A stretch of DNA of 41,895 nucleotides, taken from positions 1 to 41,895 of the forward strand of contig LPNZ01011243.1 in the NCBI GenBank assembly GCA_001655205.1, given 5' to 3'. Under the pieces are notes generated by a model. The model had not been told where the DNA came from and did not search any database. It saw nothing but the letters and a program-made list of their open reading frames with translations. Numbering within the stretch: position 1 is the first letter of the stretch; the number at the start of each line of letters is the position of its first letter. Below are positions 1 through 41,895 of the stretch, one piece after another. The stretch comes from Lenisia limosa (taxonomy: Eukaryota > Protista > Breviatea). The position numbers and the translations under genes were made by a program.

Positions 1-51
1 ACCCAATCATTTGCCTTACAACTCTGTGCACACAGCTTTCTGCGTGCCTCC
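1..51 (-). repeat. Dispersed ~51-bp repeat, copy A (cut by window edge)
   Basis: Reverse complement GGAGGCACGCAGAAAGCTGTGTGCACAGAGTTGTAAGGCAAATGATTGGGT matches 35295-35345 (+) at 47/51 positions. Confidence 0.85.
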
Positions 52-60
52 CCAGCATAT

Positions 61-300
61 GATATCATATATATATATATATATATATATACATATCATA
101 GTATACATATCATCGATATACATATAATTACATATGCCATATACCATACTACTTTATTATGTATATGATATATTATATATATGATACATATCATATGATA
201 TTTATAGATATGATAGGTATAATTATTTGATATGCATATTATACATGTATTATCTCTGATATCTATATCGATATAGTATGATATTGAGTTATACTCCAAA
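61..300. repeat. (TA)n-rich low-complexity tract, probably intronic
   Basis: Degenerate TA/TATG/TATC repeats; the 96-299 ORF (I/Y/M-rich) is a by-product. Confidence 0.85.
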
Positions 301-306
301 ACTCCA

Positions 307-1817
307 TTATACTGGGTTCATAGTTTGACCACACAATTTGCCATCAATACCTTCTGTCTCGGTCATTTTGAGGAGCTTGAATATGATACCAAGAGTGTTA
401 CAATCCAGAAGATTGATATCACCAGTTGCTGGCAGCTTGGAAATAACATAATCCGCACAGACGGAGAGCAGCCTTCTTCTGATCTGTGGAGTTAAGACAG
501 AAGAGAGTAGCCAATTAAGTTCTATGTGAAACAACCAGCTCACAATAACATCTGAAAACGAGAGTAACACATCCGAAGCAAGGGACACTTCACACTCAAT
601 AAACCTTTCCAGGACCTCAGCAAGTTCAGTAAGTGATTCACATCTCTCCATCTAAATTGTCATCAAAGATTAAAGAACGAAATGCAGTAATAAAAGCTGA
701 AACCCACTTCAGTGGTCATGAGGTTACAAACGGCGGTGTAGACGGCTTGTTCAAGCTCAGAATACTGCGGTACTGGTGCACTAGCAATTATTTCACGTCC
801 TGCAAAGTTATTTCTTCCATCAGCAGACTAAAGGTTGTGGCAAGTGTCGTCAACGTTTTGCCTGATAGGCTCGGAGCACCACGGTCAATTGTCAAATAGG
901 CTTGGACAAACTTGTCAATGACATCTGCAGAAATAGGAGACAAGAGGGTTTGCCTCCATTTGAGCTCCAAAATCTAAAAAAAAAAGTCAATACATCACAT
1001 TTCACTTCTCGCTCTATTTGCGCCCTTGGCCCACTGATTTGACTGGCTGACATCCAGCAAAGGGAATGTACCAACGGTTGAGATAACTAAACAGTTTGGT
1101 CAATATTTTCATTTTCTAATGTTTTAGTGGCAGTGGTACACTGAGAATAATATATACATGGAAATGAGAAGGTGCTTATTCGAGAGGGAGAAAAGAGTAG
1201 AATAAAGTTAATGCTTCCCCCACCAACTTGAAAAGGCTGTCCAACACTTGGATTGCTTTTGCTGCTTTTGACCACTCATCTGGAGAATGATTAATATGGC
1301 ATTCCGTGAACTGAGAAGAAGAAGAAAAATATAACAAACACAAAACACAAAAAGGTAAGTTGTACTCAAAGTGTCTGTTGAGTAGTGAATCAAAAATCCA
1401 AATCGCCAACCAGCAAGAACATTAATGATGTTCGAACTTGATTCAATTATTATATTCGAATCTGAGCAGTACTGCTGAAAGACGCTGACCAAACGATCAT
1501 AGAGCTCGGAGCTCACAGAAGACCCTAAATTACATCGAGGAAACAAAAAAAAAATACCTGATGAAGACCACGCAATAGCGTCATGAACACACCTATATTG
1601 TTAATTTTGTGTGTTTGTATCTTAGCTTCAGGATATCCTCAGGCAATAACAAAGGAAAGTCCCACATACGAATAAGCGGAAACATAAGACTCGACAGAGA
1701 CATGTTCGGTTTGTAGGACTGACTCAATCACAGGAAAAAGTTTATCCCTAGGTTAGAAAAAGAAAAAGAATACCAAGCTTCATCAATAGAAAGTGGACTG
1801 CCTCCTGTCGAAGCCAT
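307..1817 (-). CDS. Divergent cullin-family protein, N-terminal cullin repeats (multi-exon, likely continues off the left edge)
   Basis: Spliced start MASTGGSPLSIDEAWDKLFPVIESVLQTEHVSVESYVSAYS resembles the first cullin helix; later exons SSELYDRLVSVFQQYC, LKWRQTLLSPISADVIDKFVQAYLTIDRG and IRRRLLSVCADYVISK...LLDCNTLGIIFKLL follow cullin-repeat order. ATG at 1817-1815. No C-terminal cullin/Nedd8 domain visible. Confidence 0.55.
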
Positions 1818-2112
1818 TGCTAAAATAGAAGTTCCTGGCTGTCTCTTGGTTTACAAACCAATTACAAACAAAAAACAATTCTACACAATTAATAAATGAT
1901 AAAAAAGAGTTTAATGATGACTGAAAGGCACAGGATGGGCAAATTTTGGCAAAAACACAATGATGTGTGATTGCTTTTGATTATTATTATTGAAGGAGGG
2001 GGATTTTTTCAAGTTTTGCTCTTTTCGAACGCTAATTCACCTATTTTTGTCGTATATTTTAGCCTATTGATCATTTAATATCAAATGGAAGACATATTAG
2101 CTTGAATTTAGT

Positions 2113-5100
2113 ATGTACAACAACCAGTTAAAGCGCGAGAAGCGAAAGGGTGAGGATGAGGAGAGTGAGCGAAAGAGAAGGAAAGAAGAACGGCTTTTAG
2201 AGCTTGAGGTAAGGGAAATGGTTTCGAGTTCTTTTCTGCCTGCTCTTCTAATCGAGTTTCAGAAGAATCCTTCTCCTGAAGTTCGTAAGTACGGTTCTAC
2301 ACAAAAATGCGACGATGATGAAGGTCATTTAATCATAAAACCAGGAGACTACATTACCCATGAATGTAGGTCTCTTCTTCTTCCTTCCCACTCCTATTTA
2401 TCTTCTATTATCCAGCATTTTCATTTTTCCTGTGTTAATTTTTCTAGATAAAGTCATGGGTCAAATTGGAGAAGGTGAGTGATATTGTGTCGATTGCTTT
2501 GGCGCCCTTTCATAGCTGTTCTCCCAGGCCTTATTTTTTTACAACTAATTTTCTTTAGGAACCTTTGGAAGGGTTGTTGAGTGTTGGCAAAGGTCAACAA
2601 CTCAGCGTGTCGCCATCAAGGTCATTAGAAATGTGCCAAGATATCGCGAGGCAGCAAAGTGGGTTCATATGAAATATCCCAGCACGTCTAAAGTTATTTC
2701 CACAAGTCTCTCTCTTTAATTTAAGGGTTTTTGAAACAAATGAAGCGGTTTCCGAATGTGTCTCTTCGTCAATCTCAGGCACCTTTACTTTAAACAATGC
2801 AGGATTGAGATCACTATTGTTGAATTTCTTATGAAGTATGACAAAGCGCAAGAATGGTGAGTGACCTATTTAACACTCAGGTGTTATTATCAAAGGAATA
2901 TAGTTTTCTTTTCCGCGTTTTCGTGGCATTATAAAACATCTTAGGCATTGCATTCGACTGCTCGATCGATTTGACTTCCGAAACCATGTTTGTATGGTAT
3001 TTCCACTCTACGGACTATCTATTTACGACTTCCTCCGAACTAACAAATTCCGGTGAGATATGGGAATGTAAGGTAATCTCTTCTGTTTGATTGCTTCGGC
3101 TTGATTATTGATCTTTTTCATTCAACATTGGCTTCAGTGTTTTATTAGCCAGCCCCTTCCGTCCCGATGACGTTCGCGTCTTTGCGCTCCAACTCACCCG
3201 CGCCACCAGATGTGGGTGTTACTTGACTGTTTCTTACTGAGTTCATTTTTTAGTTATGCACAAACTTCGCCTTATCCACACCGACCTCAAACCTGAAAAC
3301 ATTCTTCTTGAACAGTCCAATTACCGATACGTTTGTTGGGTCAAAAATTCTTGTCTCTCGTCTCTTGTGTGTCTCACAAATGATTTTTGATCAAGTGAAG
3401 CTCTCCAATGTTAACTCTTTAGGATGACAGTGATGGACGACATACGAGAATACCCCTTCTCAAAACACTGAAGGTTGGACAAACTTCTGCGATAAATTGT
3501 ATAATTGCCGTATTGAAAAACATGAGTCTCCCATGTAACTAATTGTGTTTTTGTGTTTTATCTTTTTCCAACCTTTTTATTTATGCAAAGTAATATTCGC
3601 CTTTCGCATAACAGTCCCAGGTTATTGATTTCGGTTCTGCCACATTTGAATACGCCTACCATACTTCCATTGTTTCAACTCGACACTACAGAGCACCTGA
3701 AGTCATTTTAGGTAATTCTTTGGGATAGTGTATGGCTTTGTTTTGAAAGATTCCTTTATTGTGGTGCTTTAAACGATGCCTACATTATTGACCTCCAAGG
3801 CCAAGACTGGTCATACCCGTGTGATATCTGGTCAATAGGGTGCATCTTGGTGGAACTCGTGACTGGGCGGCCGATCTTCAACACCCATGAAAATCTTGAA
3901 CATGTCTGCTTGAGTGGTCTCTTCCTGTTACACCAATCTCTTGTTCTCCGTGCCTTTAATGACCCTTTAGTTGCATATGATGGAGAAGTACCTTGGGCCC
4001 ATCCCCCTTGAATTCAAAAAGAAGTCTAAGTATGAGGGGGGGATTGTCTTTATACTACACTGTGAAATACGTTTGTTGTTTTTATTTGAGTTTAAGAATA
4101 ATAATATAATCTAAGATAACTAATAATTTTGCTTGATTTTGATTAAGCAAAGCTAAAGAAATGTGATAAACTGTATTCATAACACATTTCCCGAATTATC
4201 GTTAGCATTACACTTGGAGGGTGATGCTCATAATTATACCGTCCAGTGAGACCACATAAAGAGTATTTTGTACAAGGAATTCCGTGGTTTTTCTAATATA
4301 TTTACTATCATTGGTGAATGTGAACCGTTGTTCCCCACTCCTTACTGTTTAGTCCCGTGTTGACAAAGTACTTTGACGATAAATGGAACCTCAAACCCGT
4401 AACTTCAAAATCCGGCCAATCCAGAATCGATGCTATTGTTCCGCTCAAGGTATGAACTCGACCTCGTCAACATTGTTTATTCTACTTTTGTTCTCGTTTT
4501 GACAATACAGAATATGAAGTACGACCCTCTGTTTGTAGACGTAGTGTCGAAAATGCTGTGTTTTTGGTAAGCATTTGAGTTTAATAGGCAAAGAGATGGT
4601 TATCATACTACATCGATATAGAGATATAGAACAATAATAATAATATACATAGGGGGGGGGGGGGGNNNNNNNNNNNNNNNNNNNNNNNNNNNNNNNNNNN
4701 NNNNNNNNNNNNNNNNNNNNNNNNNNNNNNNNNNNNNNNNNNNNNNNNNNNNNNNNNNNNNNNNNNNNNNNNNNNNNNNNNNNNNATCCTTCACCATGAC
4801 TACTTCGGCTGTGTTGTGGCCAATTCAATGGACGAATTACTTATTGGTCTACAGCAAAAGGAAATCGAAGAAGTTGGACCCATCCCAAAGGTTGGTGGAC
4901 ATACATATGATACAGTTTATACCCTGACGTGCTGATTTTTCAGGAATTCTTGATGAAGAAGACGGAGTCCCAATAAATCCTCTTGTTCAACCCCCTGTAT
5001 TTTTGTGTTTTCTTGCCAGTGCCATTATTATGTATCATCAATGGTTTAGTAAATTGGGCTATTACTTCAAAGCAATCTTGAGAAAATAGGAACCAGCCTT

Positions 5101-5116
5101 AGGTGTAAATCCTTGA
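2113..5116 (+). CDS. CLK: CLK/LAMMER dual-specificity kinase (multi-exon, one gap at 4666-4786)
   Basis: Spliced motifs [142 protein letters not shown]. Predicted stop TGA 5114-5116. Confidence 0.95.
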
Positions 5117-5352
5117 ACCCAGCGCGAACCTCCGAAGAACACAAGGGACCCAGGAAATGATGGCCGAACCGGGACTACTGTCAAAAAAAAACATCACAAT
5201 CATCAATCTCAAAAAACCACAATCCAAAACCAACCCCTCCCCTTTTTTTTAATACTCTTATACTCCAACCAACAAAGTATTTCTCCAGTACATTGAGTTT
5301 ATATGTAGAGGAGAGTGTGAAGGATCAAGAATAGGAGTTCTATAGTGTCGTA

Positions 5353-8300
5353 ATGTCTGCACGAAGGAGAGTCTCGTTTAATGAGATCCCCGTTGGACCA
5401 ACGCGCATCAACCAGCGCGAGAGGGAGAGGGAAAGAGAACGGCAAAGGGAGATCGAGAGGGAACAGGTTTGCTGCTCAGAAATCGCCTTTGACTGCTTTC
5501 TGTGCTCATATGTTTGTAATTTAGTATATTAACATAATACTATGGGTTTTTTTTTGTCACTTTCTACTCTTTTGAACAATAACGTTTGCTCTTCTTTATT
5601 GTCTTAGAAGAAGAAAGCCCCACCTGTCAATCCCCTTCTGAGTCTTGTTGGAGGTGATGAAAGTGAACCGCCAACACCAAAGAAGAAAAGTACGAGTGGT
5701 GGTGGATATTTTTAATCTGAAAACTAGATGGACGGTTAACGTTCTTAGAAGTGCTAAAAGTTATGGCTGGCCTCCTTGGGTCGGACTCAGACTCCGATGA
5801 CGACAATTCTGAAGATGATGCTGAAGATGACACCCCCGAAGACGTCCCAGAGAAACGGCCATCGCCTGTCTTCTTTCAGCATGCCATTGGTGGGGATGTG
5901 GGGTTTAACGTTTGTTCTGACTTGTCGTTTCTATTATTATCAAAAGTGTATTCATACCCCCCCTATCTTAGCACTAGTGCACCCCCCAATGTATCAAAGC
6001 ATAACCAGTTTACTATTCAGGCCTGGACTCGGTGCAGAAGACAACGTCCATTCTCAAGCCTCCCTCCTCTGACATCCTGATTGACCACTCGCTCATGACC
6101 GACATGACCGGAAACGATGCCGCTGAATACACTCTCAGCTCGGTTTGGGTGGGGCATTCTAATGAGCTAATAGTAGTGGTATTTGCCTCTGATAGGTCTG
6201 CAGAATATCAAGTTCCGCTCTGAACAACATGAACAACAAGAACAAGGGCCAGCTATCTCCGAGCCATCACCATCCCCGTCACCACCACCCGAGGAGGCCC
6301 GTCCTCCACCTGTTGTTGCTACCCCTACACAAGAGCCTGTCCAGGTTAGCACCTTCAATCGGACTTTTTTTACCAAAGAGGAGTTCAGAAGGTTATGGAT
6401 GGACCAGGTTTTTTCTACGTTTCCACATGTTATCGATAAATACTGGAACTGAGTATCTGACAAAGCAGGTTCGATTTGTTGCGCCATCTTCCGCAGGTCC
6501 GCCCACTTCATTCGCCCGGCCCGATATGCCACGTGCTGAACAGTCGAAACTGGAGAAAACTATGAGGTAAGCAAAATACGGGTTGGTACCGCTGTGATAA
6601 TCAGGTTACATGTGTGCTACATGCCATCAGAGAATCATAGAGAAGATATGTACATGTATATGAGCAAGGGGCCTCAGATCTGGGAATTTTTTTGATGATG
6701 ATTTTTTTCGGAGATCGACTTTTTTAGATTTGTCAAAGATACAGAGATCTGTCGGAGATCTAGCTCGTGGACAATACAAAAACATTTTTGACACTTTTGG
6801 AGTCCGATAGTCGGGAGACCTATCAGAGATCTGGGGATCTTCAACATATCGAATGCTATATCACATTTCATCCGTACGATCTCATGTGTTTAGGGATGAG
6901 GCTTCTTCAGGAATTGTTGAGAAAGTTGAAAGCTCTTCTGGTTTGTGGATACACTTCAAATATTTTAATATAATATACTAATATGATCAGGGGTGTTTTC
7001 TCTTTGGAAAGCACAACCAAATGGATTGTGCAGTGTCATTTTCATGCTAAAATCGACAATGTAGGAAAGTGGGACCATCTTGGAGGAGCATCGACAACTG
7101 TTATCCTTCCGCTGAGTATAGAGGATGAAGCAGACGAGAAAGAAGAGAGTGACGAAGAAGAAAAGCCCATTGCAATGCCATTGGACAGGTATACATATAG
7201 TAGTACTATATATGAATGGTTCATCTTGTTTCCTTTTTATTGGCAACTTGCACTCTGTGCAGACAGTAAATGATTAACAGACTACTATCAATATCTAAAT
7301 ATCATCGAAAAACAGTATATCATATGATATTTCTTTACCATTGCCTCAGGGTTACTGAAGCTTTTGTCACGGGTATTGACGTGATGTTGACACGTTACCC
7401 TCATGAGGACCAAGCATGGGGTGCATCCAGTGACACCGAGGATGAAACTTCTTCACGCAAATGTTGGTTGTTCTGTGAAACTAAATGATATGATATATGT
7501 TTTATTTTGTTGTTTGCTTTGTCATGAATTGCAAACGTCTCAATATTGTTATAAACGGACTAAGCTCCAATATCCTCACTCACCCCACCCCCTCCCCAGC
7601 CGTGGTATCTGAGAAAGACGACACTGCCAGCCTGGAGGAGCTTGTGGCTGAAGTCCGGTCCGGCATGGACTTCGCCCTTCATTCGCTGACAGCCACCATC
7701 TCCCTGGCCGACCGGCTTGGGGGCAAGGAAAAGGTCGAGGCCGACAAGAAGGCCGCCGAACAAAAGGCCCGCGTGGCAGCCCTCAACAAACAGCGCTCTA
7801 AGATGCTCCAAGATGCGAGAAAGGTGGGGATCTTGCTGGGACCGGGTGCTGGACATCTTTGTGTTTCCCTTTGAATGCAGACTGAAAGCGTCAACTTCAG
7901 CTGTGGTGCGACCTTTATCTCAAGGAGTGGTTGAAAGCGCTTTGGGAGGGGCTTTTATTCAGAGGGGGAGACCACCGTTGTACGTTTCTTTATATGAGTG
8001 ATATTGTGGATTCATGCTTTTATTGAAGAAAGTGGACAGAGTCACAAGAGGTATGTAGTGCGGTATCATATTTCGACTGTTTTTCTCCATCAAATGTCAA
8101 GGGAAAATAATGATTCAGCTTCTTAACATATGACACACACTGTCACTTTTCTCATTTTTTAACTTACTCTCAGAAGATCTCATCTTTTATTTTCTTCACA
8201 CATTCAGATTGTCCAACAAGCAGCAAAGCAAGACACCCTTACCCCCACCCCATTCCTACCCCTCGACCCATCCACCCGATCCTCCGACGAACGGATCAGT

Positions 8301-10429
8301 TCTAGCTCAAGGTCTTCGAAGAGGTCGTCAAGCTCGTCGTCTAGGTCGAGATCCAGCTCAAGGTAGACTCGGTCTGGTTTTTGACTTGATATAACTCTAC
8401 ATATATGAATTTATATCAAGTCTGGTCTGGTTTTTGACCCATTAAGCTTCTCGGCCTTCCATTTATGTTTCTTCCTTTTTTATTCAGCAGTGGACGGTCA
8501 TCATCAAGTCGGAGCAGCCGGCGGCATTCGGAGAAGGACTCAGAAGAAAGGTCGTCAAGATCAAAGTCATCACACAGTAGGAGTAGTAGCAAGGGAAATA
8601 GTAGTAGGAGTTCAAGGATTAAAAGGCCAAGGTCTTCATCCAGGTCCAAGTCCCCGGGTTCAAAAAAAAGAAGCAGAAATGAAGATGACAATGCTGAGAT
8701 TGTTGAAGAAGTTATCGTGGAGACCAAGGAGGAAGAAGTCATAGACGTTGAGGAAGGAGAGGTAACTGAAGATGAAAGTGAAGAGAAAAACGAAGTGGAG
8801 GTTGAGGAAAAAAGGGGTGAAGGGGATGGTGAAACTGAATTGAAAAAAGAGGTAAAACCTGAAGAAACAGAGGAGGAGAGAAGGCCAAGAGAAGTTGTGG
8901 AAGAGGTTGAAGTGAAAACGGAGAAACCTGTGTTGAACCTGTTTGGAGGATGTGACAGTGAAGAAGAAGAAGAAGAAGAGAAAAAGAAAGACTTGAAAGA
9001 AACGACTGAGGTAGTTGAGACCAAGGAAGAGAAGAGAGACAACAAAGAAGAAAGGGAAATGAAAGACCATGATTTATCAGTTGAGGCCTTGAAAGAGGAA
9101 GGTGAAGTTGACGAATCAGCGGAGATCTATTCCGAGCTTTCGAAGCTGGAAAAGGCTTTTGACGATGGAGAGTTTGGAGCTGAGCCCGCGCCACCAGTAC
9201 CGATTGAGCCATCAAGATTGGACAAGACTTGTGTTTGGGAGTGCATTGAGTGTCCGTTGCTCCCAACGGGGGTGTGGGTTCAATACCAGAAGAAGCAGGA
9301 GGAAAAACGTGAGAAAGCCGGCAATGAAGTTGATGAGTTCACAGCAATGTTAGAGAAGACTGAGAATGGTGAAGCAAGTGAGGAGAAGCAAGGAAAATGG
9401 GTGTCAGAAGATCAGTTAGAGTTTGAGGAAGCCCAAAGCAACAGGTTCTTGCCTAATTTGGCAGTAGAAGAAATCAAACTACGCGCTCGTATTGAGGTGA
9501 GGTTGGAGTAAGCTTTGTTTAAGGTAGTTCAGTCCTTTTTTTGATTTTGGAAAAAATAAAACTACCCGGCGGAATTCCGAAGGCTCATTGTAATTACTTA
9601 CTTTGACTATTTTTTTCCAAGATCAAAAAAAGGATTGAACCACCTTAAGTCATTCGACTATTCTCATTGCCTTAGGATTGGGAGGAAGGAGCGTTGGCAC
9701 CAGCTTACCTTCGGAACACTCTTCAACGAACATCTGGGACAATTATCGACGTTTTGAAGGCGGCCAGTGAGGGGGGGATTTATCTTAATATTTGAAGGAC
9801 TCCAACTCTATTCTCTCCCTCTTTCTCATAATCTATATTTTACAGACAGCGATTGGGGTTTTCGTTTTTCATCTGCACTGACTTACTTAGATTTACGTTT
9901 GCCCTACAATTGGACAGAAAAAGGAACCGCGTCAATGACGGAGTCTGCGAAGCCTCCACCCCCAGGTTGGGCTATACCTCCTCATTTATCACCCTGCAGA
10001 AGAACTCAATAAGATCTTTATCTTCCCCGAAGTAATTGAGAAGTCTGCTGAAATGTTCCCCCCCGCCCACCCCAAAAACAAAACCGAAGACGCGGCTGAG
10101 TCTGAACAGTGGGTATTGAGGCCTTACACCATTTGCTCTTGGATTGTGTTGCAATCAAGGTTCCTTTCCTTGTAATACTGTATGTTCTCACCCATATTAG
10201 AGATATCACGTCGCAAGCATTTTATTCGGTGTTTGACCAGAACTACAACGCCTACTATTACCTTAACAGATTTACTGTAAGTGGGCGTTCCATATTATGT
10301 CTCTTCTTTAAACAACCATTTTTATTTTGCACCTTCCTCATGTATCACTCATCATTTCAGGGAGACGTGTCATGGACTCCGCCAACATCTGATGAGGTAT
10401 GTTTTTTGGCTCCCAAGCTAATGCGTTAA
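5353..10429 (+). CDS. Large low-complexity protein: N-terminal RVxF motif, central RS-rich and Glu-rich regions, C-terminal WW domain (may be two genes)
   Basis: A phase-consistent exon chain can be built from MSARRRVSFNEIP (ATG 5353) through SSRSSKRSSSSSSRSRSSS, the 8465-9496 E-rich exon and DWEEGALAPAYLR to FYSVFDQNYNAYYYLNRFTGDVSWTPP (WW-like). 3' end uncertain, near the gap at 10585. Confidence 0.6.
9523..9644. mobile_element. 122-bp MITE-like element with ~40-bp TIRs and TTAA target-site duplication, in an intron
   Basis: TTAA(9519-9522)|GGTAGTTCAGTCCTTTTTTTGATTTTGGAAAAAATA ... TATTTTTTTCCAAGATCAAAAAAAGGATTGAACCACC|TTAA(9645-9648); arms are reverse complements with 3 substitutions and a 1-nt homopolymer difference. 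Lies in intron 9497-9675. Confidence 0.8.
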
Positions 10430-10805
10430 AGCACGATGAACTGGCCTCTAATTGGATTGTTTCCAGACCAGTTTTTTTAACGAAATCATTCCATAATTTA
10501 GTCAAGAAAAGCAATCCTAACATTCTGAGGTTTCATTTTGATTTAGCGTCTGCTTTGCTAATCATTGCTCATTACCCCCCCCCCNNNNNNNNNNNNNNNN
10601 NNNNNNNNNNNNNNNNNNNNNNNNNNNNNNNNNNNNNNNNNNNNNNNNNNNNNNNNNNNNNNNNNNNNNNNNNNNNNNNNNNNNNNNNNNNNCAACAAAG
10701 CATTGATCTCGTTTCCTTTTCTATTTCTTGTTCTATTAGTTCTATGAGTATTGTATTTCTGGTTTTATCTGAATTGGGAATTAAATTAGTGTATCTACCA
10801 TGGGG

Positions 10806-13800
10806 TTAGACCATCGCAGGAGGTTGGTCATCAATTACATCGTCACCCATCATGGCCTGACCAAGCCTGTCTGAAGGGTCGCGGAAGGGGGTCACAGGGG
10901 GCTCTAGATCATCTGAAGGGTTGACCCAAATTGGACTGAATTATCGATAGTTTTCAGCACAAAAAGATAGAATTTGATGTTCTACGCTTACTGCTTTCTG
11001 CAGGTTGGGCTGGTGATGAAACCTAAAAAAAATAAGATCAAAATATTATTGAACAAAAGAGGTATTTATAAAACAGAAGATAGTCATAACAGTCAGGCCC
11101 AGCAAACATTAATAGGCTGAAGTGATCGGATAATAGTCTCTTGATCCGGAAGGGGTGGCGACTAAGAGATGAGAGCCCTGAAGTCGAGCTAGGAAGAGAA
11201 AGGCAGCTAGGACTCAACATACCGCTGAAACTATGAGCTCACTGGGAGAGCGTTCAATACTTTCAGGAACCTGTGGGGATTCTTCTGAAGAAATGATAAA
11301 TGATGACAAAAGCGACCAACCAGTCTTTGGTATGTCCTCCTTTGTTATCTGCTGGTTTTTTTGTTTTCGTGTTCGTTTTGTCCGCTTTCCTGATGCAAGG
11401 CCTGATAGCAAAGATGAGAAAAGAGATAGAAAATAGACTTGCTTAAGGTGGTTCAGTCGTTGTTTTATTTGGTAAATAAAGCGGAACTGTGTGAGCAGTT
11501 TTTCAAAATGACCCTTCGGGATATGAAACCGCTCTAATATGGAAATTTTAAAAATGGGTAAAAATGAGTGTAAAAAAAAGGGGGGGGGGGCTGGAATGNN
11601 NNNNNNNNNNNNNNNNNNNNNNNNNNNNNNNNNNNNNNNNNNNNNNNNNNNNNNNNNNNNNNNNNNNNNNNNNNNNNNNNNNNNNNNNNNAATCCTCAAA
11701 TATCATGTTTAAACCTCCAAAAAAATGTAGAAGCCAAAAACGTCCAAAATTAGTTGGGAAAATGGACATTTAAAAAAATCTCTATCCGAGGCCATTTTAT
11801 ATGAAAAACTACCCTAGAAATTGTTCCCGAAGGCCTTTTTTTAAAACTGCACAATGGCTTCAAATTATTTTGCAATACAAAACAGCAACTGAACCACCCT
11901 AAGTATATTTTAGGCTCAAAAGCAGAAACTGCTTACCTTCCTCCATTTTCTTCAACCTCTCTTCAAGAGATTTTAACGCTTTTTCCCTGAAGGAATGATG
12001 TATATATCATACACTAATATAGAATAATATTATAAAAAAGAGGGTGCATCGAGATGATTATTAACTTTAGATCAGGAAATATACAGTATCACACTGGATG
12101 AAATTACCACACATAATGGGCGCAAACCTCCTTCGTTCATCCTGCTTGGATTTGCCCTTGGAGTCTTCCAGCGGCTCATCAGCTGGTGGCACGGTTACGT
12201 CCGCCTGGCCTTCGGCTTGGTCATCAAGGTGCCGTCCGACCAACTACAAATGAGACGGATGGGGATCAAAAAAAGTAAAACGTGGAGACTGCACTATGAT
12301 CACAATTTTAAGAAAAAGAGAGGAGAGTGATAAATAAGGCAGCGACAGTTCTTACATTATAGGTGACTTCACTAACTGAGTTAACAGCAGGCCTAAAATG
12401 TGTAAAAATACACACTCAGAAAAAAGCTTTCATTGGGATTCAATTATCTGCTATATCATATGTAATGGATTTGTAATGATTAGGGTAAAATCAAAGGTAG
12501 CTGTGCCCATTTCCTCTTGTATTTGTAATTTCCACATATTTGGTAGGACAAAACTGGATTGATACAATAGAGGATGGGTCCAAGAGGAAGAGCTTCTCAC
12601 TGCATCTGATTGGGAAAATAACTTGCGAAAGAAAAGTCTGTCGCATCATTGCCTCGGAAGTTGCCATTGTCTGTGGTCGAGTAAGGTTGGATTTCGAAAT
12701 AACAGAATATGATAGTTGAATTTGATGGGGAAAAAGGAACGCCTACACTGGAAGAACCTCAGGTACACCCAAGACGAATAAATGCCAACAACAAGGCGCA
12801 AAACTGTTCCGTACTCATGACTGAGCAAAATGTACACCAATGCTAACAAACAAATGGTAAAAGGCAGCATCTACAAGGAAAGTCACAATAATGAAAAGAC
12901 AGTTTGAGGTGGTTTGGCAAAAACAAAGAACTGCCCACTTTTGAGTTGATAGAGGTACTGCGGATCATAATTTTTGGATAAATCTATAGGATTAATTGGA
13001 TAAAACGATTGGGATACCTCTTTTACATTTTCTCCCATACCTGGGTAAGAGCCATGGCAGCTCCTGCTAAAACACCTCCGAATCCATAGGAGGTGGAATA
13101 CCTTGGAGAATTATCAGAACATGTTTAATAAAAATAGGTCAAGCAGGAAATCTCTATTGGTGCAAAAACCCCTTACAGAAAATGCAATTGTCCAGAAACG
13201 TAGTACAGGATAATGAACGCAAAAAACATGACAACTCCAATAGAAACATTAAGAATGGCCAAAAACTAAGATGGTGAGATAATGCTTGGTTTGTTAAGAA
13301 AAATAAGGGGAAAAAAAAAACATTTTTGTGATTTCAATAACACAGTGGGCCGACCTTGTAACACTCAAAAGGGCCCCATCTTGGCTCAAATACGTAGCCA
13401 AAGAAGGCAATGCCAACAACATCAATAATCACCTACAGTGGTCACTGTTCTACCTTATAGTATAGCAAATACCCAAAAACCCACCAACCCCAATAATATT
13501 CTTTTCGCAAAAGCCACATGTCAAGACGGTCCAAAACTAAAGGGTCAGGAAAATAACCCAATAACCCAAGTTACGAATGCAGACCTGATAGTGAGAAAAG
13601 ATGTACCCCGGAATCATAGCGAACCATTCTCGGAGACCAGGTATTACTAAATTGTCAAGAACCTGTGAGCAAAATCAATTGCCATAAAATTGGTTTGAAA
13701 AGATACTTTTAGGAAACAGCCTGTCACCCTGCATATTCCCTCCCAACTTACGGACAGTCAGAAGTGCGAAGCTTCCAACGGATGCTGAGACAATCTGTGT

Positions 13801-13941
13801 GTAGTACGGAACCTTGCTCCAGGGCTCTTTGACCAAAGACTACGTTGAGTGAGACTGAACAGAGAAATATCAGAAATAGGCAAGTGATCACCATTAAGGA
13901 ACCAGACTACCACTTACATCAAAGGTAAATCGAGGAGGCAT
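10806..13941 (-). CDS. TMEM115: TMEM115 (PL6)-like Golgi membrane protein
   Basis: Spliced: MPPRFTFD..., FWTVLTCGFCEKNIIGVIIDVVGIAFFGYVFEPRWGPFE, GIYSSWVYLRFFQ, FRGNDATDFSFASYFP, ERRREKALKSLEERLKK, matching TMEM115 hallmarks (LEPLWG, SWVYLRFYQ, RGD..DHFAFATFFP, ERRRQLALKALNERL). ATG 13941; predicted stop TAA 10808-10806. Confidence 0.88.
11447..11898. mobile_element. Longer MITE-like element of the same TIR family, in a TMEM115 intron (contains an N gap)
   Basis: TTAA|GGTGGTTCAGTCGTTGTTTT ... AAAACAGCAACTGAACCACC|CTAA; shares the terminal GGTRGTTCAGT and internal words AAAACTACCC and CCGAAGGC with the 9523-9644 element. Confidence 0.65.
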
Positions 13942-14289
13942 GGTTACCCTTTCTTGCTATCTACGTGAAGCAATTGATCACCAATTGATTCCTCCAAAAA
14001 AAAGCAGGGAAAACGGCAAGGCTTCAGCAGGATGCAGGAACTACAACATCAAGCAAGTTGGAGGAAAGATTGTTTCTTCTCTTGCAGTTCTCTGGTCTCT
14101 GTGTAGTACAAGTGTAGTACAGACAGAGAGAACAATGAATGGAAACGAAAGACAGAGAAATGTGAGAAATGAGAGAAGACTAAAAGACAGTATAACACTG
14201 GTCCAGTTCTCAGACCGGATTCAAAAAATTACGGCGGCGAAGCAGAAGAAACTTTCATCGGCTGTTATTTTGGATCACTTCTATCGTAT

Positions 14290-14371
14290 GACTAGTTGGC
14301 CGAGTGGTTAAGGCGACAGATTAGAAATCTGTTGGGTTCTGCCCGCGTAGGTTCAAATCCTGCACTAGTCG
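14290..14371 (+). tRNA. tRNA-Ser, anticodon AGA
   Basis: Acceptor stem GACTAGT/ACTAGTC, discriminator G, D-arm TGGCCGAGTGGTTAAGGC, anticodon stem ACAGA/TCTGT with loop TTAGAAA, long variable arm, T-loop GTTCAAATCC; 82 nt, no intron. Confidence 0.97.
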
Positions 14372-14372
14372 A

Positions 14373-14382
14373 TTTTTTTTTC
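14373..14382 (+). terminator. Pol III oligo-T terminator of tRNA-Ser
   Basis: T10 run two bases after the discriminator. Confidence 0.85.
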
Positions 14383-14559
14383 CTAAGGGAGTAAACACAA
14401 ATAAATACATGTTTGATCAATGTTATTCGCATTTGTTCTTTTTTATTATTAAAGAATATCTATGACACGCATCAGTCAAGCATCTGTTGTGATTTTCATT
14501 TTCACCCAATTTTACCCTTCAGGTAGCAAAAAGTAACACGGGCCGGATTGACCCAGAGC

Positions 14560-17500
14560 TGCTGGGAACAATTTTCACCCACCAATGGGTCAATATATAT
14601 TGGGTATTTCGAATTGGTAAAAATTGCGTAAGTTGACAACCTCCGAGCCAGACTACTGGTAACACACCTGCTTTAAGATTGTATTGTATATAAATAATAC
14701 ATGATCATATCGATATTGGATTTTTGCAATAACGAATAGCAGGATAAATTAAAGCGAAACGGAATCAAAATAACAATAGAGAGGAGAATCAACTCTTGCA
14801 AAGTAATGTGACAGAATTGAAGTTTTAGCTGGCAATGAAACCTTCAGGCATAACATTACAAATGTAGTTGGTGAGTGCTCGCTTGCTGTCACTTGGCTTA
14901 TCACTTGCCTTATCGTAACTAAAATGTCATCTTCTGCTTCAAATGCTTTTTTAAACGAGAACACCTTCCCACATTTTGATGAGTACTTCTGAAAGTAGTT
15001 GGTTGAAGTTCAATTTCATGTTCTCCAAAATATGGCTGTGAGCCTACGCGTTAAACAAGTTGTGAGACAAAAGGCCTACCAGGTTCATAGCGCCTGCCAT
15101 GTCCCCAGAATCCAGCCTGGCCTGGGCCAAATACGCCACTGCCGTTCTGGAAGATCAGAGCATTGACAATTGTAAAAAATATAACCCACATCAAATAGTA
15201 TCACATCAACTATAGTTTTTTTCTTTACTCATACATCTGAACCTGACAAACAACTAACAACTATTTTATTTGCAATTCTTACGTGGATTCCGGGCCGAGT
15301 TCACGTGCTTTTGAGAAGTGAACCACCGCCTCTCTGTGCCGCCGTGACTTCGACAGCATATATCCACTGGTTCAGTTAGTAATTCGTTGACATTTCAGAA
15401 ATGGAAATAAAAGAAGCACTCATAATGCCACTTTAAAAAAAATCAAAGGCGGTAGCAAATATGGAGTTGATCTCATTATTATTTTTTTTCACTTTTCAAA
15501 AGAGTCAAATTGTTTTATTTTAAAATGTTTTACAAACCAGATCCTCAAAAGTCCAGAGCTGTGGCCCCTTCAAACAATAACCAGCATGTAGAATTTAGCC
15601 TATCTATACAAACCTTGACATGAATTTGTAGAATGAGTCTGCGAGATGGTAAATGTGCTTTTGGAAGAACACATCCGCTGCTGAAATGGAACCTGCCTTC
15701 AAGGGTCATAAAAATGAATCGGTGTGTCAAATGCCCCTGATAACTGTCATAGATGGGAGATATAACATTATGAAACTGTTGACTATCTAACAGCTGAAAA
15801 ACAGAGTTCCAAGTGGGAGAACAAACCTCAACTTGCATTCTAATAATGTGGAATAAAATAGAACGATCTTGAGGAGCTCTCTCGTTAAGCTGCGAATATG
15901 AGGTCAAAGGGTGATGTCCATAATCCTCAGTAGACCGAGAATACCAACCTTGTGCATGAGTTCAATAGAGGTAGAAGGGAACTGAAGTTGTGAAATCAGG
16001 ATCGCAATTGCAGCACCAAGGCGAACACAGCGCGACTGCCACCGTTGAAACATGGTCGAAGGGGCCAGACAAGGTACACCCTGAATATCAGTAACATGGA
16101 CTAAGAGTTAACCATTATTGCTTATCCCCCCCCCCCCCNNNNNNNNNNNNNNNNNNNNNNNNNNNNNNNNNNNNNNNNNNNNNNNNNNNNNNNNNNNNNN
16201 NNNNNNNNNNNNNNNNNNNNNNNNNNNNNNNNNNNNNNNNNNNNNNNNNNNNNNNNNNNNNNNNNNNNNNNNNNNGTTTATAGAGGTAAATACAGGTTCA
16301 GAAAAAAAAGAAAAAAAAAAGAAAAAAAAAAAAAACTACTCTCAGGAAAAGCACTTGGGTATTAATTTCAGAAAGTGCAGAAAAGAATCTATGCTTTCTT
16401 GGTGGAATTCAGACTTTTCGACTTGAGTCCAATTCCATACCTCATGAGAGAAGTGAGTGAAGGGCCTGAAGGGCGAAGAGTCGGTAAATAGTCGATGTCA
16501 TGAAGGAAGGACTGCAGGGTAAAAGTAAAGGTAAAGACGTTTTGCCCATAAAACTAACTTGAGTGTCATCAAGGGGTTCAGCAGTCAATTGGTTACTGGT
16601 CATAAAACTTTTAATGCGGTCCGCCTAAATGTATCAGCTTCATGACAAGTAATAATTTTGGGTTTTTTTTTTTAATAAAAATAATTTTCATTACCATCAT
16701 CATAATAGAAAATGTATCTTTAAAAGAACAATAAAAATCTGCTGCATCAAAGTGTCATTAAAGCGGTGTTAAAGCCGGGTGCCAATCCAAAAAATTGTCA
16801 CGTATCCGAACAAAAAGTTTCGATGACATCATCTTTTTTTCTAAAAAGAGTTTTATGGAGGTCGGTAAGTTTTTTTTTTGAGCATCATGAGGCACATAGG
16901 TTGATTTATTGACTTGATGAAAAGGTTTTTGAATAAGTGACACGGTGTTGATGCAGTATAATATCTGATAATATATTGTAATAAATCATTTGAAGTATTA
17001 TCAAAGACAAAAGCTTACCTGGTTGCAACAGATATGGTAAAGCTCAAAAAGCTTGTCAATTGCCTGAATGGTAAAGAAAAACAGATTGCTAAGCAAAAAG
17101 GAAAAAAACAGGAATGCTATCTTTTACAGATGAGTGTATTTCATGTTTGCTTCAATGCTTACGGTGAGTGTCTGCCCAAGGTAGTGTGGCAGTTCAGCAG
17201 CTAAAACTCGGAGACCGAACGGAATCATTGACCCCCGTCGTCCTGCATAAAGCCCAACCTGGATCCGTCACTAACGATGCTATTGTGGTAACAAAATGGG
17301 AAACAAAAAAAGACTCAATTCCATTGACTGCGCGCTATTTTATCATATGTATTATGGGTGAAATAGTGATTATTTTTTTCACTATATGATACCTTTACAT
17401 ATATGCATATAGTATATATATATATATATATAGATATATATAATTAAATATTAGAATAACATAGTATTATATTTATTCTTTAACAGGTTAAGATCCTCTA

Positions 17501-19155
17501 CATTCCATCCAAACCTGATTGTCGAAGAGAGTGTTGGGGCTATTCAAGTCCCCCTACGATGTCAAAACAATCATGCAATATGATGTGTTGGGCAAAAAAT
17601 AAGAATTTGAATGCGAGGTAAATTAGAGTTTTTTTACATAATACATAATATAGTATATCATATGATATCATATGCATATACTATATACTATAATATAATA
17701 TATCGATATATATAGTAGTATATGATATATATATACTAGCTATACTAATTATATATTATATAAATAATATATACTATATCTAGCTATATCATATGTACTA
17801 TATGTATTATACATCGATATTATATCTTCTTTCATATAGTATTATATGCCTTCGATTTCAGGCCCACAAAAGAGGCGAGGTCAGTGGCGGCAACAGTATG
17901 CCTGCTGAGTTGGAAGTTTGCCCTCAACCGTGCCAGTCTTAATAAGTAGACCTCAGCTGTGAAAAAAGGTTTTTTGTATTTAGGCGAAAAAAAGAACAAT
18001 ATCAAAACCCCCCTCAATATTGTTTGATCTCATTTGAAATGGACTCGATTCAAATCAAGAAATACAAAAAATACAAAAAGAATGCAACACAAAACCCCAA
18101 TACCTCATCAGGCTTCAACGCTGACTCAGTGATTGACAATTGGGCAGTAAGAGCCAAAACAGCAATCCATGCTCCACGACCCTGGGAAGTCAAAGAAATA
18201 AACCATTTCTATGGTTCAATTTTGCTCATGAAAGACCAACGGCTAGATCATTGACTCCTTGTAAGTTATGGGCCACTGCTGCTTCAGACGGGCGTTGTAC
18301 GTTACTTTGGAAGGTCACACAGAGGCCAATATCGTAACACGATTAGAGCTTACATTGCCTCAAAAATATGCTTTTTTAAGGTACATATATATATATATAT
18401 CATATACATATGATATACATGTATATATTTTTTGGGCTTCTTAGTCTTCCAAAAATAAGAGAAAAATATGGATAATTACCGAGGATTTATCAAAAAAACA
18501 AAACAAAAAAAAAGTGGCCAGTAAGACATTGGGCTCCACCACTTACGCTTCAGCCATGCCTCGGTGAAGGGCCGCGGTGAACTCCTGCGATGGGCTGACG
18601 CGCCTTCTGAAAGTGAATGTGATGCGATTGGAATTATTATCAAGGTTTGTACAGAATTTGCTCCTTCTTTTGTTGTTTATCTGGTGTTGACCTGACTATA
18701 TTGGCCATGTCTAACTCTGCAACACCAATATTGATCTCATTAAGCTACAATATGTATCAAGCAGGATTACTCATGACCATTCAAGTAACTGACAAAACCC
18801 AGGCCTACTCATTGTCCGAACTAGAACGAGGGGCTGGAGACTGGTTTCCTTCTAAGTGTATGAAAAAAAAAAAGCCATTCTACTCTTATTCAGATCCAGT
18901 ATCCCATCATTAGTGTGGAGGAACCAATCTCACTGAATGGGTTTTTCTGTCCACCCGAAGGAGGCACGGGTAGCGTTCTTCGCGAAGAGACGGTCACATT
19001 GGGAGATTGCGGATGGAATGGATTTGACATTGTGAATCAGTTGTGAATATCTCCTAGGTAGGACAAAAACAGGAAAGCTGTTGAGTTTTGTTTTGTTTCC
19101 TTTAAAACCTGGAGGAGGAGGAGGAGGAAGGGGGGGGGGGGGCAGGAGAAGGGCA
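14560..19155 (-). CDS. TRAPPC12: TRAPPC12 (TTC15)-like TPR protein; start lies in or beyond the 19156-19212 gap, 3' end unresolved
   Basis: Spliced: AWIAVLALTAQL, LLRLARLRANFQL...DLASF|GDLNSPN, GLYAGRRGSMIPFGLRVLAAELPHYLGQ (cf. [24 protein letters not shown]), AIDKLFEL, WQSRCVRLGAAIAILI, TAVAYLAQARLDSGDMAGAMNL (TPR-like). Two N gaps (one internal, one at the 5' edge). Confidence 0.8.
17390..17848. repeat. Two (TA)n-rich low-complexity intronic tracts (about 17390-17480 and 17640-17848)
   Basis: Nearly pure A/T alternating sequence between TRAPPC12-like exons. Confidence 0.8.
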
Positions 19156-19339
19156 NNNNNNNNNNNNNNNNNNNNNNNNNNNNNNNNNNNNNNNNNNNNN
19201 NNNNNNNNNNNNTTGATATACTCTATCAAAAAAATAATAGCATCAAAAGAAGCTCCTTTATTTGCTGTTTGTTTAGCTAGGTTAGATTCTTTTTTTTTGT
19301 TTTAATAAGTGTTTTTGACGCACTTAATTACTGGATTTG

Positions 19340-20460
19340 ATGACTACTGCTGAAGGTATTTTGGAATTGAAGAGGAAAATAAGCCATTGTTCCATTCGCC
19401 ATGTTTCACCAAATTCAGAACCTACTATGGAACAACCACCTGTGATTGTAGTAAGTAGGGGTTATTATGATGATTCCAGAGCGTTTTTGCGGATAAATAT
19501 TAAAAGGTACCATGTTAGGAGGCTTTTATTGAACTATTATCTTATTTTCAGTTGATAATAACATCCTCTGAAGGAAACCATTCCTTCCAAAGCGCGCCAA
19601 TTCACTCTTCTTTCACCCAATTATTTTTATTTCTTTCAATACCTCCAAGGCTCTTCTATGTGGATTTGCAGCATCCTTTTCTTTACTTATAAATTTAGGA
19701 GACTAAGGAGGATGTGGTTGACATCGAGGCCCAAAAGAAAGTATGTTCATTTCCCAACAATCATATGTTTTTACTCATCATATTCCTTGAATATTTTGTT
19801 TCCACCCCCTTACACATGAATGCTTTGTGAGAAAAGATGAGATAAAATTGTGTTTTTTTGGTCCTCCGAAAAAAGTGACTTTTTTCACCTTCAAGATCGA
19901 ACTCAAGTCACTTCAGAAGGAGAAAGATGTGACTAAAGAGAAGCCAAAAGCTCCTGAAGAAACGAAGGAGGAAGAGCAAAGTGAAATCAAGGAAGCAGAG
20001 GCTCCACCTAAGGTGGTCAGTTTGGGGCAAAATCACTTTTCCCGTCCTTTGTAGCGGCATTTATGTTTTTTAATATCACAGGTTCAAGAAGAGTCAGTAC
20101 CAAAGCCAGTCCAGCAAAAGGTCGAGCTTGTTTATGTGGTATGCGTGGTTGCTCTTCACTGTATTTATTTTTTCTTGGCTCTTCATTTTCATTTCTTAGG
20201 ACGATGATTATGATGACGATGAAGATCAGTTTTTTCAGGTTTGTTGAGAGGCCTTTGTTGGGGAGCTTCTGTTCACAAGGTAGGAGGACGATGAAGAGTC
20301 GGACTACGAAGCTTCTGAAAGCGAGGCTAGTGAAGGCATTATTTATGAGAAGAAGCGGCCGGTGGAGTCTTCAGATGATGACTACACTGACGACAGCGAA
20401 GATGAACGTCCAGTCAAGCGCAAGCCCGCTCGCAAGCCCGCCAAGAAAGCCCGTAAGTAG
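19340..20460 (+). CDS. Small acidic/Lys-rich low-complexity protein, probably nuclear; start uncertain
   Basis: Phase-0 exons ETKEDVVDIEAQKK, IELKSLQKEKDVTKEKPKAPEETKEEEQSE, DDDYDDDEDQFFQ, EDDEESDYEASESE...RPVKRKPARKPAKKARK* (TAG 20458-20460); basic NLS-like tail. Confidence 0.6.
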
Positions 20461-20816
20461 GCTGTTGTAATTTCTTGTACAGTATGTGTTTTTAATGGAT
20501 CGTATTTTTAGTTTTGACAGTTAGTGGACCGTTCCATGGTACAACCTGAAATACATTCTTTAAGTAATAAATAGAAACCATATTATGATGCAGCGGACTT
20601 CATTTTGGCAAATCTTGCCACCTCCCATTTGTAATGCACCTCAAACGTGGAGAGGGAGAAGGCCTGGCCGCAGAGAGGGCATTCGCGGGGCATTGTGTTG
20701 CTGTCATACTCCACTATAGCATTAAAGCAATCACTGATAGGAATTGGCGAGTACTGTAGTTTCCCCCCCTCCCATTAGTCTGAATTATTTGGAGACAACC
20801 CTTCCATTCTTTATTC

Positions 20817-23360
20817 CTATGGCGACTCACCTTCGGTCGGTGAAAGCCGCTTTCGTGGAGCCAAAATGCTGACATCCATACGGAGTGCCTCACCTTGCTG
20901 AGCCCCTGAAACCATGAAACTCTGCCTCAAAATAGATTCTCGGAGAGCAAATATCTGACCTTCAAAGAGGGAGTGGTCAAGAGCTTTGTAGACGACATTG
21001 GCATCTTCAATATTGGCAACGGTGATCACAGCCTTGCCCTGCAATCATAAGTTTTGGAAGACCTTTTCAAAAAGACTCATACAAAATCAATACACCTCCT
21101 GCCTATCTCACACAGTCAACTCACCTGGCAGTTCCCTGAGGCATTCCTGAAGACTACCGGCTTGGTGTACTGAGAGATTCCACATTCATAAACCATACGA
21201 GTGATTTGCGACTCATTGGTGCGAGATGGTAAACGGGCAAATTGGATAGTGACTCTAGAAAGTCAGCACTGAATCATGAAAGAAGAAGACGCACCCATTA
21301 GGGAAAGAAACGACTGGGGGAGGAGGGCCTCGCCGCTTGGGTGACGGTGAGCGTGAGCGAGAGAGTGACCGTGACATTGACCGTGGAGAATATCGCCTGG
21401 TGTTTCGCGAATTGTAGCGACGGTTACTGTTGTGATCAATCAAAAAATTGGGCTGGCAAAATACTCCAATCAGTCTCAAACATTTCCTGTATTCCAATTG
21501 CTATGATATTGGAGGTGGAGGGGGAGAGTAAAATTGAAAAATTAATGAAACAAAAAAACCCAAATCAACTCTGTTGGCTGGTAACACACAAGGGTTGATA
21601 ACAACAAAACAAAAAAAGCCCAAGCCAGTAGCTTCTGCAACACCGCATCCCATCACTGGGTGAAAGGTAGGGAAGCTCGAGCTTACTCTCTTTTGCCTCG
21701 GTTGTTATTATTATATCGCCTGCGAACTGGACTGAAACTTCGGCTTCGGCTTCGACTGCGCGAAATACGCGAATAGCGCGAACCAGACGTGGGTCTGAAT
21801 TGTAAACCGTTGCCAAACAATTTTCCGTCCGGATGCAATACTAACCTTGACCTTGACCTGCTACGCGACCGTGAGCGCGAACGCGACATTGAACGAGACC
21901 AGCGCCTAAAGCAGATTATTGGGTTGCCTATACCTCAATGTTGTAAAACCTCAAATAGATAATTCACAAAAGGGGGTATTGTCACAGTGACACACCTTCC
22001 CTGTGGCCTGTAGCGCCTCCTAGGTGACCTTGAACGGGACCTTGACATCGAGCGAGAGAGTGATCTGACGATCAGAAAATACCGCCAAAGGAGACATTAT
22101 TACTCCAAATCCAATATTCCTTATATCATATTCGATCAAAGCACGTTAGAATTGTACGCAATACTTACCGTGACCTTGACATTGATCGGGATCGAGAACG
22201 GCGATCACTGGTGTGGTATTGAGACTGGGGCTGGATCTAGGAGGTCAGACTGTTACTCAAAAAGCATGCAAATATGATTAAAAATGTCAAGAAACAAACT
22301 AAAGATGCTAACTCAATGACAACAAGCAGCATTTCACTGTCGAAACAGAAGAATCTACTCACAGGGTATTGGATAGTAGGGGGAACTGGGGGCTGATTTT
22401 CGTTGAGGGAAGCGAGAATAGATGGAGTGAGGCGACGAAGGTCAAAGATCGCAGATATGGCCGCAATAGTGGAAGGGAATGTCAGGGTGGCTTTACCTAG
22501 GTTGTAAGTGGAATAGTGTTACTGATGTGTCACAGAATAAGACAGATTTTTCAATAAAACCTCCATTGATATCGATATTACACAGTTGCAGTTTCAGACC
22601 TCTGAGGGCAAATGTTATTGATGAGGGGTTGTGCGGGTGGATGTAACTTCTGAAAGCAGCTTCAGAGGACTAAAGAGTTACCGAAGCAGATGTCAAGTAG
22701 CAATGTAACCCGAGCCAACAATGTTAGAAATGGTATGTACGAGGGTTGGTCCGACTTCTTTGGCCACACTCTGGCTGACAAGCGCGGGAATGACCTTGTT
22801 CGCTTTGGGGAAGTTACCTGCGAACAGTTAATAAAGAGCGTGAGGCCCACATTCACACACTATCATCGAGTCCCCTCCACCTTTGGAAGCATTTGGGTCT
22901 GAAACAAATGACTGAGGGGGCATTTGTCGGAACTCCACTGCGAACATGGGTGTATGTTTACCCAGCTCTATACAGTCCAACTGATGCTTAGCGTTCACTG
23001 CATCTTGCCATGACATCATAGTCACAAAGCCAAGCCCTGAACAGTGAAGCACATCGTACTGGATACTATATTAGGATTACATGAATGGGAATACACAAAA
23101 TGATAAGGTAACGGCAAGGAAAGAAGATGTAATCACCCATTAAAACCCGCGTTTGCCCAGTCAACCTTTACTACTTTCCTTGACAATCTAAAATGTTAAA
23201 ACATAAAGGAACCATCAAAAAGTGTACGTATTCTGACCATTCAGTATACCTTAACACGGTTGACTTGTCCAAAGAGCTCGAAGAGCCCTCGAATGCCATC
23301 CTGCGTTGCTCCATCAGGAAGACCGTGGAGAAACAAGCAGGGGTGGTCCCCCGAACTCAT
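20817..23360 (-). CDS. SR-like RNA-binding protein: RRM, degenerate RRM, RS domain, RRM
   Basis: RRM1 LFLHGLPDGATQDGIRGLFELFGQVNRVKIVKESSKGLGFVTMMSWQDAVNAKHQLD; RRM2-like RGKATLTFPSTIAAISAIFDL; several RS exons (RSRSRSMSRSR, SRSRSRSRSRSR); RRM3 IQFARLPSRTNESQI...CQGKAVITVANIEDANVVYKALDHSLFEG. ATG 23360 (an upstream exon is possible). Confidence 0.8.
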
Positions 23361-23749
23361 TGGACCGTCTCTTGGCTCAGATAATGCCTGTGGTGTTTGA
23401 AAACGGCTTTATAAACGAAAAAACTGAGAAAAGAGGAGAGGAGGGGGTTTCTATTTGTGGAGGTAACCCAAGTGAAGTCTATTTTCTTGAAAATTATTGT
23501 AATATTTCTCTAGTGATGTGAATCTGCCACTGTTAAAAGGAAAAAAGAGAAAGCAGGAAAAGAAAATCAGAAAAAGGAGGAAGATAAGCCCGTCCCGGGA
23601 CTTCCCCACCTGATGTTTTTGGTGGCTTTTGCCCAAAGTCAACCAGAAGCCAACACACTCCAAAAGAAATATCATTGATTCAAACCCGTACATTTTCCCA
23701 AACCCCCCCTTCCTGTTCTGAAATGGGTACATTGAAGATTTGGGAATGA

Positions 23750-26618
23750 ATGGCAATGACTGTCTTTTACTGTGAGTCGAGATTCCAATTTCTACATTAA
23801 ATACTTTGAACTAGGAATAAGGGTTATAATATTAACAATTTACAAGTTTTGTATTCATATTTGACCAATTCAGATGAGTGGATTAGGAGTATCGTATCAG
23901 CCCTCTTCTTACCAACCCATACATTGCCAAATTTACCGCCAAATAAAATATGGATGGTATGAAACTAATAATTTTGCATTGGTTGAAAACCAAAGTATTC
24001 AATTCTAATCATGATTCTGCTGAAAGTGAATAAGGATGACAACCTAACAGGTCCGAACTTATCTCAGTATCCTCTTGGGGGTTGCGGCCTTTACCCTGTG
24101 CAAAAGATCCCTAGCCGTAGCCGGGTCTGACATGGTCTTCAAAGGCATTGTAAGCTCTGTCTTAAAGGGATGGAAGGTTTTGCAAAATAGTATATTAGGC
24201 CATCATCATAACCTCTTTTTGCGCTCTTTTGACAGCTAAGGTTCCCGACTTTATCGTTTAGGTTGACATTAAGATGTTTGGACTTCTTAGTAGCTGCTTC
24301 AGTATCGCGTTTTCTATCTCAAAGTTATTTGCTGGTGTGTGGAGGGCATTGAAGTTATTTGCTAGTGTGTGGAGGGCATTGAAGTTATTTGATGGTGTGT
24401 AGAGGGCATTGAAGTTATTTGCTGGTGTGTGGAGGGCATTGAAGTTATTTGCTGGTGTGTGGAGGGCATTGAAGTTATTTGCTGATGTATGGAGGGCATT
24501 GAGTAACTGATGACAGTGCATGTATGTATAATGTCAGATTATGTCATACTTTGTTGATGTATAAGGTTTGGTTTGAATCCTGGGTGAAATAGGATATACA
24601 TAGCTATCATTCTGTTCGTAATGAACAACCCATCTTATAATACGGCTAACACTCTAGCTGTTCTGAGTGACAATATGAGCCCGAAACTGCTCTACTGTTC
24701 AGGTGTATTGATAAGGTTGGTGATTTTTTGTGAAGTTCTGCATTTTTAGTGCTTTTGCTTTTCACAGTCAAGCGGTGTCTGCTGCTTAATCATGGCATTG
24801 GGTGTGTCCAATCACAGCTTTTTCTTTGACAGCTTTGGACTCGATCCATCTCTTGTTATGATTGGCACTTGGAGTATTGTTGGAGTGATTCAGGTATCTT
24901 GGGCTATATTTTTTAGTGATTTCATTTTTTAAAATTAGGCTGACACCTTAGAGCCTAGGATGGGGTCCAATCACTTGCATGCTCACCACATGGTTTCCAA
25001 AGGTTTGCCTGTGTTTTGTCTCCAATATATCTTATTATATTGATCTTGAGATCACGAGTATCTTCGGAATTCAGTTCTCTAGACATCACGAGGCACTTTG
25101 TGGTCAATCGCTGCTGCTATACAGCCCCTCTCTTTTGCTGCCTTACAAATGGCTAAGGATATTCACTTTCTGTAGGAAGGTCATTTATTTCTATTAAAAA
25201 TTGAAAAACTCTGATGCTTTGACAATAATCATTTAGAAAAACAGGTGATGAAGTTTTCCTTTTCTCTGGGCTTTTTTGTGTTGCCAGTTTTCTCTACACG
25301 TTAAATCGCTATCATGATCCAATAAAGGTAAAGGTGTCGCTTGTTTTGCCATTTAAGTGATCTTGCTAGTCTGAGAGTGAATCGATATCGCACACGATCT
25401 TCAAGCCAACCACCCCTGAATATTCTGCCACCCCTTCTTCAAATTACCACCACTGTTTTTTGGGGGTTCCCAAAGCCTCTGTACCTCGATTGTCGCTCGC
25501 TGCTTTAGAGGGTTGTTTCCTTTATTCTCTTAGGTTGGTAGCTATATAATGGGTCAGAAACAAATAACATACGGGTATTTTTGTATCCCTGTCGAAAAAG
25601 TTTCACAACCTCCAGAACATGCCTGACCGAATGGTGGCCTGTGCTTTACCCGGAATTCGCCAAGTTGGATGGAAGCCTATTCCTTATTGAAACCACTGTA
25701 CTGGTCATTGTTTTAAGATTTCAATGGGTGTGTTGACCAGTCTTACCTTTGTAGAAACGCCATTAGTTACAGTGAAGTTTCTGGAGTTATTGGTGGCATC
25801 CTTGCAGGGGTTCTATCCGGTTTGTAATGTGACTCAAGAGTGATTAGATGTATACGGTATTTCTCTCATGAAATGGGAGTGGTGCATAGTTGATTGTAAT
25901 TTTGACTCTCACCTAAGTTACTTTTTTTTAGATAAACTCTTCAAAGGGAATCGTATGACTTGTGGCTTTGTCTTTTGCGTCTTTATGGTGATAGCAATAA
26001 AACTGATTCAGGTAAGAACTGTCAATTAAAGTTGTTCAACTATCGATATGATATTGATATGCGTAGTACTCAGTTATCTAGGTTCATCCTGATGTCCCTC
26101 TGGCTTATGTAATTTTTGGTAGGTGGTAATATATTATGTATATGTACGAAATGACAAATGATATGTTCTGACGATGACAGGGGTAGCTTTTTACGGGCCA
26201 CACACGCTGACCGCCTTGGTCGGGGTGGAGGCTGTGGATAAGAAATCCACAGCAACAGCGGCGGGGCTTGTTGGNNNNNNNNNNNNNNNNNNNNNNNNNN
26301 NNNNNNNNNNNNNNNNNNNNNNNNNNNNNNNNNNNNNNNNNNNNNNNNNNNNNNNNNNNNNNNNNNNNNNNNNNNNNNNNNNNNNNNNNNNNNNNNNNNN
26401 NNNNNNNNNNNNNNNNNATCCTCTGGCAGTTCTTGCCGCTCAGAATCCTTATATTGTGCACCACGTCATGACAGCTCTTTCAATAGGTATGGGAAAGAAA
26501 TATTTTGAAAATAGAATTTATGTCAGTCTCCATTGTGTCAACGTTTTACTGTCAAGGTTGTGCTGTTATCTACGCCCTGTTTCATCATCCCTTTTTCCGG
26601 AAGCCTATTTTTTCTTAG
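23750..26618 (+). CDS. MFS organophosphate:Pi antiporter (GlpT/UhpT/SLC37 family)
   Basis: Spliced: RTYLSILLGVAAFTLCKRSL, FGLLSSCFSIAFSISKLFAAVLSDNMSPK, QSLGWGPITCMLTTWFPKTSRGTLWS, YSEVSGVIGGILAGVLSDKLFKGNR, FYGPHTLTALVGVEAVDKKSTATAAGLVG, paralleling GlpT motifs (QGMGW, ERG, SDKVFRGNR, YGP..L...ALELAPKKAAGTAAG). One gap at 26275-26417. Confidence 0.88.
24322..24501 (+). repeat. Tandem repeat, 6 x 30 bp, spanning an exon end and 5' splice site
   Basis: Unit AAGTTATTTGCTGGTGTGTGGAGGGCATTG with 0-2 substitutions per copy. Confidence 0.95.
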
Positions 26619-26788
26619 ATTGAATGGTAGAGATATTATGTACTACTGTGAGTGAGTTTAGTTTTCTTTTGGCAAGACGGATAGTACATGTTATTTTGTT
26701 TTTCTTCTTGGGCTACCATTATAATGGAAATCTAGAACTGCACCAAAACTGTCTGAAACCTTGGAAACAATCATGTCTAATTCACAAC

Positions 26789-26897
26789 ACTGTGCTCTCC
26801 TCTCAGAATCCAAAGGTCCCCTGAAGGTCAAATTGGTAACCAGGCACTTACTTGGGGCTTTGCTTTAGACTCGTCACCACAATTGGAGATACAATGT
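26789..26897 (-). promoter_or_regulatory. SECIS element in the MsrA 3' UTR, apical loop interrupted by a putative 31-nt intron (26851-26821)
   Basis: Helix I UCUCC(26889-85)/GGAGA(26800-796) with extension; core GUGAC(26877-73)/UGAG(26805-02); helix II GAGUCUAAAG/CUUUGGAUUC (10 of 10 pairs, 2 G-U); unpaired AAA(26861-59); after splicing the apex reads GCCCCAA|GGGAC. Confidence 0.85.
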
Positions 26898-26986
26898 GGA
26901 AGTCCTGCAGTGTCAAGTTTGGACAGAAACATCAAAACAAGGCTAGAATGCCCAATGTTTCCACCAACCTCAAGATTGTTCCATGC

Positions 26987-28361
26987 TTAGTTGTTAAATA
27001 GGTATTTTTGGTGGTAGTCTTCAGCGAGGTAAAAGTCCTGAAAAGGGTTTATTTGGGTTGAGGGGTTGAAACAGTCTGCTATCGTCTTAAAAAGGCTCAT
27101 GCATTTCGCCAAAATCCCTTCAAACAGTTACTGGCTCGAGACTGGTCATACACTGGGGGTTTTTCGCTTTAAAGTGAGCCAACACCTCCGAAGCCTCAGA
27201 CTTCTGCGTTCTGTGTGGTAAGAAGAAAATTACTTGGGCGGAGTAGAACAGATTTGGCATTTCTAATTTGGTGTCCTGAGGAACTATATCAACACATTTT
27301 TAAACATCAAAAACAACTTTATGAATTCTGTCAGAATTAAAAACTTGGGACTACCATATTGTCGAAAAATAGTAGAATAATTTATTATTAACTGTAGCTT
27401 TCTAAAAACCTTGGATAAAATAGCTCAACGGTATAAAATAAGAAAGAACTCTGCCAATATGCTTACTTTCCTGAGTACCAAATAGCCGAGCGATACTGAC
27501 ATGCCCTTCTTCCATAGCTATCATGGTTCTCCAACATTGTCTAAACAGACGTGAAAAAGCACAACATTAGCTGAAAAAAAAAATCAGCCTTAAGGTTAAT
27601 GGTAAGAGATCCCTGGTCACAAACCTTCACTAAAGAGAGGTATGAAACAACAGAAGGGTCGAAATCAACCTGTTTTGTCAACAATGATATGAAAATAAGT
27701 GTGTTCAAAATAAATGCTTGCTTCCGATCAGTGGAACTCCAAATAAAAGCTTGTTAAGACAAAAAGGTACAGATGAACTCAATCATTTACCTCATCTGCT
27801 TACACAACAATATGCAGAAATGTCATAATAAGAGAGAATGAATCCATGTTTTGGCATACCATTATAGATTCAGTATGATCTCCCATGGAGTGGTATGACG
27901 GGTTCTTACTCTGACCCCCTGATTATTAGAGAGACATTAGTTCATGCCACCTGCCACCTTTCACTTACCTGAATATCCAACCCGAGTATCAAGAACACCC
28001 TTGACTTTCGAGAAGAGGACTTCAGGGTGCCAGAATCACCCCTGAATTATTGAATTATAACACAATTAAAATAATCAGTCGACTCATAAGATGGTCCTTT
28101 GGAAGTTGGAGTAAAACATTGTATCCAAATTATAACCTTGAATTACATCATTATTTATCGCAAAGTTGCTTCCCCCTTTTCCATAAAACCATATGTGTGA
28201 TATGATGAATCAGATATTTATTGAGAAGCAACGATTTAAGGCAATAAACTGCTTGTTCACGATTGCTTCTGTATTAAAATAAATCCCATGCAAACCATTG
28301 CAAACACAGCAGCTTGGAAAGACGCAGTGAAGGCTTTCTTAGGGTAGATTGAAAGAGACAT
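26987..28361 (-). CDS. msrA: Selenocysteine-containing peptide methionine sulfoxide reductase A (7 exons, ~150 aa, Sec24)
   Basis: Exons 28361-28296, 28041-27969, 27918-27860, 27669-27625, 27540-27467, 27210-27126, 27037-26987 join in phase to MSLSIYPKKAFTASFQAAVFAMGUFWHPEVLFSKVKGVLDTRVGYSGGQSKNPSYHSMGDHTESIMVDFDPSVVSYLSLVKTMLENHDSYGRRACQYRSAIWYSGKTQKSEASEVLAHFKAKNPQCMTSLEPVTDFYLAEDYHQKYLFNN. TGA at 28038-28036 replaces C of GCFW; VGYxGG, NPxY, DHxE, QYRS and FYxAExYHQKY motifs intact. Confidence 0.93.
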
Positions 28362-28460
28362 TGGACCTCTTGCACTATATTTCAGCTATATTTTGTGTAT
28401 ATTATTATTCCCAATATATTTCTCCTAAAATAATGCTTGTTTCAAGCAAATTCGGAAACA

Positions 28461-28605
28461 AAGCGCAAGAGGGCGCAAGGCGCGCGGGCCACGTTCAGGC
28501 ATAATGCGCCACGCGTACGCAAGATTGTCTATTCTCTTTTACACTCTTTTATTGTTTGTTTCTTTGTGTGATGAGCCAAGGCCCACAACCTCCTCGGGCC
28601 ACAAA
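28461..28605. promoter_or_regulatory. GC-rich intergenic patch upstream of MsrA, candidate promoter elements
   Basis: CGCAAG three times and GGCC(C)AC three times within AT-rich flanks, 100-245 bp upstream of the MsrA ATG. Confidence 0.3.
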
Positions 28606-28949
28606 ACACCAAACCACACAACATTTGCAACTCGCAACATAATTATATACGCTGATGTGCACTCATGGTAAATTCCTAAGTGGTACATAACAAAAAGATA
28701 CAAATCAATATTTTACAACAAGAATCTGTGAAACAATTATCAGAAGCCTTCCAAGGCAAAATTGGGCATTTGACATTCCCTAATCAGTAAGGAGGACGAC
28801 CCAAATCACGGTTTTCGACGGAAGGCACCCTCTCACCCAATTATAATTATGATATCATATCATGAAGTTGTAAACTGCTAATCAATGAATCAACCCTTAC
28901 AGCTTGCTTCAGGAGGGCGAGTAATAGGTTCCGGGCAACGGGCTACTAT

Positions 28950-31900
28950 CTAATACTGGCATTTTACGTCGTAGAACTGGATAAGATTAAAAACTTCATA
29001 ATTATCATTCAAGAGCCAAAAAGTCCCGTGAGGATGCTTTGCATGCAATAGAGCCGCCCTACGAGGCATGACTTGCTGCTTCGCCATGTTTGTAGGCTCG
29101 GGAGTGACAAAGGCTCCTTCACTGAATCGGCTCATCGAGGTCTTTAAGGTGAACAAAAAACGAATCCGATTATTTAACAGGGCCTAACAAACATTTGAGA
29201 GCTGGCGTGACAACATCGGAGTTGGTGATGGAGCGGTCCGGCTTTGGCTTGTGAAAGGAAGAGGCGACGGTATATTTCTTCGTGGTGACGTGGCAGGTGA
29301 TGCTATCGGCGATGTCAACGACGGCGGTTGTGCGTGGAGGCCGCGGGTTTGGTGAAAAATCAGAGGGGAGGGATCCCGATAGTTGTGAGGGGATGGCGCA
29401 GAGTTACGCGCACTACGTGTGTTATGGCCAAAAACGACTTGATCGAAAGATTTGTGTAATTAAGGAACGAAATGATATTATTACACGGTAACAGAAATAA
29501 CCCACCTTGTTCCGGACCCTACAGCTCTGAACGGCATCGTCATTCGCCGGTGCTGGGGGGTGAATTGAACCCTTCGAGGGGAAAGACTAAGTGAAACATC
29601 AAAAAATACTTCAGCATCTGATATTCTTATGATATTTGAACTGTGATTATGTCATGATAGAGCTTATCTTTTGAGTCATTGTTTTCTTCAGGACATAAAA
29701 GATAGGATATAAGCTTCGCTTCCTATAGTCGGAGCATAACCCACGACCAGTCTAACCTCTTGTCCCCACTCCTCCAGGCCTCTTTTGGTCTCCTCGGGGT
29801 CAATCAACGTTCCGTCCTACTGAGATTAAATCCAATTTGAAGATTTTGACAAAAAAGTAAAAAAATAGAACAACTCCTGCAAACCTCAAGGATTCTATCG
29901 GACATTGCAGTTCTCTTGATAGCCTGTGTTGCCGGCGAAATCTCAACTCCATCCTGGCAGGTGAATTGATATGAAGAGAAGCGAGGTGGTGACATTCAGA
30001 TATCCCAGTATTACCTTGATACAGGGGCCTTGCCAAGTCTCTATTCCATGAACTTTGTCATCGCCCTTAATAGTCAATCAAAAGTCAGAGTGTTTAAATT
30101 AGAGTGAACTATTTGGATATATCATATAGAATATCATATGATATATTATGTTGCATCTAAAATACATCAACTTAAAAAATGTCAACAGAACTCTTACAAT
30201 GGCCAACATTTACACCCCAATCAGCAGGGTTTATAGAGCCAGTAGCAACTCTGTACGGTCCTCCCTCTGACAGCTGTTTGGTGGTTACTTTTCAAAGTGT
30301 CCTTATATCTTGCTATTACTTGAAAATACATTTTCAAAAACTGGTATTCAACATGATTCCCGACGATACTGTACATATTAATGTGTCGTCATAATGTTGA
30401 ATAAAACACAGGGACAACTCTTAGTTACCTGAGAGTAGTCATAGAAACGATGACCTTCTTGAGACTTCGGCTGAGTAGATAAGAAGATAGAAACCCCAAC
30501 ACACCTCCTGAGAAACACCATCACCCTTGTTCCACTTTATGTCTCTTTTTGGGTACTTCGGCTGTGAACTGGAGAGGATTTCCTTCATACTGCTAACAAC
30601 ATCATGGGGTAAACTGTGAGACTAATTGGTTAAAACAAGTTAGCTTTGCACTTGCCTATTGAACCCCTCGAAATAATGAACAATAAAGCTCAGGCCTTCA
30701 AAAGTACCTGTTGCTGTTGAGATTGGGGTTTCACCTTGGGTGGCTTCATGGAGTGCTTCTACTATGTGAAAGATTGTGCAAATGAATAGCATACATATTC
30801 ATGCAAAAAGAGATAGCATTCACTACTTGGTAATTTTCTTGCCCCCACAACTACTGTGCAGGATACATAGGAATATATGACCTCAGAAAAGGTGCTACCT
30901 ACCTTGTAATCAATCCTGTATCGTTGCTTCTTCACTGGCTAAAAGAGTCAAAGTTGTCGTGTACTCTTCACAAAACAAATGGAAAATCAGAAATATTCAA
31001 ATATGATATTAGAATCTTACTGTTCACTAGTTCCATTATGCTATCCCTATGTCTTTATTTGTTTCCCTTGATTCTATTTAATGTATTGTTCTTGCTCTCA
31101 GAAAATTATACAATACGGACTTTTGGCATCAACAGCTCCTCTCGGGCTTTCATGGACTCCATCATGCTTGGGAGTACTGACTTAGCCGGCTGGTCAAAGG
31201 ACAACGGAATGGATTCAGTCTGTGAAAGGTCAGAAATACAAATGGCTCCTGCCTAAAAGAGCCCCCTCATACCACTTCATCTTTTAAAAAGGCATCTACA
31301 GATGATAGCATTGGCAGTGAATCGCAGATACGGGATTCGGAATAATGATGAAACTGCAATGTTAACCAAATCCAAGAAAAAATACCGTGAAATGAGAAGT
31401 ACCAAAAAAGGTAAAACACGACACCCGCCTGATGATTCTTTTATTTCTTTTCATTTAGTATCGGTCAATTAAACGCACTCAACAAAATAGGGATATTCCA
31501 AAAAACAAACCTCTGTAGTGTGGAGGCGGGAAATGGGGGTCTGTGCATCCTGGATCAACCGTGCTTCCGGCCCCTTAGTACCTTTCAAAATGGCAATGAA
31601 AGGCGAGATAGGTATAAACACACCAGGTTTGAGCTGTCGACCTGGGTGCGGCCTGATAATCGTGGTTCGTGGAAGCTACTTTGTGATCAAATATTGCGCA
31701 CTAACCTCAGAGGAGCCGACAAGAGCGGCAAATAAGGTTTCAAAAGCTTCAACAAATTCTGGATCGGCTTCATTTACAACTGCAATGGACATTGGTGGGC
31801 CAAGGAAGGGACCAAGACGGACCGGGCTGCCCTGAAGACGATGAAATAAAAGAAACAAGAAAGGGTAAACCAACACGGAAGACAATAACTGACTGACTTC

Positions 31901-33390
31901 CATGTACAAAAGCACATATTCTTTTTCCCCCACCCGAAACCTCAAGAACTGCTGCCAATTCAAAGCCCTGGATATTAGAGAGCGCTAAAGTGGATGACGA
32001 GAGGGAATCACTGGATGGCAACTGAAGAAACTCCATGTGGTTCAATTCAAGGGTATCGTCTGGCAGGGCAATTTTCAGATCTGCTTGATTAGTTTACAGT
32101 AAATGTTATGTTGAAATATTGAACCGCAATCTATTCAAACTTGTGACATTATCAACTATTACACTCAACTCTACAGGACATTAAATCTGTAAACACAACA
32201 TAAGAATTACGGAGGATTCCTACATCCTCTCCAAACAGCCGGTGGAGGCAGTTCGTCCGCATTTTGAATAGCAACAGCAGAAGATGTCATCTGAATAAAC
32301 ATTATTCTCATGAAATCCCTATCCTGCACTGAAGAAATCCAATTTCCAACCCGCGAAAGAAGATACAGCCATGCAGCTAGCGCTCCATCTTTGTCATCAG
32401 CATCAGGACCAACTAGTGAAACCTGCCAAGAAAGTGATGAAGAAAAACGATTGCCAAGGAAGTGATGAAGAAAAACGATTGAGATGATTATTTCAGGAGG
32501 CAGAGCGACTAGTAGCATTCCACAAGGTAATGGCGCCACACCCACCCTTGTGTAGGCGAAGCAAAGTCGCGTGACAATGCTGACTGACACCGGTGTCGGG
32601 GGCGAAGAAGACAAGAAAACCAAGTCCTTGACTTGATCTGCGGGGGGATTCTAAAATATCAGAGGAAATATGAGAATAAATAAAAATTGAAAGAACACCT
32701 GGCTAACGTAGTATGATACAAATGTGTTACAGAATAAGAGAATTAGTAAAACAGTATATCCACATATTCAACACTCTCCGCTTCCAAATAAGCCACCTTG
32801 GTTATGTCTTCAATTATACCACGTTACTCTTGCACCACATACGGTTTCGATGTTCTTGTCCAATGCGATGGGGTTGACTTCACCTGGGAATAATTCCAGC
32901 CCCAATTGATTTTTCTTCAAACAACCTCCTCCATCAGCTGAATAGATGTTCGTATATTCTGCAATTGTAAGAATGATAGACTTATATGAACCTTGTAATA
33001 AAATACATTCCATTGGTGAATGAAATTTCATGTCAAAAAGAGTCACTATGATAAGATATGACAGAACCTACTTTTCTTGAGTTCTTCAGCGAGGGATTCC
33101 TCAAAGTCCGGAATGCTCCCTGTGTTTATAAGATTCTCTCTTTTCGGACATTTAACTCACCGGAAGAGGGATCACGGAGCACTACAACGCAGTTTGAAGA
33201 CAATTTCAGAACTGCTGACGAGCCTTTCATTTCATAAGCAACTCTCTATATATTTGATTTTTATTTGTCGTCATGTCCAGAATGTGTCATGTCTATCAAC
33301 AAATATACAAATATTCTTCTATATACACCTTCACACACCTCCAGTCTGTAACTTCCTGCTCAACGGGTTGCGGTCGCGTACCTCTTTTTT
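28950..33390 (-). CDS. Multi-exon hypothetical protein with Ser/Pro-rich C-terminus; start not located
   Basis: Largely phase-consistent exon chain: KEVRDRNPLSRKLQTG|VLKLSSNCVVVLRDPSS|GSIPDFEESLAEELKK ... VSLVGPDADDKDGALAAWLYLLSRV ... GSPVRLGPFLGPPMSIAVVNE ... LPRTTIIRPHPGRQLK ... SPRRVQFTP ... TSMSRFSEGAFVTPEP. No secure family motif. Confidence 0.6.
32426..32481. repeat. Direct duplication 2 x 28 bp abutting a 3' splice site of the minus-strand hypothetical gene
   Basis: CCAAGAAAGTGATGAAGAAAAACGATTG followed by CCAAGGAAGTGATGAAGAAAAACGATTG. Confidence 0.9.
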
Positions 33391-33562
33391 TGCTGTTTAA
33401 ATAAAAATGCCCTCTCTTTTTTACTTATATAATATATATATATATAGTTATATTTTTTTATTGAGTTTGATGAAGTATTGAACTTATATATATCCTTCAT
33501 TGATGACTTCTCAATCACTATAGGGTCCATTTGAGGCTCTTCTCTGGCCCAGTAACCATAAA

Positions 33563-36500
33563 ATGACGTTAGTCAAGTTAATAGATAAGGCCACTGGCGA
33601 GTCGACGATTAATTTTGGACGCTTTGTTGCATCCTCTCAGAAGATCCTACGAACGGTGGTACTTCAGTCTGTAGCAGAGGTTGGAAAAGGGTTCCAAGAA
33701 CTCGGTGAAGATTTTTGGCATTTTCACTTTGATACTTCCCATTTTTGACTGTTTTTTTGTTTTGTTTTTTTTATACATCGATATATATATAATATATCAT
33801 ATATTGTATATTTTTATTGTTGTTTGTTTATTTATTATTATGTAGTGAAGTGGTTCCCTTTAATCTCTTCAACTCCTTTTATTATATTATTCGTTCTATT
33901 CGTTTTGTAACCACAGTGTTTTTGAAAAGTTGTATTTGATGTATTCAGGTTGAAGGCAATATTATGTTATACTTGATGATGACTGCTTCAGCGATACAAC
34001 TTTGGATTATATCTCATCTCTATATCATATATATATACTTGATGACCTATTTCTAATAACCATTTAAAATTTTAAAATTACTGCGATAACATTGAACCAT
34101 ACAGATCGACCTTCAAGTTCAGTTAGCCTGCACCTATGGACGGCATGTTCAATTCCAAGCCAAACCCCCAGGCTTGCCGGAATTGTCACAAACTCCAGGA
34201 GCCCAGGGGCCTTGGAATGAAATGTTCAACCAAGCTTGCGTGGTGGACTCTGTTTTAGTCCCGGCTCGGGGAGAAGTGGAGTTAATTGCTTCGTTCCTTG
34301 CTGACGGCTCTGGTGCGGGGGTTGCAGGGGGCATCTTTGACTATTGATGCTTGATGACTCGATCCTTTGGTAAATATTCTTTACTAGAGATGTATATCGA
34401 TATTAAAATGTACATATATATATATGTTTGAAAAATATTGTACATGATATGTTATTAGCAGATATGAGTGAAGCTCTCACCGGGATATTCTATATTAGTA
34501 ACAAGACATTTTATAAAGGGTGGTATGAATCTCTTTATAATAATTTAAAGTTCCCCTTTTGGGATTTGTTGTGTTGTAACAGTTTAGACTTAGAGGGAGT
34601 ACAAAAGTCTGGCAAGGTTCGGCACGCAATTCACCGAATTAAAGTGAGTCTGCTTTTCAACAAACTCCAAATGGAACTTTGTAATATGTTCCCCTTAGCA
34701 ATCAGTCTGGATACTTGGGACTCTTTATGGACAATAATGTCCACAAAGTTCCCTGGATATTTACATGGGGTTACTGAAGGGCGGAGCATTTTATGCGTAG
34801 CTTTTTTTTTAATGAGAGTACCAAGGAACCCCTGAATTTCGGTACCGCAAAGTACTCCTTGTTTCCTTGTTTTTCATATTACAGTTATATAAAAAGTGTT
34901 AGAAAGGATGGCGTTGTTGTACGATATATAGGGCCTCACTCCGGTCCGAAAAGACCAGTAAACTATCGAAATATCTCGAAGATTTATCGAGAAATCCATT
35001 TTCTGGATCGGAGTAAAGCCTAAATGATATGGTACATGATAAACTATGCCAACAGTCATTTAGGACGAGGTATCGGTCCTGGCGGGAGGTTTCACCCAGA
35101 AAGTAGCCATTCGAGCACAGGCATGCAAGGCTGCCTTCCATATCAGCTGCCAACAGATCTCTTTAGACCAGTGGGTGGCCAAATGATAATATTCAGGAAC
35201 ATGTAATTCAAAAGTCGTTTGTAATATTATTTTTTACATAATTAATACATGTCATATATCTTCTATGTATCATACTAAAAATATTTGATGAAGTGGAGGT
35301 ACGCAGAAAGCTGTTAGCAGAGAGTTGTAAGGCAAATGATTGGGTGAATTAATACTAATTCAACATCTCTTAAAAGGATGGCGTGGACGGCTTCAGCCAG
35401 ATAAACTCTTGTTTTTTTATTTCTTGTTGCTATAATACAGATATGTGCATATGATATACTGTAGATTATATTAGTGAAAGTCAAAAATAAACGATAATTT
35501 CAGTAATAACTTGGTGATCACCTCTTCAGTCTTCTTGTCGGTGAAATGGAGGTACAAGAGCTCTCCGTCTTCAATGACTGTGAATTGGATCTAACAATCA
35601 CTGCCCACATTGACCATTTCCCATCAGGCCAGATCAAGGTCTCAGATTATGAAACGAGTCAACCCAGTGCGCGGGGGGGGGGGGGTCACAAATTTATCGT
35701 TAATTTTNNNNNNNNNNNNNNNNNNNNNNNNNNNNNNNNNNNNNNNNNNNNNNNNNNNTTGTTCGTTTTTGTGCTGATATTCCAGTTCGAGATTTTGTTG
35801 TACCTGGCTTCCAAGAAAGGCGATTAAGAATGACATATCTCCCCATTCAAGCGGTTTGATTGGCATTCTCTCATTGTTTTACTATTAATGCAGGTAGTAT
35901 GTCAATCTGGCTGAAGTGTTGTCAACTTTCACATCATTTTCACCAAATTTGATAATACCAATAATGCGAAATATTAATGTCATAAATTAAAAGGCAGTTG
36001 TTTTGATTGACCCAAGATTTGGGAGAAAATTACGATTGATGAAGTCTCACTTTTTGGTAACATACAAAATATATTTTGGCATCATTCTAACACCTTAGGG
36101 CGACACAATGACGGAGGTGTTCTTCGAGGAGGCGACAGGGCAGTCCTCTGCCATTTGTGTCGTTCACATTTCGTGTGCCACAACTCAGAAATCGGTGGGA
36201 TGCTTTTTAAGGTGTAATCTTTTTCATATTACATAATAGTATCCTATTTCTGTTCCTCGTGACTTCAAGGCCTATCTCGGAGTGGACTTGGACGCTGGGA
36301 ACACCCTTCTGTTCCCTGCATGTGCTTGGGGCGAAGAGGCAAGGAGAGAACTGGTATGGCCAAATTGTATTAATACTGTTTTTTTATGTATTTATTTATG
36401 TGTTGACACTCCCAGGTCTTACAGAACCTACACCATGACTCTGTTGATGTTTCCCTCTCCAGCCCAAAAGGTCATGATCATATCTACACTTAATTTTTCA

Positions 36501-39500
36501 TCTTTTCATACTATCGTTGCTCCTTATTGCCTTGTATCTTTTGACTCACACCATGTTATCGCCGCAGGCTATGAGGTGTCCATGGCCATGGTTGATGGTG
36601 GTGAGGATGAGCTTGGAAACCAATCATCCTCAATAGACCCAACAATCAAAGCGCCACTCACTGATCAAAGTGGGTGTTTGCTTTTCACCCAAGCTTTGTC
36701 ATTTCCGGACTACTGTGATAATAATCCCCCCCCCCCCAGTATCCGCCACCAACTCCCGCGGGGTGTCTACATCGAACGTCACAGCCAAGCCCAACGCACT
36801 TCTTGATGAGGTCACAATTGGCCCGGGTAAAGCACGCGCTGTGGTGATATCCTTCAAGCCAGCCCGAAATCACTGGTACGCTGTTCAATGCTAAAGAATG
36901 AAGGATCTCGAGTTAGAACGCCAAATTGGATTAAGAAACTTGATCCGACACGAACAATTAATTTTATTTTATTACCACTAGCTCCACAATCAACCCCCTC
37001 CGCCTTGAGCGCTGCGCCTTCCGTCTGTCTCTTCTGTGTCGTCGGGATGGTTTCTTAGTGGACCGCAAGAACGTCTACGGTACCCCTGGGATATCGCGAA
37101 TATTGGTCTCACGATCTAGCCTCGGGAGCAGTGTGCGAGTCTTCCATCCGCGTGGAGCCGAGCCGTTTGCATGTCGGTGATGTCAGCATCGGCTCCGTTC
37201 TCACCCCGAAGTTTAGGGTTCATAACTTCTCTGAAATCCCGGTATCAGTCCGGGTCAACTTGACCAGCCAAGTAATGATGTGTCTCGACCCTTTGGTTAC
37301 AATTGCTCCAAAAACGGTATGGTTGTGAATGCGTTGGAGAGTTAAAAAGACCCAAAGTTAAGCATGTTAAGGCCGAGTCCTCTTTATTGTGTCATCTTCG
37401 TTTGTTCAACTGTTATTCACTTCCATCAAAACATGTTTACCTTGTAGAGTGCAAATGTACGGTTTAACTATGAGCCAAAAACCGTGTCACATAGCTACCA
37501 GAAGAGCATAACGTTTATCAACTGCAGCAATGCAGCCAATAACCAGGTTTGTGGTGTTCCAACTCCATTTGTCACATTCAATTACCTCATGAGTCACATT
37601 CAATCACCTCATGAGTCATTCAGGTTGTCGAAGTTCGAGGACAGAACTTTGACACACATAAGGTTTCCCTCCATTCTGCATTCTACAAGGTTTGCCTCAA
37701 ATCTTACTTCCGTGTTTTTTTTTGGCTGTTCTCATTTTGCTTCCTGAGTTGTCTATCATCCAAACGCTTCTGATTTTCAGTTCTTCTCGCCTTCGGACCC
37801 TAACAGCATCCGGTTTGGCAAAGTGGCATTGGGAGACTACACTGCAGGTGCGAGGTGACTTCGGCAACTATAGTTTTAAAAAATTCAGTCTTTTCTTCTT
37901 TGGAAGGGAAGCCCTTGTCTTGAACACACCTACTGGGTATTAACCTTTCGAAAATGTATCATTGTTTTGTTATATTTTCTTGCCTTTTCTAAATGGAGTG
38001 ACACATTACAAATGCAGCACTTGTGGGGCTTCGCAACGCCACTTCTCAGCCACTGTCTCTTCGTCTGTCGTCACCTCACCCCAATGTCACTGTACACTCC
38101 TTCAAGCCCAAGGGAAATGAGGTGCGATACGAGTTATGTTGTTCATACTCTTGCATTTGATGAAATAGTATTAAATTAGTCGTTTGTATTTTGTTATTGA
38201 TACTGAAGCGTCTTAGATTACACCGCTTCCAAGTGTTGCTGTGGACCTACCTTCTAATCTGAAGTGGCTTGACCTGTCCTGTAAGCTATTTACACTTTTT
38301 GTTGCGGTTGTTTTTGTGTTGGTTGTTCGAGGCCAAATCTCAATTGTTCACCCAAGCCACACTTTTATAATGTTACTTATTCCCAAAATTGTTTTTGTTT
38401 AATTAGGTTTGCCATTTGCAAGATATTTCGGAACTGACCATGCAGACAAAGAGAAGCGGCGTCAAAGAGGCCGACACCTCAGAACTAAGACCGTTAAGGT
38501 TGAGCCTAAGCCGGCAGGCCGCAGCACTTTGTTCGGTATTTAGGCTTTTTTATGTTGTATTAGGAGTGGAGTGACTCTTTCAGATGGCTTGGCACCAAGG
38601 CTCTGGGACTCTGTTCGCGCCATTTTACCGAAACTTCTTTCAACCACTGCTGATGTCACCGAAACAATTGTCAAGGAAGAAGAAAAGCCTCAGAAAAAAG
38701 TGGGATTTTGTCCTTTGCAACATGATTCTTTTGTCCTTTACAACATGGTTCTTTTGTCCTTTGTAACATGATTCTTTTGTCCTTTGCAACATGATTCTTT
38801 TGTCCTTTGCAACATGATTCTTTTGTCCTTTGCAACATTGAGCGCGCGCGCTCATTTCCTTTCACCCCCCCCCCCNNNNNNNNNNNNNNNNNNNNNNNNN
38901 NNNNNNNNNNNNNNNNNNNNNNNNNNNNNNNNNNNNNNNNNNNNNNNNNNNNNNNNNNNNNNNNNNNNNATAGGAGTTTTTTTTTTTGAACGAACGCATG
39001 TTATCTTCTTTGGACCAAATCTCAGACTATTTAAAATAAGTCTAAAACCTCCGCCGGAATTTATGTTAATTGAGAAATTATTGGTACATTCGCGCCCTGA
39101 AGTGAAACCGGAAATCTGACCCGCAGGATCAAGCGATGATGCACGGCAGGAACTGTCGGAAGAAAACGCTGACTTTTCTCAATCTTCCGAGGATAATGAA
39201 AATGAAGCCCCAATGTGGGTTGGAGCATATTACAAATGATCTTTCATTCCACTCCCCTTAAACTAATTTTTTAGAACCCGGCGGAAAGCATCAGGAAAAC
39301 AGAAACGTTGGTTTGTACTTTTATTTGATCTCATATACTAATGTAACATCTAAGGAATATGATTATCCGGCAACGTGGAATCTTATTATTTTTCAAGAAA
39401 AACAAGTAACCCCACCCCTCAGGCCTTCGGCTAGTTACCACTTCCGACAATTCGGATGACACCTCACCTTCCGATTCCGATTCCGACAACCAGGATGTTG

Positions 39501-41895
39501 CCGTGGGGAGGCTCGGGATGTTGCCGTGGGGAGGCTCAGGATATTGCCGTGGGGAGGCTCAGGATTTTCTCTTTTCTGTTTGTACCTTTTTTATAGGGTG
39601 GTAGCGAGCTCCTTCTAAATGCAAACATTATTGCCTACTGAGTGAAAAGGTTTTTATAACCATGACTGTTTTGTGCTGGTTTTTTTTTGAAACTCGCTTC
39701 AGAAACGGTGACTCATTCTCTGGTCATTTGCTTAGGAAGAAGCGGTGACGGCCACAAAGGAGCCCCTCAAGTCCACTAGGTTCAAGCCTAAGCTACTGTT
39801 CAAGGACATGTTCAACATCCCAAGGTAGTTGCAATACCCGAAGAGGCCCCAAGGCTGACCGTCTAGGTTCCATACGATCGAGACAGAGCAGGCCTATGTT
39901 AAGCATGCCAAGGCGATTCGTGACGAGTTCTCTGCCGGTACGACCGCCATTATCTTATCCAATCCCCACGACCACCATTATCTTATCCAATCCCCCTCCC
40001 CAGGCAACATGTTGATTTTGGGAGTTTTATTCTTATCCCCCCCCCCCNNNNNNNNNNNNNNNNNNNNNNNNNNNNNNNNNNNNNNNNNNNNNNNNNNNNN
40101 NNNNNNNNNNNNNNNNNNNNNNNNNNNNNNNNNNNNNNNNNNNNNNNNNNNNNNNNNNNATCGAGTGGACGGATGCCAGTGGTCACAGAGGTCCACCTGG
40201 GTCCGGATGAAGAAATCCCGCTGGTTGTGGCTCTGAAGCCTAGCTGTATGTCGGTTACCATCTATCCATAAATAATTTGCATCTAATAGTATTGCTGTAC
40301 TTTGTCCATTATAAACTGGTTGACGTGACCCTGCAGTGGACACAGCGGATAAAGCAGGTCGTGGAGTGGACGTAGTCACCAAGCTGCTTATTTCTCTGGT
40401 AGGCTCCTTTTATCAGTGGAGCATCATAAATACTCTATCAGAATACGTAACTATCTATTTATCAATCCTTACACCCCCCAGGTTAAATACGACAAATCCC
40501 TAGACCCGCGGCCTGAAAATGAGCATGACCTCCCGCCCCCAATGAGAGATGTAGAACTTTACGCCACTTGCTTCTCTGGTCCGGCTATGTCTACCTTGGG
40601 TTATTGGTTGAAAGAATAAGGGTTGACATTGTAGGAGGACTGAGTGTCAACCAGAAGCACATCAGTTTCGGCACTGTGACCACCGGCTCCGTCATGACGT
40701 CATCATGTTTGCGGTCGTTTGACGCTAATGTTCAATAGTATTCATAAACAAGATGATGTGGACGCCTTAACCAGAGACACCTTTTATCATTTCAGCCTCT
40801 TTCAGTAATATACATGAATCCCCGTCCNNNNNNNNNNNNNNNNNNNNNNNNNNNNNNNNNNNNNNNNNNNNNNNNNNNNNNNNNNNNNNNNNNNNNNNNN
40901 NNNNNNNNNNNNNNNNNNNNNNNNNNNNNNNNNNNNNNNNNNNNNNNNNNNNNNNNNNNNNNNNNNNNNNNNNNNNNNNNNNNNNNNNNNNNNNNNNNNN
41001 NNNNNNNNNNNNNNNNNNNNNNNNNNNNNNNNNNNNNNNNNNNNNNNNNNNNNNNNNNNNATTCAGTTTCGATTCGCAACGCCGGCGCTGTGGACGTTCC
41101 CTTCCGAGTTGCCTTATCGGGAAGGTTCGCATCAGACGACATTCAGTTCCCTTCTGGTTGGGGGTATTGGATAACAATGGAGGTTTTGAGCTTCCTGTGG
41201 TTTGAAATATAAATAAAGACCGATATCTACCAACGCCTGTTTTTGGGCAGAAATGACCCCGTAGAACCTGTTGGAGTTGTTAGAAGACTAGAGTCTAGAC
41301 AAATCGAGTTCAAGTTCAAACCCGTTAGCTCTGGTGGGGGGGGGGCTCTTGTTGTATTAAGTAGCCTGGGCCATAATTGTGTTGTTTCTGAGAGGTTTCT
41401 CACACCAATCATCGCCAGGACTGTACCAGGAGCAGCTTCGCATCGTGAACGTCAACTCGGCCGAAGACTCAGCCAGTATCATCATCAAGGCCATGGTTGA
41501 GAAGGTGGGAAAAAAGGACCCCCTAGATTGTAATTCCGTTGATGGTTGTAGCCCTAGATTGTAATTCCGTTGATGGTTGTAGCCCTAGATTGTAATTCCG
41601 TTGATGGTTGTAGCCCAAAACGTTCACGTTGAAATGTGACGATAAATTGGACTTTGGAGTAGTTCCACTTGAAAGCCGATCAGTCCAACATGTGAGCCAA
41701 TAATGCAATAGTTGAATAGGTGAATAATATGCATAATGCTTTAGGTTATGGTCATCGCCAACACAAGCTCATCGTCTCGAAAGTTTCATCTCCAAGCACT
41801 GGGTGACCTTTCATGTTAGGAAGAGGGGGGTGTGACCTTTCATGTTAGGAAGAGGGGGGGGTGACCTTTCATGTTAGGAAGAGGGGGGTGTGACC
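33563..41895 (+). CDS. Very large multi-exon protein with repeated ASH/Ig-like (Hydin/CFAP47/CFAP65-type) domains; runs off the right edge
   Basis: Repeated starts of the form [LI]xFGx[VL]xxG...[LV]xN: STINFGRFVASSQKILRTVVLQS, LLVGEMEVQELSVFNDCELDL, LLFPACAWGEEARRELVLQNLH, VEPSRLHVGDVSIGSVLTPKFRVHNFSEIP, VNQKHISFGTVTTGSV, VSIRNAGAVDVPF. Four N gaps; full exon structure unresolved. Confidence 0.65.
35295..35345 (+). repeat. Dispersed ~51-bp repeat, copy B
   Basis: GGAGGTACGCAGAAAGCTGTTAGCAGAGAGTTGTAAGGCAAATGATTGGGT; 47/51 identical to the reverse complement of 1-51. Confidence 0.85.
37571..37622. repeat. Intronic tandem repeat, ~2.3 x 22 bp
   Basis: GTCACATTCAAT(T/C)ACCTCATGA twice plus a partial copy, 24 nt after the donor at 37547. 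Confidence 0.85.
38706..38838. repeat. Intronic tandem repeat, ~5.8 x 23 bp
   Basis: Unit TTTTGTCCTTTGCAACATGATTC, starting 6 nt after the donor at 38700. Confidence 0.95.
39491..39565. repeat. Tandem repeat, ~3.3 x 23 bp, overlapping a likely exon end and donor
   Basis: Unit CAGGATGTTGCCGTGGGGAGGCT; each copy contains GCC|GTGGGG. Confidence 0.9.
39941..39995. repeat. Intronic duplication, 2 x 28 bp
   Basis: CGACC(G/A)CCATTATCTTATCCAATCCCC, starting 3 nt after the donor at 39938. Confidence 0.9.
41521..41613. repeat. Intronic tandem repeat, 3 x 31 bp, perfect
   Basis: Unit CCCTAGATTGTAATTCCGTTGATGGTTGTAG, 16 nt after the donor at 41505. Confidence 0.95.
41803..41895. repeat. Tandem repeat, at least 3 x 29-30 bp, starting at a likely donor; cut by window edge
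   Basis: Unit GTGACCTTTCATGTTAGGAAGAGGGGGG(T/G) directly after exon end CACTGG|. Confidence 0.9.

Follow-up and report, generated by a model that had tools for sequence, protein, structure and literature searches.

A 31-nt spliceosomal intron in the apical loop of a putative SECIS hairpin in an MsrA gene of Lenisia limosa

The MsrA gene and its transcript

The window, by which we mean the whole 41.9-kb stretch of Lenisia limosa DNA analysed here, carries on its minus strand a gene that, judged by its sequence, is a selenocysteine (Sec)-type MsrA with the motif G-U-F-W-H-P-E (Table 1). The assignment follows from the position of an in-frame TGA, which occupies the alignment column of the catalytic Cys in the GCFW motif of homologous proteins. 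The Pfam family PMSR (PF01625) matches the part of the protein after the TGA with E = 1.3e-31, covering profile positions 9-146 of 153, and a TGA is found at this site in two short, intronless MsrA contigs as well (L001 and L002). When the open reading frame downstream of the Sec codon was used as query, the closest relative in the protein collection shared 54% identity; the frame itself is absent from that collection, no self match being returned. Sec-containing MsrA is known from Chlamydomonas and from bacteria. The present gene resembles these in its PMSR fold and in the replacement by Sec of the catalytic Cys in G-C-F-W, but differs in being an intron-rich eukaryotic gene, with eight introns and an apparent SECIS in the 3' UTR.

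The gene structure was read from a polyA RNA contig of 661 nt (record 2 of RNA run X1, depth 48.3), which matches the genomic sequence with 0 mismatches in nine pieces separated by eight joints, all of them GT..AG on the minus strand. The corresponding introns measure 254, 50, 190, 84, 256, 88, 64 and 31 nt. An mRNA rebuilt from the genome without these eight GT..AG introns is likewise 661 nt long, identical to the contig, and contains a 150-codon open frame with one internal TGA. Run X1, a polyA 'metatranscriptomic' library, and DNA run X2 come from the same 2016 study, and only one RNA run contains the MsrA locus. RNA depth in X1 is 0 inside all eight MsrA introns, so that this run's sequence at the locus is not DNA contamination.

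Table 1. Positions of the MsrA transcript, its exons, the introns of its 3' UTR and the parts of the putative SECIS hairpin (position 1 is the first letter of the window)
Feature	Position	Strand	Details and basis
MsrA transcript as assembled	26736..28413	-	9 exons, 661 nt spliced; RNA contig (X1 record 2)
Coding exon 1	28296..28361	-	start ATG at 28361, 5' UTR up to 28413; RNA contig
Coding exon 2, with predicted Sec codon	27969..28041	-	RNA contig and rebuilt mRNA
In-frame TGA (predicted Sec, residue 24), motif G-U-F-W-H-P-E	28036..28038	-	translation, alignment, Pfam
Coding exon 3	27860..27918	-	RNA contig and rebuilt mRNA
Coding exon 4	27625..27669	-	RNA contig and rebuilt mRNA
Coding exon 5	27467..27540	-	RNA contig and rebuilt mRNA
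Coding exon 6	27126..27210	-	RNA contig and rebuilt mRNA
Exon 7: end of CDS, stop TAA (26989-26987), first 18 nt of 3' UTR	26969..27037	-	RNA contig
First 3' UTR intron, 64 nt, GTTGGT...CTGCAG	26905..26968	-	RNA joint skipping 64 nt
Exon 8, 53 nt: helix I 5' strand, G-UGA-C, helix II 5' strand, AAA, CCCC	26852..26904	-	
31-nt spliceosomal intron in apical loop of putative SECIS	26821..26851	-	RNA joint skipping 31 nt
Last exon as assembled: GGG, helix II 3' strand, UGAG, helix I 3' strand	26736..26820	-	
Putative SECIS hairpin, whole, genomic	26783..26898	-	~85 nt after splicing
Helix I, UCUCC / GGAGA, plus lower extension	26889-26885 / 26800-26796	-	
5' core, G-UGA-C	26877-26873	-	
Helix II	26872-26863 / 26815-26806	-	10/10 standard pairs
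C-AAA-G	26862-26858	-	unpaired AAA 26861-26859, 13-15 nt past the A of UGA
CCCC	26857-26854	-	
GGG, 3' strand of mini-stem after junction	26820-26818	-	
3' core, UGAG (GA of tandem G.A pairs)	26805-26802	-	

The exon bearing the Sec codon has a predicted fold of its own (73 nt, z = -2.55, 4 of 200 shuffles being equally stable), in which a small stem, GGGUG/CACCC, loops the UGA and a longer hairpin directly follows. This modelled fold could be a structure of the Sec-redefinition type or just a by-product of conserved codons. A hairpin also lies right after the UGA in L001.

Converging on MsrA is a plus-strand transcript (record 1 of X1, 1004 nt, depth 12), which covers 26555-26676 and is joined from 26484 to 26555 across a 70-nt GT-AG intron. 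Its end at 26676 lies 60 nt from that of the MsrA contig, and an N gap at about 26273-26420 is found just upstream of its 26555-26676 piece.

A metagenome search with the MsrA alignment returned 80 loci (L003-L082, on JGI/ENA contigs), or 82 with L001 and L002 included. TGA occupies the catalytic Cys site in 61 of these 82 MsrA loci of the same subclade (G-TGA-F-W-G-P-D...). Many of the metagenome loci lie on sediment contigs of 20-110 kb and those with TGA are probably bacterial Sec-MsrA genes; since the loci are mostly bacterial-looking, they are uninformative on eukaryotic SECIS elements and on the positions of introns. No close relative of the MsrA gene was found in the metagenome search, and the 28-nt 5' arm of the SECIS had 0 exact matches when the metagenome contigs of JGI were scanned. 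The 3' hairpins of L001 and L002 were dropped as comparison SECIS elements, the eukaryotic or bacterial origin of these contigs being uncertain. Gene callers had either read the TGA as Trp (P0001) or begun the protein after it (P0004), and truncated post-Sec MsrA ORFs also occur in the transcriptomes of one choanoflagellate and one amoebozoan.

The 3' UTR hairpin and its intron

The assembled 3' UTR is 156 nt long after splicing. In the spliced mRNA a hairpin begins about 25 nt past the stop codon and has its G-UGA-C core at nt 46; in the genome it lies approximately 110 nt past the stop of the only gene in the window with a Sec-type TGA. The spliced hairpin has the features of a type II SECIS, namely helix II, unpaired adenines and a helix III with a small loop, and we infer from this sequence that it acts as the SECIS of MsrA. 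Eukaryotic SECIS elements recruit the SBP2/EFsec machinery, and the UGA is read as Sec. The preliminary description of this DNA had named helix I, the core, a 10-bp helix II and the AAA as parts of the element, and each of them is present in the sequence where it had been placed.

Both strands were scanned with a rule requiring R-UGA, pairing at nine or more of the ten helix II positions, AA at 11-15 nt, and GA. The scan gave three strict matches in the 41.9-kb window, one of them being the single candidate in the MsrA 3' UTR, which alone has 10/10 helix II pairs in the about 84 kb covered by the two strands. The pattern matches at 6896+ and 21365+ were rejected as chance occurrences since they do not fold as hairpins.

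Stability was assessed on the 89-nt stretch formed by 26900-26781 without the intron. The minimum free energy of this spliced hairpin is -26.5 kcal/mol (z = -1.7), a value equalled by 29 of 500 dinucleotide shuffles, and the unspliced 120-nt hairpin gives z = -0.86. The three adenines at 26861-26859 are unpaired in all folds. The last position of the 3' core is G where the consensus has A/U, so that a U.G closing pair stands in place of U.U or U.A; the GA/AG pairs are possible. At E <= 10 Rfam gave no SECIS match in the genomic, unspliced sequence 26600-27100, and at gathering thresholds it reported only a tRNA, and no SECIS, in the whole window. These negative results have little weight, since the 3' regions of the TGA-containing MsrA contigs L001 and L002 gave no SECIS match either.

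The two halves of the hairpin are separated in the genome by a 31-nt intron, GTAAGT...TTGACCTTCAG, with donor GTAAGT, acceptor TTCAG and a branch-like UUGAC 7 nt ahead of the acceptor. In the RNA contig, 26852 is followed directly by 26820: contig positions 85-137 are 53 nt and correspond to 26904-26852, leaving no space for extra letters at the junction, and the joint (CT..AC on the plus strand) is present in run X1. Since the contig skips 26851-26821, it is splicing that puts together the mature type II SECIS; the element is split by a real intron and takes its canonical form once this is removed. This splice had been predicted correctly to the base in the preliminary description, which considered that spliced RNA across the interval might be lacking or that the transcript might end before 26800. 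Such spliced RNA exists, and the contig reaches 26736, past the hairpin. As for the layout of the UTR, the 31-nt intron had been recognised there, but the 64-nt intron and the separate 53-nt exon had been missed. Because of this upstream intron, the 5' half of the SECIS stands alone on the 53-nt exon.

With its 31 nt, the intron is the shortest of those defined in the window, the other MsrA introns being 50-256 nt long and those of a kinase gene described below 88 and 67 nt. That an intron of 31 nt might be too short for splicing is ruled out by the joint in the RNA contig.

In the spliced form, the apex between the strands of helix II is 16 nt, containing C-AAA-G and a CCC/GGG stem with a CAA loop. 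This is a textbook type II apex, with CCC, a 3-nt CAA loop and GGG; a compact, type II-like apex with a CCC/GGG mini-stem had been expected to result from removal of the intron. In the unspliced form the apex is 47 nt, and helix I, the core, helix II and the AAA are likewise predicted. There, the CCCC pairs with the last intron G and the GGG (4 bp, CCCC/GGGG), and the 33-nt loop thus closed comprises the 31-nt intron together with two As of the exon ahead of it. The mean pair probability of helix II, taken from the partition function of the whole UTR, is 0.97 when spliced compared to 0.93 when the 31-nt intron is retained. As the SECIS parts are predicted even with the intron present, these models describe the intron as an insertion into the apical loop which does not disrupt the fold. 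Retention of the 64-nt intron lowers the predicted helix II probability to 0.13, and the fully unspliced UTR gives 0.03. However, the fold containing the SECIS is only 2-4 kcal/mol above the minimum when the upstream 64-nt intron is kept, so that its competition is treated as a passing observation.

Comparison with known elements

Eukaryotic SECIS elements have a UGAN/KGAW core with tandem G.A pairs, conserved apical adenines and, in type II, an extra helix (PMC3753652). The MsrA 3' UTR hairpin resembles a type II element in its helix I, UGA/GA core, 10-bp helix II, adenines and mini-helix, about 9-14 bp being the expected length of helix II between the core and the apical motif. It differs in having G before the UGA and UGAG instead of KGAW, and also in being non-contiguous in the genome, with its halves on different exons. 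For comparison, introns in the 3' UTRs of selenoprotein genes are known, and every vertebrate SECIS is confined to a single exon, including in genes with a split 3' UTR (PMC3316567). In a human GPx3 variant, splicing deletes the SECIS and the unspliced form is functional, whereas in MsrA splicing completes the SECIS, and what is observed is the spliced form.

Some tRNA genes carry an intron in the anticodon loop, which is cut by the tRNA splicing endonuclease. The likeness to MsrA lies in the interruption of a loop in a structured RNA, where a flanking helix holds the exon ends before cutting; the difference is that the MsrA intron has spliceosomal GT-AG signals and is located in an mRNA.

A full-text literature search, with most subscription journals outside its coverage, found no paper on an intron inside a SECIS, in agreement with the preliminary description, whose author knew of no such case. 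The intron-split SECIS is a real variant and apparently new to the literature.

The presence of an intron in the apical loop

With eight introns in 661 nt of mature RNA, MsrA has one intron per 83 nt, and the UTR (2 introns in 156 nt) is as dense in them as the CDS (6 in 453 nt). At this density, about one intron is expected in a hairpin of 89 nt, and no special explanation is needed. Our preferred reading, to which we assign a probability of roughly three in four, is that the mini-intron is neutral and constitutive, in a gene saturated with introns. The 31-nt mini-intron would then be an ordinary one lying in the SECIS apical loop by chance, probably spliced constitutively and probably present merely because the gene is saturated with introns, not for regulation. 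The pre-mRNA contains two 3' UTR introns (64 and 31 nt), and removal of the shorter joins CCCCAA to GGGAC, making a compact type II SECIS with a 10-bp helix II, unpaired AAA, a 3-bp mini-stem and a 3-nt loop. The SECIS would recruit SBP2/EFsec, and the UGA at codon 24 would be read as Sec.

The density of introns leaves the position of this one unexplained, the junction falling exactly within the 3-nt apical loop (about 1 in 20 hairpin positions). As a single case, the position could hint at selection for a site that keeps the unspliced RNA foldable. More speculatively, an intron may have been gained into an accessible loop, or a formerly longer apical extension may have been intronized.

It is scarcely credible that the 31-nt gap results from faulty assembly or from a deletion allele and not from splicing. 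The splice evidence consists of one assembled contig from one RNA run, but the gap is bounded by GTAAGT...TTCAG, seven more exact GT-AG joints on the same contig restore the MsrA reading frame, and the length of the contig agrees to the base with that of the predicted mRNA. Furthermore, DNA run X2 contains the stretch in entirely unspliced form, with joined forms in 0 contigs, so the short form is neither a genomic allele nor a processed copy. A hairpin that is not a working SECIS, the real element being elsewhere or the UGA not being decoded as Sec, is most unlikely. It would account for the lack of an Rfam SECIS match to the genomic form, for the G in the 3' core where A/U is the consensus and for a stability only modestly greater than that of shuffles. 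Against it, the hairpin is the sole candidate in the UTR and the sole perfect helix II match in the sequence scanned, and the TGA takes precisely the place of the catalytic Cys in an MsrA that is conserved, expressed and correctly spliced; the Rfam blank, seen also for L001 and L002, may reflect limited sensitivity.

The preliminary description had gone further, proposing that splicing both assembles the canonical SECIS and gates UGA read-through. The assembly stands; the gating is unsupported, there being no retained contig and helix II probabilities of 0.93 and 0.97 with and without the intron. In its wider form, the idea would be that SECIS activity changes when the 31-nt intron is retained under regulation or the 53-nt exon is skipped, and that UGA read-through in MsrA is thereby tuned against termination or decay; we consider this unlikely. 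The SECIS is indeed split between two exons, with its 5' half on a cassette-like 53-nt exon, and 3' UTR splicing decides the presence of the SECIS in the human GPx3 variant (PMC3316567). The spliced apex is canonical, and the unspliced apex of 47 nt would fail the apical-length filters by which SECIS predictors remove over-long loops, although this is a filter and not an assay (PMC3753652). Yet no intron-retaining or exon-8-skipped contig is present in run X1, where contigs drop minor variants, and retention leaves the predicted core and helix II fold unaltered. As the predicted fold is nearly equal in the two forms, structure does not demand a gate, and intron density alone accounts for an intron here; the switch is rated low because it is required neither by the structure predictions nor by the density of introns. 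A further proposal concerns the exon junction complex (EJC), which in vertebrates is deposited some 20-24 nt upstream of junctions and contains eIF4a3 (PMC5133445 and 10.1101/677666), a protein that represses Sec insertion there by binding to certain SECIS elements (PMC3177196). By analogy, an EJC, with eIF4A3 as its core protein, might be laid on the 5' strand of the MsrA SECIS core and couple Sec decoding or NMD to splicing history. The five letters at -20 to -24 relative to the junction read GACGA, comprising the GA of the UGA in the core and the first bases of helix II; the junction itself is 71 nt past the stop codon, beyond the 50-55-nt rule. We regard this as very unlikely, however, since it extrapolates from vertebrates to a breviate protist over a very large phylogenetic distance, since loading requires single-stranded RNA and the site is in a stable hairpin, and since exons of 45-86 nt throughout the gene would put junction marks everywhere. 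In mammals, eIF4A3-SECIS repression and NMD link a splicing mark to the fate of selenoprotein mRNAs, as described in PMC3177196, PMC4105750 and PMC5133445. There, eIF4A3 needs no nearby junction to bind the SECIS, whereas the MsrA junction would place the EJC site on the core itself. Overall, a functional split, in which 31-nt retention, 53-nt exon skipping or an EJC on the core couples Sec decoding or decay to splicing, appears decidedly unlikely.

More probable than a functional split, though still somewhat short of an even chance, is that other SECIS elements in the same intron-saturated genome are also split. Should this be so, SECIS elements of this genome that look non-canonical may in some cases be unspliced ones that were misread, and genome-based selenoproteome counts in such protists would be too low. 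SECIS elements are usually treated as contiguous 3' UTR hairpins, and SECISearch3/Seblastian and Rfam models are run on genomic DNA. The present case is an expressed selenoprotein gene with a SECIS that is canonical only after splicing and whose genomic form is missed by Rfam, so that the selenoproteomes of mini-intron-dense protists could be under-counted. Unless transcripts are searched, a split SECIS in such protists could be described as aberrant.

At the level of the pre-mRNA, the apical loop is predicted to tolerate the 31-nt insertion. The gene is therewith a natural construct for asking whether apex length matters to SECIS function, and likewise for asking whether an exon-junction mark on the kink-turn core interferes with SBP2 binding. 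The latter question ties in with what is known of eIF4A3 at SECIS elements and of NMD in selenoprotein mRNAs.

Elsewhere in the window, a tRNA-Ser with anticodon AGA and a long variable arm lies at 14289-14372 (+), scored at 60.1 bits by Rfam and also found by ARAGORN. Exons at 3620-4030 (+) appear to encode a CLK/LAMMER-like protein kinase, with the motifs DFG...APE, then D-I-W-S-I-G-C-I, then L-H-M-M-E-K; its GT-AG introns are about 88 and 67 nt. Long open frames rich in Arg/Ser and in Glu, at 8465-9511 (+) and 21686-21934 (-), probably encode SR-type splicing-factor-like or low-complexity proteins. Finally, the open frame at 24261-24533 (-) contains a repeated 10-residue unit, NNFNALHTPA-like, which points to a 30-nt tandem repeat in the DNA.

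Follow-up and report, generated by a model that had tools for sequence, protein, structure and literature searches.

The DNA analysed here, a stretch of 41,895 nt from Lenisia limosa that we call the window, contains on its minus strand a gene, with TGA as the catalytic codon, for methionine sulfoxide reductase A (MsrA), an enzyme that repairs proteins. Human MSRA is a Cys enzyme. The locus raises the question of whether this TGA is read as selenocysteine (Sec), marks a dead gene or an error in the assembly, or stands for an ordinary amino acid. Our answer is that the gene very probably encodes an intron-containing eukaryotic Sec-MsrA of 148 residues, with the UGA recoded by means of a 3′ SECIS element and the organism's own Sec machinery. 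We favour this reading because the TGA occupies the catalytic position of an otherwise intact gene, because relatives also have TGA there, and because the gene is accompanied by a SECIS-like hairpin and the assembly contains Sec machinery and a gene for a Sec-containing GPx.

Structure of the MsrA gene

The original prediction, made from the sequence alone, proposed that seven exons join in phase to encode a complete MsrA of ~150 residues, with the TGA at 28038–28036, second codon of exon 2, as the catalytic codon. Direct reading of the minus strand from 28361 to 26987, checked by script, bore out the exon structure: the seven exons total 447 nt, or 148 codons plus TAA (Table 1). All six coding introns (254, 50, 190, 84, 256 and 94 nt) have GT..AG ends, and the frame is kept by two split codons, G/GG and AA/A. 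The junction of exons 1 and 2 reads A-V-F-A-M/G-TGA-F-W-H-P-E-V. The TGA is the sole in-frame stop before the TAA and aligns with the catalytic Cys or Sec of the relatives, in the context G-U-F-W-H-P-E, so that its assignment as the catalytic codon also holds. The product has two Cys residues, in exon 5 (A-C-Q-Y) and exon 6 (P-Q-C-M). The DNA of the window is AT-rich and eukaryotic in character, with a GC content of about 0.32–0.46 and short introns, and is not human.

Table 1. Position of the MsrA exons and of the SECIS-like element in the window
Feature	Position	Strand	Remarks
Exon 1	28296..28361	-	ATG at 28361–28359; 22 codons, ending ..AVFAM; donor GTTTGC
Exon 2	27969..28041	-	G, TGA (28038–28036, proposed Sec), FWHPEV...GYS; ends in phase 1; matches the PMSR profile
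Exon 3	27860..27918	-	Subfamily signature NPSYHSMGDHTE, with the Tyr and Glu of the active site; closest PDB entries are chains of the C. oremlandii MsrA (E 0.002)
Exon 4	27625..27669	-	VDFDPSVVSY...; aligned to homologues
Exon 5	27467..27540	-	C-Q-Y-R-S-A-I-W block, with a rare Cys before the active-site Tyr; ends in phase 2
Exon 6	27132..27210	-	Linker, poorly conserved; length agrees with homologues
Exon 7, coding part	26987..27037	-	DFYLAEDYHQKYLFNN; TAA at 26989–26987; PMSR profile positions 124–148, 21.9 bits
SECIS-like hairpin	26781..26901	-	Lower helix, GUGA core (26877–26874), 10-bp helix II, CAAA bulge/loop, 3′ GA (26804–26803)
Putative 31-nt intron	26821..26851	-	GTAAGT...CTTCAG; apical part of the SECIS hairpin

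Assignment to MsrA was tested exon by exon and not on the joined protein of 148 residues. The Pfam profile PMSR (PF01625), the check suggested at the outset, matches exon 2 (profile positions 9–30, E 0.004) and exon 7, with exon 2 passing the cut-off of 23.7 bits jointly with its neighbours in frame; a six-frame search of the 49-Mb assembly with the same profile returned these two exons only. Aligned as separate rows, the MsrA exons cover columns 1–128 of the prokaryotic homologues, in order and without overlap. Against four prokaryotic loci, exons 2–7 cover the catalytic domain, and the two split codons account for the single-column gaps. In repeated MAFFT runs, exons 1 and 6 and the termini of the short exons were placed wrongly, and these rows were therefore trimmed from the query alignments. 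The same exons were recovered by tblastn with prokaryotic proteins against the window, at 47–87 % identity. All the active-site residues are present, namely G-TGA-F-W in exon 2, the Tyr of NPSY and the Glu of GDHTE in exon 3, and the Tyr of QY in exon 5, and the DYHQKY block is also found; the motifs downstream of the TGA are thus intact (NPxY Tyr, GDHTE Glu, QY Tyr, DYHQKY), as had been predicted. The seven-exon MsrA is a real, intact gene, and its sequence signature places the product in the NPxYxxxGDHTE subfamily (‘bacterium-like’ or C. oremlandii-type).

Such a locus could also be the pseudogene of a former Cys-MsrA whose catalytic codon was hit by a nonsense mutation: TGA is one step away from TGC and TGT, and no MsrA transcript was found. 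Against this, a script check for the further lesions that had been named as a sign of a pseudogene found none besides the in-frame TGA, across the seven exons and the twelve splice sites, and all the catalytic residues are kept. No transcript, read-level evidence or independent assembly covering MsrA was retrieved by homologue- and exon-seeded protein searches, by a search of JGI metagenomes with a 28-mer from exon 7, by searching at the DNA level the assembly that contains the window or by exact-ORF look-ups; we therefore infer the splicing of MsrA, including removal of the intron in the SECIS hairpin.

Elsewhere in the window, a run of 131 N, which may be a scaffold gap, occupies positions 26287–26417, ~570 nt beyond the point where MsrA stops. 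An ORF of 348 residues (8465–9511) also occurs in an independent ENA metagenome assembly (ERZ3820729 NODE_452, 24.3 kb, our locus L020); the organism has thus been assembled at least twice.

TGA in the subfamily and in the nearest relatives

The motif N-P-x-Y-x-x-x-G-D-H-T-E of exon 3, expressed as a degenerate DNA pattern, identified at least 120 prokaryotic loci (L021–L140). The catalytic codon is TGA in 80/120 of the prokaryotic matches listed and Cys in 37/120, and Sec is therefore a common state in this subfamily and not an oddity. Since TGA is the majority codon state among these matches and also occurs in the nearest relatives, and since a SECIS-like hairpin lies just downstream of the gene (see below), we consider the pseudogene very unlikely. 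The prokaryotic TGA loci among the matches listed are mostly from anaerobes, for example from Desulfobacterota, Syntrophomonadaceae, Planctomycetota and Chloroflexota. The members from CPR and DPANN among the same matches are short Cys forms, with a C-terminal Cys at the end.

Eukaryotic members were also retrieved. Word-index protein searches identified animal proteins of the subfamily containing both PF01625 and PF20939 in insects, a tardigrade, a sea star, an abalone and Capitella; these are long forms with the helical domain, in contrast to the short form of the window. ORFs from protist transcriptomes (MMETSP, EukProt) start at the Met of M-G-D-H-T-E, which is the expected product of a gene caller halted by an upstream TGA. 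In addition, the public calls of the environmental proteins P0008 and P0157, and of ~25 other returned proteins, read G-W-F-W at the catalytic site. Here the callers rendered TGA as Trp, following an alternative code, and database entries for Sec-MsrAs thus look like Trp variants.

The Sec-MsrA of Chlamydomonas has been characterised, and further examples are on record from Strigamia, Daphnia, Ixodes and Branchiostoma (PMC4244043). The fungus Gonapodya prolifera also has one, whose nearest homologue is the enzyme from Alkaliphilus oremlandii (bioRxiv 10.1101/2021.02.26.433065), and a ‘bacterium-like MsrA_b’ with Sec has been described in Mamiellophyceae and Mesostigma (bioRxiv 10.1101/674895). 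Like the window gene, the described eukaryotic Sec-MsrAs combine a catalytic UGA with eukaryotic Sec machinery, a likeness drawn from their descriptions and not from sequence comparison. The original prediction regarded Sec-MsrA as known but patchily distributed; known it is, and the extent had been understated, given its occurrence in algae, a fungus, arthropods, amphioxus and bacteria. As Sec-MsrA is well known from algae, from an early-branching fungus and from arthropods and amphioxus, its occurrence at this locus is unsurprising. Our literature search found no description of selenoproteins from breviates.

The closest match to the window protein, compared exon by exon, is P0008 (66/122 residues identical), a product of 148 residues from a contig of 1.3 kb (L141; ENA ERZ27297427), with its catalytic TGA called W and the context G-U-F-W-H-P-E-V; its own best solved match is the C. 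oremlandii MsrA (E 1e-43). P0191, from a contig of 53.6 kb (L142; ENA ERZ26867466), has G-TGA-F-W-H-P-E upstream of the called ORF and, ~60 nt after the stop, a 3′ hairpin that folds with AUGA, a long helix, AAAA and a 3′ GA. P0157 (L143) has G-TGA-F-W-G and a SECIS-like hairpin in its 3′ region, and P0327 (L151; Logan ERR12120955) has a catalytic TGA and reads GUFWG. The catalytic codon is thus TGA in the four environmental relatives whose DNA was read (L141, L142, L143 and L151). An ungapped SECIS scan of these relatives matched one hairpin, that of L143; L141 and L151 had no match, and the hairpin of L142 was identified by folding only.

P0008, P0191 and P0327 share with the window protein a short C-terminus, the catalytic TGA and a Cys directly before the active-site Q-Y. 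Among 262 retrieved homologues this Cys was found only in these three, most of the others having Arg. Their coding regions are uninterrupted, whereas the window gene has six coding introns. As identity is only about 54 %, the three proteins and the window protein form a loose grouping and not a demonstrated clade. The motif GUFWH was correctly predicted, but it is not peculiar in comparison with the usual GCFWG, because H after FW also occurs in P0008, in L142 and, among the prokaryotic matches listed, in the bacterial locus L064. The protein had been predicted to end at HQKYL, and in fact extends to HQKYLFNN-TAA. The predicted lack of a C-terminal tail stood, with TAA directly after YHQKYLFNN and no match to PF20939 in the assembly. 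GUFWH and the missing tail are therefore traits common to the loose short-form group, and not defects of this gene.

The SECIS-like hairpin and the Sec machinery

We searched the window with a SECIS pattern of our own, consisting of (A/G)UGA, at least eight uninterrupted pairs, AA following the 5′ arm, and GA on the 3′ side. There was a single match on the two strands of the whole window, at 26877–26803 on the minus strand; shuffled windows gave a mean of 0.33, and the chance expectation of a match within 300 nt downstream of the gene on the right strand is about 0.001. The SECIS-like core starts 110 nt past the MsrA stop and, in the spliced message, about 485 nt past the UGA. Whether folded unspliced or as two separate strands, one for each flanking half, the hairpin shows a lower helix, GUGA opposite UGA in an internal loop, helix II, CAAA and a small apical stem. 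In overall folding energy the unspliced hairpin does not stand out from shuffled sequences (z -0.1), and the core is GUGA, not AUGA. The Rfam model SECIS_1 gave no match in the unspliced genomic sequence from 25000 to 29500, which we attribute to the 31-nt interruption of the hairpin; across the whole genome, it gave a 23-bit match elsewhere and nothing more.

This interruption has the consensus ends of an intron, GTAAGT and CTTCAG, and other genes in the assembly also show tiny introns, of ~20–40 nt. Both features argue against an arrangement in which the gene is a real Sec-MsrA and the 31-nt stretch stays in the message, so that the SECIS either works with an apical loop of 47 nt or fails, making Sec insertion dependent on splicing. 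That arrangement would agree with the unspliced fold, which retains helix I, the core and helix II, and with our having retrieved no evidence of removal of the intron. We nevertheless consider it unlikely, and regard the 31-nt stretch as a putative intron.

The hairpin also bears on the quality of the sequence. If the true codon were TGC or TGT, the gene would encode an ordinary Cys-MsrA and the TGA would be an error of sequencing or assembly; an ENA contig that overlaps the window stops near window position 24375, short of MsrA, and does not reach the codon. Such an error, however, would have to coincide both with a SECIS-like element downstream and with the TGA state of the relatives, which makes it highly improbable.

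The original prediction also inferred that the organism has Sec machinery, and the assembly indeed contains genes for tRNA-Sec, SepSecS and SelD, as well as a Sec-GPx. The tRNA-Sec gene (72.5 bits; G000:C10503:15553-15638, corresponding to L003 1501-1586, minus strand) has the anticodon TCA and is of the eukaryotic type, with stems of 9 bp (acceptor), 6 bp (D) and 4 bp (T). It is flanked by a TATA-like box ~30 nt upstream and by a T run downstream; a long T-rich microsatellite, (T7-8 C)n, follows the gene. Exons of SepSecS, with tiny introns between them, and exons of SelD were also found. The glutathione peroxidase (GPx) gene (G000:C4094, about 15429; L019, minus strand) has introns of about 100–250 nt and, at the classical Sec site, the sequence N-V-A-S-K-TGA-G-K-T; ORF tracks would cut short this second selenoprotein gene as well. 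A candidate Sec thioredoxin reductase, identified by a match to Pyr_redox_dim (G000:C6671:7193-7697, L145), was rejected: it is glutathione-reductase-like, has short introns and ends in ...EELVTMR-TAG.

The assembly is a mixture of protist and bacterial DNA, and the machinery genes were assigned to the same organism as MsrA by composition. In trinucleotide composition, the machinery and GPx loci correlate with the window at r 0.93–0.97, compared with r 0.83–0.98 for 3-kb pieces of the window itself and about -0.4 for two bacterial loci. This evidence is weak but consistent, and suggests that the contigs with the machinery and the contig with MsrA come from one organism.

The presence of tRNA-Sec and SepSecS is also relevant to a different reading of the TGA codon, namely that this organism has reassigned it to an ordinary amino acid, either Cys, as in Euplotes, or Trp, with no Sec involved. 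No clear TGA stop was seen in the few genes examined, with MsrA ending in TAA and the glutathione-reductase-like gene in TAG, and public callers gave W for the homologous TGA of P0008 and P0157. On the other hand, TGA was confined to known Sec positions, those of MsrA and GPx. No in-frame TGA occurs in the conserved exons matched for SepSecS, SelD and GPx, and the TGAs reported in one other match resemble tiny introns. A Trp at the catalytic position would, moreover, inactivate MsrA. The argument against reassignment is indirect, because no clear case of TGA as a stop was found, but we give this possibility hardly any weight, the least of those considered here.

The window also contains a tRNA-Ser (AGA) gene at 14289–14372 (+). 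This gene and four other contigs have in common a score of 35.2 bits against the tRNA-Sec model, suggesting that they contain identical copies of the gene.

Proposed recoding and recycling, and the short form of the enzyme

On the reading that we prefer, a eukaryotic Sec-MsrA, the UGA would stand 24 codons into the spliced message and be recoded as Sec, the signal being the SECIS hairpin at the distances from the TAA and the UGA given above. Decoding would be carried out by the organism's own machinery of tRNA-Sec, SepSecS and SPS. As inferred from the family, the selenolate would attack Met-S-sulfoxide and be converted into a selenenic acid. Two routes of recycling can be envisaged: a reductant of the glutaredoxin or thiol type might act directly on the selenenic acid, as happens in the 1-Cys enzyme from C. 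oremlandii, or one of the two internal Cys might join it in a selenenylsulfide.

The best solved matches of exon 3 alone are the chains 4w8c and 4lwj-4lwm of the MsrA from C. oremlandii (Clostridium/Alkaliphilus oremlandii; CoMsrA). Of these, 4LWJ is CoMsrA and 4W8C is CoMsrA with its helical domain deleted (PMC4333827). CoMsrA reportedly exceeds its Cys version 20-fold in activity, lacks a resolving Cys and is recycled by glutaredoxin, not by thioredoxin (PMC4333827). Deletion of the helical domain inactivates the enzyme and collapses its active site (PMC4333827). The window protein shares with CoMsrA the NPxYxxxGDHTE signature, Sec in G-U-F-W and the absence of a C-terminal resolving Cys pair. 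They differ in that CoMsrA has no Cys at all whereas the window protein has two, and is thus not of the 1-Cys type, and in that CoMsrA uses the bacterial Sec insertion system whereas the window gene has introns and a SECIS-like hairpin in its 3′ UTR. They also differ in length: CoMsrA is 209 residues long and carries a helical domain (PF20939) at its C-terminus, whereas the window protein stops just past YHQKYL, and PF20939 (MsrA_helical) had no match anywhere in the assembly at E ≤ 10. Judged by its sequence, the window protein is a natural short MsrA without the C-terminal helical domain.

It is conceivable, although we consider it rather doubtful, that the window protein and its few environmental relatives constitute a distinct short-form lineage of Sec-MsrA, which would have dispensed with the helical domain and gained the Cys of C-Q-Y, this residue resolving the selenenic acid as a selenenylsulfide. 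The role of this Cys as the resolver of the selenenic intermediate is speculative. If such a lineage were real, a different recycling mechanism would exist inside the ‘bacterium-like’ Sec-MsrA subfamily, and the gene might have been transferred from bacteria to protists, with introns and a eukaryotic SECIS added later.

A natural Sec-MsrA without the helical domain fits awkwardly with that domain being essential in the C. oremlandii enzyme. For the organism, these results indicate that the protist uses selenocysteine, and that at least two of its antioxidant genes, those for MsrA and GPx, are missed or truncated by ORF-based annotation.
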